Of a DNA stretch of 64,000 bases, positions 1 to 64,000 are shown piece after piece; the first letter of the stretch is position 1, and each line of letters starts with the position of its first letter. Source of the DNA: Spartobacteria bacterium (GTDB taxonomy: Bacteria; Verrucomicrobiota; Verrucomicrobiia; Chthoniobacterales; UBA10450); assembly GCA_021325495.1 (NCBI GenBank), contig JAJPGZ010000012.1:120131-184130 (forward strand), written 5' to 3'. The notes beneath the pieces were generated by a model. It did no database searches. It saw only the letters and a list, made by a program, of their open reading frames with translations, and had not been told where the DNA came from. A program made the position numbers and the translations under genes.

Positions 1-179
1 ATGATCGATGTGGTGAGAAGCATCGTCATCACCGGCCGTTTGATGAACGGCAACGAAAGGCCGGAAGAAAATTGCACGAGCTTTCCGGCGGGCGTTTTTT
101 CGCCGGCCGTGCCATGACGATGCGTCAATGGCGATTCTGCGAATTCGCCGTCGCCACCGCCATCGAATTGATCCGCCAT
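1..179 (-). CDS. RND-type (AcrB-like) efflux permease, N-terminal fragment; the gene continues beyond the window
   Basis: The minus-strand frame reads ...SGLSLPFIKRPVMTMLLTTSII, the F-I-x-R-P-V start of TM1 typical of RND pumps. It lies directly downstream of the adaptor gene. ATG at 179 or GTG at 77 are possible starts. Confidence 0.6.
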   Translation of the reverse strand, partial: MADQFDGGGDGEFAESPLTHRHGTAGEKTPAGKLVQFSSGLSLPFIKRPVMTMLLTTSI

Positions 180-181
180 GC

Positions 182-213
182 GATTGTCGATCTTAGTGAT
201 TGTCGATCTTAGC
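182..213. repeat. Head-to-tail pair of the 10-mer TGTCGATCTT (185-194, 201-210), 16-bp period
   Basis: GATTGTCGATCTTAG occurs twice (182-196 and 198-212). The pair spans the stop of the adaptor gene and the 13-nt gap before the RND permease start. Confidence 0.9.
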
Positions 214-1380
214 GGGCGAAGGTGATGGACTCGTGGCCGATTGTTCCATCGGCTTCGCATTCACCCGCGCGCCGGGCGCGAGTTGCAATTGCCCGCTTGT
301 CACCACCATTTCATCCGGCTGTATGCCGTCTTTGATCACGGTGAGATCGCCCTGTTGCTGTCCCGGCTTCACCTGCCGTAACTCAAGCGTTGAATCCGGT
401 TTAACAACAAACACGTACGGCCCGCGTTGACCGATCTGCACCGCGCTACTCGGCACCAGTTTCGCATTCGAGAGCACATCGAGAATCAAACGCACGCGGA
501 CGAATTGCGCCGGCCACAGCGCATGATCCGGATTTGCCGTGATCCCGCGCGCCTTCACCGTCCCGACACCGGGTTGGACCGCGTTGTCGATGAAATAGAG
601 ATCACCTTCGCGCGGCGGAATGTTGTCGTTCTCCGCGTCCGTCACCACTTTCATTTTCGGATTGCCAAGATATTGCCTAACGATGGCCAAGTCCGGCTCG
701 GCCACGGTGAAATCGGTGTAAATCGGATCGAATCCCTGGACGGTGACGAGGGCCGGACTGCCGGGCCCGACCAGATTGCCAACATCGACATTGCGCAACC
801 CGACGCGGCCGTCGATCGGCGATTTGATGTAACAAAAATCTAGATTCACCTGCGCCGCCGCCACCGCTGCCTGCGCCTTCATCGCGTTCGCCTGCGCGGT
901 GTCCCATTCCTGTCGCGCCGTCACATTCTTCGCGACGAGCTCGGCTTCGCGTTTCAAATTCGCCTCGGCTAAGGCGCGATCGGCCTGCGCCGAAGCGAGC
1001 GCCGCTTCATACGGGCGCGGATCGATTCGAAATAAGAGATCGCCTTTTTTAACGTCGGCGCCGTCCTTGAATTCGCGACTGATAATCTGCCCGTTTACCT
1101 GCGCTTTGATGTCCACCGTCTCGAACGGTGCGGTCGTGCCGATTTCGTCCAGATAAAGCGGCACATCGGCGGTTGTAACTTTTGCGACTTCGACGTTTCT
1201 CGGCGGCGGAGCCGGCTGCGTTTTGTGATGCGCGACGAAACTTCGCAGCAACAGCAGAATCACGACGAGGCCGACAACTCCGATAACAATCCGCAACCGC
1301 CGCTTGCCCCCGACGCGTTGTTCGAGATCGCCCACCATCTCACGCGCGGCTTCGTTCACTTGTGTAATTGTCGGCGGCAT
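193..1380 (-). CDS. Efflux RND periplasmic adaptor (membrane fusion protein, HlyD family)
   Basis: ORF 193..1557 trimmed to the ATG at 1380 (MPPTITQ..., followed by TM helix IVIGVVGLVVILLLL). Adaptor-type motifs are present (GDLLFRIDPRPYEAAL, IKSPIDGRVG). The marR stop at 1382 abuts this start. Confidence 0.85.
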   Translation of the reverse strand: MPPTITQVNEAAREMVGDLEQRVGGKRRLRIVIGVVGLVVILLLLRSFVAHHKTQPAPPPRNVEVAKVTTADVPLYLDEIGTTAPFETVDIKAQVNGQIISREFKDGADVKKGDLLFRIDPRPYEAALASAQADRALAEANLKREAELVAKNVTARQEWDTAQANAMKAQAAVAAAQVNLDFCYIKSPIDGRVGLRNVDVGNLVGPGSPALVTVQGFDPIYTDFTVAEPDLAIVRQYLGNPKMKVVTDAENDNIPPREGDLYFIDNAVQPGVGTVKARGITANPDHALWPAQFVRVRLILDVLSNAKLVPSSAVQIGQRGPYVFVVKPDSTLELRQVKPGQQQGDLTVIKDGIQPDEMVVTSGQLQLAPGARVNAKPMEQSATSPSPSPAKIDNH

Positions 1381-1381
1381 A

Positions 1382-1837
1382 TCAGTGCTTGCCGTTGCGG
1401 CTTGCCATTCTTCGACCGTTCCCGCGGCCGTTCGTTGATTTTTCCTCTGCTTTGTCGCGCACACGTTCCAGCACGCGCATGCACGTGCGCAATTCCGCCG
1501 ATGACACGTCCGCCAAAAGTTCGCCGCGGAGCTTGTTCGCAGCCGCGGTGATTTCACTGATCACGCGTGTGGCGCGCCGGCCGAGATGCACCGTTTTGCA
1601 ACGGCGATCGTGCGCGGAGTTTTTGCGCGCGACCCAGCCGCCGCGCTCAAGGCGATGCAACAACGTCACTAAAGTCGGCTCCTCAATCTCGAGACGCGAT
1701 GCGATCTCGGCCTGAGTGATCGGTTCGCCCGCGAGCGAAAGGTGCAGAAGCGTGCGCCACTTCGCCTGACTAAGTCCGAGCGGCTTGAGGCGCTGGTCCA
1801 GCTTCGAGCGCCAGGCCCGCGCCGTGCCGTGCAACAA
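1382..1837 (-). CDS. MarR-family transcriptional regulator
   Basis: Winged-HTH core LSQAKWRTLLHLSLAGEPITQAEIASRLEIEEPTLVTLLHRLERGGWVARKNSAHDRRCKTVHL. The ORF track uses a TTG start. The frame stays open to 1885, so the true start is uncertain. Confidence 0.85.
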   Translation of the reverse strand: MLHGTARAWRSKLDQRLKPLGLSQAKWRTLLHLSLAGEPITQAEIASRLEIEEPTLVTLLHRLERGGWVARKNSAHDRRCKTVHLGRRATRVISEITAAANKLRGELLADVSSAELRTCMRVLERVRDKAEEKSTNGRGNGRRMASRNGKH

Positions 1838-1882
1838 AGGACCGAAGGCGTCGATGTCGATCTTGTCCGCGAGTTTCAGAAT

Positions 1883-1900
1883 TCGTTAGCATGCTAACGA
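1883..1900. promoter_or_regulatory. Perfect 18-bp palindrome TCGTTAGCATGCTAACGA; candidate MarR operator
   Basis: The sequence is its own reverse complement. It lies in the 98-bp region upstream of the marR-adaptor-pump operon. Each half is a 7/8 match to the dispersed word CCTAACGA. Confidence 0.5.
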
Positions 1901-1935
1901 CTCGCGCTCCTGTCAAACGGGAGATGTCGATCTTT

Positions 1936-3387
1936 TCAACCCGGGTCGAGCGCGAACAAAACCAGGGTTTGATTCCGATAATCCTTCACCCGCTTCACCA
2001 CCCGCGGATGCTTGGGCGACCATTGCTCGCTCGACATCGCCTTTCGTTCCTCATGCGGCCGCGTCAGAAAATAATGCGCGTCGTAGGGCACTTCATCCAC
2101 GCTGCTCAGATATTGCACCGGCGCGAGCATGTAGAAAAAGAACGGCTGATAATTTGGATCGACTGCGTACAGCGTCTCGTTAGGCGGAACCGACGCGTTT
2201 ATTTCCGCCGCGATGTTCTTCACCTTTTCTTTCACGACGAACGAAAAGATCGGTAGACTGATCACGCCGATCGCCACGAACAGCCCGACAAACACCACGC
2301 TGACGCGCGACCAGACCGGCTCGGTCGATCGCAATTTCGCCGGCAAGGCGTACGCGTCACGCGTGAAGGCGAGCGCGAGTAGACAGCAAAACGGCACCAA
2401 AACCGGAAGGGTGTAGCGCGGAGCGGAGCCAGGAATTAATCCGACGACGACCAGCGGTAGCGCCGTGCTCCAGGCGAGTGCGCGCGCGAGATTGCGTTCG
2501 TTTTCGTCGGAAAATTTTTCGAAACGCAAAAACGGAACGACGAGAATCCACGGGAGAAAATAGAACAGCGCTCGCGGAATGGTGGTGAGCCATGCGCGCC
2601 ATCCGAAGAAGCCGCCGGTGATGCGGCCGGCGAATTGATTGTTCCATGTTTTCATCATGCGTTCGGTTTCGGTCGCATGCATGAAAGGAATGAGCCATGC
2701 CGCAAAGATCGACATCATCACGATGATGCCTAACAAATGCGCGGGATGAAATAGGACGCGCCATTGTCGATCTTTCCACAAAACAAAACCGACGAGCGCG
2801 TAGAAAAAAACCAGATGGGTCGGACCTTTCGCGAGCCAGCCGAGCCCGAGAAAAATCCACGGCACGGTCCACGTAAGCCAGGGCGAACGGCGCTCGCGCC
2901 ACCAGCTCAACCAAAAAATCATGGCCAGGCCGCAGAGCGAAATGTAAAGCGCTTCGATTTCGACCAGTCGCCCTTTTTCGAGCGTGCCGAAATTCGTTAG
3001 CCAAATCAGCGCCGCCATGGTCGATCCAGCGCCAAGCGTTTGTTTTGCGATTGTCACAAACGCGATCGCCACCGCTAAGATCGACAACACCGATGGAACA
3101 CGCGCGGTCCATTCATTGCGCACACGAAAGATTTTAAACGAACCGGCGATGAGCCAGTTAATCAGCGGCGGCTTGCGGTAATACGCTTCGCCACCTACTT
3201 GCGGCACGAGATAATTGCCGCTCTCGATCATCGCCATCGCGGGCAAAATGCGGCGGCCTTCTTCGCCTTTGATCTCGAACAACCCGAGCGCGGGCAGATA
3301 GATCGCGGCCCAGACAATTGCGACCAACAAGAGCGGTGGCAGACGCGACATGCGTTCGATTGTTGCGCACATGTCGATCTTGTCCAT
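1936..3387 (-). CDS. Polytopic membrane glycosyltransferase, ArnT/PMT (GT39/GT83-like) family
   Basis: 483-aa multi-TM ORF with an N-terminal YYRKPPLINWLIAG loop typical of lipid-linked sugar transferases. The start is at 3387 or 3351. Confidence 0.8.
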   Translation of the reverse strand: MDKIDMCATIERMSRLPPLLLVAIVWAAIYLPALGLFEIKGEEGRRILPAMAMIESGNYLVPQVGGEAYYRKPPLINWLIAGSFKIFRVRNEWTARVPSVLSILAVAIAFVTIAKQTLGAGSTMAALIWLTNFGTLEKGRLVEIEALYISLCGLAMIFWLSWWRERRSPWLTWTVPWIFLGLGWLAKGPTHLVFFYALVGFVLWKDRQWRVLFHPAHLLGIIVMMSIFAAWLIPFMHATETERMMKTWNNQFAGRITGGFFGWRAWLTTIPRALFYFLPWILVVPFLRFEKFSDENERNLARALAWSTALPLVVVGLIPGSAPRYTLPVLVPFCCLLALAFTRDAYALPAKLRSTEPVWSRVSVVFVGLFVAIGVISLPIFSFVVKEKVKNIAAEINASVPPNETLYAVDPNYQPFFFYMLAPVQYLSSVDEVPYDAHYFLTRPHEERKAMSSEQWSPKHPRVVKRVKDYRNQTLVLFALDPG

Positions 3388-3397
3388 GTCGATCTTG
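3370..3397. repeat. Head-to-tail pair of the 10-mer (3372-3381, 3387-3396), 15-bp period
   Basis: CATGTCGATCTTG occurs twice. On the minus strand each copy reads AAGATCGACATG, and one of the ATGs is the ORF start at 3387. Confidence 0.9.
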
Positions 3398-3454
3398 GCC
3401 GCTTGACGTTTGCCCCGCGAAATCTACAGTATGTGTCCTAGTCCGCGCTGGAAG

Positions 3455-3481
3455 GAGTGGGTGCAGTAGCCCACTCTTTTT
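3455..3481 (+). terminator. Terminator/attenuator-like hairpin in the nusA leader
   Basis: GAGTGGG (3455-3461), loop TGCAGTAG, CCCACTC (3470-3476), then TTTTT (3477-3481), 22 nt before the nusA ATG. No plus-strand gene lies upstream, so it is not a conventional 3-prime terminator. Confidence 0.35.
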
Positions 3482-3502
3482 AGTCTGCGGACTGGATGTT
3501 TT

Positions 3503-4771
3503 ATGAACGCCGAATTTATTGCCATGCTCGACTACCTGGAGCGGGAACGCGGGATCAAACGCGATGTCCTGCTCGAGGCGGTATCGACTGCGTTGCTCTC
3601 GGCCTCGAAAAAAAGCGTGAGCGCGTCACGCGATCTGCGCATCGACATCGACCCGAAGACCGGCGTCATTCGCGCGCTCGCGAAATTGCTCGTGGTCGAA
3701 GACGTCACGAATCCGCAGGACGAAATTTCGTTAGCCAAAGCGCGCAACATCAAAGCGGACGCGAACGTCGGTGACGAAGTGGAAGTGGAAGTGACTCCGA
3801 AAAATTTCGGCCGCATCGCCGCGCAAACCGCGAAGCAGGCGATGATGCAACGCATTCGTCAGGTCGAGAAGGAGATGATTTACGAGGAGTTCAAGGACCG
3901 CGCCGGTGAAATTGTTTCGGGCACGGTGCGCCGGTTCGATCGCTCGGATGTGATTCTCGATCTTGGCAAATTCGAAGCGATCATGCCGCAGCGCGAGCGC
4001 GTGGTGGTTGAAGATTACAACGTGGGCGATCGCTTGCGCGCCTATGTCGTCGCGGTCGATAACGGAATCCGCGGACCGGAAATCATTGTTTCGCGCAGCC
4101 ATCCGAATTTCGTTAGGCGACTTTTCGAAATGGAAGTGAGTGAAATTGCCGACGGCACGGTCGAGATTCGCGGCATCGCCCGCGAAGCGGGTTATCGGAC
4201 GAAGATCGCGGTCTGGAGCGCGAATGAAAAGGTCGATCCGGTCGGCGCTTGCGTCGGCATGCGTGGTTCGCGCGTGAAGAACATTGTGCGCGAGCTGAAT
4301 AACGAAAAGGTGGACATCATTCGTTGGAGCTCGGACCCGAAGGAATACGTGCTCGAGGCGCTGAAGCCGGCCAAGGTGAAAAACCTCGTGTTCGATACGG
4401 AAAAGAAGAGCGTGCAAATTTCCGTGGATGAAGATCAGCTTTCGCTCGCGATCGGGAAAAAGGGACAGAACGCGCGACTGACTTCGCGATTGACCGGTTG
4501 GGAAATCAACATCGACAAGGACACGTCGGCGACGACGGCGGTCGAGCAGAAGGTCGCGCAAGCGGCGCAAACGCTCGCGGCCGCGTTGCCGATCACGAAT
4601 GACCAGGCGATGACGCTGGTGAAGTCCGGTTTCACTAACTTAGAAGGATTGCGCGACGCGGACGTCTCTGATTTCGTGGACATCCTCGGCGTCGATGAAG
4701 CGAAGGCGCAGGAAATCCATGCGGCCGTGCCGCGAGAAGAAGCAGCAGCGCAGAACGCCGGCTCGGCCTAA
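3503..4771 (+). CDS. nusA: Transcription termination/antitermination factor NusA
   Basis: 422 aa with an N-terminal NusA domain, S1 and two KH domains (GACVGMRGSRVKNIVRELNNEKVDII). It is followed by infB. Confidence 0.95.
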   Translation: MNAEFIAMLDYLERERGIKRDVLLEAVSTALLSASKKSVSASRDLRIDIDPKTGVIRALAKLLVVEDVTNPQDEISLAKARNIKADANVGDEVEVEVTPKNFGRIAAQTAKQAMMQRIRQVEKEMIYEEFKDRAGEIVSGTVRRFDRSDVILDLGKFEAIMPQRERVVVEDYNVGDRLRAYVVAVDNGIRGPEIIVSRSHPNFVRRLFEMEVSEIADGTVEIRGIAREAGYRTKIAVWSANEKVDPVGACVGMRGSRVKNIVRELNNEKVDIIRWSSDPKEYVLEALKPAKVKNLVFDTEKKSVQISVDEDQLSLAIGKKGQNARLTSRLTGWEINIDKDTSATTAVEQKVAQAAQTLAAALPITNDQAMTLVKSGFTNLEGLRDADVSDFVDILGVDEAKAQEIHAAVPREEAAAQNAGSA

Positions 4772-4802
4772 CGAGCCATGAAAAAGATTTTTAGATATCA
4801 GA

Positions 4803-6977
4803 ATGGCAACGAAAACGACCAGCAAGACGGCAGCGAAAAAAACGGCGACCCGCAAAACCGCGGCGACGAAGCCGGCTTCCGGCAAAGCCAAGGTCGTTAA
4901 GAAAAAAACGGAACCGGCCCCGGCTCCGGAAGTTAAAAAGCCGGCCGCGCATAAACCGCCGCCGGCGCCGAAACGCCATGTCGAGAGCGTTTCGTTGATC
5001 GATAAACAAGCGGCGCCGAAGAAATCGGAAGACGGCGAAGTTAAGAAGAAAACGACGGTGTTGCCGCCAATCTCGCGCATTCGCGAATCCATGGCGGCGC
5101 CGCCGCCGAAACCGGTCGAGGCGCCGAAGCCCGAGCCGCCAAAGGAAGTTGTCGATCTTGCGCCGGAAGCGCCGGCGACTCCGGTGGAGGAGGAAGAGCC
5201 GCAGAATGTCATCCACATCAAGCCGCCGATTATTGTGAAGCAACTCGCGGCAGAGCTGGGCTTGAAACCGCATCAGGTCATCGCCGAGCTGATGGCTTTC
5301 AACATTTTTGCGAACATCAATCAGACGATCGAGCCCGACATCGCGTCGAAAATTGCGGAAGCGCACGGATTCGTTCTCGAAAAGGAGCGCCGCGAAAAAG
5401 GCGGCGGTGTGCACAAGGTCGAGCAGGTCGTGGTCGCGCCGCCCGCGCCCGTTATCCAGAAGGAAGAAGAATTAAAACCGCGCGGTCCCATCATCACTTT
5501 CATGGGTCATGTCGATCACGGTAAGACCTCGCTCATGGACGCGATCCGCAAGACGCGCGTCGCCGCCGGTGAAGCGGGCGGAATCACCCAACACATCGGC
5601 GCGTATTCGGTCGATCACAAAGGGTCGCGCATTACTTTCATTGATACGCCGGGTCACGCTGCGTTCACGGCCATGCGCGCGCGCGGCGCAAACGTGACCG
5701 ACATTGTCGTGCTCGTTGTCGCCGCGGACGACGGATTGATGCCGCAGACGCTCGAAGCGATCAGTCACGCCAAAGCTGCGCCACATGTGAAGATCATGGT
5801 GGCGATCAACAAAATCGATTTGCCCGGCGCGAACATCGACAGGGTAAAGAAACAACTTCAGGACCAGGGACTGACGCCCGAAGATTGGGGCGGCGAAACC
5901 ATTGTCGTGCCCGTTTCGGCTACGAAAGGTCAGGGCATCGATCAGTTGCTCGAGATGATGACGTTGCAGGCAGAGGTGATGGAATTGAAATCGTCACCGA
6001 CGGCAAAGGCGCGCGGCACTGTCATCGAAGCGCAGGTCGAAGCCGGCCGCGGACCGGTCGCGACCGTCATCGTGCAAATGGGCACGATACGCGTAGGCGA
6101 TCCATTCATCTGCGGCGATTACAGCGGCAAAGTGAAATCGCTCATCAACGATCAGGGCAAGATGATCAAGGAAGCGGGGCCGGCCATGCCGGTAAAAGTT
6201 CTTGGTTTCACCGGCCTCCCGAATGCCGGTGACGAATTCTTAGCCATGGAGTCTGAGCGCGAAGCTAAGCAACTAAGTGATGAACGGCTTGAAGCCAAGC
6301 GCGCCAACAAACTCGCGGCCCCCCAACGCGCCACTCTCGAAACATTGCTCGAAGCCGCCGATGGCAGGAAGACGCTGAAGATTGTCTTGAAAGCGGATGC
6401 GCAAGGCTCGCTCGAAGCGATCATTGGGGCGCTCGGTCAAATCGAAAGCAAGAAAATCAGTCTTGAATTCGTTCATTCGGCTGTCGGTCCCGTGTCCGAG
6501 TCGGACATTCTGCTCGCGAGCGCGTCCAACGCCGTGGTCGTTGGCTTCAACGTCAAAGTCGAGTCGAACGCGGTCACCGCCGCGCGTTCCGAAGGCGTGC
6601 AGGTAAAACTTTACAGCATCATCTACGAGCTGATCGATCAGATTAAAGAAGCGATGGCCGGATTGCTCGACCCGGAACATCGCGAGACGGTCATCGGACA
6701 CGCGGAAGTGAAACAAGTTTTCCAATTGAGCAAAGGTATCGTCGCCGGTTGTCTCGTGACCGACGGCCGGATTGCGCGCGTGGCGCGTGCGCGCGTCTTG
6801 CGCCGCCGTCAGCCGGTTTACGACGGCGGAATCTCGACGCTGCGTCGTTTTCAGGACGACGTGAAAGAAGTCCGGTCCGGTCTCGAGTGCGGTCTCAAGC
6901 TCGGCGATTTTAGCGAATATCAAGTCGGCGACATCATCGAGTCGTATCAACTCGAGCAAATCGCGCAGAAACTTTAA
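4803..6977 (+). CDS. infB: Translation initiation factor IF-2
   Basis: G-domain motifs [20 protein letters not shown] and NKIDL. The N-terminus is long, basic and Pro/Ala-rich. Confidence 0.95.
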
Positions 6978-7015
6978 CCCATTCGGCGTTTGCTGCGGCG
7001 AACGAGGGCAGTGTC

Positions 7016-7357
7016 ATGAAACATCGACAATTACGCGTGAACGAACTTCTCAAACGCGAGCTCAGCATTATCGTCGCCCGCGAATTAAGTTTCGAGAACG
7101 CGCTCGTCACCATCAATCAGGTCGATGTTACGACCGACCTCAAGAACGCGCACGTCTATGTCAGTGTCCTGGGCGAAAACAAAGACGTTCTCGCGCAGTT
7201 GGAAGAACATCGCGTCCCGCTCCAGACACAGCTTGCCCGTAACGTCGTGCTCAAATACACCCCGCATCTCATTTTCCATCTCGACGATTCGATCGAGCGC
7301 GGCACGCGCGTGATCAAAATCCTTCAGGAGATCGAGCCGCCTAACGACACCGAGTGA
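7016..7357 (+). CDS. rbfA: Ribosome-binding factor A
   Basis: 113 aa of RbfA-like sequence (NAHVYVSVLG, HLIFHLDDS), in the canonical position after infB. Confidence 0.9.
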   Translation: MKHRQLRVNELLKRELSIIVARELSFENALVTINQVDVTTDLKNAHVYVSVLGENKDVLAQLEEHRVPLQTQLARNVVLKYTPHLIFHLDDSIERGTRVIKILQEIEPPNDTE

Positions 7358-8334
7358 ACGCGGCCACTTTCTCCGAGATCGGAAAAGCTCTCCACGAACA
7401 TCAACGTGTCGCCGTCATGAGCCATGTGCGACCGGATGGCGATGCGCTCGGCAGCCAGCTCGCGCTGGGATTGTCGCTCAAGAAACTCGGCAAAGACGTT
7501 CGCATTTGGAACGAAGAGGGAATGCTGGAGAAGTACAGCTTTCTCCCCTCCTCCGATTTGGTATCTAAGCCACCGGCCGAACCGGAAGATGTCGATCTTG
7601 CAATTGCCTTAGACACCGCCATTCAAAGCCGGCTCGGCACCGCGCTGACTGCGATCAAATCCGCTAAGACTTGGATCAACATCGATCATCACCCGAGCAA
7701 CCCGCGTTATGGCGATCTCGTTTACATCGACGATACATCGCCCGCGACCGGCCAGATCATTTACGAATTAATCAAAGATCAGGGCCTGCCGTTCGACCGC
7801 GCGATGGCCGAGAATCTTTACGTCGCCATTTCCACCGACACCGGTTCGTTTCAATATCCAAACACGACCGCGCGCACTTATGAGATTGCGGCCGAACTCG
7901 TCCGCGCCGGTGTCGATGTTGGCCGCGTGAACCAGCTCACCTACGAAAATTATCCGAAGCGCCGCATCGAGTTGTTGCGCGAACTGTTAGGCACATTGCA
8001 TTTCGAATGCGCCGATCGCGTCGCGAGTTTTAGTTTGAGCATGAAGACCGCCGCCGATCTCGGCGTATTGCCGGAAGATAACGAAGGTCTCATCGATCAT
8101 GTCCGCGCCATCCGCGGCGTGGTTGTTGCCGCATTTTTCGAGGAGCTCAGCGACGGCAAAGTGCGCGTCAGCATGCGATCGAAAGACGATAGGGCCGACG
8201 TCTGCGCGGTCGCGACAAAATTCGGCGGCGGCGGTCACAAACTTGCCGCCGGTGCGCGGGTCCGCGGCTCGCTCGCCGAAGTCGAAGGCAAAGTGCTGGC
8301 GGAAATTTCCCATGTCCTTGACTGCAACTCCTGA
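7354..8334 (+). CDS. DHH/DHHA1 phosphoesterase (NrnA-like oligoribonuclease/pAp phosphatase)
   Basis: DHH motif INIDHHPSN and DHHA1 motif GGGGHKLAAG. The GTG start overlaps the rbfA stop (GTGA). Confidence 0.8.
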   Translation: MNAATFSEIGKALHEHQRVAVMSHVRPDGDALGSQLALGLSLKKLGKDVRIWNEEGMLEKYSFLPSSDLVSKPPAEPEDVDLAIALDTAIQSRLGTALTAIKSAKTWINIDHHPSNPRYGDLVYIDDTSPATGQIIYELIKDQGLPFDRAMAENLYVAISTDTGSFQYPNTTARTYEIAAELVRAGVDVGRVNQLTYENYPKRRIELLRELLGTLHFECADRVASFSLSMKTAADLGVLPEDNEGLIDHVRAIRGVVVAAFFEELSDGKVRVSMRSKDDRADVCAVATKFGGGGHKLAAGARVRGSLAEVEGKVLAEISHVLDCNS

Positions 8335-9034
8335 CGGCGTCCTGCTCGTCGACAAGGCCGATGGCATGACGTCGCACGACGTTGTTGCGATCGTTAGGCG
8401 CAAGCTCGACATCAAAAAAGTCGGCCACTGCGGCACGCTCGATCCGCTCGCGACCGGTTTACTTATTCTCACCATCGGTCGCGGCACGAAGATTCAGGAT
8501 CTGTTGATGAGCGAAGACAAAGTTTATGCCGGCACGCTTACGCTCGGTAGATCGACAAGTACGCAAGATCGACAAGGTGAAGTCGTCGAGACGCGCCCCG
8601 TTCCGGAATTGAACGAAGAACAAATTCGCGCCGCGTTCGAAAAGTTCCGCGGCGATTTTCATCAACTGCCGCCGATGGTCTCAGCTAAGAAACAGGGCGG
8701 CGTTCCGCTTTATAAACTCGCGCGTGAAGGCAAAACGGTGGAACGAGAGCCGCGTCTGGTCCATGTCTACGCCTACTCGATCGATAAGATCGCGTTGCCA
8801 GATATCGATTTTACGGTTCACTCGAGCAAAGGTTTTTACGTGCGCACCTACGCGCATGATATCGGCGAAGTCCTCGGCTGCGGCGCGCATTTGAAAAATC
8901 TGCGCCGGACCAAATCCGGACGTTTCGATGTCGATCTTGCAATTAGTGTCAGCGACATCCAAAGCAAGCCGCGCGACGAAATCGTCGGACGCATTCTAAG
9001 CTTGCCCCAAGTCTCCCGGATGCGCGGCGCATAA
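8312..9034 (+). CDS. truB: tRNA pseudouridine(55) synthase TruB
   Basis: ORF 8099..9034 trimmed to the ATG at 8312 (MSLTATPDGVLLVDKADGMTSHDVV). GTLDPLATGLL is present. Confidence 0.9.
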   Translation: MSLTATPDGVLLVDKADGMTSHDVVAIVRRKLDIKKVGHCGTLDPLATGLLILTIGRGTKIQDLLMSEDKVYAGTLTLGRSTSTQDRQGEVVETRPVPELNEEQIRAAFEKFRGDFHQLPPMVSAKKQGGVPLYKLAREGKTVEREPRLVHVYAYSIDKIALPDIDFTVHSSKGFYVRTYAHDIGEVLGCGAHLKNLRRTKSGRFDVDLAISVSDIQSKPRDEIVGRILSLPQVSRMRGA

Positions 9035-9041
9035 GATCGAC

Positions 9042-9968
9042 ATGTTGCACGTTCTGCATTCGATCGAAGAACTCGGGCAATTACCGGGCCCGCTTTTTTT
9101 GGCGATCGGCGTATTCGACGGCGTCCATCTCGGACATCAAGCCGTCATTTCTACGTCGGCCGAACACGCACAGACCGCGAAGGGCACGCCAGTCGTTGTT
9201 ACTTTCGATCCGCATCCGGAAAAAGTTCTGCGTCCGGAAAAAGCGCCGCATCTTCTCACCGCGACGCAGCATAAGATCGCGCTCATTCGCGGTCTCGGGG
9301 TTCATCATCTCCTGGTCATTCGCTTCGACAAAGAATTTGCCGCCATGTCGCCTGAGAAATTCGTCGAGCAACTCGTCGTCCATTCGAAACCGCTGCGCGA
9401 AATTTGCGTGGGGCACGAATGGTCGTTCGGCAAAGGTCGCGCCGGTAATCTCGATTTATTGAAGCAGCTCGGCGCGCGCGCGCACTTCGATGTGGTCGGC
9501 ATTCATCCCGTAACTGTGAATGGCGAAATCGTCAGCAGCACCGCGATTCGCCAGGCGGTCGAGCGCGGCGATTTCGCGCGCGCTGCGCAAATGCTCGGCC
9601 GCGAGTACACCATTCTGGGCACGGTCGTGCACGGCGATAACCTTGGGAAGCAAATCGGTTATCCGACCGCCAATCTCAGTGCGCACAGCGAGCAATTTCC
9701 GCCTAACGGCGTCTATTTCGCCGAAGCTAAGATCGACAATCAACTTTTCCGCGGGCTCGTAAACCTCGGCGTGCGCCCAACCGTCGCGACGGAAAAATCT
9801 GACCGCGTCCTGGAAATTTATCTTCTCGACTTCGATCGCGACATTTACGGCAAAGACATCGAGGTCCGCTTCATCAAATACTTGCGTCCGGAAAAGAAAT
9901 TTCCGAACGTCGACGCGCTTAAGCGGCAAATTGCGGACGACGTGCGCAGCGCACGCGCGCTGTCTTAG
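9042..9968 (+). CDS. ribF: Bifunctional riboflavin kinase / FAD synthetase
   Basis: N-terminal FAD synthetase motif GVFDGVHLGHQAV and a C-terminal riboflavin kinase domain (GYPTANL). Confidence 0.9.
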   Translation: MLHVLHSIEELGQLPGPLFLAIGVFDGVHLGHQAVISTSAEHAQTAKGTPVVVTFDPHPEKVLRPEKAPHLLTATQHKIALIRGLGVHHLLVIRFDKEFAAMSPEKFVEQLVVHSKPLREICVGHEWSFGKGRAGNLDLLKQLGARAHFDVVGIHPVTVNGEIVSSTAIRQAVERGDFARAAQMLGREYTILGTVVHGDNLGKQIGYPTANLSAHSEQFPPNGVYFAEAKIDNQLFRGLVNLGVRPTVATEKSDRVLEIYLLDFDRDIYGKDIEVRFIKYLRPEKKFPNVDALKRQIADDVRSARALS

Positions 9969-10369
9969 ACGCTTAGCCTATAGGTAGCCGGCCCGATTTT
10001 TTTCAAACCGCGCACTTTTCTCCCGGTGGAGTTAAACCAGACGTAGAGATTCGCCGACGGCACGCGCAGTTTTTCCGAAAGCTGTTTGATGGTGCTGCCG
10101 CGTTTGCCCGCAGCGCGCAATGCGCCCACAATCGCTTCACGCAACGCGCCACGCTTCGTTCGCCGGCCGGATTTCTTGCCGGCCCGGCCGCCCGACTTGG
10201 ACGAAATTGTTACCGGCGCCGAGCGATCATCGGCCGCGGGGACACCGAAACGGCTTTCGAGCCGCACGATTTCACGATCGACCTGCTGGATCTGCGACAT
10301 GAGCGCTTCGCGACGCTCGGAAAGTTTAACGAGTTGTTTGAGCACAGCGCTCGGAATATTTCGTAGCAT
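9965..10369 (-). CDS. Hypothetical basic protein
   Basis: 134-aa ORF with a coiled N-terminus and a Lys/Arg-rich centre. I recognise no family. It converges on ribF and overlaps it by 4 nt. Confidence 0.45.
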   Translation of the reverse strand: MLRNIPSAVLKQLVKLSERREALMSQIQQVDREIVRLESRFGVPAADDRSAPVTISSKSGGRAGKKSGRRTKRGALREAIVGALRAAGKRGSTIKQLSEKLRVPSANLYVWFNSTGRKVRGLKKIGPATYRLSV

Positions 10370-10407
10370 GCCGCATCCTGCGCGCGGAAGATCGACAATG
10401 CAAGCAA

Positions 10408-10761
10408 CTAAGTGCGAATGTCTTGCAGCTTAGCCATCGCGGCGACTAACGCGCCGCTGATCGCTAAGAGACCAATGGCAAATGTCATGATGAGCACAGA
10501 CGCGAACGGCATCTGCGCGAGCCGGACGAGATCGACCACGATGAAACGCCCGCTGTCCGTGAGCATAGAGGCCAAAGCGCTCCCGAGCAGGGTGAGGCCG
10601 ATCAGGATTGCGCTGCGAATCGATCGCGACTCTCGCTGTGGCGGCGGCAAACACGCCAGCACGCGCGCGGTGAATCCGTCATCGTGAATGTACGGAGCGG
10701 CCTCGCGCAGTTGTCGATCTAACGCGTCTTCAGTGATTGTCGATCTTAGCTCGTCGCCCAT
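10408..10761 (-). CDS. Putative anti-sigma factor (membrane protein)
   Basis: 117 aa. It overlaps the upstream ECF sigma gene by 16 nt. A cytoplasmic N-terminus is followed by two hydrophobic helices. Confidence 0.5.
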   Translation of the reverse strand: MGDELRSTITEDALDRQLREAAPYIHDDGFTARVLACLPPPQRESRSIRSAILIGLTLLGSALASMLTDSGRFIVVDLVRLAQMPFASVLIMTFAIGLLAISGALVAAMAKLQDIRT

Positions 10762-11282
10762 GCTGCCAATGTCTTCTTAAGTTTTTCCCGGCCGCGTAAT
10801 ACATTAGTCTTCACCGTTCCGAGCGGGATGTCGAGCACGCGGGCCGCTTCATCATGCGAAAGTCCCTGCTGACAACAAAGCATCACCGCGCTCCTCTCAT
10901 GTAATGGAAGCAGGTTTAGTGCGTGCATAAGATCATGTCTTAATCCGGCATCGACCGTGTGCGGGTCCAATTCCTTCTGCCATTGTCCTTCATCAACGCC
11001 GACAAGTTCCTTTCGTTTGCGGGCGTCTTCGCGAAAGCAATTGTAGGCGATCCGATAAAGCCAGGTTGAAAATTTCGCCTCGCCCCGAAAGCTCCGAATG
11101 TTTCTGTAAGCGCGAAGGAAAGTTTCCTGTGCCAGATCATCGGCCAAGGCGAGATCGGTGCGCGTGAGCTGGCGCAACATGCCGCGCACGGCCGATTGAT
11201 GCCGCCGGACCAGCTCGCCAAACGCATGCTGGTCATCATCGACAAGAACACGAGCGATGAGGTCCGCATCGGTTAACTCCAC
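10746..11282 (-). CDS. ECF-type RNA polymerase sigma-70 family factor
   Basis: Region 2 (FSTWLYRIAYNCFRED) and region 4 (LSHDEAARVLDIPLGTVKTNVLRGREKL). Confidence 0.9.
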   Translation of the reverse strand: MELTDADLIARVLVDDDQHAFGELVRRHQSAVRGMLRQLTRTDLALADDLAQETFLRAYRNIRSFRGEAKFSTWLYRIAYNCFREDARKRKELVGVDEGQWQKELDPHTVDAGLRHDLMHALNLLPLHERSAVMLCCQQGLSHDEAARVLDIPLGTVKTNVLRGREKLKKTLAAWATS

Positions 11283-11291
11283 GTGCCGAGG

Positions 11292-11942
11292 TTATGGCAA
11301 CGGCGGCGGGTTGTCTCCTTTCGGTTTTCCGCCTTCGAGCTTCCACACCAGCAGGTAACCCACGCCGATGAGGAACGGGATCAGGCCTAACGACCAGGCG
11401 CCGTTTTCCCAATCGTTCACCGCGCCCAGCCAAACCACTAAACCGAGTCCGATCATCGAAAGGACAACTCCGCGCCGCATATCGGAACGTTGCCGCACTG
11501 CGGGCGGCGGCGCCGCCAGCAATTCCGCCGGAACTTGCTGACCTTTCTCCACCATCATGCGGATGGTGCGATGCTGCATTCGGGTCTTCGAAAATCCGAA
11601 ATACAAAATGACGGCCACGATCAATACCGGCGCCCCGAAGATGGTGAGAAAAACGATCGCGACGATCGGCAGCACAAATTCCGGAATGTCATCGCCGCTG
11701 TGGTGTTTGCTTTTGTGGTCCGATTCGTCGCCGTTCGAGTCCGGATCGCCGATGGTGAAATTGAAGTGCTTCTTTTGATGTTTCCGAATCGATCGCTCGA
11801 GCTCGCTCTCCGGTGATGAGGCCGGCGACACGCTCGCCGAGACCGCGGGCGCGCTCGCCGCTGTCGACGGCGACGGACCTTGCGCGAGCAGACCGGCGCT
11901 GAGCCCGATCGAGCAAATACAGACGATGAGAAATGCTTTCAT
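11292..11942 (-). CDS. Membrane protein of unknown function
   Basis: ORF trimmed to the ATG at 11942 (signal peptide MKAFLIVCICSIGLSAGLLAQ). It has a His/Asp-rich linker and several TM helices, and lies upstream of the ECF sigma gene. Confidence 0.6.
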   Translation of the reverse strand: MKAFLIVCICSIGLSAGLLAQGPSPSTAASAPAVSASVSPASSPESELERSIRKHQKKHFNFTIGDPDSNGDESDHKSKHHSGDDIPEFVLPIVAIVFLTIFGAPVLIVAVILYFGFSKTRMQHRTIRMMVEKGQQVPAELLAAPPPAVRQRSDMRRGVVLSMIGLGLVVWLGAVNDWENGAWSLGLIPFLIGVGYLLVWKLEGGKPKGDNPPPLP

Positions 11943-12011
11943 ATTTGTCCTTTGCGAGTGAGATGCGCCGAGAGCGCCTTTTGGATTCAAGAAAATCCGC
12001 CGCCTTAGCGC

Positions 12012-12037
12012 AAGATCGACAATCGCTAAGATCGACA
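12012..12037. repeat. Head-to-tail pair of AAGATCGACAAT (12012-12021, 12028-12037), 16-bp period
   Basis: Both copies lie in the 99-bp gap between the aceA stop (12042) and the next gene start (11942). Confidence 0.9.
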
Positions 12038-12041
12038 ATTC

Positions 12042-13306
<1,265 letters not shown>

Positions 13307-13310
<4 letters not shown>

Positions 13311-14917
13311 AAAAGCTCGTATGCCGGCAATGTCAGGAAGTCCGCGAAATGATCGTCGGTCGTGATCCTCTCAAACAATTCGGAAGCTAAGTTGTATTTG
13401 CGCTTACCGAACGTCGCATCGCCAATCTGCGTTTTGATTTTGCCGATCTCTTCCCGCAGCACATCGTGAAACAATTCCTTCGTCACTTTGCGTCCGTCGC
13501 TCAGCACGCCGCGCTTGTTGCGGATCCATTGCCAGACCTGCGCGCGCGAAATTTCCGCGGTGGCCGCGTCTTCCATCAGATTAAACAACGGCACCGCGCC
13601 GTGACCGCGCAGCCACGCCTCGAGATATTGCACGCCGACGCTCACGTTCTGCCGCAAACCGGCTTCCGTGATCGGCTCGTTAGGCCCGAAGTCGAGCAAA
13701 TCGGTTGCGCTAACATCGACATCGTCACGTTTCCGGTCGATCTGGTTCGGCGTTTTCATTCGGGCGTTAAAGGCATCCATCGCCAATTGCACCATTCCGG
13801 GATGCGCCACCCACGTTCCGTCGTGCCCATCGCTCGCTTCGCGCTCCTTGTCCGCGCGCACTTTCGCGAACGCTTCCTCGTTCGCCTTCTCATCGCCCTT
13901 CACCGGAATCTGCGCCGCCATTCCGCCCATCGCGAAAATGTTTCGGCGATGACAAGTCTTGATGCAGAGCAACGAATACGAATGCATGAAGTGCGTCGTC
14001 ATCGTCACGAGCGCGCGATCGGCCAGAATGAAATCTTCTTTCGCGCGAAACTTTTTGATGCAGGAAAAAATGTAATCCCAGCGACCGCAGTTGAGGCCGG
14101 CGGAGTGATCGCGCAATTCGTAAAGAATTTCATCCATCTCGAATGCGGCCGGAATAGTCTCGATCAAAACCGTCGCGCGAATCGTGCCGCGCGGAATGCC
14201 GAGATCGTCCTGCGCGAGATTGAAGACATCGTTCCAGATGCGCGCCTCGAGATGGCTCTCCATCTTCGGCAAATAAAAATACGGGCCGGTGCCGCGCTCG
14301 AGCAGCGCCCGCGCGTTGTGAAAAAAATACAAACCGAAGTCGAACAACGCACCGGAGACCGGCGCAAGATCGACATGTACATTTCGCTCGTCCAGGTGCC
14401 AGCCGCGCGGCCTAACGAGCAAGACGGCCGTGCCTTCGTTCAACTTGTATTCTTTTCCTTCCGCTGAGCGAAACGAGATCGTTCGCCGAATCGCATCGCG
14501 CAGATTGATCTGCCCCTCGACCATGTTCCGCCACGTCGGCGAATTCGCGTCTTCGAAATCGGCCATGAACATCTTCGCGCCAGAATTGAGCGCGTTGATC
14601 ACCATCTTGCGATCGGTCGGCCCGGTGATTTCGACGCGGCGATCGCGCATGTCGTTCGGAATCGCCGCGCACGTCCAATCGCCATCGCGAACGTGTTTCG
14701 TCGATGTCAAAAAATCGGGCATCTCACCCGCATCGAAGCGTGATTGTCGATCTTGTCGCGCTTTGAGCGCTTCATTGCGACGCGCTCCGAACTCCCGTTG
14801 CAACTTCGCCACAAACGCCATCGCATCCGGGGTGAGGATTTCCGCAAACTCCGGCGACACGTCGCTTTTGATCTCAACGCCTTTCGGCAAAGTCGCTTGC
14901 ACTTCCTTGTTTCGCAT
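13307..14917 (-). CDS. aceB: Malate synthase A
   Basis: 536-aa malate synthase A-like sequence ([25 protein letters not shown]). It overlaps aceA by 4 nt. Confidence 0.95.
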
Positions 14918-14980
14918 CGGGTGAACGATTTGGTCTTGCGCGGAGGCCGGGCCCGTCCATTATTTGCACTCGCTCAAACC

Positions 14981-15055
<75 letters not shown>

Positions 15056-15090
15056 TCTCTTTGCTCGCTGCTCGCGAATTTTCTGCGCGT

Positions 15091-16113
15091 CTAGAGCGCG
15101 CCGTTGCGCGAGATCACGTCGTGAATTGCATTCACTTCCGACACCATCTTCTCGTATTCGTCGAGCGTGAGTGATTGCGCGCCGTCGGAAAGCGCTTCGT
15201 CGGGACGGCAATGCACTTCCACCATCAATCCGTCGGCGCCGACCGCGACACCGGCGCGCGCGAGCGGCGTCACCATGTAACTGCGACCGGTGCCGTGGGC
15301 GGCATCGACAATCACCGGCAAATGCGAAATACGCCTAACGGCCGGAACGGCGGCGAGGTCGAGCGTGTTGCGCGTGTGTTGCGCGAATGTGCGCACGCCG
15401 CGTTCGCACAGGACGATATTGTAGTTCCCTTCCGCCATGATGTATTCGGCGGCGAGCAACCATTCTTCCAAAGTCGCGGCCATTCCGCGTTTCAAAAGCA
15501 CCGGCAACTTCGAACGGCCGACCCGGCGCAGCAGCGTATAGTTTTGCATGTTGCGCGCGCCGATCTGAATCATGTCGGCGTACTTCTCGACAAGATCGAC
15601 ATTCGCATCGTCCAGCGCTTCGGTCACAATCTTCAAACCGAATTGATCGCGAATTTCGGCCAGAATTTTCAGCGCATCTTTTCCTAATCCCGAGAACGAA
15701 TACGGCGACGTGCGCGGCTTGAATGCGCCGCCGCGGAAAAATTTTGCGCCGCTCTTCTTCACGATCTCCGCCACGGCGAAGGCCTGCTTCGCATTCTCGA
15801 TCGAGCACGGCCCCGCGATCATCGCGAGGGAGCCGTCGCCAATCCGTGCGCCGTCGCCAAGATCGACAATCGTACGGTCCGGCCGCAGATCGAGCGTGAT
15901 CAATTTGTAAGGCTTGGTCACGCGGATCGCTTCGGCCACGCCCGGCAGATTCTCGAAGTGCGAAAGATCGACCGCGCCCTGATTGCCGGTCACGCCGATG
16001 GCAGTGCGCGTCGCACCCGGCATGACGTGGGCGCGAAAGCCTAACGACTCGACGACACGCACGGTGTTGTCGATCTGCGCCTTGGTGGCGGCGGCGGTCA
16101 TGACGATAAGCAT
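15091..16113 (-). CDS. 3-deoxy-7-phosphoheptulonate (DAHP) synthase, type I-beta with an N-terminal regulatory domain
   Basis: KDO8P/DAHP synthase core ([31 protein letters not shown]) preceded by a ~70-aa ferredoxin-like domain. Confidence 0.9.
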
Positions 16114-16164
16114 GGGCGTGGAAAGGGACTGATACTTACTTGGACGGAGGGGCTTCGGTCAACT

Positions 16165-16773
16165 TCAACGCGCAAGCCATTCGCGGGCCGCGGCCACATC
16201 GCGAGGCGACAATTCGTGCCCGGCCGGCAACACTTCGAGGTCTATTTCGGCACCGGCGCTCTGGAATAACTGCGCCAACCGCTCTGCATTTGGCAGCGGA
16301 ATAATGGGATCGGAGCGACCGTTGCACATCAGAATGCGCCGGCCCGCCAGACTGGGAATCGCGATGTTCGACAATGGCACCATCGCGCGAAACAGAATCG
16401 CGGAAGGAAATTTCGCGCGGCCGAGTAACAGCATCGCCGCCGCGATATTCGCGCCATTCGAGTAACCGACTGCGACCAAATGGTCATTGTCGATCTTGTA
16501 TTCATTCGCGGCGTCTTCGACGAATTGGGCAAGCTCATGCGCGCGTTTGACGACGTCTTCCTCGTCGAACACGCCTTCGGCCAATCGCCGAAAAAATCGT
16601 GGCGCACCATGTTCCAGGATTTTGCCGCGCGGACTAAGTAGCGACGCGTCGGGATCAATGGCGCGGCCGAGTTCGATAAGATCGTCTTCGTTGCCGCCGG
16701 TGCCGTGCAGAAGCAGCAATGTGCGCTCCGATTTTCCCCTAACGAACCGGTGAATGAAGCCGAGATCGCTCAT
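16165..16773 (-). CDS. Alpha/beta hydrolase (phospholipase/carboxylesterase family)
   Basis: LLLLHGTGGNEDDL and the nucleophile elbow GYSNGA. Confidence 0.8.
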   Translation of the reverse strand: MSDLGFIHRFVRGKSERTLLLLHGTGGNEDDLIELGRAIDPDASLLSPRGKILEHGAPRFFRRLAEGVFDEEDVVKRAHELAQFVEDAANEYKIDNDHLVAVGYSNGANIAAAMLLLGRAKFPSAILFRAMVPLSNIAIPSLAGRRILMCNGRSDPIIPLPNAERLAQLFQSAGAEIDLEVLPAGHELSPRDVAAAREWLAR

Positions 16774-17723
16774 GGTCGATCTAACGAGATTGGCGGCAGG
16801 ATGCGCTCGATCTCGGCGCGATGCGGCTCGTATTGCGCGGGAAGTTTCAGCGATTCGCCGAGATGCTCGACCGGCTCGTCCGCCGTGAAGCCCGGACCGT
16901 CAGTCGCGATTTCGAAAAGGATTCCGTTCGGCTCGCGAAAGTAAATCGAGTGAAAATAAAAGCGGTCGATGATCGGCGTGACGTGCAAGCCAAGATCGAC
17001 AATCACGCTTCGCCACTGTTCCTGCTCGGCTTCGTCCGCGCAGCGGAACGCGATGTGGTGGACCGTCCCCGCGGAATTCAATCCGAATTCGCCGTCCGCT
17101 CGTTCGACGATGTCGATCTTGCCACTTGTCGATCTTTCATTCACGGCGAAGCGCCGCCGGCCGTTTTGTTCGTTCAGCAATTCGAACCCGAGCATCTGCA
17201 AAAGTTTTTCGCTGCGCCCGAAACGTTTCATTTCCAGGGTCGGCGCGTGGAAGCCGTGAATCGCGAATTCGCGCGGCACTCCGCTTTTGTAGGCAAGATC
17301 GACATCGTCGAGGTGCGGCGACGTGATTAATTCCACGAGCAACCCGTCCGGATCCGCGACCCGCAGAACTTCATCGCCGAAACGCGTCGCCGTCTGCTCG
17401 CACAAAACGCGTTGGTCTTTGAAGCGCGACTTCCAGAATTCGAGCGCGGTCGTCGGGATGGCAAAACTCGTCGCCGTGACCTGCCCCACTCCGCGACTGC
17501 CGCGACGCGCGCCCGGCCACGGGAAGAATGTGATCGCAGTCCCCGGTCGCCCAGTTCGATCGCCGAAATAGAAATGGTAAGACGAGGGATCGTCGAAGTT
17601 GACGGTGCGCTTCACGAAACGCAGGCCGAGCACACCGGCGTAGAAATCGAGATTGTGCTGCGGCTCGCTCGCGATGGCGGTGATATGGTGGATGCCGCGC
17701 AGTTTCACGCGTGAACTGATCAT
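16770..17723 (-). CDS. VOC-family ring-cleaving dioxygenase / glyoxalase-like protein
   Basis: ORF trimmed to the ATG at 17723 (MISSRVKLRGIHHITAIA). It has two VOC repeats; the second contains VHHIAFRC. Confidence 0.8.
   Translation of the reverse strand: MISSRVKLRGIHHITAIASEPQHNLDFYAGVLGLRFVKRTVNFDDPSSYHFYFGDRTGRPGTAITFFPWPGARRGSRGVGQVTATSFAIPTTALEFWKSRFKDQRVLCEQTATRFGDEVLRVADPDGLLVELITSPHLDDVDLAYKSGVPREFAIHGFHAPTLEMKRFGRSEKLLQMLGFELLNEQNGRRRFAVNERSTSGKIDIVERADGEFGLNSAGTVHHIAFRCADEAEQEQWRSVIVDLGLHVTPIIDRFYFHSIYFREPNGILFEIATDGPGFTADEPVEHLGESLKLPAQYEPHRAEIERILPPISLDRP
17111..17136. repeat. Head-to-tail pair of TGTCGATCTT (17111-17120, 17127-17136), 16-bp period, inside a CDS
   Basis: The two copies are translated in two different phases of the same gene (GKIDIVE and NERSTSG). 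Confidence 0.9.
17293..17320. repeat. 28-nt word GCAAGATCGACATCGTCGAGGTGCGGCG, repeated 27/28 at 18503-18530
   Basis: The second copy reads GCAAGATCGACATCGTCGATGTGCGGCG. The first copy lies antisense in the dioxygenase gene (HLDDVDLAY). The second lies sense in prmA (CKIDIVDVRRR). The first 19 nt recur at 49613-49631. Confidence 0.85.
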
Positions 17724-18579
17724 GTATTTGTGGAGAAAGCGAGCCAGTCCGCAATGGTGGATCGACAACGAAGAGCCGCTGCGCGCGCGGTTCGGAAATG
17801 ACATCGCGGTAATCGAGCGTGCGAATCGGAAGTTGATCGAAATCGAGATCGCGTGCGAAAAGCCTAACGAGCTGAAGAAATTCGGCGGACAGGCGCAGAA
17901 GCTTCCGCGCGATTGGCTCAAACGCTTGGCACGTCAGCACGCGACGCAGCCGATTCGAATTAAAGATCGACAACTACTCATTCCTGCGGGCGCAGCGTTC
18001 GGGACCGGCGAGCACGCGACGACTGCGATGTGTTTACAATTGCTCAAGCGCGTGATGGAAGTCCGGGGAGCACAGGCCGCTGGCCTGTGGTGTTCGTCGG
18101 CTCGCCGAACACGAGTAACTCCGGCGAGCCGCCGCAGTTTGCAGGCGGGCCGCCTGCGCTCCCCAGAACCAGAGTTGGTTGTCGATCTTGGGACGGGCTC
18201 GGGAATTCTGGCGCTGGCGGCGCGTTTGTTAGGCGCGAAGCGCGTGGTCGCGATCGACAACGACCCAACCGCGATTCGCGTCGCGAAAGAAAACGCGCGG
18301 CGGAACAAGATCGACAAGGTGCAATTCAAGGTCGCGGATGTGCGACGATTAAAGTTGCCGCGCAAGATCGACATCGTGGTCGCGAACTTGTTTAGCGAAT
18401 TGCTGATTGAGATTCTGCCGAAGTTTCACGGCGCTTCGCAGTTTATCTTGTCCGGAGTTTTGCGTGAGCAAGAAAGAAAAGTCGTACGCGCGCTGAAGCG
18501 TTGCAAGATCGACATCGTCGATGTGCGGCGGCGGGGAAAGTGGATCGCAATCTTCGCGCGCGGATTGCGACGGTCATAG
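17722..18579 (+). CDS. prmA: Ribosomal protein L11 methyltransferase
   Basis: GTGEHATT, DLGTGSGILALAA and AIDNDP motifs. The ORF is trimmed to the ATG at 17722. It carries a ~34-aa insert (see 18065-18164). Confidence 0.85.
   Translation: MYLWRKRASPQWWIDNEEPLRARFGNDIAVIERANRKLIEIEIACEKPNELKKFGGQAQKLPRDWLKRLARQHATQPIRIKDRQLLIPAGAAFGTGEHATTAMCLQLLKRVMEVRGAQAAGLWCSSARRTRVTPASRRSLQAGRLRSPEPELVVDLGTGSGILALAARLLGAKRVVAIDNDPTAIRVAKENARRNKIDKVQFKVADVRRLKLPRKIDIVVANLFSELLIEILPKFHGASQFILSGVLREQERKVVRALKRCKIDIVDVRRRGKWIAIFARGLRRS
18065..18164. other. 100-nt hairpin-rich, in-frame insert inside prmA
   Basis: An outer stem GGGGAGC (18065-18071) / GCTCCCC (18158-18164) encloses three hairpins: CACAGGCC/GGCCTGTG (18071-18089), GGCTCGCCG/CGGCGAGCC (18099-18130) and GCAGGCGG/CCGCCTGC (18141-18157). 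It encodes VRGAQAAGLWCSSARRTRVTPASRRSLQAGRLRS between two conserved PrmA motifs. Confidence 0.6.
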
Positions 18580-18602
18580 ACCGCCGCTACAGTGGAAGGC
18601 TC

Positions 18603-19679
18603 ATGCAAAACGAGGAATTGGCCTACGCAATCGTCACGCCGTATTCGATGCGCAAATCGCGCACGGGCGCGATCATTTCGCGATTAATTTCGCGCACCGG
18701 CCTGGAGATTGTGGCGTCGCGAATGTTCGCCCCGAGCGAGGAGCTGACGCGGCGTTATGCGGATACGATTGTGACCGAGAAGGACGCAAGGCATCGCGCC
18801 ACGCAGGAACTTTTGCGCGATTACGTGTTGAAGAATTTCACCGGCGAACGCCAGGGACAACGCGCGCGCGTGATGTTTCTTGTTTTTCGCGGGCCGGAAG
18901 CGATCGAGAAAATGCGGACGACGATTGGCCACATCGTGCACGAACGCACGAGCGGCGAAACAATTCGCGATACGTTCGGCGATTACATCACGGATGAATC
19001 AGGAGGCGTGACCTATTTCGAGCCGGCGGTGCTGTCGGATTTCGATCCGCAAAATGTCGAGCGCGATTTGAAATTGTGGGCCGAGTTTTCCGATCGCGAC
19101 GGCGGAATTCTCGACGATGTCATTCAATATCCCAGCAGCGCGAAGGCGGAAAAGACGCTGGTGTTGATCAAGCCGGACAATTTTAAATTTCCAAATCTGC
19201 GTCCAGGCGGCGTGATCGAAGTTTTTTCGCGCACCGGTCTCTACATTATCGGATTCAAGGTGCATTGCATGAGCGTGGCCCAGGCGGAAGAATTTTATGG
19301 TCCGGTGTTGCCGGTGCTCGAGCAAAAACTCGGACACGCCAAAGGGCGCAGTGCGTGGGAAGACATCGTCGCGTTCATGGCCGGCGCGCGACCGAGCGAT
19401 GTGCTCCCGGAGAAGCGCGAAGAGCCGGGATGCGAGAAATGCATCGCGATCGTGTATCAGGGCGAGAATGCGGTCGCAAAAATCCGCGAAGTGCTCGGAC
19501 CGACCGATCCGGCAAAAGCGCCCCCGGGATCGATCCGAAAAGAATTCGGCCAAACCATCATGGTGAATGCGGCGCACGCCTCGGATTCGGTCGAGAACGC
19601 CCAACGCGAGATGAAGATCGTGCGCGTGGACGAAAACAATTTTAAAGCAGTGATTGAAAACTTCTATGCGCGCCAATAA
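18603..19679 (+). CDS. Nucleoside-diphosphate-kinase-like protein with two NDK-type halves
   Basis: ORF trimmed to the ATG at 18603. Two NDK-like segments are present (AYAIVTPYS..., TLVLIKPDN..., GSIRKEFG, NAAHASDS). Confidence 0.7.
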   Translation: MQNEELAYAIVTPYSMRKSRTGAIISRLISRTGLEIVASRMFAPSEELTRRYADTIVTEKDARHRATQELLRDYVLKNFTGERQGQRARVMFLVFRGPEAIEKMRTTIGHIVHERTSGETIRDTFGDYITDESGGVTYFEPAVLSDFDPQNVERDLKLWAEFSDRDGGILDDVIQYPSSAKAEKTLVLIKPDNFKFPNLRPGGVIEVFSRTGLYIIGFKVHCMSVAQAEEFYGPVLPVLEQKLGHAKGRSAWEDIVAFMAGARPSDVLPEKREEPGCEKCIAIVYQGENAVAKIREVLGPTDPAKAPPGSIRKEFGQTIMVNAAHASDSVENAQREMKIVRVDENNFKAVIENFYARQ

Positions 19680-19718
19680 AGTGGCCGCTCCTGAATTTTG
19701 GACTCTACTAAGATCGAC

Positions 19719-20882
19719 ATGGAAATTTCCGAACGCGCCGCGCAACTGACTCCATCGCTCACGCTTTCCATCGACGCGAAAGCGAAAGCGATGAAGGCCG
19801 AAGGGATCGACGTGTGCGGTTTCGGCGCGGGCGAACCGGACTTCGACACGCCGGAGCATATCAAGCGCGCTGCGATCGAAGCCCTCGAGGCCGGCTTCAC
19901 GAAATACACGCCGAGCTCGGGCATTCCCGAGTTGCGTCAAGCGATCGCGGAGAAACTCGCGGCCGATAACAGCCTTTCCTATCGCGCGTCGCAGATCGTC
20001 GTCAGCAACGGCGCAAAGCATTCGTGTTACAACGCCATCCTCGCGACCTGCCAGCCGGGCGATGAAGTCGTTATTCCCGCGCCGTATTGGGTAAGTTACC
20101 CGGACATGGTCAAACTCGCCGGCGCCGATCCGGTGATCGTGCCCACGTTCGAGCGTAACGGTTGGAAGATGAGCGCGGAAGATTTCGAAAACGCGATGAC
20201 GCCGCGCACGAAAATGGTGATTCTAAATTCGCCGTCGAATCCGGCCGGGGCGGTTTACACGCGCGAGGAGCTGCAGGCGATTGTCGATGTTGCGGCGGAA
20301 GAAGACATCTACATTTTGTCCGACGAGATTTACGAGAAGCTCGTTTACGACGACGCGAAACACGTCAGCGTCGCGTCGTTAAGCAAAGAAGCCTACGAAC
20401 TCACGCTCACGGTCAACGGTTTCAGCAAATCGTACGCGATGACCGGATGGCGGCTCGGTTATCTCGCCGCGCCGGACGCGGTGGCGAAGGCGGTCGATTC
20501 AATTCAAAGCCACAGCACGTCGAATCCCTCTTCGTTTTCACAACGCGGCGCGCTCGCGGCCTTGAAAGGCGATCAGCAACCGCTCTCCGACATGCGCGAA
20601 GAATTCGATATGCGTCGCAATTACATGTTTGATCGCATATCGAAAATCCAGAACGTGACCGCGGTGAAACCGCAAGGCGCATTCTATGTCCTGGTCAACA
20701 TCAGCCAGCTCGGCCTCACCTCGACGAACTTTGCCGATCGTTTGCTCAGCAAAGCGAACGTCGCCGTCGTTCCCGGCGCTGCTTTTGGGGATGATCGTGT
20801 CATCCGGCTGAGCTACGCCACCAGCATCGACATCATCAAAAAGGGTCTCGACCGGTTTCAGGATTTCTGCCGGACGCTCTAA
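19719..20882 (+). CDS. Class I PLP-dependent (aspartate-type) aminotransferase
   Basis: GAGEPDFDTP and SKSYAMTGWRLGY (PLP lysine). The ATG at 19719 is preferred over the TTG at 19698. Confidence 0.85.
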   Translation: MEISERAAQLTPSLTLSIDAKAKAMKAEGIDVCGFGAGEPDFDTPEHIKRAAIEALEAGFTKYTPSSGIPELRQAIAEKLAADNSLSYRASQIVVSNGAKHSCYNAILATCQPGDEVVIPAPYWVSYPDMVKLAGADPVIVPTFERNGWKMSAEDFENAMTPRTKMVILNSPSNPAGAVYTREELQAIVDVAAEEDIYILSDEIYEKLVYDDAKHVSVASLSKEAYELTLTVNGFSKSYAMTGWRLGYLAAPDAVAKAVDSIQSHSTSNPSSFSQRGALAALKGDQQPLSDMREEFDMRRNYMFDRISKIQNVTAVKPQGAFYVLVNISQLGLTSTNFADRLLSKANVAVVPGAAFGDDRVIRLSYATSIDIIKKGLDRFQDFCRTL

Positions 20883-20885
20883 GCG

Positions 20886-22436
20886 TTGCCTTCCGGTTAC
20901 CTCGCACTCATTCTTCACGCTCATTTGCCGTTCGTTAGGCATCCGGAGCACGAGCATTTTCTCGAAGAAGAATGGCTCTTTGAGGCGATAACGGAAACTT
21001 GCATCCCGTTGTTGCAAATGATGCAACGGCTAACGAACGAGCGGGTGCCGTTCAAGCTCACCATGTCGCTCACGCCGACGCTGTGCGCGATGCTCAATGA
21101 TGCGCTTTTGCGCGAACGCTACATTGAACATGTCGATCTTTTAATCGATCTCATGCAGCGCGAATGCGAGCGCGCGCATGGCGATCCGAAATTGTTCGAA
21201 CTTGCGCAGTTCTATTGCGCGCTGTTCGTCGAAAGCCGCCGCTTCTTCGTCGAAGAATGGAATTGCGATCTCATCGCAGCGTTCCGGAAAATGCGCGAGA
21301 CCGGTGCGCTTGAAATTATCGCTTCGGCCGCGACGCACGCGGTTCTGCCGCTGCATTCACGTGAGTCACAGCGGGCGCAGGTGTTGATCGGCCGTGATGT
21401 ACATGTCGATCTTTTCCATGTCGATCCAAGCGGATTTTGGTTACCCGAGTGCGCCTACGCGCCCGGCCTCGAAAACATTTTGCAGGAAGCCAACATCCGC
21501 TGGTTCGTTCTTGACGCGCATGGATTGATGTTTGGAAATCCGCGGCCGCGTCGTGCGATTTACGCGCCTTGCTTCACGCCGGCCGGCGTGGCTGCGTTCG
21601 CGCGCGACCGCGATTCGTCGCGCCAAGTTTGGAGCGCGACCGAAGGTTATCCGGGCGATCCGGCCTATCGCGAATTTTATCGCGACATCGGCTGGGAACT
21701 TCCGCTCGAACATCTCGGACCGGTCGCGCGCGGCATGCGGAAATTTTCCGGAGTGAAATATCACCGCATCACCGGCCGAGGTAAGATCGACAAGGAACTT
21801 TACGATCGCGACGCGGCCGAACGCGCGGCCGACGCGCACGCAACGCATTTTCTCGAACGCCGCCAATGGCAATTGGGCGAACTCGGCGACATTGATGTCG
21901 ATCCAATCATCGTCGCGCCGTTCGACGCGGAGTTGTTCGGGCATTGGTGGTTCGAAGGTCCGCGCTTTCTCGAATTGCTGATTCGCAAAGCCGCCAACCA
22001 GGATGAAGTTCGCCTAACGACGCCGAGTGAGTATCTCGCAGCGCATCCGACGCAACAGACCCTTGAGCCTGCGGCATCGACCTGGGGCGAAAATGGTCAC
22101 CTCGAAGTTTGGCTGCATCCGAGTAACGCGTGGATTTATCCGCGCGTCCACGCTGCGGCGAAGAAAATGACCGAGCTCACGCGTCGCGGCGGTGATGATC
22201 GCGTCCTCAGGCAACTCGCGCGCGAACTCTTGCTCGCGCAAGCGAGCGATTGGGCATTCCTGATCAAGAACGCGACGGCGAAAGAATACGCGGCGAAACG
22301 GACGCTCGACCACTTGGAACGATTCACGCGATTGCATGATCAATTTACAAATGGAGATGTCGATCTTGCATTCCTTTGCGAGATCGAATCGCGCGACAAT
22401 TTGTTTCCGAACGTGAACTGGCGATACTTCGCGTGA
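20886..22436 (+). CDS. GH57-family glycoside hydrolase (alpha-glucan branching-enzyme-like)
   Basis: The N-terminus ALILHAHLPFVRHPE is typical of GH57. 516 aa. Confidence 0.85.
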   Translation: MPSGYLALILHAHLPFVRHPEHEHFLEEEWLFEAITETCIPLLQMMQRLTNERVPFKLTMSLTPTLCAMLNDALLRERYIEHVDLLIDLMQRECERAHGDPKLFELAQFYCALFVESRRFFVEEWNCDLIAAFRKMRETGALEIIASAATHAVLPLHSRESQRAQVLIGRDVHVDLFHVDPSGFWLPECAYAPGLENILQEANIRWFVLDAHGLMFGNPRPRRAIYAPCFTPAGVAAFARDRDSSRQVWSATEGYPGDPAYREFYRDIGWELPLEHLGPVARGMRKFSGVKYHRITGRGKIDKELYDRDAAERAADAHATHFLERRQWQLGELGDIDVDPIIVAPFDAELFGHWWFEGPRFLELLIRKAANQDEVRLTTPSEYLAAHPTQQTLEPAASTWGENGHLEVWLHPSNAWIYPRVHAAAKKMTELTRRGGDDRVLRQLARELLLAQASDWAFLIKNATAKEYAAKRTLDHLERFTRLHDQFTNGDVDLAFLCEIESRDNLFPNVNWRYFA

Positions 22437-23119
22437 TGATTAGGCCGTTCACACTAGCAATGTTAGTCGGAGTCGCGCTCGCGACCGCGCAGGAATCCCC
22501 CTCGCCAACCGGAACGACAACAGCGACCGCGACGCCGAGCGCCGCACCCGCGCGCAGTGTGCGCATCAGTTTTGTGCCGCCACCGCTCGAAGGAACGATC
22601 AGCCTCGGGATTTACGATCGCGAAGGGAAACTCGTGCGCGTGCTCGTCGATCAAGGCTCGGTTGATGAATTCGACGTCGGCGCGGACGCGCTTAACGCGA
22701 AGTGGGACGGCAAAAATGATCGTGACGAAGATTTGCCGGCGGGAAAGTATCATGCGCGCGGTTACATGGTTGGTGCTCTCAAAGCGGAAGATTTGGGGCC
22801 GGCGACGACGCCGGTGCCGTTGGATCTCAACAATCGCGCGCAGGTGAAATTGGTTTCAAATCCGTTGTCGAAAGACGCAAAAACGATTGTCGATCTTGTG
22901 GCGTCATTTGAAGACGACCAGATCGTTTTGAAAAGCGCGGACGGCCTGCCGTTGTTCACCGTGATTGAAGCGGCCGGAGTTACGCGTCTTTTCGCGAAGA
23001 AAAGCGGTGAGAAATCAATCGACCTTTGGGCGGACAACGGAAATCTCGTCGAGCAAATCCGCGTGTCGAACGTGGACCAGATGATGGCCTTCGATTGCGG
23101 CGAGATTGAATTGAAGTGA
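22436..23119 (+). CDS. Secreted hypothetical protein
   Basis: ORF trimmed to the ATG at 22436 (TGATG overlap with the GH57 stop). It has a signal peptide MIRPFTLAMLVGVALATAQ and an Ig-like segment GKLVRVLVD...WDGKNDRDEDLPAGKY. Confidence 0.55.
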   Translation: MIRPFTLAMLVGVALATAQESPSPTGTTTATATPSAAPARSVRISFVPPPLEGTISLGIYDREGKLVRVLVDQGSVDEFDVGADALNAKWDGKNDRDEDLPAGKYHARGYMVGALKAEDLGPATTPVPLDLNNRAQVKLVSNPLSKDAKTIVDLVASFEDDQIVLKSADGLPLFTVIEAAGVTRLFAKKSGEKSIDLWADNGNLVEQIRVSNVDQMMAFDCGEIELK

Positions 23120-23139
23120 CGCTGTGTTAGTTAGCCCGC

Positions 23140-24462
23140 ATGGCTGCCACGCCTGACTTTCAACAAACGCTCGCCAAATCCGCCGGGTTCAGCGGGACGT
23201 CGCTGCACACCGGCGAAAAAGTTTCGCTCAAATTGCAGCCGGCGCCGGCGGACCACGGAATCAAATTCAAGCGCAAGGATCTCGCGGACGAACCGACGAT
23301 TGACGCGAAGATCGACAATCTCAAAACGGTTGAACGCGCGACCACCATCGGCGAAGGCGCGGTGCGCGTGCACACGGTCGAGCACGTGCTGGCGGCGTTG
23401 ACCGGCATGGGCGTGGACAACGCCATCATCGAGATGGACGCGAACGAGCCGCCCATCGGCGACGGCAGCGCAAAACCCTATGTCGATCTTATCAATCGCG
23501 CCGGCCTAACGATGCAGGAAACGCCACGAAAATCTTTCGAAGTGCGCGAGCCGATGCACATCGAAACGAAATCGGGATCGATGCTGGTGTTGTTGCCGGA
23601 TAAAAACTTTCGCATCTCTTGCACGCAAGCCGGGCCGAACAATCGCTTCTCGCAGTACATGTCGATCGAAGTGACGCCGGCGATGTTCGAAAAGGAAATC
23701 GCGAGCGCGCGCACGTTTGTTTACTACGAAGACGTCGAAGCGTTGATGGGCAAGAACCTGATCAAGGGCGGCAGTCTCGAGAATGCGATCGTGATTCGCG
23801 ACAACAGTGTGTTGAGCAAGGAGCCGATGCGGTTCGAGGACGAGTTCGTTAGGCACAAAATTCTCGACATCATCGGCGATCTTTCCCTCATCGGTCAGCG
23901 CATTCGCGGGCATCTCATTGCGGTCAAGCCGGGACATGGCGCGAATGCCGAGCTCGCACGCGCGATTGCGAAAGAACAGAAGCGGCGCGACGCGATGGCG
24001 ATCCCGCGACCGTTGCCGCCGGGTCAGGGTGGATTGAGCGCCGAAGATATCTTGTCGATCTTGCCGCATCGTTATCCGTTTTTGATGGTCGATCGGATCA
24101 TCGGTTTCGAAGGCGACACCAAATGCATCGGTCTTAAAACGGTGACGATGAACGAACCGTTTTTCCCGGGGCATTTCCCCGGACATCCGGTAATGCCGGG
24201 CGTTTTGCAGGTGGAAGCGATGGCGCAGGTCGCGAGCATTCTCCTGTTCAAATTGTCGAAGTCGACTAACCGCATCGGTTATTTCATGAGCGCGGACGAT
24301 GTGAAATTTCGAAAGCCGGTTTTTCCCGGTGACACGATTTACATCCACGCCGAGCTCACGAAAAATCGCGGCGACCGTCTGGCAAAAGCGAAATGTCACT
24401 GCGTCGTCAACGATGCGGTTGTGTCCGAAGGTGAATTGATGTTCACGTTTCTCGATCGATGA
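23140..24462 (+). CDS. lpxC: Bifunctional UDP-3-O-acyl-GlcNAc deacetylase / 3-hydroxyacyl-ACP dehydratase (LpxC-FabZ fusion)
   Basis: N-terminal LpxC (HTVEHVLAAL, FVRHKILDIIGDL) and a C-terminal FabZ hotdog domain (LPHRYPFLMVDRI, FPGHFPGHPVMPGVL). Confidence 0.9.
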   Translation: MAATPDFQQTLAKSAGFSGTSLHTGEKVSLKLQPAPADHGIKFKRKDLADEPTIDAKIDNLKTVERATTIGEGAVRVHTVEHVLAALTGMGVDNAIIEMDANEPPIGDGSAKPYVDLINRAGLTMQETPRKSFEVREPMHIETKSGSMLVLLPDKNFRISCTQAGPNNRFSQYMSIEVTPAMFEKEIASARTFVYYEDVEALMGKNLIKGGSLENAIVIRDNSVLSKEPMRFEDEFVRHKILDIIGDLSLIGQRIRGHLIAVKPGHGANAELARAIAKEQKRRDAMAIPRPLPPGQGGLSAEDILSILPHRYPFLMVDRIIGFEGDTKCIGLKTVTMNEPFFPGHFPGHPVMPGVLQVEAMAQVASILLFKLSKSTNRIGYFMSADDVKFRKPVFPGDTIYIHAELTKNRGDRLAKAKCHCVVNDAVVSEGELMFTFLDR

Positions 24463-25238
24463 GCGACGTCAAAGTTCATCCGACGGCAATTGTCGATCTT
24501 AGCGCAAAGTTAGGAGCCGGAACGGAAGTCGGGCCGTATTGCATCGTCGGCGCGAACATTTCGTTAGGCGAAAATTGCTGGCTGCAACATCACGTCACGC
24601 TGCAAGGCCCGATGAAGGCGGGGGCGCGAAATAAATTTTACGCGTATTGCTCGATCGGCCAACAAACGCAGGACCTGAAATACAAAGGCGAGCCGACGTA
24701 TTTGGAAATCGGCGACGAAAATACTTTTCGCGAGTTCGTGACCGTGAATCGCAGCACGACGGCCGAAGGAAAGACGCGCATCGGTCATCGTGGAAATTTT
24801 CTCGCGTATTCGCACATCGGTCATGACTGCGTCGTCGGCGATGAGGTCGTGTTCTCAAACAACGGCACGCTCGCCGGTCACGTCACCGTCGGCGACAACG
24901 CAGTCATGGGCGGCCTAACGGCGGTGCATCAATTCTGTCGGCTTGGTCGATTCGCCATCACCGGCGGCTGCTCGAAAATCGTGCAGGACGTTCCGCCGTT
25001 CATGATCGCGGATGGAAATCCGGCGGAAGTTCGCGGGATCAATGTCGTCGGGCTCGAACGCAAAAATTTTTCGGCGGAAAAAATCAAACTGATCAAGGAA
25101 GCGTTTCGTTTGATCTACCGCTCGAAGCTGAACACGCGGCAGGCGATTGAAGCGGTGCGAAAAGATTTACCGGCAGCGGAAGAGATCACTCAGATCATCG
25201 AATTCATCGAGCAAAGCGAGCGCGGTATCATTCGTTAG
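24459..25238 (+). CDS. lpxA: Acyl-ACP--UDP-N-acetylglucosamine O-acyltransferase
   Basis: Left-handed beta-helix hexapeptide repeats. 259 aa. It overlaps lpxC-fabZ by 4 nt. Confidence 0.9.
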   Translation: MSDVKVHPTAIVDLSAKLGAGTEVGPYCIVGANISLGENCWLQHHVTLQGPMKAGARNKFYAYCSIGQQTQDLKYKGEPTYLEIGDENTFREFVTVNRSTTAEGKTRIGHRGNFLAYSHIGHDCVVGDEVVFSNNGTLAGHVTVGDNAVMGGLTAVHQFCRLGRFAITGGCSKIVQDVPPFMIADGNPAEVRGINVVGLERKNFSAEKIKLIKEAFRLIYRSKLNTRQAIEAVRKDLPAAEEITQIIEFIEQSERGIIR

Positions 25239-25261
25239 ATCGACATCGTGCAAGATCGACA
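25236..25261. repeat. Head-to-tail pair TAGATCGACA (25236-25245) / AAGATCGACA (25252-25261), 16-bp period
   Basis: The pair fills the 24-bp gap between convergent genes. The TAG of the first copy is the lpxA stop. Confidence 0.85.
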
Positions 25262-25262
25262 A

Positions 25263-26813
25263 TTACTGCGTGGATCCGGCGAGCTGGTGTTCGATTTCGT
25301 GCAGAATCGGCGCCGCCGGCGACGCCGAAACAATGCGCAAGGTGCTGCGGACAAGATCGAGCGCGCGTTTGCGCCGGTCTGATTTCACGAGCGCGTCGCA
25401 TTCTTCGATCACAACCCGAATGATGTCGTCGCGATTCGTGTAAGTCGCGCGCGCCTGCTGAAACAAACTTGTCGCCGCGACGAAATTTTTGTCGCGCGCT
25501 TCCATTCCACCGAGGTCTTCGAGCATGATCGCATTGCGCGCGCGCGTCGCCGCCTGCCGCGCAAGAGCGCGATATTCGGCCGGCGGCCGATTTACGTTTT
25601 TGACCGCGAAGTCATGATAAAATTTCCAATCACCGGCGGCGCGCGGCGTTTCACGCGGCTGATCGTCCGCCAGCCACGACGCATACGGGCGGTAAAGCGG
25701 ATCGCCCACGGCGACGTTCATCCACGACAGCGCCTGCAGCGACATGTAAACGCTTTCGGCAAACGTGAAACCGTGCAGCAATCGATCATTCAAAATATCG
25801 AACTGCGAACTCAACTGCAGATACGGTTCGTAAACATTGCCCACACTCGCGGCCGCGCCGCGCATGAGCAGCGGCGCCACCCAATTCGCATTCGGGTCGC
25901 GCAACGTCGCGGCGCTGAATGAATGAATGTGAGCCGCCACCGCGCCCGGAACGAAATGAAAGTTCGGATCATTAAACGGTCCGGCCGCCTGGCCGGTGTA
26001 CCATCCGTAATACAAGGCGCAATTCGTCATCGGGTATCCCGCCGGAAAAACGCCGGGCAGTTCATCCAGCACCACCGGCACGCCCACTTTGCGCAGATCA
26101 GTCGCGACGTTCGTTAACCAAGTCTCGCCTTGCGCCGCGGGCGCAGTATTATGCGAAGTATCGACATAGCCCCGGCCCCACAACCCGTTTTTCTCCGCGG
26201 CGATCCCGTCGGTAATCATTCGCCTAACGACCGCCGCGGTCGGCGCATCGAGACGGCAGGCGAGCAGCATCACCGGACCTTGGAATTCGCGAATCGCGCG
26301 AAAACTTTTGAAATACGGATTCGGGATCGCGCCCGAAATTTGATGCGAGCTCGTTGATAAGATCGACAATTCCGAATCGACCGACGCCGCGTTCTGATCA
26401 CCCACCGGGCCGCCTTCGACTTTATCGCCATCGTACGGCGCAGTGACCGGCCGAATTTTCAGCGGCACGCCTTTCATCACCGCCGCGAATAGAATCGCCG
26501 TGCTATCGATCGACTCGACGCCATCGGCGCGCCGGTGCGTTCGCCACCAGCCGCGCTCGTGAAAAATTTTTCGGAGCGGCTCGGCGATGGTGCTGTCGTA
26601 CTCCGCCCGATCGATTTCTTCCGTGGTCGGACAGGTCAAGGCCACGAGATGATCGCGGGGAATTGCACGCTGCTGCATGTAAAACTTCGCCAGATCGGCT
26701 GAGTCGGGCGCGGCTTTGTTGTAGATGACGATGGTCTCTTCGGCGAGCTGCTCAGCGTGCGCGGCGGTCGCGCAGAGCAAGATCGACAATAGACAAGATC
26801 GACAACGACTCAT
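25263..26813 (-). CDS. Secreted hypothetical protein
   Basis: 516 aa with signal peptide MSRCRSCLLSILLCATAAHA. I cannot name a family with confidence. Confidence 0.6.
   Translation of the reverse strand: MSRCRSCLLSILLCATAAHAEQLAEETIVIYNKAAPDSADLAKFYMQQRAIPRDHLVALTCPTTEEIDRAEYDSTIAEPLRKIFHERGWWRTHRRADGVESIDSTAILFAAVMKGVPLKIRPVTAPYDGDKVEGGPVGDQNAASVDSELSILSTSSHQISGAIPNPYFKSFRAIREFQGPVMLLACRLDAPTAAVVRRMITDGIAAEKNGLWGRGYVDTSHNTAPAAQGETWLTNVATDLRKVGVPVVLDELPGVFPAGYPMTNCALYYGWYTGQAAGPFNDPNFHFVPGAVAAHIHSFSAATLRDPNANWVAPLLMRGAAASVGNVYEPYLQLSSQFDILNDRLLHGFTFAESVYMSLQALSWMNVAVGDPLYRPYASWLADDQPRETPRAAGDWKFYHDFAVKNVNRPPAEYRALARQAATRARNAIMLEDLGGMEARDKNFVAATSLFQQARATYTNRDDIIRVVIEECDALVKSDRRKRALDLVRSTLRIVSASPAAPILHEIEHQLAGSTQ
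26779..26804. repeat. Head-to-tail pair of AAGATCGACAA (26779-26788, 26795-26804), 16-bp period
   Basis: Both copies lie inside the signal-peptide coding region and are read in two phases (RCRSC and LLSILL). Confidence 0.9.
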
Positions 26814-27617
26814 TCAGAAACGCAGTTGCAGGCCGTCATACGCGATGTGCGTGTGGGGTGGAAGATCGCGCTCCGCGCTCTGCGGCAACTCATGCGCGAT
26901 GTGAGTGAAATAAGTTTCGTTAGGCCGGACCCGTCCCGCAATCTCGAGCGCCTGATCCACGCTCAAATGCGTCGGATGCGGTTTGTGTCGCAACGCGTCG
27001 ATGATCAATGCCCGCACGCCTCCGATAAGATCGACAATCGCATTTGGAACCGCACTGCAATCGCTCAGGTAAGCGACCAGTTTTTCGCGGCCGCGCGCGA
27101 GGAGATAACCATTCACCATCGAATCGCCATGCGGCACCGGCAGCGGCGTGATCAAAGTTTTGCCTAACGAAAACGGTTGTTCGATCACGTGCGGTTCCGG
27201 TTTGAGGTAATACGCGACGCGCTCGGTTTTATCGAACGCGAATTTATAAACGCGTTCCAGATCGCGCATGGTTTGGGGCGAAGCGTAGACCGGCATGGAA
27301 CCGTTCTTGTGCGAGAACCGCCGCAGATCGTCAAACCCCATGATGTGGTCGGTGTGCGAGTGCGTAAAAATGACGGCATCGACATCGCGAATGTTTGCGC
27401 GCAGCGCCTGCATCCGAAAATCCGTGCCGGTATCGACCACGAACGAACACTCCGGTGTTTGAATGTAAATCGACGAGCGCAGACGATTGTCGCGCGGATC
27501 GGAAGATCGACATACATCGCAGTCGCACCCGATCATCGGCACGCCCTGCGACGTGCCCGTGCCCAGGAACGTGAGTTGAAGATTGTAACTTTGCTGTTGA
27601 GTGTCTGAAATCTTCAA
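26814..27617 (-). CDS. MBL-fold metallo-hydrolase
   Basis: H-x-H-x-D-H motif (HSHTDH). 267 aa. Confidence 0.8.
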   Translation of the reverse strand: MKISDTQQQSYNLQLTFLGTGTSQGVPMIGCDCDVCRSSDPRDNRLRSSIYIQTPECSFVVDTGTDFRMQALRANIRDVDAVIFTHSHTDHIMGFDDLRRFSHKNGSMPVYASPQTMRDLERVYKFAFDKTERVAYYLKPEPHVIEQPFSLGKTLITPLPVPHGDSMVNGYLLARGREKLVAYLSDCSAVPNAIVDLIGGVRALIIDALRHKPHPTHLSVDQALEIAGRVRPNETYFTHIAHELPQSAERDLPPHTHIAYDGLQLRF

Positions 27618-27622
27618 AGCCG

Positions 27623-29296
27623 ATGTCTGTCGTTCTAAATCACCTTCGAATCAAGAACCTCGCGCTGGTCGAGGAGCTCGAATGGCAGATGCCGGCCGGA
27701 TTTATCGCGGTCACGGGCGAGACCGGCGCGGGCAAATCGATCATCATCGGCGCGCTCCAGCTCGTGCTCGGCGAACGCGCGGACAAATCGGTCATTCGCA
27801 CCGGCGCGGAGACGTGCACAGTTGAAGCCGTCTTCAGCGGCGATGGCCTAACGAAGCTGAACAAGCAACTTGTCGATCTTGGCGTGGAGCGATGCGAAGG
27901 AGAGTTGATCATTAAACGGACGCTGTCGAGTGCGGGAACGAATCGTCAATTCGTTAACGGGTCGGCCACGACGTTGTCGATCTTGAAAACGATCGGCGAT
28001 GAACTTGTCGATCTTCACGGGCCGCACGATCACCAATCGTTGCTCTCACCCGAGAAACAACTCGGGTTGCTCGACAGTTTCGCGCATGCTGACGACACGC
28101 TCGCCGAATACAAAACGCATTTCGCGAAGCTGCAGTCGCTCGAAACGGAATTTAACGCGCTGAACACGGCGGAAACTGCCCGCGAACAAGAGTTAGATCT
28201 TTTGCGGCATCAGATCAGTGAGATCACGTCGGCGAAACTCGAGCCTAACGAAGAGGATGAAATCACAAACCGGTACAAGCTGGCGAGCAATAGCAAACGA
28301 TTGATCGAGATTGCGGCGGGCGTTTCGCAAAAGCTGGCGGAAGCGGACGGTTCGATTTTGTCGCAGCTGGCGGAGACGCAACGCCTGTTGCGCGAGTTGG
28401 AAAAGATCGACAATTCCATTTCGCAATTCGTGACAACACACGAAAGCGCCGTTGTCGATCTTAGCGAGATCGCGCGTTCGCTAGGAGATTACGCGGAGAA
28501 ACTCGATCTCGACCCGACGCAGCTGGCCGCACTCGAGCAACGCGTTTCCTTGTTTGAGACACTCAAACGTAAATACGGGCCGACAATTCCCGAAGTAATT
28601 GCGTTCGGCGAACGCGCGCAGGAACGGATGCGAAAGATCGAAGGCCGCGATGAAGAGCTGGAACGGTTGCGCAATGAAATCGAAACTGTGCGCGCGGATT
28701 CGAACAAGAGCGGCGAGGCGCTGCGCAAACTGCGCGCGAAAGCGGCGCCGAAACTCTCGCTGACCATTCGAAAGAACCTTGTCGATCTTGGATTCAAACA
28801 ATCGGAATTCGAATGCAAGCTTTCGCCTAACGAACAGCCGCGGCCGAACGGTTTCGATTCGGTCGAGCTACTTTTCTCGCCGAATCCGGGCGAACCGTTG
28901 AAGCCGTTGCGCGCGATCGCATCGAGCGGCGAGATTTCGCGACTGATGCTCGCGATTAAGTCTGCTCTCGCGGCGCAGGATGCAATTCCGCTGCTCGTGT
29001 TCGATGAGATCGACGCGAATGTCGGCGGCGAAATTGCGAACGCGGTGGGCGCGAAGATGCACACACTGGCGCGCGAACATCAGATCATTTGCATCACGCA
29101 TCTGCCGCAGGTCGCGGCCGCGGCCGACAGTCAATTCGTCGTCACGAAAGAAGTCGCGGGCGGCCGCACGCATTCGCGTTTGCAGGAAGTCACCGGCAAA
29201 GCGCGCAAGGAAGAGATCGCGCGCATGCTTGGCGGAAAAAGTGAAAACGCCCTCAAGCTCGCCGGCACATTGCTCGCAAGATCGACATCTTCCTAA
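27623..29296 (+). CDS. recN: DNA repair protein RecN
   Basis: Walker A GETGAGKS, HGPHDHQ and Walker B LLVFDEIDANVGG, with a long coiled-coil centre. Confidence 0.9.
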   Translation: MSVVLNHLRIKNLALVEELEWQMPAGFIAVTGETGAGKSIIIGALQLVLGERADKSVIRTGAETCTVEAVFSGDGLTKLNKQLVDLGVERCEGELIIKRTLSSAGTNRQFVNGSATTLSILKTIGDELVDLHGPHDHQSLLSPEKQLGLLDSFAHADDTLAEYKTHFAKLQSLETEFNALNTAETAREQELDLLRHQISEITSAKLEPNEEDEITNRYKLASNSKRLIEIAAGVSQKLAEADGSILSQLAETQRLLRELEKIDNSISQFVTTHESAVVDLSEIARSLGDYAEKLDLDPTQLAALEQRVSLFETLKRKYGPTIPEVIAFGERAQERMRKIEGRDEELERLRNEIETVRADSNKSGEALRKLRAKAAPKLSLTIRKNLVDLGFKQSEFECKLSPNEQPRPNGFDSVELLFSPNPGEPLKPLRAIASSGEISRLMLAIKSALAAQDAIPLLVFDEIDANVGGEIANAVGAKMHTLAREHQIICITHLPQVAAAADSQFVVTKEVAGGRTHSRLQEVTGKARKEEIARMLGGKSENALKLAGTLLARSTSS

Positions 29297-29299
29297 CAA

Positions 29300-30127
29300 G
29301 TGAAGCCGGCGCGAGTTTTTCTGCTGACCGCGCTGGCCATGATCGCGTTCGCGGCGAACTCGCTGCTTTGTCGAGCGGCGCTGCGGTGGACGACGATTGA
29401 CGCGGCAAGCTTTACTTCCATTCGGATTTTTTCCGGCGCGATCGCGCTCTGGTTCATCTTGCGCTTTCGCTTCAACCTCGCCGGCAATTGGCTTTCGGCG
29501 TTCGCGCTTTTCGCCTACGCGGCCGCGTTCTCGTTCGCGTATATCAGTTTGTCCGCCGCCACCGGCGCGCTCCTCTTATTCGCGGCGGTGCAGGCGACGA
29601 TGATTACATTCGGCCTAACGAAAGGCGAATCGATGCGCGTGGTGCAATGGTTCGGGTTCGTTCTGGCGCTCGGTGGTTTGATCTTTCTGCTTTCGCCCGG
29701 ACTGTCAGCTCCGCCGATTGGTGGCTCGATCCTGATGTTAGGCGCGGGGGTGGCGTGGGGCGTTTATTCCTTGCGCGGAAAATTTTCGGGAGATCCGACA
29801 AACGCGACGGCGGGAAATTTTTTGCGCGCGGTGCCGATGACAGCGCTGTTGAGCATGGCATTGCTCTCACGTGCACATGTCGATCTTGCGGGAATCGGCT
29901 ACGCCATTGCGTCAGGCGCGATCACATCCGGACTCGGTTACGTGATTTGGTACGCGGCGCTGCCGCATTTGAAAGCGACAACTGCGGCGACGGTGCAACT
30001 GAGCGCGCCCGTTCTCGCGGCGCTGGGCGGAATTTTATTTCTCGGCGAAACGATGACGCTGCGCTTCGTCATTTGCGCGATCGCCGTCCTCGGCGGCATC
30101 GCGCTGGTCGTGCTCGAGAGACGTTAG
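29300..30127 (+). CDS. DMT-superfamily (EamA-type) transporter
   Basis: 275 aa with about 10 TM helices in two EamA-like halves. Confidence 0.8.
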   Translation: MKPARVFLLTALAMIAFAANSLLCRAALRWTTIDAASFTSIRIFSGAIALWFILRFRFNLAGNWLSAFALFAYAAAFSFAYISLSAATGALLLFAAVQATMITFGLTKGESMRVVQWFGFVLALGGLIFLLSPGLSAPPIGGSILMLGAGVAWGVYSLRGKFSGDPTNATAGNFLRAVPMTALLSMALLSRAHVDLAGIGYAIASGAITSGLGYVIWYAALPHLKATTAATVQLSAPVLAALGGILFLGETMTLRFVICAIAVLGGIALVVLERR

Positions 30128-30939
30128 GCGTCCGCCCAATTAACGAAATGCGCGCGAACCGGCTGGGCGAAACCTTTGAGCGTGAGTTCGCCTGCTTCCT
30201 GAAACAAAAGTAATTTCCCCTCGCACAACTCAGCGACGACGTTCGAGACCAAAATTTGTTCCGCTTGGGCGTGCGAACAAAGTCGGGCCGCGAGTTGCAC
30301 CGTGCATCCGAACAAATCATCGGAACGCTCGACCGGTTCGCCGGCGGCGACACCGACGCGAAGTTTCAGCGACTGTTGCCTCGCCATTTCCTTCTGCACG
30401 CGCGTGGCGCACTTCACCGCGTTCGCGGCCGATGTGAACGAGGCCATGATTCCGTCGCCAAGATGTTTCACTTCGCGACCGCCGAGCTCGGCGAGCGCGC
30501 CGCGCACGATCTTGTCGTGAATGGCGAGCATTTCCATGGCGGCTTCGTCGCCCATCTCGCGCGTCATCGCTGTCGATCCAACGATGTCGGTAAACAAAAT
30601 CGTGCGAATGCCGGGATCGCGTTTGTCATCACCGGTGTTCACCGCGGCGCCGGCGCTGTTAATTTCGCCCGAGCCCATCAATAAATCGGCCATGGCGGGA
30701 TCGACCTGGATCAGTTGGTCGGCGACGAGACCGTGCGCTTCCTTGTGGACCTGGACTGCGGCTTCCGCGTTCGGCGCATGACAAAGGCAAAAAATCTTTC
30801 CCGCCTTTTCGTTGAAATAATATTTCTCGTAATGAACGCCGTACTTGTCCTGCACTTCAACGTCGCGCGCGTGCGCCCTGGCGATGTCGGCCGCGCTCAC
30901 GTCCGGCCCGACCTCGTGAACGTCCATGTAAACTGGCAT
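30124..30939 (-). CDS. Class III adenylate/guanylate cyclase with an N-terminal DUF4242-like domain
   Basis: Cyclase core TILFTDIVGSTAM...KHLGDGIMASF...RVGVAAGEP. A small alpha/beta domain of ~85 aa forms the N-terminus. Confidence 0.8.
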   Translation of the reverse strand: MPVYMDVHEVGPDVSAADIARAHARDVEVQDKYGVHYEKYYFNEKAGKIFCLCHAPNAEAAVQVHKEAHGLVADQLIQVDPAMADLLMGSGEINSAGAAVNTGDDKRDPGIRTILFTDIVGSTAMTREMGDEAAMEMLAIHDKIVRGALAELGGREVKHLGDGIMASFTSAANAVKCATRVQKEMARQQSLKLRVGVAAGEPVERSDDLFGCTVQLAARLCSHAQAEQILVSNVVAELCEGKLLLFQEAGELTLKGFAQPVRAHFVNWADA

Positions 30940-30976
30940 AACGAACTCCTAAGTTGAATTCGCGATCGCGGCAACT

Positions 30977-31489
30977 TCACCCGCGCCTGATCGAATGGGA
31001 GATGTCGATCTTAGCCGGATGCGCGAGTGTTTGATAGACGACGCAATAGCGCTCCGTCAGTTTCATCAGCGTCGCGAGTTGTTCTTCGTTGGCGTCGGTG
31101 TCGAATTCGAATTGCAAACGGATGCGTTGAAATCCGACCGGCGTTTCTTTTGAGACGCCGAGGGTGCCGCGAAAATCGAGATCGCCTTCCGCGCGCACCT
31201 TGGCATCGCGCAATTCGATTCCGATTGCGGTCGCGACCGCGCCGCAGGTGACGCCCGCGCACGCGACCAGCGCTTCGAGCAACATGTCGCCCGAACACGC
31301 ACTGAGTCCGCTGCCGCCCGTGGCGGGATGCAATCCCGCTTCCACCATGGCGCGACCGGTTTCGACTTTGCAGGTGACGTTTTCGCCGACACGACCTTCG
31401 GCTTTCAATGTCACCAACGCGAAATCCGGTTGGGCGCGATATTTTTCTTTCAGCGGCGCCTGCGCCGCGCGGATCTCATCGGCGTTCAC
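30977..31489 (-). CDS. OsmC/Ohr-family protein
   Basis: OsmC fold with paired cysteines (LSACSGDML, ALVACAGV). ORF 30977..31759 is trimmed to the GTG at 31489, because the upstream part overlaps the next gene. Confidence 0.75.
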   Translation of the reverse strand: MNADEIRAAQAPLKEKYRAQPDFALVTLKAEGRVGENVTCKVETGRAMVEAGLHPATGGSGLSACSGDMLLEALVACAGVTCGAVATAIGIELRDAKVRAEGDLDFRGTLGVSKETPVGFQRIRLQFEFDTDANEEQLATLMKLTERYCVVYQTLAHPAKIDISHSIRRG

Positions 31490-31500
31490 AAGATCGACAA

Positions 31501-32091
31501 CTACGTTTTCACCGGCCCGAGCGGCAGGACGTTGCGACCGTACAATTCGTTCAACACTTGCGCCAGCCCAGTGTAGATGGCGGAGAAACCGCAAAAGATT
31601 CCTTCGTAGCCGGTGAAATATTTGAACCCCGCGCTCGCTTTCGTGTAATCGCCGATTGCGAGCAGAAAAAACAAAATCGTGAGCGTGGCGAAAACGACCT
31701 GCAGCGCGCGATTGAGCCGGAGAGTACCGATAAACATGACGAGCGTGAACACTCCCCACATCGCCAGATACGAAGCCATTGCGGTCTCGTTAGGCGCAGT
31801 GCTCCAGCCAAATTTCGGAAAGACAAGCAGCGCGACCAACGAGAGCCAGAATAATCCGTAGGAAGTGAAAGCGGTCGTGGCGAAAGTGTTGCCTTTACGC
31901 CATTCCATGATTCCGGCGAGGATCTGCGCGATACCGCCATAACAAACGCCCATTGCCAAAATCATGCTGTTGATCTCGAAAAAACCGGCGTTGTGCAGGT
32001 TGAGCAACACGGTCGTTAGCCCGAACCCGAGCAGGCCGAGCGGCGCCGGATTCGCAGTCGTATCCTTGAAATGGGTAACGGATTCGTTCAT
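31501..32091 (-). CDS. GPR1/FUN34/YaaH (SatP-like) acetate/succinate channel
   Basis: N-terminal [11 protein letters not shown] signature and six TM helices. The ORF is trimmed to the ATG at 32091. Confidence 0.85.
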
Positions 32092-32152
32092 GTGACCAGT
32101 TTGTTGAACGCAAGATCGACAATGCAATCACAAACCCGTTAAAAATACCGCC

Positions 32153-33499
32153 GTGCTGAACTACATCTGGCTTGCACTGGTTTTGCTCGCGGTCGCGATT
32201 GGCGGTTGGAACGATCATCTCAAAGAGGTGACCAACGGCGCGCTCGACGGCGCGAAGACCGCAGTAACGATCGCTCTCGGTTTGGTCGGGGTGATGGCGC
32301 TTTGGCTCGGCGTCATGCGATTAGCCGAGCGCGCCGGCCTTGTGCAAAGAATCGCGCGCGGGCTGCGGCCGTTAATGGAGCGATTATTTCCCGACGTTCC
32401 GCCGGACCATCCGGCGATGGGTTCGATGCTGATGAACATGGCGGCGAACATGCTCGGGCTCGGCAATGCCGCGACGCCGCTCGGATTGCGCGCGATGCGC
32501 GATCTGGAATCACTCAATCCGCGCCCGGGCGTAGCGTCGAACGCGATGTGCACTTTTCTCGCGATGAATACCGGCTCGGTGCAACTCGTGCCGGCGACGG
32601 CGATTGCGATTCTGGTTTCGGCGGGATCGACTCGACCAACATCGATTGTGGGGACGGCGCTGATGTCGACGCTGTGCGCGACGACGGTCGCGCTGATTTC
32701 GGTGAAGATTTTTGAGAAGTTGTCGATCTTTCAACCACGCGGCGCGTCCGGCGTTGAAAGATCGACAACAGCGCATCCGCGCGTAATCGCGACTGGCGAA
32801 AACGTGTTCGACGATCTCTCGCTCGGCCATCCACCGTCGATGCGTCCGGCGATGTGGGGTTCGTTCGCGATCCTTGCCCTTCTCGTTCTCTTCATCGTTT
32901 TTTTCCTTCGCATCGTCACGCCCGATCTCGTCGGCGGTTCGTTGCCGAGCGATGCGCCGCCAAACATTTTCGTCCGCACCGTGAATGGATTGTCGATCTT
33001 AGCGATTCCGTTTTTGCTCAGCTTCTTCCCGCTCTACGCCGCGGCGCGCGGGGTGAAGGTGTACGAGGAATTCGTCGAAGGCGCGAAGGAAGCGTTCCCG
33101 GTGATGCTGAGGATCATTCCGTTTCTCGTCACCATGCTGGTGGCAATCGGAATGTTCAAAGGCGCGGGTGGAATCGACATTCTCACGCGGATTTTAAATC
33201 CGATTTTAACGCCGCTGCATTTCCCGCCCGATCTGGTGCCGCTGTCGTTGATGCGGCCATTGAGCGGCAGCGCAACACTCGCGTTGCTTACCGACATCGT
33301 GCATCGGCTCGGCCCGGATAACATTGTCAGCTTGATGGCGGCGACGATTTACGGAAGCACGGAGACGACGTTCTACGTCGCGGCGGTTTACTTCGGCTCG
33401 GTCGGGATCAAACAGACGCGGCACGCGATTCCGGCCGGACTGCTCGCCGACCTCGCTGGCATCGTCGCGTCGGTCATCATCTGTCGCGCGGTGTTGTAA
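32153..33499 (+). CDS. Nucleoside-recognition-domain membrane protein (fused SpmA/SpmB-like halves)
   Basis: Two Gate-type halves are joined by a linker that contains the 17-bp inverted repeat at 32719-32769. Confidence 0.75.
   Translation: MLNYIWLALVLLAVAIGGWNDHLKEVTNGALDGAKTAVTIALGLVGVMALWLGVMRLAERAGLVQRIARGLRPLMERLFPDVPPDHPAMGSMLMNMAANMLGLGNAATPLGLRAMRDLESLNPRPGVASNAMCTFLAMNTGSVQLVPATAIAILVSAGSTRPTSIVGTALMSTLCATTVALISVKIFEKLSIFQPRGASGVERSTTAHPRVIATGENVFDDLSLGHPPSMRPAMWGSFAILALLVLFIVFFLRIVTPDLVGGSLPSDAPPNIFVRTVNGLSILAIPFLLSFFPLYAAARGVKVYEEFVEGAKEAFPVMLRIIPFLVTMLVAIGMFKGAGGIDILTRILNPILTPLHFPPDLVPLSLMRPLSGSATLALLTDIVHRLGPDNIVSLMAATIYGSTETTFYVAAVYFGSVGIKQTRHAIPAGLLADLAGIVASVIICRAVL
32719..32769. 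repeat. Perfect 17-bp inverted repeat GTTGTCGATCTTTCAAC (17-nt spacer) GTTGAAAGATCGACAAC
   Basis: The arms are 32719-32735 and 32753-32769. Each contains the 10-mer. The repeat is in frame in the inter-domain linker (KLSIFQPRGASGVERSTT). Confidence 0.9.
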
Positions 33500-33523
33500 G
33501 ATCGACAATTCGTTAGATCGACA
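33498..33523. repeat. Head-to-tail pair AAGATCGACA (33498-33507) / TAGATCGACA (33514-33523), 16-bp period
   Basis: Intergenic. The first copy overlaps the TAA stop at 33497-33499. The spacer ATTCGT plus the following TAG forms a TCGTTAG word-B-like core. Confidence 0.85.
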
Positions 33524-33577
33524 AGTGATTTTTCCCTTCCCATCGCGGGAATGGATTCCCTATCGTGAATTGCAACG

Positions 33578-34759
33578 ATGATTCAGCGCGATTACCTCAT
33601 TATTGGCGCGGGCGTGGGCGGGGCGAGTGCGTGCGAAGGACTGCGAAAGCACGACAAGCGCGGTTCGGCCACACTCGTAGGCGCGGAGATGTATCCGCCG
33701 TACAAACGCTGGATTCTTTCGAAAAACTTCCTGCGGGAAAAATCGGTTGATTCGAAGAAACTGATTGAGTTCGACGAGCGCTGGTTCAAGACGCACAAAA
33801 TCGAGACGCGCTTCGCCACGATCGTGACGCAGTTGAACATCGACCGCCGTCTCGCCGTGCTCGCGAACGGCGAAACCATCGAGTTTAACAAAGCGTGCCT
33901 GGCCATGGGCAGCCGCCCGGTGCGACCGCCGGTCGCGGGAACGAATCTCGGCAACGTCATCTATATTAGAAGTATTCGCGATGTGTTCGCGCTGCGCGAG
34001 ATGGCCGCGGTCGAGAAAACGGTGATGGTGATCGGCGGCGGGCTGCTGGCGTGTGAAGCGGCGGCGAGTCTGCGCGAGATGAAATTGAAGGTGACGATGA
34101 TGCATCGCAACACTCACCTGCTCAATCGCTATGTCGATCCGCAAACGGCGGTGTGGTTGACGGAATATTTCGCGAAACACGGCGTGTCGATGTTGATGGG
34201 AGAAAGCCTGAACGGTTTCGAAGGCAAAACGGTCTTGCGAAACATTCAAACCAAAAGCGGCAATCGCGTGCAGGCCGGGCTTGCGGTGGTGGCGTGCGGC
34301 GCGGAGCCGAATCTCGATCTTGTACGCAATACGCCGTTATCCGGCCCGCACGGTTCGCCGGTGACGGAGTATCTCGAGACGGAAGAGAAAGGAATCTTCG
34401 CGGTGGGAGACCTCGCGTTTTACCCCGACCGCATCATGGGCGGCGTGCGACGGCAGACGCATTGGGAGAATGCGCGTGAGCAAGGGCTTGTCGCCGGCGC
34501 GAACATGACGGGGAAGAAACGAATTCGTTACGAACAGATCCCGTATTTCTGGACGGAGATGTTCGATCTGCGATTTGATTTCGTCGGCGATTTCAGTTTG
34601 CAGCCGACGCGGATCGATCTGAAAGGGACGCACGCGAAGAGAAAATTCGTGGCCCGGTATTGTCAGGGCGAAAAACTGCGCGCGATCTTGCTTTGCGGCG
34701 CAACGCCGAAAGAAGTCGAGAACGCGAAAAAAGATTTGCGCAACGCGCTCGGCAAATAA
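33578..34759 (+). CDS. FAD-dependent pyridine nucleotide-disulfide oxidoreductase (ferredoxin-reductase/AIF-like)
   Basis: GAGVGGASA dinucleotide motif, a second Rossmann motif VIGGGLLACEAA, and GDLAFYPD. Confidence 0.8.
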   Translation: MIQRDYLIIGAGVGGASACEGLRKHDKRGSATLVGAEMYPPYKRWILSKNFLREKSVDSKKLIEFDERWFKTHKIETRFATIVTQLNIDRRLAVLANGETIEFNKACLAMGSRPVRPPVAGTNLGNVIYIRSIRDVFALREMAAVEKTVMVIGGGLLACEAAASLREMKLKVTMMHRNTHLLNRYVDPQTAVWLTEYFAKHGVSMLMGESLNGFEGKTVLRNIQTKSGNRVQAGLAVVACGAEPNLDLVRNTPLSGPHGSPVTEYLETEEKGIFAVGDLAFYPDRIMGGVRRQTHWENAREQGLVAGANMTGKKRIRYEQIPYFWTEMFDLRFDFVGDFSLQPTRIDLKGTHAKRKFVARYCQGEKLRAILLCGATPKEVENAKKDLRNALGK

Positions 34760-34773
34760 CGAAGCGGGGTAGT

Positions 34774-34798
34774 TGTCGATCTTACGATTGTCGATCTT
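34774..34798. repeat. Head-to-tail pair of TTGTCGATCTT (34774-34783, 34789-34798), 15-bp period
   Basis: The pair fills most of the 39-bp gap between convergent genes. Confidence 0.9.
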
Positions 34799-35275
34799 TC
34801 ATTCGCCGAGTTCGGGAATCGTGAGGCCGGAATTGCTCACACGCACGAGCTGCCAGTCCCACGGTTTACCGGACATCTGACGCCATTCCAAATCGAACGG
34901 GGTGGAGATGGAATTCACGCGCGCTTCCACTTCGCTCATGAGTTCATTGGCATCGCCCCGAATGGTGATGCGCGCCTGCCAATGCTGGCCGAAAGCAAGC
35001 GGTTCCGCGACGCTGCAGCGGACATTGCGCAGATAACGAAAGACCTCGCGCGCACGCTCAAGCAAACGGTCGCGGTCGTTGTGCCATTGGTCCTGGTAAT
35101 CGGGGGCGACGAATTCGCCCACGCGTTTCCAATCCTTGTCCTCAAGGGCGTGCAGGAAATGTTCGGAGTGCAATTGGATCTGGTGTTGCGGTTGCCAAAG
35201 GCGCAGAAGCCACGCGCCAATGATCAAAGCGAAGAGCAAACCGCCGATGAATGAATTGCGACAGGAGATGGTCAT
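34799..35275 (-). CDS. Membrane-anchored hypothetical protein
   Basis: 158 aa with an N-terminal TM helix. I recognise no family. Confidence 0.5.
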   Translation of the reverse strand: MTISCRNSFIGGLLFALIIGAWLLRLWQPQHQIQLHSEHFLHALEDKDWKRVGEFVAPDYQDQWHNDRDRLLERAREVFRYLRNVRCSVAEPLAFGQHWQARITIRGDANELMSEVEARVNSISTPFDLEWRQMSGKPWDWQLVRVSNSGLTIPELGE

Positions 35276-35429
35276 GCGGAGAAGAGAATTGGCACGGCAC
35301 AGTGTCTGCTAATTTGAACCACCTTTTACCATGCTAAGTGCCGCTTTATTCGCGATCGCTTTCGTAACCATACTTGGTTGTGTCTGGTGGGCGTGCCGCG
35401 ACGAAATCGACCTTACTTAAACTGCGCTT

Positions 35430-36194
35430 ATGCTGGACCAACAAGATTTGAAGTGGATCGCGTCCACTTCCACTGAGCTAAACTCCATCCTGCAACAGGT
35501 CGCGCGTTATTGCGATCTCGCGCGCCGGCACAAGGGCGAACACAATTACATGGACTTGATGGCGGAGCGCGTGGAAGTCGCCACGAAAACGGCGCAGAGT
35601 TTATTCGACAAAGTGACGACGCAGATTTTGGTCAAGGCGACGGAGAAAGCGAAAGCGCCGCGCGGACCGCACACGCCTTTCACGGTCTTGCCGCCGCCGG
35701 TGCGCGTATCGCCGGCGCCGACCAAAACCGAAACGGCAACGGTCGCAACAGCGCCCGCAAGATCGACAACGGTGCCTTCCGGGATTCCGGTCAAAAACGC
35801 CAAAGGCAATCGCGAACTCCTTTTGCTGATCGAAGACGAAGCCGAAGTCGCCGAGCTCGCGGCGGAGATGCTGGCGGAGGAAGGCTACAAGGTCATCGTC
35901 GCGCACGACGGATTCGATGCGTTGAAGATTTACGAAAAGCTCGGCAAACAAATCGGCCTCGTCATTCTCGATTTCTTTTTGCCGGTGATGGATGGCGACG
36001 CGGTGTTCGACGAATTGCGCGGACTGAATCCGCACGTGGATGTGGTTTTGAGCAGCGGTTTCGCCGAGCAAAGCAAGATCAGCGCGATGCTTGGACAAGG
36101 TTTGCGCGGATTCATTCCGAAACCGTACACGCGTGACAAGCTGTTAGGCCAGGTCCGGTCGACGCTGGATTCGGCCCGGCAGCGGCTCGGCTAA
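35430..36194 (+). CDS. Response regulator with a C-terminal receiver domain and an unassigned N-terminal region
   Basis: Receiver motifs LLLIEDE, VILDFFLPVMDG and IPKPY. The linker is Pro/Thr/Ala-rich. Confidence 0.75.
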   Translation: MLDQQDLKWIASTSTELNSILQQVARYCDLARRHKGEHNYMDLMAERVEVATKTAQSLFDKVTTQILVKATEKAKAPRGPHTPFTVLPPPVRVSPAPTKTETATVATAPARSTTVPSGIPVKNAKGNRELLLLIEDEAEVAELAAEMLAEEGYKVIVAHDGFDALKIYEKLGKQIGLVILDFFLPVMDGDAVFDELRGLNPHVDVVLSSGFAEQSKISAMLGQGLRGFIPKPYTRDKLLGQVRSTLDSARQRLG

Positions 36195-36269
36195 GATCGA
36201 CATCTACCCTCTCGCCGGGAATGCGTGCGGCGATGGCACTGATTTAGCTTCTGTAGTCCGAGCACGCTC

Positions 36270-37352
36270 ATGGCTCGCATTGACGCCTTCTTCAAATTGA
36301 TGTCCGAGCAAAAGGCTTCGGACCTCCACCTCGCCACCGGCAACCCGCCCATGCTGCGGATTAACGGCGATCTGGTTCGTGTCGATTTTCCGCCGCTGCA
36401 GAACGATGAGCTGAAAGCGATGGTCTACGAGATCGCGCCCGAGGGTAAGATCAAAAACTTCGAAGAATCGCTCGATGTCGATTTTGGCTACGAAGTGCCG
36501 GGCGTGGCGCGTTATCGCGCGAATTTTTTCCAACAGAAGAACGGTATTTCAGCCGTGTTCCGTTTGATTCCATCGACCGTTTTGACGGTCGACGATCTCG
36601 GATTGCCGCCGGTGCTGAAGAAATTTCCGATGTTGAAAAAGGGTCTCGTGCTCGTGACCGGTCCGACCGGTTCCGGCAAATCAACGACGCTCGCGGCGAT
36701 GATGGACTACGCGAACCTGCAACGGCAGGACCACATCATCACGGTGGAAGATCCGATTGAGTTTGTGCATCGCAGCCAGAACTGTCTCGTGCAACATCGC
36801 GAAGTCGGTGTGCACACGCGCTCATTTGCGGCGGCGCTGCGCGGTTCATTGCGCGAAGATCCTGACATCATTCTCGTCGGTGAAATGCGCGATTTGGAAA
36901 CGATTGAGCTCGCGCTCACGGCGGCCGCCACCGGTCACCTTGTCTTCGGAACTTTGCACACATCGAGCGCATCGAAGGCGGTCGATCGAATCATCGACGT
37001 TTTCCCGACGAACCAACAGAACCAGATTCGCACGACGCTGGCTGAATCGCTCAAGGGCGTGATCGCGCAGAACCTTTTCAAGACTATCGACAAACCTGGA
37101 CGCGTCGCCGCGCTGGAAATCCTCGTGGTCGATACCGCGATCGCGAACCTCGTGCGCGAAGGCAAGACGCACCAAATCCCGGGCATGATTCAGGTCGGCA
37201 AAAAGAAAGGTAACCAGCCGCTCGACGACGCGATCATGGATCTCTTGCGCAAGATGCGCATCAGCCCCGAGGAAGCGTACGACAAAGCGATCGATAAGAA
37301 AAGATTCCGCCAGTTTTTGAAGGAGCCGCCGGCTGACGCCACGGAGGAGTAA
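36270..37352 (+). CDS. pilT: Type IV pilus retraction ATPase PilT
   Basis: Walker A GPTGSGKST, Walker B ILVGEMRD and His box GHLVFGTLHT. 360 aa. Confidence 0.9.
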   Translation: MARIDAFFKLMSEQKASDLHLATGNPPMLRINGDLVRVDFPPLQNDELKAMVYEIAPEGKIKNFEESLDVDFGYEVPGVARYRANFFQQKNGISAVFRLIPSTVLTVDDLGLPPVLKKFPMLKKGLVLVTGPTGSGKSTTLAAMMDYANLQRQDHIITVEDPIEFVHRSQNCLVQHREVGVHTRSFAAALRGSLREDPDIILVGEMRDLETIELALTAAATGHLVFGTLHTSSASKAVDRIIDVFPTNQQNQIRTTLAESLKGVIAQNLFKTIDKPGRVAALEILVVDTAIANLVREGKTHQIPGMIQVGKKKGNQPLDDAIMDLLRKMRISPEEAYDKAIDKKRFRQFLKEPPADATEE

Positions 37353-38519
37353 ATGCGCATTCCCGACCTCGATAAAATTTTGTCCGCGATGCTGAAGACC
37401 TACGACGGCATCTCCGACATCAACTTTTCCGTTGGCCATCCTTTGCAGGTGGAAGACTACGGCGAGCTCAAACCCGTCTATGTCGATCCGTCAATCGAAG
37501 CGCTCACGCCCTACCAGACCGAACAGATCGCGCTCACCATCATGCAGGGGAATCGGCGATTGATTTACGATTATCTTACCGGCGGTTCGTGCGATTGCAG
37601 CTACTCGTTAGGCGACGAAGCGCGTTTCCGCGTCAGTGTTTTCCGCCAACAGGGAAATTTCTCAGTCGTTCTGCGAAAACTCGAAGCCAGTGTGCCGACA
37701 GTCGATTCACTTCACTTGCCGCCGATCTTTCGTGAAGTCGCAAAAGAAAAAACCGGCCTCGTTCTTGTCACCGGCGCGACCGGCAGCGGCAAGACCACGA
37801 CGCTCGCGGCCATTCTCAACGAGATCAATACGACGTTGCCCGTGCACGTCATCACACTGGAGGACCCGATCGAATTCGTTCATCCGAAGCTCAAAGCGAC
37901 CTTCAACCAGCGCGAACTCGGACACGACTTCAACAACTACCCGAACGGCCTGCGCGCCGCCTTGCGTCAGGCCCCGAAAGTCATTCTGGTCGGCGAAATG
38001 CGCGACCGGGCCACGGTCGAAGTCGCACTCATGGCTGCGGAGACCGGTCACTTGGTTTTGAGCACGTTGCACACGGTCGATGCCGGCCAGGCCATTAACC
38101 GTATGCTCGGGCTCTTCTCGTTAGGGGAAGAAAAGCAATTGCGCATTCGTCTGGCGGATACGTTGCGTTACATCATCAGCCAGCGACTCGTCCCGAAACA
38201 GGGCGGCGGACGCCAATTACTCAGCGAAATCATGGGCGCCAATCTCCGCACTCGCGAAGCCATCGCGCTGGGAGAAGGCGAACATCGCAGCTTTTACGAA
38301 ATCATTGAAGCAAGCTCGCCATTCGGTTGGATGACGTTCGACCAATCGATCATCAGCGCATACGAAAACGGATACATCAGCGAAGAAACGGCTAAGCTTT
38401 ATGCCTCGCGCAAAGGTCGCATCACGCGCGGCATCGATATCATCCAGAAAACACGCGGCATCGATACGGAGCTTGATTCCGGTCTGCGCCTCGACCTGCC
38501 CGAGAACGCTTTCCGCTAA
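37353..38519 (+). CDS. PilT/PilU-family type IV pilus ATPase (paralogue)
   Basis: GATGSGKTT, ILVGEMRD and GHLVLSTLHT. It starts 1 nt after the pilT stop. Confidence 0.85.
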   Translation: MRIPDLDKILSAMLKTYDGISDINFSVGHPLQVEDYGELKPVYVDPSIEALTPYQTEQIALTIMQGNRRLIYDYLTGGSCDCSYSLGDEARFRVSVFRQQGNFSVVLRKLEASVPTVDSLHLPPIFREVAKEKTGLVLVTGATGSGKTTTLAAILNEINTTLPVHVITLEDPIEFVHPKLKATFNQRELGHDFNNYPNGLRAALRQAPKVILVGEMRDRATVEVALMAAETGHLVLSTLHTVDAGQAINRMLGLFSLGEEKQLRIRLADTLRYIISQRLVPKQGGGRQLLSEIMGANLRTREAIALGEGEHRSFYEIIEASSPFGWMTFDQSIISAYENGYISEETAKLYASRKGRITRGIDIIQKTRGIDTELDSGLRLDLPENAFR

Positions 38520-38533
38520 GATCGACAATCACC

Positions 38534-38998
38534 ATGGAACCCACCACCGACTCCTTCATCGACATGGGCGACAACACCGCGCTCGTCTGCGTCGATCACC
38601 AGCAGTATCAGAAAATAGTCGTGCCGCAGTTGATCGACATGACCTACAAAGTCCACCTCGGTCTCTTCGAGGAAGACGTCGTGCTCAAGCTCAAGACTTA
38701 CAGCTACGACGTCATCGTGATTTACGAAAACTTCAAAGGCGCGAAGATCGACACCAACCCGCTCATCCGCGAGATGGTGCAGATTACGGGCGCGCGCCGG
38801 CGGCAGCATTTCGTCGTGCTGCTCAGCCATAAATTTGCGACTAACGACGCCATGAGCGCGTTCGTGAACAGCGTCGACATGATCATCAACATCGCCGACC
38901 TGGCGAACTTCAAAGCCGTGATTCGGCGCGGCGTGATGCAGCACCGCGAGCTGTATCATTCGTTCAACGAAATGTTCAAGAGCGTGCAATCGCTCTAA
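38534..38998 (+). CDS. Hypothetical protein (possibly a degenerate receiver-like fold)
   Basis: 154 aa. The beta-alpha pattern (ALVCVD, YDVIVIYENF) lacks an obvious phospho-acceptor Asp. Confidence 0.45.
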   Translation: MEPTTDSFIDMGDNTALVCVDHQQYQKIVVPQLIDMTYKVHLGLFEEDVVLKLKTYSYDVIVIYENFKGAKIDTNPLIREMVQITGARRRQHFVVLLSHKFATNDAMSAFVNSVDMIINIADLANFKAVIRRGVMQHRELYHSFNEMFKSVQSL

Positions 38999-39078
38999 GG
39001 CCCTTGCGCCTGCGTGCGCGCGGCGTTAATTCAGAACACGCGTCCCAAGACGTGCGATTCAACAAGGAGACACAGGGT

Positions 39079-39666
39079 ATGAATCGGATCAAAGCTTTCA
39101 CCACTCCCACTTCGCGCAAGATCGACATCTTCTATTCCGGGCAAAGCAAAGCGACCGGCTGGGTGCGTTTCACCTGGGACCTCGCAAATCTTTCCGGCGA
39201 ATGCGCGGCCCTGCCCGAGCATTATCAAATCGTTCGCGCCACGGCCGAAGACGAACCTGGATTGCGCAAGGTTTTCTCCAGCTCCTTCATGCTCGATCCG
39301 GTCTGGAGCCCAGCCATCGCTGAAGTGATGAGCAACGTGCAATCGGCGCTCGACGGCGCTTTCAACGACGACGCCAAAATCTGCCTGGCCTTGCGTCACG
39401 GCAGCCGCATCATCGGCGCGGCGCTGTTATCGACCGACGCTAAGATCGACAATAACCTTTTGCCCGGTCCCACGATCTCGATCGAGTATCGTAATCGCGG
39501 ATTCGGAACGCTTCTGCTCGAGAATTCGTTGCAAGCTCTGCGCGACGGCGGGCTCACCACGGCCAGCGGCCTGACTCGCGACATTTCACCCGCGGCGAAA
39601 TTTCTTTATCCGAAATTCGGCGGGTTTCCGACGCCGGTCGATCATGGCTCGTTAGTGGCAGCCTAA
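39079..39666 (+). CDS. GNAT-family N-acetyltransferase
   Basis: ORF trimmed to the ATG at 39079. Acetyl-CoA loop YRNRGFGTLLL. Confidence 0.7.
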   Translation: MNRIKAFTTPTSRKIDIFYSGQSKATGWVRFTWDLANLSGECAALPEHYQIVRATAEDEPGLRKVFSSSFMLDPVWSPAIAEVMSNVQSALDGAFNDDAKICLALRHGSRIIGAALLSTDAKIDNNLLPGPTISIEYRNRGFGTLLLENSLQALRDGGLTTASGLTRDISPAAKFLYPKFGGFPTPVDHGSLVAA

Positions 39667-39687
39667 CGTCAGTCCGCGCCTAACGTC
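39661..39687. repeat. Direct pair of GCCTAACGTC (39661-39670, 39678-39687), 17-bp period
   Basis: These are variant (7/8) copies of word B. The TAA in the first copy is the stop of the GNAT gene. An inverted TCGTTAGT lies at 39648-39655. Confidence 0.8.
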
Positions 39688-39760
39688 GGTTAAACAACGG
39701 ATCGTCCATGGTTTATGGGCGCGCGGTGGCACTTTTTTGGCTTTGTCACTGTTTCGCCCC

Positions 39761-40408
39761 ATGAAAGCGCGCGTTCTCCTTTGCTTTGCCAGCCTGGCAG
39801 CGATCTCGTTTGTCCGCGCCGACGCCACGATCGAGGGCTTGGTGACGCTGCCTCCACCGCAGATGGGGCGCACCTTGAGCGCGCGCTACCAAACGACGGT
39901 CGAAGCGCCGCTGACTCCGAGCAACCCGCCGTCGGCCGTTGTTTATCTGGAAGGTAATTTCACCGGCGCCGAAGCGACCGCGAAGGCCCCGGCGCAGATG
40001 TCGCAGAAAAACATGTTGTTCTCGCCGGACCTCGTCGCGGTCCGCGTCGGCGGCGTGGTCGAGTTCCCGAACCTCGACGACACCTACCACAACGTCTTTT
40101 CGTATTCGAAAACGAAACGGTTCGATCTCGGCCGCTTCCGCAAGGGCGAAAAGCCGAGCACGATCGTGTTCGATAAACCGGGCGTGGTCACGGTGCATTG
40201 CGAAATCCACGATCGCATGCGCGGAATCATTTTGGTTCTGGAAACGCCCTACTTCACCAAGACCGACACGGCTGGACGTTACCGGCTCGAACATCTTCCG
40301 GCGGGACATTACGACCTCAAGGCGTGGATCAACGAAGCCGATGTGCGTTCGGTGCCGGTCGATTTGAAAGATGGCGGAACAGTACATGTCGATCTTCCGC
40401 GCAAATAA
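39761..40408 (+). CDS. Secreted cupredoxin-like protein with a C-terminal carboxypeptidase-regulatory-like segment
   Basis: Signal peptide MKARVLLCFASLAAISFVRA. Copper-site-like pattern YHNVFS...VHCEIHDRM. GRYRLEHLPAGHYDLKAW. Confidence 0.6.
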   Translation: MKARVLLCFASLAAISFVRADATIEGLVTLPPPQMGRTLSARYQTTVEAPLTPSNPPSAVVYLEGNFTGAEATAKAPAQMSQKNMLFSPDLVAVRVGGVVEFPNLDDTYHNVFSYSKTKRFDLGRFRKGEKPSTIVFDKPGVVTVHCEIHDRMRGIILVLETPYFTKTDTAGRYRLEHLPAGHYDLKAWINEADVRSVPVDLKDGGTVHVDLPRK

Positions 40409-40411
40409 GCG

Positions 40412-42646
40412 ATGACGATGGTTTCCCCCCTCGGCCTAACGAAGGCCTTGAGCTTTCGGGCCAAGCTCATGCTCGCGCTCATGTTCGTCGTCGTCACCAT
40501 CACTGGCGCGACTTTGTTCCTGGCCGAAAAAAATCTTCGCCAAAACCAGCAACGCGCGCTCGACGATCAATTTCAAAATCGCGTGCGCTCCTTTCTCGCG
40601 ATGCAGGAAGAACGCTCCCGCGCCATTCGCGAACGTTGCCGCACCCTGTCGCAATCGGTGCGTTTGCGCGCGGCGCTCGAAGAACGCGAGATCGACGACC
40701 TCTACCAAAACGCGCTCACCGAACTGCGCGGCCTTTTCGACGCCCGCGATAGTCGCAGTGATCGCGTTTCCTTTTTTCGTTTTCTCGATCGCGAAGGCCA
40801 GATTTTGCCGCCGGGAACTCAACCCGCGGGATTGAATGATGAGGAACAATTGCATGATGCGCTTGATTCGATTGGCCGCACCCTGAGTCAGGTGGACGAC
40901 CAGAGCGTTGGCTTTATCGCGTTAAACCGCCGCGAAGAACGCAGCTCGTTGCGCGAAGTTGTCTTGAGCAAAATTCGCGATTGGGACGGACGCACCCTTG
41001 GCGCGCTCGCGATTGGTTTCCCGCTGGAGGACGTTAGCGCGAGCGAGACCGAATCGGAAGACGACATCAAAAGCGGTATTTGGCTTTATCGACATCTCTA
41101 CATCGATCAGCTCACCGCGCCGGATCGACATCTGCTCGGGCAACGCATCGCCGCGGCGATGTCCACGCAATCGGCCGGACATTTCGTTGTCGATCTTGCG
41201 AGCGGTCCGCATTTGCTCTTTTACCAGGAGCTCGATCCGCAAACGCAACTCACTTCCGCCTACGAGATTTGTTTGTATCCCCTCGCCGCTTCGATTCGCA
41301 AAGAACAAACCCTGCGCTGGAAAATTATCGCGCTCGGCGCGGTGGTCTTGTTAGGCGGCGCGGGCGCGAGTTTGTTTCTCGCGCGCGAACTTTCCAAGCC
41401 GGTTGATAAAATCGTTGCCGGCTCGGTTGAAAATCTGACCCGGCGAAAAAAAGCGGAGCGCGATTTGGTGCAAACGAATCGCGAATTAGAAAAAGCGCTG
41501 GCCGATCTCAAGGCCACGCAACAACAGGTGATCCAACAGGAACGTTTGAGCGCAATCGGGCAAATGGCCAGCGGCATCGCGCACGATTTCAATAACACGC
41601 TCATGCCGATCCTCGGCTTCTCCGATTTGCTGTTGAAGAACGACGCGATGCTCTCGGACAAAGTGGAAGCGCGAAAGTGTCTCGAGTTGTTGCGCACGTC
41701 CGCGCAGGACGCGGCCGATGTCGTCCATCGTCTTCGTGAGTTCTACCGGCCGGCTGCGAGCAATGAAGAATTTCCGATTGTCGATCTTGCCAAGATCGTC
41801 AGGCAAGCGGTCGCCTTGACCGAGCCGAAGTGGCGGCACCAGGCGCAAGCCAACGGCGTGACCATCGACGTTGTCGCCAACATCGCCGACTTCCCGATTG
41901 TCGCAGGCGAAGAATCGGCCCTGCGTGAAGTGCTCACGAATTTAATTTTCAACGCCGTCGACGCCATGCCCGATGGCGGAGAGATCGCGCTCGAAATTTC
42001 GGTCGAGAACAAACGCGCGGTGATCAAAGTGCGCGACAGCGGCACCGGCATGACCGAAGCCGTTAGGCAACGTTGCCTCGAACCGTTTTTTTCGACCAAA
42101 GGCGAGCGCGGCACCGGTCTTGGTTTGTCGATGGTTTACGGAATCATCGAACGCCATCGCGGCGAGCTCGATATTCAATCGACTCCCGGACAAGGCACGA
42201 CCTTTATCATTCGTTTGCCGCTGGCGGCCGAAGCGCCCATTTCAGAAGCAGTCGCGAAGTCGGATGAAAGATCGACATCTTCATCGCTGAGCGTGCTCGT
42301 GGTCGATGACGAGCCGCGCATTCGCGAAGTCGTCAGCACTTACTTGCGATGCGACGGACATCAGGTCTCGACCGCGGCGAGCGGACGCGAAGCGCTCGAA
42401 AAATTCCGCCGGCGGCCGTTTGATCTCGTCGTGCTCGATCGCGCGATGCCGGAAATGAGCGGCGAGCAGACCGCGCGTTTCATGAAGCAACACAACGCCG
42501 ACATTCCCGTGATCATGCTCACCGGCTTCGGCGCGATGATTGAAGCGACCGGCGCGCAGCCGGACGACGTCGATGTTGTTCTGAACAAACCGATCACGGC
42601 CGATGGCCTGCGGCGGACGATCGACAAGTTGCTCCATGCGGCCTAA
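40412..42646 (+). CDS. Hybrid sensor histidine kinase / response regulator
   Basis: A TM-flanked periplasmic domain, HisKA (SGIAHDFNNTL), HATPase (DSGTGM, GTGLGLS) and a C-terminal receiver (VLVVDDEP, VLDRAMPEMSG). Confidence 0.85.
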   Translation: MTMVSPLGLTKALSFRAKLMLALMFVVVTITGATLFLAEKNLRQNQQRALDDQFQNRVRSFLAMQEERSRAIRERCRTLSQSVRLRAALEEREIDDLYQNALTELRGLFDARDSRSDRVSFFRFLDREGQILPPGTQPAGLNDEEQLHDALDSIGRTLSQVDDQSVGFIALNRREERSSLREVVLSKIRDWDGRTLGALAIGFPLEDVSASETESEDDIKSGIWLYRHLYIDQLTAPDRHLLGQRIAAAMSTQSAGHFVVDLASGPHLLFYQELDPQTQLTSAYEICLYPLAASIRKEQTLRWKIIALGAVVLLGGAGASLFLARELSKPVDKIVAGSVENLTRRKKAERDLVQTNRELEKALADLKATQQQVIQQERLSAIGQMASGIAHDFNNTLMPILGFSDLLLKNDAMLSDKVEARKCLELLRTSAQDAADVVHRLREFYRPAASNEEFPIVDLAKIVRQAVALTEPKWRHQAQANGVTIDVVANIADFPIVAGEESALREVLTNLIFNAVDAMPDGGEIALEISVENKRAVIKVRDSGTGMTEAVRQRCLEPFFSTKGERGTGLGLSMVYGIIERHRGELDIQSTPGQGTTFIIRLPLAAEAPISEAVAKSDERSTSSSLSVLVVDDEPRIREVVSTYLRCDGHQVSTAASGREALEKFRRRPFDLVVLDRAMPEMSGEQTARFMKQHNADIPVIMLTGFGAMIEATGAQPDDVDVVLNKPITADGLRRTIDKLLHAA

Positions 42647-43874
42647 CAAATTCATCCTTGTTCTCGCGCTCGCGTTTGTCTGCAACGCGCGCGCGGATTT
42701 GTTCGACCGCGTCAACGACGCGCTCCTGTTTCGCGATGCGAAATTGCAGCTGCAAGTGCAGTTGAGCGGACTTGTCGATCTTGAAACGTATTACCTCGAT
42801 CAACCGCCGCCGGGATTGATCTTCACGGGCAATCAATGGCTCTTCAATCCGCGATTGTCGATCTTCCTCGACGCGCAGTGGACGCGTCACATTTATCTCT
42901 TCGTGCAGGCGCGGGTCGATCGCGGTTTCGATCCCTCCGATGAAGGGGCGGAAGCTCGCGCCGACGAATATTTTCTTCGCTACACGCCACTCGATAATTC
43001 GCGGATCAATTTCCAGATCGGAAAATTCGCGACCGTGGTCGGCAATTGGGTGCCGCGGCATTTATCGTGGGAGAATCCATTCATTAACGCGCCGCTCTTG
43101 TATGAAAATCTCACCGGCATTTGGGACGAAGAAGCGCCCGAAGACGTGGACGATCTGTTGTACTGGGCGCACGTGCCTAACGAATACGGTTACAACAACG
43201 GGTACATCGACAAGTACTACCGGCTGCCGATGATTTGGGGCCCAAGTTACGCGACCGGGTTAGCCGTTACCGGAACGATCGATCGCTTTGATTACGCGGC
43301 CGAAATCAAGAACGCGTCGCTCTCCTCCCGTCCCGAATATTGGGACGCGACCGAGCGGGGCTTCGAGCATCCGACCTTCAGCGGGCGCGCCGGCTTTCGG
43401 CCTAACGAAATGTGGAATTTCGGCGTCTCGGCCAGTGGCGGTCCTTATTTGAGCGCTGAGGCGGCGGAAAGTTTGCCGCTGAATCGCAGCATCGGCGATT
43501 ATCGCGAGCTGCTGCTTGGACAAGATATCGCCTTTGCCTGGCATCATTGGCAGTTCTGGGCCGAATTTTACGAGGCGCGCTTTCAAGTTCCGCGCATCGG
43601 CAACGCCGATATTTTCGCCTATTACCTGGAAGCGAAATATAAAATCACACCGCAGCTTTTCGCGGCGGTGCGTTGGAACCAGGAATTATTCGGCGACGTG
43701 CGCGACGGGACCGAGCGCGTGCAATGGGGTAACGACACTTCGCGCGTCGATCTCGCCGTCGGCTATCGCTTCACCAATTATTTGCAGACGAAGGTGCAAT
43801 ACAGCTTCACCCATCAAGACCCGCACGAGGAAGGGCAGCATGTCGCCGGCCTGCAAATCACGCTCAAATTTTAA
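42636..43874 (+). CDS. Putative outer-membrane beta-barrel protein
   Basis: ORF trimmed to the ATG at 42636 (MRPNKFILVLALAFVCNARA). It is rich in aromatic residues and beta-strands and ends ...LQITLKF. Confidence 0.55.
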   Translation: MRPNKFILVLALAFVCNARADLFDRVNDALLFRDAKLQLQVQLSGLVDLETYYLDQPPPGLIFTGNQWLFNPRLSIFLDAQWTRHIYLFVQARVDRGFDPSDEGAEARADEYFLRYTPLDNSRINFQIGKFATVVGNWVPRHLSWENPFINAPLLYENLTGIWDEEAPEDVDDLLYWAHVPNEYGYNNGYIDKYYRLPMIWGPSYATGLAVTGTIDRFDYAAEIKNASLSSRPEYWDATERGFEHPTFSGRAGFRPNEMWNFGVSASGGPYLSAEAAESLPLNRSIGDYRELLLGQDIAFAWHHWQFWAEFYEARFQVPRIGNADIFAYYLEAKYKITPQLFAAVRWNQELFGDVRDGTERVQWGNDTSRVDLAVGYRFTNYLQTKVQYSFTHQDPHEEGQHVAGLQITLKF

Positions 43875-43894
43875 GGTTCGCGCAAGATCGACAA

Positions 43895-45298
43895 TTACAT
43901 TCCGGCGTCGCGCGCGTACCAATCGATTTTGCGCGTGACGTACATCACGACCGCGAGCAAGACGAAGAGCGCGATCGCACCCATGAGTAATGCGTAGTCT
44001 TGTTGTCGCAGCGTGATGTAGAGAAATCCGTAAACGCCGGCGAGTCCGGCGCCGATCATGAAGGTGCGCACGCCGCCGCCGAGAAAGTAGCGGCAATACC
44101 ATGTGATCAACAGAGTCGATACCACGGCCGCGATGAGATATGCGTAACCGAAGCCGACGAACTCCGAGATCGACAACAACAGCAGATAAAACAAACAGAG
44201 CGCGGCTCCGACCATGAGATATTGGAACGGGTGAATTTTCTGGCGAGCGGTCACTTCAAACAAAAAGAAGGTGGTGAAAACTAAAACGAGAAAGAGCACG
44301 CCGTACTTGATCGAACGCTCGACGTAGCGATACGCGTCTAAGATCGACAAGAACTCCGCGCCGAAACGCGAACCGGTGACCGATTGCAAATTAAAACGCT
44401 CGTTGCCCGCGCGACTGGTCCATTGCTGCGGATAATCGCGGCCGTAATAGGAAACTTTCCAGTTCGCATCGAAGCCGTCCGCACGCACGTTGCGGGACGC
44501 CGGCAGAAATGCGCCGCGAAATCCGGGATCGGGCCAGTTCGATTTCAAGGTCGCTTCGTTTTTCACCCCGAACGGCGCGAAATAAATTCCCTCGCTGCCA
44601 TTGAAATCGAGTGCGATGGAAAAATCGACCGGCGCACTGATTGGTTTGTCGTTCGCGAGCATTGCCGTGGCCCCGGTGGTGTAACCGGGCACTTGTGATC
44701 CCGGCAGCAGCGGCCGCTTTATTCCGCCCCAATCCAGCGCGATGCCTTCACGCGTTCCACGCATGTCGTTGAGCGCGAAGGTGACGAACGCGTCTTTCCA
44801 TTGCACATCCTTCATGTCGATCTTGAGCGCGCCAAAATCGGGCGGCGCAAATTTTCCAGTCAACGTCACGTTCGCGCGAAAAACGGCCGCGTCGTAAATC
44901 CCGCGATGCAACGTTTGCGTTTGGACGTCGCCGTTGATGTTCAATGTCTCCGGCAAAAAATAGGCATTCGCGAGCGCCGTTTCCTCGACTTCACGCCGCT
45001 CCACCTTGTCGCCGCCTAACGGAATTTCCTTCACCGTTTTGTAACGATAGGTGTACGGAATACCGAGGACGGGGCCGACGACATTCTGTTCTTTGCCCCA
45101 GGACGAGGTGATGTCGGCGACGGCTTCATTTCGCCGCGTCAATCGGTCGTTCAAGACACCCGTAATCATCAAAAGCGGAATCAACAAGATGAGCACGAGC
45201 GCGCCGACCCCGAGCAATTTGAGAATGGTCGAATTGCGTTTCGTAAATGACGGCTGCGTTTTCGGCAGCGGCGGCGGAGGTTGAGTCGGTTCGGGCAT
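43895..45298 (-). CDS. creD: Cell-envelope integrity inner-membrane protein CreD
   Basis: 467 aa with CreD-like topology: an N-terminal TM helix, a large periplasmic domain and a C-terminal TM bundle. Confidence 0.8.
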   Translation of the reverse strand: MPEPTQPPPPLPKTQPSFTKRNSTILKLLGVGALVLILLIPLLMITGVLNDRLTRRNEAVADITSSWGKEQNVVGPVLGIPYTYRYKTVKEIPLGGDKVERREVEETALANAYFLPETLNINGDVQTQTLHRGIYDAAVFRANVTLTGKFAPPDFGALKIDMKDVQWKDAFVTFALNDMRGTREGIALDWGGIKRPLLPGSQVPGYTTGATAMLANDKPISAPVDFSIALDFNGSEGIYFAPFGVKNEATLKSNWPDPGFRGAFLPASRNVRADGFDANWKVSYYGRDYPQQWTSRAGNERFNLQSVTGSRFGAEFLSILDAYRYVERSIKYGVLFLVLVFTTFFLFEVTARQKIHPFQYLMVGAALCLFYLLLLSISEFVGFGYAYLIAAVVSTLLITWYCRYFLGGGVRTFMIGAGLAGVYGFLYITLRQQDYALLMGAIALFVLLAVVMYVTRKIDWYARDAGM

Positions 45299-45457
45299 AA
45301 CGAGCGAGGTTAGATTTTAATGAGTAGATGTCGATCTTGTCCGGTCATAGCGGGATCGACCTTACCGACGCCAGTCACGGCAATGCTATTTCAAAATTTA
45401 TCTTTGAATCCAAATTCGTCGCTGGCCGCATCTCAATGAAAACAAAGCGAGGTTCTC

Positions 45458-47998
45458 ATGATGCAAGATTTCAGGTTTGCGGTGCGCCAATTGGTCAAAG
45501 CGCCGGGATTCACCGCCGTTGCCATTCTTACGCTCGCACTCGCCATTGGAGTGAACTCCGCGATTTTCGCGCTCATCAATAGCGTGGTGCTGCATCCGAT
45601 GGTGCCGGTGCGGCCTAACGAAGTGGTGAACGTTTTCAATTGCCGCCAGAACGCGAACCATGATTACCGCCAGTTTTCCTATAATGAATTTCGCGACCTG
45701 CGCGCAAACAGCGGCGAAGTTTTTGTCGATCTTGCCGCGCTTGAGTTCGCCGTCGCCGGCATCGGGCGCGATCACGAAATGCGACGCAGCTTCGCCTTCA
45801 TCACTTCGGAAAATTATTTTTCGTTGATGGGCGCGCAGCCGTTTCGCGGGCGCTTTTACAACGCCGAAGAATCGAAACCGAACGCGAACATTCCGGTCAT
45901 CGTGGCGAGTTACGGATTTTGGAAACGCCAGGGCGGCCGCGCGGATTTTGTCGGCAGCACCTTGCAGATAAACGGCCAGCCTTACACCGTCATCGGCATT
46001 TCACCGGAAGGATTTTGCGGCGCGAGCGCGTTGATCTCGCCCGACGTCTGGGTGCCGTTCGGAATGCGCGCGCAACTCGGCTCCGCCTTCGGCGATTCGG
46101 AAAACATGCACGACATGAACAATCCGAAAAATTATTGTCTCAACCTCGTCGGCCGCATGCGTTCCGGCCTAACGATCGACAATGCGAAATCGCGTCTGCC
46201 GGTGGTGTCGCAGCGATTCAACGCCATGCAGACCGACGCCGAATTTCAGCGTGAAGTGCAGGTGCAAAAACCGTCGCGCTTCAGTTTGAGCACATCTCCG
46301 GAAGATGACGGTCCGATCGCATTGATCGGCACGCTGCTCATGGCCATGGCGGGCGCGGTTTTGCTCATCGCGTGTTTGAATCTTGCGAACATGCTCCTCG
46401 CGCGCGGCACGGCGCGCTCGAAAGAAATTGCGCTCCGCCTCGCGCTCGGCGCGTCACGCTGGCGCATCGTTAGGCAATTGCTCGCCGAAGGTTTACTGCT
46501 TGCCGTTTGCGGCGGCGTGGTCGGCCTCGTCATGAGTGTGTGGTGCGATAATCTGCTGCTTCACTCGCTCGCCGGATTGCTCAACAACGTGAACTTCTCC
46601 TTCATTGTCGATCTTACACCGGATGTGACGGTGCTCTCGGTCACGTTCGTCTTTTGTTTGCTCGCAACCGTGCTCTTTAGTCTCGGACCGGCGTTGAAAG
46701 CGACCAAGGCCGATCTCGTTAACGATTTGAAACAACAAGTCGGCGAACCGGCGCGCGTCGGACGTTTCAGCCGGTTCTTCGCGCCGCGTCACATTTCGGT
46801 CATGGCGCAGATCGCGCTCTCGCTCATGTTGCTTTTCGCGGCCGGATTATTTTTTCGCGGCGCGATCAAAGCCGCCGGATTGAATCCGGGATTCGTCGCC
46901 GCGGGCGATCTCGTCACGGAAATGGATTTCACTTTGGTGAAAAAAGAACCGGTGGATGCGCGCCGCGAAATTTTCAACCTCATTCAACGCGCGCGCGAAC
47001 TGCCCGGCGTCAAAGCGGTCGGCGTCGGCACCATGTTGCCCTACGGGAATTTCACCAACACACGCCGCGTCATGTCGACAAGATCGACATTGTCGAATGA
47101 TCCGAAAGCAGCCGATCCCGGTGTGACCGCGCTCTGGACCGCGACAACGCCCGGATATTTCGAATCGATCGGCGTAAAGATTCTGCGCGGCCGCGATTTC
47201 ACCCAGGCTGAGGTCGAAGATAAAGACGGCCGTCGCATCGGAATCATCGACGAGGAGCTGGCCAAGAAAATTTTTCCGAACGAAGACGCGGTCGGTCAGC
47301 ATTTGCGTTACACCATTCCGCCGCGCGACGGTTCGCCTAACGACATCGAAATTGTCGGCATCGTAAACACACATCGGCATGATGTGAACAACGACACTCC
47401 GCTGGCCCGATTGTTTGTGCCCTTCGCGCAGGGCTATACCGGCGACGTCTTTTTCCACGTCCGCCTCGGTACGCAAGATCGACAATCCGTCGCCGGCATG
47501 ATCCCGACCGTGCGCACGATGTTGCGCGGCGTCGATCCCGACCTGCCCATCATCGATATGTCGCCCTATGTCGATCTTCTCGATCGCTGCGTCGGATTGT
47601 GGATCGTTAGGCTGGGCGCAACCTTGTTCGGCGCCTTCGGGATGATCGCGCTCCTGCTCGCCGTCGTTGGCGTTTACGGCGTGAAAGCTTACGCGGTCGC
47701 GTGTCGCACTCGCGAAATCGGAATACGCATGGCGCTCGGCGCGCATCGCAAAGATGTTTTCGCATTGATCATGCGTCAGGGCGCGTTGCAAACCGCCTTC
47801 GCGGTTGCCGTGGGAGTTTTGCTTTCGTTAGGCGCCGGCCGCGTGCTCGCCCAGATTCTGTACGGCGTCACGCCGACCGATCCATTCGCGCTCATCACTT
47901 CCAGTCTTCTGCTCGCGGCGGCGGCCTTGCTCGCCTGTTTCCTGCCGGCAAGGCGCGCGACTTACGTGAATCCGATCACGGCGCTGCGCACGGAATGA
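45458..47998 (+). CDS. Duplicated MacB/FtsX-type ABC transporter permease
   Basis: 846 aa. It has two modules, each a MacB-like periplasmic core followed by a 4-TM FtsX domain. Confidence 0.85.
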   Translation: MMQDFRFAVRQLVKAPGFTAVAILTLALAIGVNSAIFALINSVVLHPMVPVRPNEVVNVFNCRQNANHDYRQFSYNEFRDLRANSGEVFVDLAALEFAVAGIGRDHEMRRSFAFITSENYFSLMGAQPFRGRFYNAEESKPNANIPVIVASYGFWKRQGGRADFVGSTLQINGQPYTVIGISPEGFCGASALISPDVWVPFGMRAQLGSAFGDSENMHDMNNPKNYCLNLVGRMRSGLTIDNAKSRLPVVSQRFNAMQTDAEFQREVQVQKPSRFSLSTSPEDDGPIALIGTLLMAMAGAVLLIACLNLANMLLARGTARSKEIALRLALGASRWRIVRQLLAEGLLLAVCGGVVGLVMSVWCDNLLLHSLAGLLNNVNFSFIVDLTPDVTVLSVTFVFCLLATVLFSLGPALKATKADLVNDLKQQVGEPARVGRFSRFFAPRHISVMAQIALSLMLLFAAGLFFRGAIKAAGLNPGFVAAGDLVTEMDFTLVKKEPVDARREIFNLIQRARELPGVKAVGVGTMLPYGNFTNTRRVMSTRSTLSNDPKAADPGVTALWTATTPGYFESIGVKILRGRDFTQAEVEDKDGRRIGIIDEELAKKIFPNEDAVGQHLRYTIPPRDGSPNDIEIVGIVNTHRHDVNNDTPLARLFVPFAQGYTGDVFFHVRLGTQDRQSVAGMIPTVRTMLRGVDPDLPIIDMSPYVDLLDRCVGLWIVRLGATLFGAFGMIALLLAVVGVYGVKAYAVACRTREIGIRMALGAHRKDVFALIMRQGALQTAFAVAVGVLLSLGAGRVLAQILYGVTPTDPFALITSSLLLAAAALLACFLPARRATYVNPITALRTE

Positions 47999-48008
47999 CG
48001 AAAGTTGA

Positions 48009-48092
48009 TGGTGCTCGGGAGGGGACTTGAACCCCTACGCCTTTCGGCATACGCCCCTCAAACGTACGTGTCTGCCATTCCACCACCCGAGC
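48009..48092 (-). tRNA. tRNA-Leu (anticodon GAG), CCA encoded
   Basis: The reverse complement is GCTCGGGTGGTGGAATGGCAGACACGTACGTTTGAGGGGCGTATGCCGAAAGGCGTAGGGGTTCAAGTCCCCTCCCGAGCACCA. It is a class II tRNA with a long variable arm and anticodon loop TTGAGGG. Confidence 0.9.
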
Positions 48093-48174
48093 GAGTGCGC
48101 CGCTTAAAGTAAATTGTCGATCTTGGCCCGCAAGCGCTTTGTCGCGGCACGCCGCGCGCTTAAGTTGCGAGTAG

Positions 48175-48906
48175 ATGTCGATCTTGCGCGACGAGGACTG
48201 GATCAAAGTCGATCTGCACATTCATACGCTGGACGATCCGAAAGACGTCATCGATTACTCCGCGCATCAACTTCTCGAAAAGGCGCAGTCGTTAGGCTTC
48301 GGCGTGCTTGCAATCACTTTGCACGACGCCGTGTTCGATCGCGCCGAAGTTTTCGAAGAGGCGCGGCGAATGGGCATCCTGCTCATTCCGGCGGCGGAGA
48401 TGCGGCTCGAAGGCGCGGACGTGATCATTTTGAATGTGCGGCCGAATGAAATTGTCGATCTTCGCACGTTCGCGGAGCTGCGCGCGCTCCGAGCACGGCG
48501 CGGCGAATCCATTTTCATTTTCGCGCCGCATCCGTTCTACGTCCTCGGCGGCTCGATCGGTCCGCGTTTGATCGACGAGATCGATTGCTTCGACGCGATC
48601 GAGGTTTGTCATTTTCACAAATGGCTTTTCAATCCGAACCGGCGCGCCGCGCGGGTCGCGAGAAGATTTCACAAACCGCTGATTGCGACGTCCGATGCGC
48701 ACCGGCTCTACGCGTTCGGCGAGCATTACACGTCCATGCCGCGGCCGGCAGAATTGACGGTGGAAAATATTTTTCGCGGGCTGCGCACCGGCCCATTACG
48801 CCTAACGAGTCCCCCAGCCTCACTTGTCGATCTTACGAATGCGTTTTACTGGGTCTTCATTAAACATCCGCATCAAGTAAAGCGACGCCGGGTCTTGAAT
48901 TCGTGA
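48175..48906 (+). CDS. PHP-domain phosphoesterase
   Basis: N-terminal VDLHIHTLDD metal-binding motif. 243 aa. The first codons ATG TCG ATC TTG are a copy of the 10-mer. Confidence 0.75.
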   Translation: MSILRDEDWIKVDLHIHTLDDPKDVIDYSAHQLLEKAQSLGFGVLAITLHDAVFDRAEVFEEARRMGILLIPAAEMRLEGADVIILNVRPNEIVDLRTFAELRALRARRGESIFIFAPHPFYVLGGSIGPRLIDEIDCFDAIEVCHFHKWLFNPNRRAARVARRFHKPLIATSDAHRLYAFGEHYTSMPRPAELTVENIFRGLRTGPLRLTSPPASLVDLTNAFYWVFIKHPHQVKRRRVLNS

Positions 48907-49385
48907 GACAACTGCTCATCCTACAGCCGATGAGATTCGTCACCCCTCTGCTGCTCGCGTTCGTCCTCGCCTTGACCGGTTGCCAAACGTCACAGCAAAA
49001 AGCGAAGAAGGAAGCGCTGCAGAAGAAAACGCAAGCGGAGCTGCGGCACGAGGCGGGCGACATGGATTTCGACGCGTTCATCGGCCGCCTCCAGAAAGCG
49101 GTGGCCGCGCACGACGTGAGCTCGATCGCGCAAATGATGACACCAAATTTTGGTTATCAATTGAGTCCGCCGCTCGAAGGCGAAGGCGTGTTCAAGTATT
49201 GGGACGAGCAAAATCTCTGGCCCGAGATCGAGGGAATTCTGGCCGAGAAATTCGTGGCCGGGGACGACGGTTACATGGTTGCGCCGCCGCAATTCGCCGA
49301 CAAATCGTTGCACTACGATGGCTACCGCGCCGGGATTCGCCGCATCAACGGCAGCTGGAAGTTCGCGTATTTCGTCAACGGCTAA
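48903..49385 (+). CDS. Hypothetical lipoprotein
   Basis: Lipobox LALTGC after a hydrophobic leader. 160 aa. Confidence 0.5.
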   Translation: MRQLLILQPMRFVTPLLLAFVLALTGCQTSQQKAKKEALQKKTQAELRHEAGDMDFDAFIGRLQKAVAAHDVSSIAQMMTPNFGYQLSPPLEGEGVFKYWDEQNLWPEIEGILAEKFVAGDDGYMVAPPQFADKSLHYDGYRAGIRRINGSWKFAYFVNG

Positions 49386-49390
49386 CGAAA

Positions 49391-49831
49391 TTGCCTGACG
49401 AAGAAGATGTCGATCTTGGCCTGCCGCATCGGCCGCCATTCGTATTTGTTAAGCGCGTGCTGAAACGCGACCCGGGCGTCGCGGCCGAATGCGAAACATG
49501 GTTCGAGCCTAACGAGCCGATGTTTGCCGGACATTTTCCCGGGAATCCGCTCGTGCCCGGCGTGATCCTGACCGAAGCGCTCGCGCAGACTGCCGGTATC
49601 GCCGCGGCTGATGCAAGATCGACATCGTCGAAGCCAAAGTTTCTGTTGTCCGCTATTCGGCAGATGAAATTTTTTCGCGCGGTCCGCCCTAACGAACGGA
49701 TCAAATTGCGCGCAACCAAAGTCGGCCAAGTGGACGATCTGCTTCAATTCGATGTCGAAGCGACGGTCGATGAAACGGTGGTCGCGCGCGGGCAGCTCGT
49801 GCTCAACGCGCTAAGATCGACATCTACCTAG
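49391..49831 (+). CDS. FabA/FabZ-like hotdog-fold dehydratase
   Basis: HRPPFVFV...FAGHFPGNPLVPGVILTEALAQ. Only the 3-prime part of ORF 48980..49831 is kept, starting at the TTG at 49391. Confidence 0.7.
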   Translation: MPDEEDVDLGLPHRPPFVFVKRVLKRDPGVAAECETWFEPNEPMFAGHFPGNPLVPGVILTEALAQTAGIAAADARSTSSKPKFLLSAIRQMKFFRAVRPNERIKLRATKVGQVDDLLQFDVEATVDETVVARGQLVLNALRSTST

Positions 49832-51659
49832 ATTTTTCGCCTAACGAGCGCGGCGCATTCGGCTCGAGCGCGTCGAGATCGTAGATGGTCCCCCAGTCGC
49901 CCGAGGAAACGATCGGCGCGACCGCTTCCCACGGCCGCGTGCTCGTGCCGTAACTGGATTTTTCCTCGCGTCCCCAAAAGAGATAACGCACTCCGAGCGC
50001 GCGAGCCGATTCCCGCCAATTGGACGCGCCGTTCATGAGATTGCGCAAAGCGCCTTCGACTTTGTTGTATTCAAATCCCTGCGTCCAAAGATGCCCGGGA
50101 TAACCCATGACAACTTTCCGGCCGTTCAGGAGCAACGGATGATTGTAAGTAGGATGACTGGCGAAACGCGCTTCCACCGGTAACACGCTCACGCCCGCGC
50201 CGACGCCATCGACTTCGCCGCGGTTGGCGATGCCAAATCCATCTTTCCCTTCCGCGAGCCCGCCGAAAAGACTAACGAATCCGGAACCAAAGAGCGCGAT
50301 GCAAACGCCCACACGCACCGGCTCCGACCATTGCCGAATCAAATGCGACCACAAAAACGGGAGCACGAGAAAATAAGCCCAGATCATGAGTTTGAGATTG
50401 TCCCACTCCCAGGGCGCGAATTTGAAAAGTATGCCTGCGAGAAAAATCGCAATCGCCGGAAGCAGGAACGCGATTTCTTCCGGGAATTTTTCGCCCGGTT
50501 TGAGCTCCTGTTTCCAAAATCGCGCGATACGAATGCCGACGAGGACGAGCACGAGCGGGAGAAGAATTCCGAAATTGACGAACCAGAAATTGAGGAATGA
50601 CGAGCGACCGAAGGTGTGATCGTTGCGCACCCAGCCGGGATGCCATTGCAGCATGGAACCGGCGTGGAAATTGTCGCTCACGAGCCAGACGAAGAATGTC
50701 GCGGGGATAAATGCGGCGGCGATGAGCACAGCGATGTGACGGCGGACCGCGTTGTCGCCGCCGGCGAAAAGGAAAACGAGAACGCAGGAGAGCGCGAGGA
50801 AGGTGTGGACATGAAAGAGCGGGAGCGTGGCGTAGAGCGCGAGCTCGACCGCGAATGGAAGTGCAGGACGGTCCGAGCCGGACGGGCGATTTTGTCGATC
50901 TTCGTTAGGCCAAAAATATTTTCGCCAATGCCAGAGCAGGAGCAGGCCGACGGGAATGGCGTAAAGCCAGCCGCGTTGCGTCACGAACATGGAAAGCGGA
51001 ATGCTTTTCCAGGCGATGTCCGGTTTGCCCTGGTAATCTTCGAAGGCAAACGTGCGCAGTAATTGGAAACCGACGACGCCGCCGTTGAAAAGAAATCCGG
51101 CGATGACGAATTCGCCGCCCCAACGCCAGAGCGCGTAGAACGTGGCTAACGAACCGAGTAGCCCGACCCAGACGAGGCTTTGCGCAAGATCGACATGTAA
51201 CAATACGAGGAGCGCGTTGAAGAGATCGACGCCGGCCGGATAACGCATCTTGCTCGCGATGTAGATGGGATTATCGGGCCAGAGATGAACGCCGTTCGCG
51301 AAATTTTTGATGTAAGTGATGTGCAGCGCAAGATCGCCGAGGTTGTTAGGCGATTGAATTTTCCATTCGCCACCCTCCATGTAGTAGAGCCAGAGGAACG
51401 AACGAAAAGCGAAGATGGCGAAGACGAAGCCGAGAAAACAAAGCTCGATCCGCGCGTAACGTTCGGGCGCGCCGTTGTCGATCTTGCGCGGAGCCGGCGC
51501 ATCATTCGTCGTTAGGTAAGTGGCGATGGCGGCGAGCAGTCCGAAGATGATGGCGAATCCGGCAATGAGCGGCTGCAATCCCCCGCCCGCCATGCCGACA
51601 AGCAAACCGCAAACGGTGGCGGCGTTAACGAAGATCAATCCCGCGGCTAATGCGCGCAT
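49824..51659 (-). CDS. Large polytopic membrane protein (possible GT-C-type glycosyltransferase)
   Basis: 611 aa with more than 12 TM helices and a soluble C-terminal domain. It lies next to another GT39-like gene and rfbB/rfbD. Confidence 0.6.
   Translation of the reverse strand: MRALAAGLIFVNAATVCGLLVGMAGGGLQPLIAGFAIIFGLLAAIATYLTTNDAPAPRKIDNGAPERYARIELCFLGFVFAIFAFRSFLWLYYMEGGEWKIQSPNNLGDLALHITYIKNFANGVHLWPDNPIYIASKMRYPAGVDLFNALLVLLHVDLAQSLVWVGLLGSLATFYALWRWGGEFVIAGFLFNGGVVGFQLLRTFAFEDYQGKPDIAWKSIPLSMFVTQRGWLYAIPVGLLLLWHWRKYFWPNEDRQNRPSGSDRPALPFAVELALYATLPLFHVHTFLALSCVLVFLFAGGDNAVRRHIAVLIAAAFIPATFFVWLVSDNFHAGSMLQWHPGWVRNDHTFGRSSFLNFWFVNFGILLPLVLVLVGIRIARFWKQELKPGEKFPEEIAFLLPAIAIFLAGILFKFAPWEWDNLKLMIWAYFLVLPFLWSHLIRQWSEPVRVGVCIALFGSGFVSLFGGLAEGKDGFGIANRGEVDGVGAGVSVLPVEARFASHPTYNHPLLLNGRKVVMGYPGHLWTQGFEYNKVEGALRNLMNGASNWRESARALGVRYLFWGREEKSSYGTSTRPWEAVAPIVSSGDWGTIYDLDALEPNAPRSLGEKSR
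50893..50909. repeat. Composite of both words: TGTCGATCT-T-CGTTAGG
   Basis: Word A (50893-50902) and word B (50902-50909) share one T. The same arrangement, with TCGTTAGT, occurs at 13273-13289. Confidence 0.85.
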
Positions 51660-51754
51660 GAGGTGGATCGGCCGCTCCGCGGACGATGACGAAATGTTTG
51701 CGGCCCTCGGCCGCCCGTTATTGACATCGAGCGACGGAGCGCTCGATCCACCTC
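51660..51754. other. 95-nt intergenic element bounded by an 18/20 inverted repeat
   Basis: GAGGTGGATCGGCCGCTCCG (51660-51679) pairs with CGGAGCGCTCGATCCACCTC (51735-51754). An inner hairpin GCGGCC-CTC-GGCCGC lies at 51700-51714. The element fills the gap between two co-directional minus-strand genes and abuts the ATG at 51659. Confidence 0.7.
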
Positions 51755-51755
51755 G

Positions 51756-53243
51756 TTATTCATGCGTGCGTTGACCGCCAACGAAATCCGGTTGTCGACC
51801 GGGGAAGAATTCGGCGAAACGTTTGGCGTTTAAGTAAAGCTTCGACGTGTCCTGATAGGCGCGGATGCGCAGCGGCGCGGTGAAATAGGATTCGGTCAAC
51901 TTCGCTTCCACCTTGTCGATCTTGTCCTCCTGCACGAGAAGAAAATCGGCATCGACTTTTGCGGGAAGGTTTTCGTGCTCGTAATAACCGACGTTCGGAA
52001 AATCGCCGAGCATCCAGGGCAACGGATACGAACTTTGCCTAACGAGATGGCCAACGAGGTGATAATTGATCGGGTTGCGCTTCGCCAGCGTGAGCAGCGG
52101 CTCGGTCAGTTTCCAAACGTCGTTGTAAGTTTGCACGTAAACGTACGGTTCGGTGTCAGTGGTGCAGCGGAAATAATTCAGCCGAATCGAAGCGATGAAC
52201 GACGCGACGAGGAGGGCGCTGAGCGCGAGATTTGCCAGCCGCTTGTTAGGCACAAGAAACGGGACCGCGCCGAAAAGAAAAAGAAACGGCCAGACGATAC
52301 TGATGATGCACCACGGCGTCTTGTAATGGACGTAGCTGTAAACCGCGAGGGTGCCGACGCCGTAGATGGCGAGATAACGAAGGCTAAAATTTTTGAGTTG
52401 CTGACAGAAAACGCAGGCGATGAGTCCGAGCAGCACCGGCCATTCGTAGCGCGCAATGAGTTTAAGCCAGTAGTGCCACGGCTTGTCGTGGCCGTGACCT
52501 TCGCTGCCGGTTTCGAACCATGGTTTGTAAGCCATGAATATGTCTTTCACGCCGTTCCAGTGAAAGAACGTGCCGGAATAGAAAAACACGATGAGCGCGA
52601 CGCCGACGAAAGTGATTACGGCAAGATCGACATAGTCCCATTTTTGTTTCACCCATTTCGCGTCGGGCAAGGGATTGAGCTTCGCCGAAAGTTGCAGAAC
52701 CGGAATTGCGATGAGCGCGCAACCGATGTGAATGATGTAGGTCTCTTTCGTTAGGATCATTCCGGCCACGCCCATCCCGACGCACCAGAGATAATTCACG
52801 GTCCCAACCCGCCAGAGTCCGAACAAACCGAACACGAACAACATCGAGAACATCAAGAGCCACGCTTCGTGAATGGAATAGCGCCCGTAGAAAACGAACG
52901 CGGGCGAGACGGCCATGGCGAGCGCGGCCAGACGAGCGACGTTGCGACTAACGAACGGCTCGAATTTGAGGGCGAGCCAGATGCAGATCGTGCTCACGAT
53001 CACGACCGGCATGCGCAGGGCCCAGATATTTCGGCCGAAGAGACATTTGAAAAGGAAGAGCACGTAGAAGTGGAGAGGCCCGTGATAATTCGTCGGGTCG
53101 TAGCGATAGAAGCCCTGCTTCACGATGTGCGCGTCGACGAACCAGCCGTTGATGCCTTCGTCGAAGTGCGGCGGTTTGATTCCGAGAAATAAAATCCGCA
53201 AAAGCGCGCCGAGGCCGACGATCAACCACGGCGTCCAATCCAT
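51756..53243 (-). CDS. GT39-like membrane glycosyltransferase
   Basis: ORF trimmed to the ATG at 53243 (MDWTPWLIVGLGALLRILFLG). It has a PPHFDEGING loop and many TM helices. Confidence 0.75.
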   Translation of the reverse strand: MDWTPWLIVGLGALLRILFLGIKPPHFDEGINGWFVDAHIVKQGFYRYDPTNYHGPLHFYVLFLFKCLFGRNIWALRMPVVIVSTICIWLALKFEPFVSRNVARLAALAMAVSPAFVFYGRYSIHEAWLLMFSMLFVFGLFGLWRVGTVNYLWCVGMGVAGMILTKETYIIHIGCALIAIPVLQLSAKLNPLPDAKWVKQKWDYVDLAVITFVGVALIVFFYSGTFFHWNGVKDIFMAYKPWFETGSEGHGHDKPWHYWLKLIARYEWPVLLGLIACVFCQQLKNFSLRYLAIYGVGTLAVYSYVHYKTPWCIISIVWPFLFLFGAVPFLVPNKRLANLALSALLVASFIASIRLNYFRCTTDTEPYVYVQTYNDVWKLTEPLLTLAKRNPINYHLVGHLVRQSSYPLPWMLGDFPNVGYYEHENLPAKVDADFLLVQEDKIDKVEAKLTESYFTAPLRIRAYQDTSKLYLNAKRFAEFFPGRQPDFVGGQRTHE

Positions 53244-53334
53244 TTGCGCGAACGTCGTTTTGTAATTGTCGATCTTCGCGCGCAGCATCGGAAAATCCGC
53301 TAGCGCGCCCGCGACGCCGCTGTTATCTGGCGTC

Positions 53335-54324
53335 GTGCGACTATTGGTGACCGGCGGCTGCGGATTCATCGGGAGCAACTTTATTCGCTACGTTCTGCAA
53401 CATTACAAGCCGGCGCTCGTGACCAATGTGGATGTATTAACTTACGCCGGGAATCCCGCGAACCTCGCGGGCGTGGTCGAGGAATTTGGCGAACGTTACG
53501 AATTTTTCAAAGCCGACATCGCGAATGCCGACGCGATGGACGCGCTCATGACCGAGCACCAATTCTACGCCGTCATCAATTTCGCGGCGGAATCGCATGT
53601 CGATCGAAGCATCAACGATCCGGCGAATTTCATTCACACGAATGTAATCGGCACGAGTGTGCTGCTGGATGGCGCGCGGCGACATGGCGTGCAGGGATTC
53701 GTCCAGATTTCGACGGATGAAGTTTACGGTTCGTTAGGCGAAACCGGGAAGTTTACCGAGCAATCGCCGCTCGAACCGAGCTCGCCCTACTCCTCGAGCA
53801 AGGCGGGCGCCGATCTGCTCGCGCTCGCATGTCACAAAACTTACGGACAGGAAGTGATCGTGACGCGCTGCTCGAACAACTACGGACCGTATCAATTTCC
53901 CGAAAAACTCATTCCACTCATGATCATCAAAGCGCTGCGCGACGAGCCGCTGCCGGTTTATGGCGATGGAAAGAATGTGCGCGATTGGATTCATGTCGAA
54001 GATCATTGCGCGGGAGTGGTGGCGGCATTGTTCGAAGGCAAACCGGGCGCCACCTACAATTTCGGCGGCGGCAACGAAATGGTGAATGTCGATCTTGTGA
54101 AGATGATTTTGAAACAGTTAGGCAAACCGGAAAGTCTCATTTCATTTGTGGAAGATCGCCTTGGTCACGACCGCCGCTACGCCATCGATTCCAGTTTCGC
54201 CCAGCGCGAATTGAACTGGAAACCGCGCAAAGATTTTCAAAGCGGGCTGGCCGAAACGATTCAGTGGTACATCGACAATCAATCGTGGTGGCAGCCGCTG
54301 CTCGAGCGCGCGGGCCGGTATTAA
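53335..54324 (+). CDS. rfbB: dTDP-glucose 4,6-dehydratase
   Basis: GTG start at 53335 (MRLLVTGGCGFIGSNF). YSSSKAGADL catalytic motif. Confidence 0.9.
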   Translation: MRLLVTGGCGFIGSNFIRYVLQHYKPALVTNVDVLTYAGNPANLAGVVEEFGERYEFFKADIANADAMDALMTEHQFYAVINFAAESHVDRSINDPANFIHTNVIGTSVLLDGARRHGVQGFVQISTDEVYGSLGETGKFTEQSPLEPSSPYSSSKAGADLLALACHKTYGQEVIVTRCSNNYGPYQFPEKLIPLMIIKALRDEPLPVYGDGKNVRDWIHVEDHCAGVVAALFEGKPGATYNFGGGNEMVNVDLVKMILKQLGKPESLISFVEDRLGHDRRYAIDSSFAQRELNWKPRKDFQSGLAETIQWYIDNQSWWQPLLERAGRY

Positions 54325-54363
54325 TGCTGTTCCGTATTTTCGGTTAATTGTATCCTGTGCCTC

Positions 54364-56124
54364 GTGCGAAAACGTCTCCTACCGGACGCCGGTAATTCAC
54401 GCCCGATTTTGAGTTTGTCTCTGTGTGTGATCGGTCTTGGTCTGGCCATCCTGAGCGTAAAGGCGGCCTCACCGCGCGTTTCGTCACAAGCCGCGCTCAG
54501 CAAAATTTCGCCGTGGCTCTCCGCGCATGCGGCCGAATTACAGCCGATGGAATTTCTCGTCGTGCTTGGCGATCAAGCGGACTTGCGCGGCGCAAAGTCG
54601 TTGCGCACGAAGACGGAGAAAGGCCGGTTCGTTCGCGATGCGCTTTGGAACAAGGCGCAATCGGCCCAGGCGCCGTTGCTGAAGTGGTTGCAAGATCGAC
54701 ATGTTGAACACCGCGCGTTTTACATCGTGAACGCGATTTGGGTGAAAGCGCCATTCGCTCTCGCGCAACTAATCGCGCGGCGCGCGGATGTTTTGCGGAT
54801 CGAGGCGAATCCAGAAATCAAAAACGCGGTCGAGCCGACGACGCCTGCAAGATCGACAATGTCGCCGGACGCAGTGGACTGGATCCCGACCGGCATCACT
54901 TACACACGCGCGCCCGACGTTTGGAAAATGGGTTACACGGGCCAGGGAATCGTGGTCGCCGGCGCGGATACCGGTTATCGGTGGGATCACGACGCGCTGA
55001 AGAATCATTATCGCGGCTGGAACGGCACGAGCGCAGACCACAATTACAATTGGCACGACAGCGTTCACGAAAATGCGACCGCGAATTCCTGCGGACATGA
55101 TTCGACAACGCCGTGCGACGATTGGGGCCACGGCACGCACACGATGGGCACGGCGATCGGTGATGATGGCGGCGCGAATCAGATCGGCATGGCGCCGGGC
55201 GCAAAATGGATCGGTTGTCGAAACATGGATGCGAACAACGGGACGCCCACGCGTTACATCGAGTGCATGGAATTTTTCCTCGCGCCATATCCGCTCGGCG
55301 GCGACAAAAACCAGGGCGACGCCAGCAAAGCGCCCGATCTATCGACCAATTCGTGGGGTTGTCCGTCGAGTGAAGGTTGTCCGAGTAGCCTGATGCAAGC
55401 TGCAGTCGAAGCGCAACGCGCAGCGGGCATCGTGTTTGTCGCCGCAGCCGGAAACGGCGGACCAGGATGCACGACCGTGAGCGATGAGCCCGGACTTTAC
55501 GATGCTGCGTATTCCATTGGCGCATTGAATACGGGTGCGGACACGATCGCATCGTTTAGCAGTCGCGGACCCGTCACTGCCGACAACAGTTTACGAATGA
55601 AGCCGGATCTTTGCGCTCCGGGAACGAGTACGTTTTCATGCCTTCGAACTTCGACAAACGCATACGGGACCATGAGTGGCACGTCGATGGCGACGCCGCA
55701 CGTCGCGGGCGCGATCGCATTATTATGGTCGGCGCAGCCAGCATTGCGCCACGATGTTGCGCGCACCGAATCGATTCTCAACAGCACCGCCGTTCATCTC
55801 ACTGGCAGCACGTGCGATCTGCCGACAGCGTCGCCTAACAACACTTTTGGTTACGGTCGCCTCGACATCAAAGCCGCAGTCGATGGCGCGCTTGTCCGCA
55901 CGCTCGGCCTAACGAACGACGTCAACGGATTCAGTGTTAGCTTTTATGCGGTGCAAGGCCTGACCTATCGGCTCGAGCGCAAGATCGACATGTCGGATCC
56001 GAACTGGCAAAGCATCGCTGGTGTTTCCGATTTCACCGCGAGCACGACGGGCCCGGCGTCGATTGTCGATCCAACAGCGGGCGCGGAATCGCAGGCATTT
56101 TATCGCGTGCGGATGTTGCCCTAA
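54364..56124 (+). CDS. Secreted S8-family (subtilisin-like) serine peptidase
   Basis: Triad motifs VVAGADTGY, HGTHTMGT and GTSMATPHVAG, preceded by a signal/propeptide region. Confidence 0.85.
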   Translation: MRKRLLPDAGNSRPILSLSLCVIGLGLAILSVKAASPRVSSQAALSKISPWLSAHAAELQPMEFLVVLGDQADLRGAKSLRTKTEKGRFVRDALWNKAQSAQAPLLKWLQDRHVEHRAFYIVNAIWVKAPFALAQLIARRADVLRIEANPEIKNAVEPTTPARSTMSPDAVDWIPTGITYTRAPDVWKMGYTGQGIVVAGADTGYRWDHDALKNHYRGWNGTSADHNYNWHDSVHENATANSCGHDSTTPCDDWGHGTHTMGTAIGDDGGANQIGMAPGAKWIGCRNMDANNGTPTRYIECMEFFLAPYPLGGDKNQGDASKAPDLSTNSWGCPSSEGCPSSLMQAAVEAQRAAGIVFVAAAGNGGPGCTTVSDEPGLYDAAYSIGALNTGADTIASFSSRGPVTADNSLRMKPDLCAPGTSTFSCLRTSTNAYGTMSGTSMATPHVAGAIALLWSAQPALRHDVARTESILNSTAVHLTGSTCDLPTASPNNTFGYGRLDIKAAVDGALVRTLGLTNDVNGFSVSFYAVQGLTYRLERKIDMSDPNWQSIAGVSDFTASTTGPASIVDPTAGAESQAFYRVRMLP

Positions 56125-56175
56125 CCGAAAAAGGTTGTAGCTGCTGCCTCTCTGGCGGCAGATTCAGTGAGACCA

Positions 56176-57048
56176 ATGAAGATCGTCATCATCGGCTCTG
56201 GTGGCAGGCTCGGCGCCGCATTAGCGCGCGCGCTGACCGGGAAATTCGACGTCACCGGTTTCAATCACGACGCTCTCGACATTGGCAACATCGGCGAGAT
56301 CCACGCGTGCCTCGACCGCTTGAAGTTCGACGTGCTCATCAACGCCGCCGGACTCACCGATGTCGATCTTTGCGAAAAGGAACCAGACCGCGCCTTCCGC
56401 ATCAACACGGAAGCGCCGCAGGTTTTGGCGCGGGTTTGTCGCGACAAGAACGCGAGGCTGATTCACTTCAGCACCGATTACGTTTTCGATGGCGAAAAAC
56501 GCGAGCCCTATACGGAAGACGATGTCGCCAAGCCGATCAGTATTTACGGCGCATCCAAGCGCGCCGGCGAAGAATCGGTCCTGGGCGTGCAAGATCGACA
56601 TCTTATTGTGCGCGTCTCGTGGGTATTCGGTCCGGATCGTCCGAGTTTCATCGATGGAGTGATCCGGCGCGCGATGGAAACCGAGGAGATCGAAGCGGTG
56701 GCAGACAAGTTCTCCCTCCCCACTTATACGATGGACATCGCCGAAATGTTGCCGCGATTGTTCGATAGCAATGTTCCGGGCGGAATTCTGCACTTTTGCA
56801 ACAGCGGCGAATGCAGCTGGCAATCCTACGCGCAACACGCGCTCGATTGTTGCCATAAGTTCGGCGTGAACGTGAAAGCGAAAACGGTCGCGCCGGTGAA
56901 AATGGAGAACATGAAAAACTTCGTGGCGCGCCGGCCGGTTTATTCAGTGTTGTCCACGGAGAAATACAAAAAGCTCGCCGGCGGCGCACCGCGCCCTTGG
57001 CGAGATGCGGTCGCCGATTATATTAAGAGCCACTATTCCAAAACATGA
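56176..57048 (+). CDS. rfbD: dTDP-4-dehydrorhamnose reductase
   Basis: ATG at 56176 (MKIVIIGSGGRLG). YGASKRAGE motif. Confidence 0.85.
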   Translation: MKIVIIGSGGRLGAALARALTGKFDVTGFNHDALDIGNIGEIHACLDRLKFDVLINAAGLTDVDLCEKEPDRAFRINTEAPQVLARVCRDKNARLIHFSTDYVFDGEKREPYTEDDVAKPISIYGASKRAGEESVLGVQDRHLIVRVSWVFGPDRPSFIDGVIRRAMETEEIEAVADKFSLPTYTMDIAEMLPRLFDSNVPGGILHFCNSGECSWQSYAQHALDCCHKFGVNVKAKTVAPVKMENMKNFVARRPVYSVLSTEKYKKLAGGAPRPWRDAVADYIKSHYSKT

Positions 57049-57743
57049 AAACAACTCTCTGCGGAATCACCTTGTCGATCTTTCTCTGCGCCGGCGCGCG
57101 CGCGGAATTGAAGTGGGAGCAAACGCAGATCGAGCTGCATCCCAAGCCTAACGACAAGCAGGCGGTCGCGCATTTTAAATACGAAAACATCGGCAAGACG
57201 CCGGTCCATTTTAAATCTGTGCACGCCTCGTGCGGTTGCACCACGGCCCAGACGCAGAAAACCGAAGTGCCGCCCGGCGAAAAGGGCGAAATCACCGCCA
57301 CATTCAACATCGGCGGTCGCACCGGGCTTCAGATGAAAACCGTTGCGGTGGTGACGGACGATCCGAAAAGTCCGAACACGACCCTGACTTTGAAGGCGAT
57401 CTTGCCGCAGATGCTCACAGTCAATCCGACATTCGTGTTTTGGAAAGGCGGCGAAGAACCGAAACCGAAAACGATTAACATCAAAGGCGGCTCGGATTTC
57501 GTGGTCAAGAACGTGAAGGTCACGCCGTCGAATCCCGAATTCACCACGAGCGTAGAGCCGAGCGGGGCCAGTGAGTGGAAAGTGAGCGTGCAACCCAAGT
57601 CCACCGACAAGGGTATGGCCGGAACGCTGACCATCGTGCCGGACTCACCGGATGTGGCCGCGCCCCAAGCGTATTACGCGAACGTGAGTGTGACCGCGAC
57701 CCCGCCGCCCGCGGCGGCGCCTTCACCGACGCCATCGCATTGA
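57045..57743 (+). CDS. DUF1573-domain protein
   Basis: Signal peptide and the HASCGCT motif typical of DUF1573. The C-terminus is Pro/Ala-rich. Confidence 0.75.
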   Translation: MKTTLCGITLSIFLCAGARAELKWEQTQIELHPKPNDKQAVAHFKYENIGKTPVHFKSVHASCGCTTAQTQKTEVPPGEKGEITATFNIGGRTGLQMKTVAVVTDDPKSPNTTLTLKAILPQMLTVNPTFVFWKGGEEPKPKTINIKGGSDFVVKNVKVTPSNPEFTTSVEPSGASEWKVSVQPKSTDKGMAGTLTIVPDSPDVAAPQAYYANVSVTATPPPAAAPSPTPSH

Positions 57744-57744
57744 T

Positions 57745-58176
57745 GTGATCGCGCGCGCCTTGCGGCAGGCGGCGCTGCTCGTCGTGCTGGCATTCCTGCC
57801 CGCGATCGGCGAAGCCGTTTATTTTCGCGGCAAAGTTCCGTGGCAATCCCGCCTAACGAGCGGCCAGACTGTCGATGTCGATCTTGCGCGAAGCTGGGGC
57901 GAGAACGCGATGTGGGTCGATGCTCGCCCGGACAACGAATTCGCAGCCGATCACATTCCGAACGCAATTTTGCTGAACGAAGATCGCTGGAACGATTTGC
58001 TCCCGCAATTTCTCGCGCATTGGTCGCCGGAGAAAAAGATTGTCGTCTACTGCAGCGCCGCCAGCTGCAATCTGGCCGAGGAGGTCGCGCGCCGTCTGCG
58101 CGACGAAGCAAAATTGCCTAACGACATCCGCGTCCTGCAAGGCGGCTGGGAAGAATGGCAGAAGAAAAACAAATGA
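57745..58176 (+). CDS. Membrane-anchored rhodanese-domain protein
   Basis: An N-terminal TM helix and the rhodanese active-site loop VVYCSAASCNLAE. Confidence 0.75.
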   Translation: MIARALRQAALLVVLAFLPAIGEAVYFRGKVPWQSRLTSGQTVDVDLARSWGENAMWVDARPDNEFAADHIPNAILLNEDRWNDLLPQFLAHWSPEKKIVVYCSAASCNLAEEVARRLRDEAKLPNDIRVLQGGWEEWQKKNK

Positions 58177-58595
58177 AGATCGCATGGCGCATTGTCGATC
58201 TTATCGTGGGCGGATTGTTCATCTACGCCGGAGTTCTCAAAGTCATCGACCCGATCCAATTCGCGCGCGACATCGATAACTACAAAATTCTTCCGTGGTC
58301 GATCGGCGTCCGGCTCGCCTTTTTTCTGCCGTGGCTGGAAATTTTTTGCGGACTCGCGCTCATCCTCCGTCGCCTTTATCTCGGTGGATTGTCGATCTTA
58401 TCCATACTCATGGGCGTCTTCCTCGCCGCATCGCTGATCGCCAAAGCGCGCGGCCTCGACATTAGTTGCGGCTGCTTCGGTCGCGTCAGCAAAAATTTCA
58501 GCTTTGCCTGGCACCTCACGCTCGACTTCGCAATTTTCGCCGCAATCATCGCGCTTTGGTTCGCGCAAAAAAATGAGCGAGGAACTCGACACTAA
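58155..58595 (+). CDS. MauE/DoxX-family membrane protein
   Basis: 146 aa with four TM helices and a CGCFG motif. Confidence 0.7.
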   Translation: MAEEKQMKIAWRIVDLIVGGLFIYAGVLKVIDPIQFARDIDNYKILPWSIGVRLAFFLPWLEIFCGLALILRRLYLGGLSILSILMGVFLAASLIAKARGLDISCGCFGRVSKNFSFAWHLTLDFAIFAAIIALWFAQKNERGTRH

Positions 58596-59259
58596 AGTTA
58601 AGCTCGCGATTTATGATCTGACCGCGGCGACCGGTCAGGTCCCGAATTCATCCGAAGTCGCGCGCAAGATCGACATCGACGAAAGCGAAGTGCTCGCGGC
58701 GTTCGCGCATTTGTATGCGAAGCGGCTCATTTTTCCCGAGCCCGGCGATCCCACGCGCATCCGCATGGCGCCGCCTTTTTCCGGCGTGCCGACTTCGTTT
58801 CCGGTGGAAGCGAATAACAAACGCTACTACGCGAATTGCGTTTGGGACGCGTACGGAATTGCCGCCGCCTTGCATTCCGATGCCGTCAGTCACGCGCGCG
58901 ACGGTTACTCCGGCGAGCCGCTCACGCTCGAAGTGCGAAACAATCAGCCGGTCCTGAAACCGTACCTCGCGCACTTTGCCGTGCCCGCGGCGGATTGGTG
59001 GGACGACCTCGTTTTCACCTGAGCGACCATGCTCCTCTTCCGGTCGGAAGAGAATGTCGATCTTTGGTGCAAAGCGAACAACATTCCGCGGCGGCCGCTT
59101 ATAAATCTCGAGCAGCTTTGGCAACTCGCCCTCACCTGGTACGCAAATCGCCTGACGGTGGAATCGCGTCGCCCGAAACCGGACGAAATGGTGTCGATCT
59201 TCGCCTCGATCGGCCTAACGGGTCCGTTTTGGGACCCGAAATCCGACCAATGGAACTAG
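58573..59259 (+). CDS. Alkylmercury-lyase (MerB) family protein with an in-frame TGA at 59020-59022: selenocysteine candidate or pseudogene
   Basis: ORFs 58504..59022 and 59029..59259 are in the same frame and are separated only by TGA GCG ACC. YANCVWD matches MerB YAWCALD (Cys96/Asp99). The TGA aligns with catalytic Cys159: LVFT-U-ATMLLFRSEENVDLW versus QSFC-C-HVHFFASVPTAEDW. Confidence 0.6.
59024..59059 (+). promoter_or_regulatory. SECIS-like stem-loop immediately 3-prime of the in-frame UGA
   Basis: Upper stem CTCTTCC (59035-59041) / GGAAGAG (59046-59052) with tetraloop GGTC (59042-59045). Lower stem CGAC..AT (59024-59030) pairs with AT.GTCG (59054-59059). The loop G residues are 23-24 nt from the U of UGA. 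Confidence 0.5.
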
Positions 59260-59765
59260 AGATTCGTCTCGCGAGTTCGGGAGATCGCGACGAAATTTGG
59301 AAAATTTTTCGCGAGACCATTAAGGCTGGCGATACCTATGCGATCGATCCGGAAATCAGTCGCGACGATGCGCTCGCATACTGGTTTGCAACCGGAACGC
59401 GCACCTGCGTTGCCGTGCAAGATCGACAACTACTCGGCACATATATTTTGCGACCGAACCAGGCGGGCGGCGGCGCCCATGTCGCGAACGCGGCATTCAT
59501 CGTCGCGCAAGACGCGCGCAGCAAAGGAGTCGGTCGCGCCATGGCGGTCCATTGTTTGGAGGAAGCACGGCGACTCGGCTTTCGCGCGATGCAATTTAAC
59601 TTCGTTGTCTCGACGAATGAATCCGCCATTCGCTTGTGGAAAGATCTCGGCTTCGAAATCGTCGCGACCTTGCCGAAAGCGTTTCGGCATCCGACGAAAG
59701 ATTATGTCGATGTTTACGTGATGTTTCGCTCGCTCGCGCAAAATTCTGAGGCAAATTCGGCCTAA
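59250..59765 (+). CDS. GNAT-family N-acetyltransferase
   Basis: ATG at 59250 (MELEIRLASSGDRDEI). Acetyl-CoA loop QDARSKGVGRAM. Confidence 0.8.
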   Translation: MELEIRLASSGDRDEIWKIFRETIKAGDTYAIDPEISRDDALAYWFATGTRTCVAVQDRQLLGTYILRPNQAGGGAHVANAAFIVAQDARSKGVGRAMAVHCLEEARRLGFRAMQFNFVVSTNESAIRLWKDLGFEIVATLPKAFRHPTKDYVDVYVMFRSLAQNSEANSA

Positions 59766-59767
59766 CG

Positions 59768-60094
59768 ATGCAAACCATCATCCAGGTCATCGCCACCGGC
59801 CGCGGTTCGTTGCGGACTCAGATCATGAGCGATCCGCAACTCGAGAAAAAATTCGGCTTCGAAAAAATTTGGGCGAAACAGCCGGGACGCCCGCACGGTT
59901 GGGCGAAGATCCACAGCGCCCGCGACGTTCACGGCGCGATCAATCTCGAATGGCACGCGCGGAGTTGCACACTCATCTGTCGCGTCGTCACCAAACTCGG
60001 CCACAAACCGAATTCGATCATCGGCGACTTCATCGATTATCTGCTCGCGCGACATCAAAGCCGCATTCTCGCCATTCACATCATGCGGCGGTGA
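59768..60094 (+). CDS. Hypothetical protein
   Basis: 108-aa ORF in a coding-like context. I recognise no family. Confidence 0.4.
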   Translation: MQTIIQVIATGRGSLRTQIMSDPQLEKKFGFEKIWAKQPGRPHGWAKIHSARDVHGAINLEWHARSCTLICRVVTKLGHKPNSIIGDFIDYLLARHQSRILAIHIMRR

Positions 60095-60097
60095 AAT

Positions 60098-60385
60098 CTA
60101 TTTCCGGCGAATGCGATCGAGCAGCCTCGCCATCGCGCTCTTCTTTTCCGGCGGCGACGGCGAAATGTTCATGTCGATCTTGACCGTCGTGCGCGGTGGC
60201 GGTGCGAAGGAAATGCGCTGCGTTTTTGCGAGGATGCGGTATTGCGCGACCGGTTTCCAATCGCTCATCCCTTCGTGCCAGTAGAAATCTTCCTTCAGTT
60301 CGCCGGCGAGAATTCTGCGGTTGAACTCCTCCTCGCGGAATTCGCCTAACGAAGTGCCGTCGATGCGACAAACGTGAAAGATCAT
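60098..60385 (-). CDS. GYF_2 (DUF4339)-like small protein
   Basis: ORF trimmed to the ATG at 60385 (MIFHVCRIDGTSLGEFREEEF...YWHEGMSDWKPV). It overlaps the upstream gene by ATGA. Confidence 0.6.
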   Translation of the reverse strand: MIFHVCRIDGTSLGEFREEEFNRRILAGELKEDFYWHEGMSDWKPVAQYRILAKTQRISFAPPPRTTVKIDMNISPSPPEKKSAMARLLDRIRRK

Positions 60386-63099
60386 TTTCGATTTGCGATG
60401 GTGCCGAATTCGCCTTGCTGGTGAATTAGTTTCGCGACTAACGCGGTCCAACCGGTTTGATGCGACGCGCCCAGCCCCGCGCCGGTGTCGCCGTGAAAAT
60501 ACTCGTGAAACAAATAGAGATGTCGATCTTCCTTCTGCGCTGTAGGGGACGCTGTTAGCGTCCCAGGGAAGCTGGCAGCTTCGCCTACAGAAGAAGAATT
60601 TTGCATAGCGCGCTCGAAGGGTCTCTCGCCGGATTCGTTAGGCAGAAAAAGTTTAATTAAACGGTTCGATAATTCGTTCGCGATTTCCTTCAAGGTTAGC
60701 AAATTTCCCGAGCCGGTCGGACATTCCACTTTGAAATCGTCGCCGTAGTAATGATGAAACTGCTGCAATGATTCGATCAGGAGATAATTGATCGGGAACC
60801 AGACCGGTCCGCGCCAGTTCGAGTTGCCGCCGAAAATCCCGGTCTGCGATTCCGCCGGTTCGTAGGAAACAATCTTTTCTTCGTCGCGAATCGTTAGCCG
60901 ATACGGATTTCGTTCGTGAAATTTGCTGAGTGAACGCACGCCGTAGTCGCTGAGAAATTCATCCGGATCGAGCATGCGCCGCAACAAACATTTCATGCGA
61001 TGACCGCGGGTGAGCGCAACCAGCCGGCGCTCTTTCATTCCCGGCTCCTGCCAGCGCGAGACGAGACTGGCGAGGTCGGGCCGATGTTCGAGATACCATT
61101 CGAGACGCGCCTTGAATCCGGGCAGCGCGTCGATGAGTTGCCATTGAATCGTCTCGACCGCGAGGAGCGGCATCAAACCGACTAACGAACGCACTTTTAG
61201 CGGAATGTAACGTCCGCCCGGCGTGTGCAGGACGTCGTAATAAAATTCGTCCTCTTCATTCCACAGCCCGATGCCTTTGCCGCCGAGATTGTTCATGGCG
61301 GCGGCGATGCTGAGGAAATGCTCGAAGAATTTGGTGGCGATGTTTTCGTAAACGTGATTCTCGGCCGCGAGCTCGATCGCGATCCGCATCAAATTGAGCG
61401 AAAACATTCCCATCCAGCTCGTCCCGTCGCTTTGTTCGAGATGCGAGCCGTCGGGAAAGCGCGCGCTGCGATCGAAGACGCCGATATTGTCGAGTCCGAG
61501 AAATCCGCCTTCGAAAATGTTGCGACCGGTTGAGTCCTTGCGATTCACCCACCAGGTGAACGCGAGCAGCATTTTGTGAAAGACGGTTTCAAGAAATGCG
61601 CGATCGCCTTTGCCGGTTTGTTTGCGTTCGATCTGGTAAATGCGCCACGCCGCCCATGCCAGCACCGGCGGATTCACATCGCCGAAATTCCATTCATACG
61701 CGGGAATCTGTCCGTTCGGATGTTGGAACCATTCGCGCACGACGACATCGATCTGTGATTTGGCGAATGCAGGATCGACAAGTGCCAGCGGGATGCAGTG
61801 AAAGGCGAGGTCCCACGAGGCGTACCACGGATACTCCCACTTGTCCGGCATCGACATCACGCGCTCGTTGTAGAGATGCTGCCAATCGAAATTGCGTCCG
61901 GAATAGCGTTCGTTAGGCGGCGGTGGTTGGGCCGGGTCGCCCTCAAGCCATTGCTCGACGATGTAATGATAGAATTGCTTGTTCCAGATCAGCCCGGCGA
62001 GCGCCTGTCGGTAAACGGCGCAATGGTCGCTCGTTAGGCAACTCGACTCCCGCTGCGCGTAAAATTCGTCCGCTTCCGCTTTGCGCGCGGCGAAGACGGC
62101 GTCGAAATCTTTGAACGCGTCGCGGGCATTTCGTCCGGGGAGTTCGTCGCGCTTGGTTAGGCGCAACCTGACGCCAACGCTTTCGCCCGCTGCGATGACG
62201 AAGCGATAATGCGCCGCGGCTTTCGTTCCGACTTTGTTCGGATTAACGATGTCGATCTTGTCCTGAATCACGGCATCGCCGATGGAATCCTTCACATAAC
62301 GCGAGTGGTTCGGAACGCCCCACAGCCGCTCGAGATTGGAATCGTTTTCAGTGAAGAGCAGTCGCTCCGCTTTTTCGCAATGGAGACGATACGTGCCGAG
62401 CAAGTTGTGACTAAGCTCGATCTCGTTAGGCGTTCGCTCTTGCAAGTTCGGTTTGTCGTTGTCCCGCCCCCAGCACCACGTGTTCCGAAACCAAATCGTC
62501 GGCAAGATGTGCAGCGTGGCCGGTTCGGGACCGCGGTTGGTCGCAGTCGCGCGAATCAGAATGTCGAACGGCGACGCTTTCGCGTATTCGACTTCGACGT
62601 CGAAGAAGCGATTCTCGGCGAACACATCGGTGTTCCAGATTTCGAACTCGCCTTCGCTCTTGGAACGTGCGCCGCTTCGCCTAACGAGCTCGTCATACGG
62701 AAACGCGGCCTGCGGATAACGGTACAAGATCGACATGTAACTGTGGCTCGGCGTCGCGTCGGTGTACCAATAAAGCTCCTTCACATCTTCGCCGTGATTC
62801 CCCTGCGGCCCGCTCACGCCGAAAAGTCGCTCCTTCAAAAACCCGTCGCGCTCATTCCAAAATGCGAATGCAAAACAGAGCCGACCTTTGAAATCGGAAA
62901 TGCCGGCGAGGCCATCTTCATTCCAGCGATACGCGCGCGAACGGGCGTGATCATGCGGCAAATAATTCCAGGCGTCGCCGTTCGCGCTGTAATCTTCGCG
63001 CACCGTGCCCCACGCCCGCTCGGCCAGATACGGGCCCCAGAAATACCACGGTTCGTTAGGCGAATTATTTTCCGCCAGTCGCTGCTGCTCGGCGTTCAT
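60382..63099 (-). CDS. GH63-like (alpha/alpha)6 glucosidase-type glycoside hydrolase
   Basis: 905 aa. C-terminal catalytic region ...FHEYFHGDTGAGLGASHQTGWT. Confidence 0.85.
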   Translation of the reverse strand: MNAEQQRLAENNSPNEPWYFWGPYLAERAWGTVREDYSANGDAWNYLPHDHARSRAYRWNEDGLAGISDFKGRLCFAFAFWNERDGFLKERLFGVSGPQGNHGEDVKELYWYTDATPSHSYMSILYRYPQAAFPYDELVRRSGARSKSEGEFEIWNTDVFAENRFFDVEVEYAKASPFDILIRATATNRGPEPATLHILPTIWFRNTWCWGRDNDKPNLQERTPNEIELSHNLLGTYRLHCEKAERLLFTENDSNLERLWGVPNHSRYVKDSIGDAVIQDKIDIVNPNKVGTKAAAHYRFVIAAGESVGVRLRLTKRDELPGRNARDAFKDFDAVFAARKAEADEFYAQRESSCLTSDHCAVYRQALAGLIWNKQFYHYIVEQWLEGDPAQPPPPNERYSGRNFDWQHLYNERVMSMPDKWEYPWYASWDLAFHCIPLALVDPAFAKSQIDVVVREWFQHPNGQIPAYEWNFGDVNPPVLAWAAWRIYQIERKQTGKGDRAFLETVFHKMLLAFTWWVNRKDSTGRNIFEGGFLGLDNIGVFDRSARFPDGSHLEQSDGTSWMGMFSLNLMRIAIELAAENHVYENIATKFFEHFLSIAAAMNNLGGKGIGLWNEEDEFYYDVLHTPGGRYIPLKVRSLVGLMPLLAVETIQWQLIDALPGFKARLEWYLEHRPDLASLVSRWQEPGMKERRLVALTRGHRMKCLLRRMLDPDEFLSDYGVRSLSKFHERNPYRLTIRDEEKIVSYEPAESQTGIFGGNSNWRGPVWFPINYLLIESLQQFHHYYGDDFKVECPTGSGNLLTLKEIANELSNRLIKLFLPNESGERPFERAMQNSSSVGEAASFPGTLTASPTAQKEDRHLYLFHEYFHGDTGAGLGASHQTGWTALVAKLIHQQGEFGTIANRK
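60540..60590. other. 51-nt nested-hairpin, in-frame segment inside the GH63-like gene
   Basis: An outer stem CTGTAG (60540-60545) / CTACAG (60585-60590) encloses GGGACGC-TGTTA-GCGTCCC (60546-60564) and GAAGCT-GGC-AGCTTC (60568-60582). It encodes SVGEAASFPGTLTASPT (17 codons). Confidence 0.45.
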
Positions 63100-63143
63100 G
63101 GGTTTGCGACGGTCATAGACCGCCGCTACATTTTTAGCGAGCG

Positions 63144-63677
63144 ATGAATGCGACTGTCGATCCGAACATCACGATGCGGGAACTGCTGGAGCAATTTCCC
63201 GGCGCGCAGCGTGCGCTCTTTCGCAAATATCACATCGGCGGTTGCAGCAGCTGCGGGTTTTCGCCGGAGGAAACGCTCGCCGGCGTCTGTGCGCGCAATG
63301 AAAATGTCGATGTCGATCTTGCCATTGAGCACATCATCGCGAGCGAAGAAGCCGAGCGGGCGATGCAGATTGCGCCGCGCGAATTGGCGGAGCGATTGAA
63401 GAATGAAAAAATTCAGCTCGTCGATGTCCGCACGCGTGAAGAATTCGAAGCGGTCAAGATCGACAAGGCGCATTTGTTTACCGCGGAGTTGATGTCGCAG
63501 TTATCGCCCTCGGTTCCGACGGTGATTTACGATCATACCGACGGGCGCAGCCTCGACGCCGCCGCCTATTTTCAAGGACACGGATTCAGCGACGTGAAAG
63601 CGCTGCGCGGCGGGATCGACGCGTGGAGTGTCGAGGTCGATCCAAAATTACCGCGCTATCATCTGGAAAATGCCTAA
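63144..63677 (+). CDS. DUF1858 (redox-disulfide-like) plus rhodanese-domain protein
   Basis: N-terminal HIGGCSSCGF motif. The C-terminal rhodanese fold has Asp in place of the catalytic Cys (VIYDHTDGRS). Confidence 0.7.
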   Translation: MNATVDPNITMRELLEQFPGAQRALFRKYHIGGCSSCGFSPEETLAGVCARNENVDVDLAIEHIIASEEAERAMQIAPRELAERLKNEKIQLVDVRTREEFEAVKIDKAHLFTAELMSQLSPSVPTVIYDHTDGRSLDAAAYFQGHGFSDVKALRGGIDAWSVEVDPKLPRYHLENA

Positions 63678-64000
63678 CGAAGACAAAATCGAAGACGCGA
63701 TTCGCAATCCGCAAAACCTTGGCGAGATGAAGGACGCGGACGCGGTCGGCACTGTCGGGAGTGCTGATTGCGGCGACATGTTGCGCATGTGGATCAAGTT
63801 TCGCGAAGAAGACGGGAAAAAAGTGATCGATCGCGCGACCTTTCAATCGTTCGGATGTCAGACCGCGATCGCGGTCGCGAGTGTGGCGACGGAAATGTTG
63901 AAGGGGAAAACGCCGGAGGAAGCGAAGTCGATGTCGGGTGAAGAATTGTCGGCGCCGTTAGGGCCGTTGCCGCCGGTGAAAATTCATTGCGCGCAGTTGG
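63670..64000 (+). CDS. NifU/IscU-type Fe-S cluster scaffold (N-terminal domain), truncated by the window end
   Basis: GSADCGDML, FGCQTAIA and IHCAQL: the three scaffold cysteines. The ATG at 63670 overlaps the upstream stop. Confidence 0.8.
   Translation, partial: MPNEDKIEDAIRNPQNLGEMKDADAVGTVGSADCGDMLRMWIKFREEDGKKVIDRATFQSFGCQTAIAVASVATEMLKGKTPEEAKSMSGEELSAPLGPLPPVKIHCAQL

Follow-up and report, generated by a model that had tools for sequence, protein, structure and literature searches.

A MerB-like gene with an in-frame UGA is very probably a selenoprotein gene and belongs to a large bacterial clade

The gene at positions 58573-59259 of the window, i.e. of the whole 64-kb stretch of DNA analysed here, is very probably a genuine selenoprotein gene, which encodes a mercury-lyase-like enzyme with selenocysteine (Sec) in place of a catalytic cysteine. 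The explanation that accounts best for all observations, and in which we have high confidence, is that of one gene for one MerB-fold selenoprotein, with a UGA decoded as Sec through a SECIS element, in a clade dominated by the Sec form.

A reading frame continued across a conserved TGA

From the ATG at 58573, which is likely the true start, as the homologues agree with it, 149 codons lead to a TGA (59020-59022); the same frame then continues with GCG ACC ATG and runs to a TAG at 59257-59259 (Table 1). The initial annotation had proposed that the ORFs 58504..59022 and 59029..59259 belong to one frame. They are indeed in phase, with TGA-GCG-ACC between them, and this TGA is the sole interruption. 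The sequence, TGA included, is identical in an ENA assembly, an NCBI MAG and a Logan assembly, and in all three the 76-aa ORF downstream of the TGA is annotated separately.

Table 1. Features of the lyase gene and its neighbours (positions in the window)
Feature	Position	Strand	Remark
DUF1573 gene	57045-57743	+	upstream neighbour; Pfam
Rhodanese gene	57745-58176	+	upstream neighbour; Pfam
MauE/DoxX-like gene	58155-58595	+	upstream neighbour; Pfam; 23-nt overlap with the lyase start
Probable recoded CDS	58573..59259	+	149 codons, UGA (putative Sec150), 78 codons, TAG; predicted 228-aa MerB-fold protein
N-terminal helical, winged-helix-like domain	58573..58776	+	about residues 1-68, before the Pfam core; boundaries approximate
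Cys89 codon (TGC)	58837..58839	+	equivalent to MerB Cys96; invariant in clade alignment A4; aligned to PDB 3f2g and 1s6l
Asp92 codon (GAC)	58846..58848	+	equivalent to MerB Asp99; at least 90% conserved
In-frame UGA	59020..59022	+	putative Sec150 codon; opposite MerB Cys159; TGA in 79/79 homologous loci
'76-aa ORF' of gene callers	59029..59259	+	C-terminal third of the MerB fold
Putative SECIS hairpin core	59035..59052	+	stem CUCUUCC 59035-59041 / GGAAGAG 59046-59052; loop GGUC 59042-59045
Cys166 codon	59068..59070	+	conserved 'W-C' motif, 16 residues after Sec; clade-specific
GNAT acetyltransferase gene	59250-59765	+	downstream neighbour; 10-nt overlap of its start with the lyase stop
Conserved 108-aa ORF	59768-60094	+	downstream neighbour

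The codon at 59020-59022 is TGA in each of 79 homologous loci, which come from at least nine phyla; their hosts include Verrucomicrobiota, Acidobacteriota, Chloroflexota, Armatimonadota, Krumholzibacteriia, Latescibacteria, Planctomycetota, Gemmatimonadota and Actinomycetota. In 77 of these loci, the frame continues beyond the TGA without a stop over 75-80 conserved codons. Conservation at the protein level extends to the immediate surroundings of the TGA: the preceding residue is Thr in 99% of the loci (a T-U motif), codon +2 specifies Thr in 91% of them through ACC, ACG or ACT, and both codons between the TGA and the following ATG have a conserved amino acid and a free third position. The comparative evidence makes it close to certain that the UGA is recoded and does not act as a terminator.

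In the databases, most members of this clade are present as fragments. Database searches yielded 1655 homologues of the window protein, 1273 representatives from 50%-identity clusters and loci from 108 GTDB species. Of the 120 homologues that ranked best in the database, all but one have a length of 149-195 aa and a query coverage of 64-65%, each sequence fetched from this set ends with ...FT, and most of the 50%-identity cluster representatives likewise end at the UGA site. Truncated forms make up nearly all of the approximately 270 best matches listed, and the NCBI records of related MAGs also hold the truncated form. Public records systematically mis-annotate the clade as a truncated 'organomercurial lyase' and a small hypothetical ORF.

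We considered the possibility that these organisms have reassigned UGA to a sense codon throughout the genome. Only the in-frame TGA itself speaks for this. The terminal stops of these same genes are TGA in 53 of 76 loci, TAG in 16 and TAA in 7, indicating that UGA is an ordinary stop in these organisms, and TGA also serves as a normal terminator of ORFs all along the window. The probability of a reassignment appears negligible. It is also extremely unlikely that the gene has decayed into a pseudogene or that the TGA at 59020-59022 arose through an error in sequencing or assembly. There are signs of damage in two related loci, one (L048) with a frameshift upstream and the other (L050) with one loop G lost. 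Yet, the three assemblies are identical, TGA is found in 79 species of at least nine phyla and the downstream frame is under purifying selection; the three assemblies and the 79 species exclude the sequencing error that the initial annotation had wanted to see checked.

Another explanation is that the gene is split, translation stopping at the TGA and restarting at the ATG 59029 to produce polypeptides of 149 and 76 residues that assemble noncovalently. The gene callers' annotation of two ORFs agrees with this, as does the fact that 74 of 77 loci have an ATG at +3, two codons past the TGA. In the three other loci, however, this codon is ATC or ATT, and no Shine-Dalgarno-like sequence is found upstream of 59029. 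Furthermore, true stops vary, whereas the stop is always TGA in the 79 loci and never TAA or TAG, and the two spacer codons keep their amino acids while varying freely at the third position, which also argues against a split. Separation into two chains would remove the residue equivalent to the catalytic Cys159 of MerB, and the homologues that carry a cysteine at this site are single chains. The hairpin described below adds to these objections, and we consider a split gene very improbable.

MerB fold and active-site residues

With a cysteine in place of the stop, the joined product of 228 aa matched the Pfam MerB family PF03243 with 82.9 bits (cut-off 27), over profile positions 1-125 of 126 and uninterrupted across the stop. 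Searched separately, the N-terminal and C-terminal parts matched only profile positions 1-80 and 88-125, respectively. The Pfam match begins at residue 69, and the domain that precedes it gave weak HTH/LexA-type matches.

A profile of 28 joined sequences, searched against the PDB, matched MerB2 (5c17) with an E-value of 1e-20 and MerB of R831b (1s6l, 3f0p) with an E-value of 2e-8. In the profile alignment, C89, D92 and U150 stand opposite Cys96, Asp99 and Cys159 of MerB, as the initial annotation had proposed. Of the MerB string that it had quoted, the spacing of the F, S and W positions is identical, since the UGA is placed opposite Cys159 itself, whereas the cysteine that it had bracketed was one residue off. 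Codon +16, that of Cys166, specifies Cys in 95% of 77 loci; at the corresponding site the profile alignment has W-A in MerB and W-K in MerB2.

The closest full-length homologue, P0018, was used to stand in for the window protein in structure prediction. Its AF2 model (pLDDT 94.9, pTM 0.91) forms one compact MerB-like fold across the recoded position, with N-terminal helices at residues 3-18, 24-31 and 35-47. In a Foldseek search of the PDB with this model, MerB and MerB2 took all of the first 11 places, at TM-scores of 0.50-0.71; for the ten crystal-structure chains the range was 0.57-0.71. Alignment and model together predict a complete MerB fold for the window product. The continuity of the P0018 model across the site, together with the fusion of both parts in the cysteine forms, shows that the C-terminal part is not a separate gene.

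The hairpin after the UGA and its loss in cysteine forms

The hairpin core overlaps the codons for Leu-Phe-Arg-Ser-Glu-Glu. It begins 12 nt after the UGA, from which the loop is separated by 19 nt, and the loop consists of G23 G24 U25 C26, counting from the U of UGA. Published criteria for bacterial SECIS elements (bSECIS) specify an apical loop of 3-9 nt with G at its first two positions, an upper stem of 4-16 bp, a distance of 16-37 nt between UGA and loop and a minimum free energy (MFE) of -7.5 kcal/mol or lower (PMC13188914). The values found here all lie within these limits: a 4-nt loop starting with GG, a 7-bp stem, a spacing of 19 nt and an MFE of -10.6 kcal/mol. Of the 36-nt hairpin initially described, the 7-bp upper stem and the GGUC loop hold up; the lower part (59024-59027/59056-59059) folds in this sequence but is not conserved.

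A resemblance to the SECIS of E. coli fdhF, also suggested in the initial annotation, was confirmed on the actual E. coli sequence. In both genes the hairpin lies inside the coding sequence directly after the UGA and carries an identical GGUC apical tetraloop, which is one nucleotide nearer to the UGA in fdhF (G22 G23 U24 C25). The two elements differ in that the stem here is a perfect 7-bp helix without a bulged U, is unrelated in sequence and lacks a conserved lower part. They also differ in that the present element has no match to an Rfam model: no Rfam family, SECIS or other, was found at 58900-59200 even at E-values up to 10, and over the whole window Rfam detected tRNA alone.

On comparative data the hairpin is far beyond chance, though it is unremarkable from the window sequence alone. 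Folding of the single sequence was not significant (z -1.5 to -1.9), 8-15 of 200 shuffled sequences folding equally well. Among the homologues, the entropy at synonymous sites is about zero at codons +5 to +9, as compared with 1.2-2.2 bits in flanking codons, and codon use is nearly fixed (CTC in 59/59, TTC in 77/77, CGG in 74/76, TCG in 74/76 and GAA in 71/76 loci). Helix cells are paired in 97.7% of cases, against 51-61% in slid controls. Compensatory changes occur at two pairs: at the closing pair, C-G is replaced by A-U in two cases and by U-A in one, and the basal pair is either C-G or U-A, with covariation. The covariation is modest, the stem being nearly invariant, and the main support comes from the conservation of synonymous sites and the loss of the hairpin in the cysteine forms. 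The element is nearly identical in nucleotide sequence across at least nine phyla and dictates a conserved LLFRSEE peptide.

A few full-length homologues (P0212, P0226, P0240 and P0271-P0274) have cysteine at the Sec position. In the four for which DNA was available, the codon is TGC or TGT, only 3-5 of the 7 stem pairs are retained and the loop is GCUC or GCAC. The peptide MLLFR(S/T) is nevertheless kept in the cysteine forms despite the loss of the hairpin. The hairpin is thus tied to the TGA, being near-invariant with compensatory changes in the TGA forms and lost in all four cysteine forms with DNA. Its invariance in the former and its loss in the latter are left unexplained if the gene is split. 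The codons found among the homologues, TGA in all 79 loci and TGC or TGT in a few cysteine forms, bear out the Sec/Cys pair that the initial annotation had recognized in a UGA at a catalytic cysteine position. In this large clade the Sec form appears from the sequences to be the rule and the cysteine form rare.

Relation to known lyases, Sec decoding and proposed function

SaoL is a MerB-like 'selenocysteine-assisted organometallic lyase' (NCBIfam NF040728; Haft & Gwadz 2022, bioRxiv 10.1101/2022.07.06.499078), which is also listed in PMC9312934 and PMC13188914. As Sec-containing MerB homologues have been catalogued under this name since 2022, Sec in a MerB-like protein is not new in principle, and the present clade is related to SaoL, though distinct from it. 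The two have in common the PF03243 MerB fold, Sec at the position of MerB Cys159, the equivalents of Cys96 and Asp99, a near-constant use of Sec with rare cysteine variants and database entries that are routinely truncated at the UGA. In contrast to SaoL, the window protein scores only 23.3 bits on NF040728 (cut-off 140), and none of 28 clade members tested came near this cut-off (best E-value 5e-16). The motif is T-U here and C-U in SaoL, and about 78 residues follow the Sec, compared with about 50. The nine-gene SAO locus (SaoABP ABC transporter, SaoE and others) is absent, the neighbours being different according to Pfam and clustering. The hosts also differ: soil Verrucomicrobiota, Acidobacteriota, Chloroflexota and others here, as against exclusively anaerobic species for SaoL.

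The fold is also that of MerB R831b (PDB 1s6l, 3f0o, 3f0p) and of MerB2 (5c17), which is the nearest solved relative by sequence, and both the Cys-x-x-Asp motif and the second catalytic position align, except that MerB2 has Ser where the window protein and MerB have Asp. Unlike MerB, the window protein has Sec in place of Cys159 and lies outside a mer operon. It also has the additional conserved Cys166, which distinguishes it from both MerB and MerB2. Its scores on the NCBIfam MerB models NF033555 and NF009710 (16.1 and 17.8) are far below the cut-offs (200 and 193), and the 28 clade members likewise gave weak matches to such models.

Within 10 kb of the gene we found no merA, merR, merT or merP. 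The neighbours at this distance encode DUF1573, rhodanese, MauE, GNAT and GH63-like proteins, NifU and others. The arrangement DUF1573-rhodanese-MauE ... GNAT-orf108 is restricted to about 16 Chthoniobacterales loci, several of which are interrupted by an insertion that separates MauE from the lyase, and is absent in other phyla. Clustering of all neighbours revealed no partner common to different phyla; large extra clusters turned out to be antisense ORF artefacts. In ten distant loci, the closest ORFs seem unrelated or spurious. The DUF1573, rhodanese and MauE genes, which the initial annotation had described as thiol/chalcogen-redox types, say little on function, because they are conserved only within some Chthoniobacterales and not across the clade.

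The machinery for Sec insertion was searched for in the same sequences. No tRNA-Sec was detected by ARAGORN, either in the window of 64 kb or in 83 related loci, and searches for selA, selB and selD in the window and in about 800 kb of such loci were likewise negative. When E. coli SelA, SelB and SelD (NC_000913.3) were used in tblastn, the sole SelB-like match was IF2, encoded at 4803-6977 of the window within a nusA-infB-truB-ribF cluster. A scan of the window for other split ORFs gave 100 candidates, mostly spurious and GC-rich, of which a bSECIS-like filter left three: the lyase gene, 63728(+) and 39398(-). The last two are not in annotated frames and were rejected as further selenoprotein genes, so that the other split ORFs of the window provide no independent support for Sec use. 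A search of the literature on Sec use in Chthoniobacter, Verrucomicrobia and Acidobacteria yielded nothing useful; the selenoproteome papers searched do not mention Verrucomicrobia and include a single Acidobacteriota genome, in one survey. Nor is there any mention of MerB in BSepDB or deep-Sep.

These results leave room for a programmed read-through of the UGA, in which a near-cognate tRNA would insert a standard residue (Trp, Cys or Arg), stimulated by the hairpin and independently of SelB. The conservation of the downstream frame proves read-through, not the identity of the inserted residue, and the absence of Sec machinery from the window and related loci is compatible with such an event. 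Yet, the hairpin has the features of a SelB-binding element, with a GGUC loop at the fdhF distance and dimensions inside every bSECIS limit. In addition, a UGA at a catalytic cysteine position, paired with cysteine in homologues, is the classic signature of Sec, and SaoL provides a precedent for Sec at this very site. We know of no comparable hairpin-driven UGA read-through for standard residues in bacteria. We consider the insertion of a standard residue very improbable.

In the preferred reading, i.e. that of a selenoprotein, the UGA would be decoded as Sec by the standard bacterial mechanism, the hairpin at 59035-59052 serving as a bacterial SECIS that is expected to recruit SelB with Sec-tRNA(Sec) to the ribosome. 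By alignment, the active site would consist of Cys89, Asp92 and Sec150. By analogy with MerB, a soft metal or metalloid would most likely be held between the thiol and the selenol and a carbon-metal bond be cleaved by protonolysis; the substrate need not be mercury. Cys166 may aid the release of a tightly bound product.

The annotation of more than 1000 database entries is probably affected, these consisting of truncated 'organomercurial lyase' fragments and orphan 76-aa ORFs, and a clade-specific model would correct the truncated records, as has been done for SaoL. The gene also illustrates dual coding: an RNA structure fixes both synonymous sites and the peptide, and this constraint relaxes once TGA has changed to TGC or TGT. 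A broader proposal, which we put forward tentatively and rate as possible but rather unlikely, is that the clade is a so far unrecognised and nearly obligately Sec-dependent group of MerB-like lyases and provides abundant soil bacteria (Chthoniobacterales/'Ca. Udaeobacter', Thermoanaerobaculia, Chloroflexota and others) with their main MerB-type enzyme, which would act independently of mer operons and of the SAO system and might be a candidate for the unexplained mer-independent breakdown of methylmercury or other organometal(loid)s in soils. As a selenoprotein gene, the present gene would also document the use of Sec in soil lineages that are abundant worldwide and in which the biology of selenium has scarcely been described. 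A thiol/selenol metal site in a carbon-metal lyase fold, encoded without a mer operon, would link the cycles of selenium and of mercury or other organometals, and would provide a concrete enzyme candidate for demethylation in soils.

Reading frame and conservation of the UGA codon

The initial annotation had proposed that a MerB-family reading frame is broken solely by a TGA, and both the family and the frame were borne out. The ATG opens 149 codons up to the TGA, which is followed in the same frame by 78 codons and a TAG (see the table of features). With Cys placed at the stop, the 228-aa product scored 82.9 bits against Pfam MerB (PF03243, threshold 27) over profile positions 1-125 of 126, a match that therefore spans the stop; by itself, the N-terminal part matched positions 1-80 only, and the '76-aa ORF' 88-125 only. 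The same gene, including the TGA, was found in an ENA assembly (664-kb contig), in the NCBI MAG GCA_037024455.1 and in a Logan assembly, all of which annotate it as a 149-aa MerB-domain ORF and a 76-aa ORF.

Coordinates of the features discussed
Feature	Position	Strand	Remark
nusA - infB - DHH-family ORF - truB-like - ribF-like	3503-9968		standard cluster; infB (IF2) at 4803-6977
Lyase gene, ATG to TAG	58573-59259	+	TAG at 59257-59259
Overlap of MauE-like gene end and lyase start	58573-58595		23 nt
In-frame TGA	59020-59022	+	residue 150
Hairpin stem	59035-59041 with 59046-59052	+	7 bp
Hairpin loop	59042-59045	+	GGUC
Cys166 codon	59068-59070	+	'W-C' motif
Overlap of GNAT start and lyase stop	59250-59259		10 nt; GNAT ATG at 59250

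A total of 1655 relatives came up in a protein search; of the 120 best, 119 were 149-195 aa long, with a query coverage of 64-65%, and the sequences fetched among these short relatives all ended in ...FT, the codon directly before TGA. When cluster representatives at 50% identity were searched with a profile, 1273 matched, and most among the matches listed stop at the same position. We then relied on a GTDB scan with one genome per species (80 loci returned, 108 confirmed), whose loci came from Verrucomicrobiota (Chthoniobacterales, 'Ca. Udaeobacter'), Acidobacteriota (Thermoanaerobaculia, Vicinamibacterales), Chloroflexota, Armatimonadota, Krumholzibacteriia, Latescibacteria, Planctomycetota, Gemmatimonadota and Actinomycetota, with N-terminal identities to the window protein down to 37%. 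The codon was TGA, followed by x-T-M-L-L-F-R-S-E-E..., in 79/79 loci with the region present. The frame beyond it was open and conserved over 72-86 codons in 77 of these, the other two looking frameshifted. Full-length Cys relatives also exist, four of which read as TGC or TGT. The true terminators of the same genes were TGA (53), TAG (16) and TAA (7), so that these organisms also use UGA for normal termination, whereas the internal codon is constrained to UGA specifically (chance of 79/79 about 6e-13, assuming that 70% of stops are TGA).

Both frameshifted loci are from Verrucomicrobiota. L048 (MFD04944.bin.1.307) has its frameshift upstream of the TGA; in L050 (GB_HAYS_MAG_00079), the GGUC loop is short of one G (CCGTCGG), and the downstream frame is shifted. 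These copies could be pseudogenes or assembly errors.

If the C-terminal part were a separate gene, as the initial annotation had allowed, it might restart at the ATG of the third codon after the UGA. Yet three loci have ATC or ATT at this codon, and no Shine-Dalgarno-like sequence precedes the ATG in the window gene. The second codon specifies Thr in 91% of loci and uses ACC, ACG and ACT freely, a pattern expected of a codon that is translated. The separate-gene reading was not borne out: the full-length Cys relatives (P0212, P0226, P0240, P0271-P0274) are single chains, and the AlphaFold model of P0018, the closest full-length relative (56% identical), is one compact domain pair (pLDDT 94.9, pTM 0.91). 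MerB and MerB2 structures made up all 11 of its best PDB fold matches; TM-scores were 0.50-0.71 (0.57-0.71 among the ten crystal-structure chains), and about 195 columns were aligned.

The P0018 gene (L089 847-1524, Logan SRR28208100) has GGA (Gly) where TGA stands and Ser where the first catalytic Cys stands, and retains a perfect CUCUUCC-GGUC-GGAAGAG hairpin. Either both catalytic residues were lost very recently, leaving a copy that is inactive or repurposed, or the sequence is an assembly variant.

The hairpin downstream of the UGA

The predicted hairpin with its GGUC loop was found downstream of the UGA. Folded alone, it was statistically not unusual (z-scores -1.5 to -1.9) and no Rfam family matched it; the case therefore rests on cross-genome comparison. 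Synonymous-codon entropy was 1.2-2.2 bits at conserved flanking residues and about 0 at codons +5 to +9 after the UGA (77 loci), a stretch that reads CUCUUCC-GGUC-GGAAGAG. The constrained codons were CTC (59/59 loci), TTC (77/77), CGG (74/76), TCG (74/76) and GAA (71/76); at the comparison Arg codons +23 and +24, 6 codons were used at each. In a 75-sequence alignment, 97.7% of the cells of the 7-bp helix were paired, compared with 51-61% when the partners were slid. The closing C-G pair changed to A-U twice and to U-A once, and the basal pair alternated between C-G and U-A. The observed covariation score was reached by 0/500 shuffles, though a stem that varies so little leaves limited room for covariation.

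The four Cys forms read as DNA are a sharper test of the hairpin than covariation. They have TGC or TGT at the site and keep the MLLFR(S/T) peptide, but use different codons (CGC, TCT, TCC, ACC, GAC ...), form no more than 3-5 of the 7 pairs, and show a GCUC or GCAC loop where Sec forms have GGUC. Thus, the nucleotide invariance is tied to the TGA and not to the protein, and the hairpin is conserved with TGA.

Furthermore, the hairpin lies within all constraints of a published bacterial SECIS model. In E. coli fdhF, the UGA (codon 140) is followed by a hairpin with an identical GGUC loop at nt 22-25, against nt 23-26 in the window; this likeness, pointed out in the initial annotation, held on the fetched sequence.

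Window hairpin and the bacterial SECIS model (PMC13188914)
Constraint	Required	Window
Apical loop	3-9 nt	4 nt
Upper stem	4-16 bp	7 bp
G at first two loop positions	yes	yes
UGA-to-loop spacing	16-37 nt	19 nt
MFE	-7.5 kcal/mol or lower	-10.6 kcal/mol

Within the window, a crude bSECIS-like filter (frame open on both sides, stem of 7 bp or more, with a G[G/U] loop lying 16-29 nt downstream) was passed by only two other TGA sites, 63728 (+) and 39398 (-), which are probably chance matches. The former has a 13-bp stem within the start of a NifU-like gene, in another frame.

Genomic surroundings

DUF1573, rhodanese, MauE, lyase, GNAT and a 108-aa ORF follow one another on a single strand, with starts and stops that overlap. 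The overlaps at both ends of the lyase gene suggest a translationally coupled operon in the window lineage. This order occurs in only about 16 Chthoniobacterales loci, several with an insertion before the lyase, and no neighbour was common to several phyla among the related loci compared; the 'thiol/chalcogen' neighbours, offered at first as a functional hint, are therefore weak evidence.

The 10-mer AAGATCGACA, mostly with A or T as the next base, has 123 copies in the 64 kb (56 +, 67 -), about 1 per 520 bp, with 0.11 expected. Copies (185-194, 201-210, 58666-58675, 59055-59064 and 59192-59201, for example) are found in intergenic DNA as well as within genes, where they take every frame; some come in pairs on the same strand, spaced 15-16 bp. 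The window species and L016 (a related locus) carry about 2 copies per kb, the remaining Chthoniobacterales 0.1-1 and the other phyla 0; the 10-mer resembles a DNA-uptake sequence or another lineage-specific hyper-abundant motif. A second over-represented 10-mer, GCCTAACGAA (with CGCCTAACGA), has about 23 copies in the whole window, counting both strands.

Active site, probable selenocysteine and known relatives

A profile of 28 joined sequences matched MerB2 (5c17, E 1e-20) and MerB R831b (1s6l, 3f0o, 3f0p, E 2e-8). The alignment sets 'yyanCvWd' on 'LYAWCALD', so that Cys89 corresponds to Cys96 and Asp92 to Asp99, and 'ytCatmllFrse...W' on 'SFCSHVHFFASV...W' of the C160S mutant, so that Sec150 corresponds to Cys159; the F, S and W spacings agree in this register. 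The initial conclusion that the UGA replaces catalytic Cys159 thus stands, although the string written for it was one residue off. Cys166, 16 residues past Sec, is present in 95% of Sec-form loci and also in Cys forms; MerB and MerB2 lack it. It may serve as a resolving or metal-transfer thiol.

Neither sel genes nor a tRNA-Sec were found within the 64-kb window or in related loci, the sole SelB-like match in the window (E. coli SelB as query) being IF2. This absence would fit decoding of the UGA as a standard amino acid, an improbable reading that nothing else favours. Selenocysteine is supported by TGA in 79/79 loci, the SECIS features and the position at Cys159.

A Sec-containing MerB homologue had already been catalogued as SaoL, whose Sec, in a CU motif, superimposes on MerB Cys159 and which sits in the nine-gene 'SAO' locus of exclusively anaerobic bacteria (model NF040728; Haft & Gwadz, bioRxiv 10.1101/2022.07.06.499078). 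It is the only MerB-like selenoprotein in reviews of 2022 and 2026 (PMC9312934, PMC13188914), and BSepDB and deep-Sep make no mention of MerB. The window protein is not SaoL: it scored 23.3 bits against a cut-off of 140, has a TU motif, and differs in both neighbours and hosts. Nor is it canonical MerB (16-18 bits, cut-offs 193-200), and there are no mer genes within 10 kb. It therefore belongs to a separate subfamily of Sec-containing MerB homologues, with novelty limited by the 2022 precedent. In NCBI annotation, relatives go by 'organomercurial lyase' with a length of 150 aa and are thus truncated.

We conclude that the lyase gene is very probably a real selenoprotein gene of a MerB-like clade that is widespread, Sec-dominated and mis-annotated. 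By analogy with MerB and SaoL, its Cys/Asp/Sec site would cleave a carbon-metal bond by protonolysis, and Cys166 may help release.
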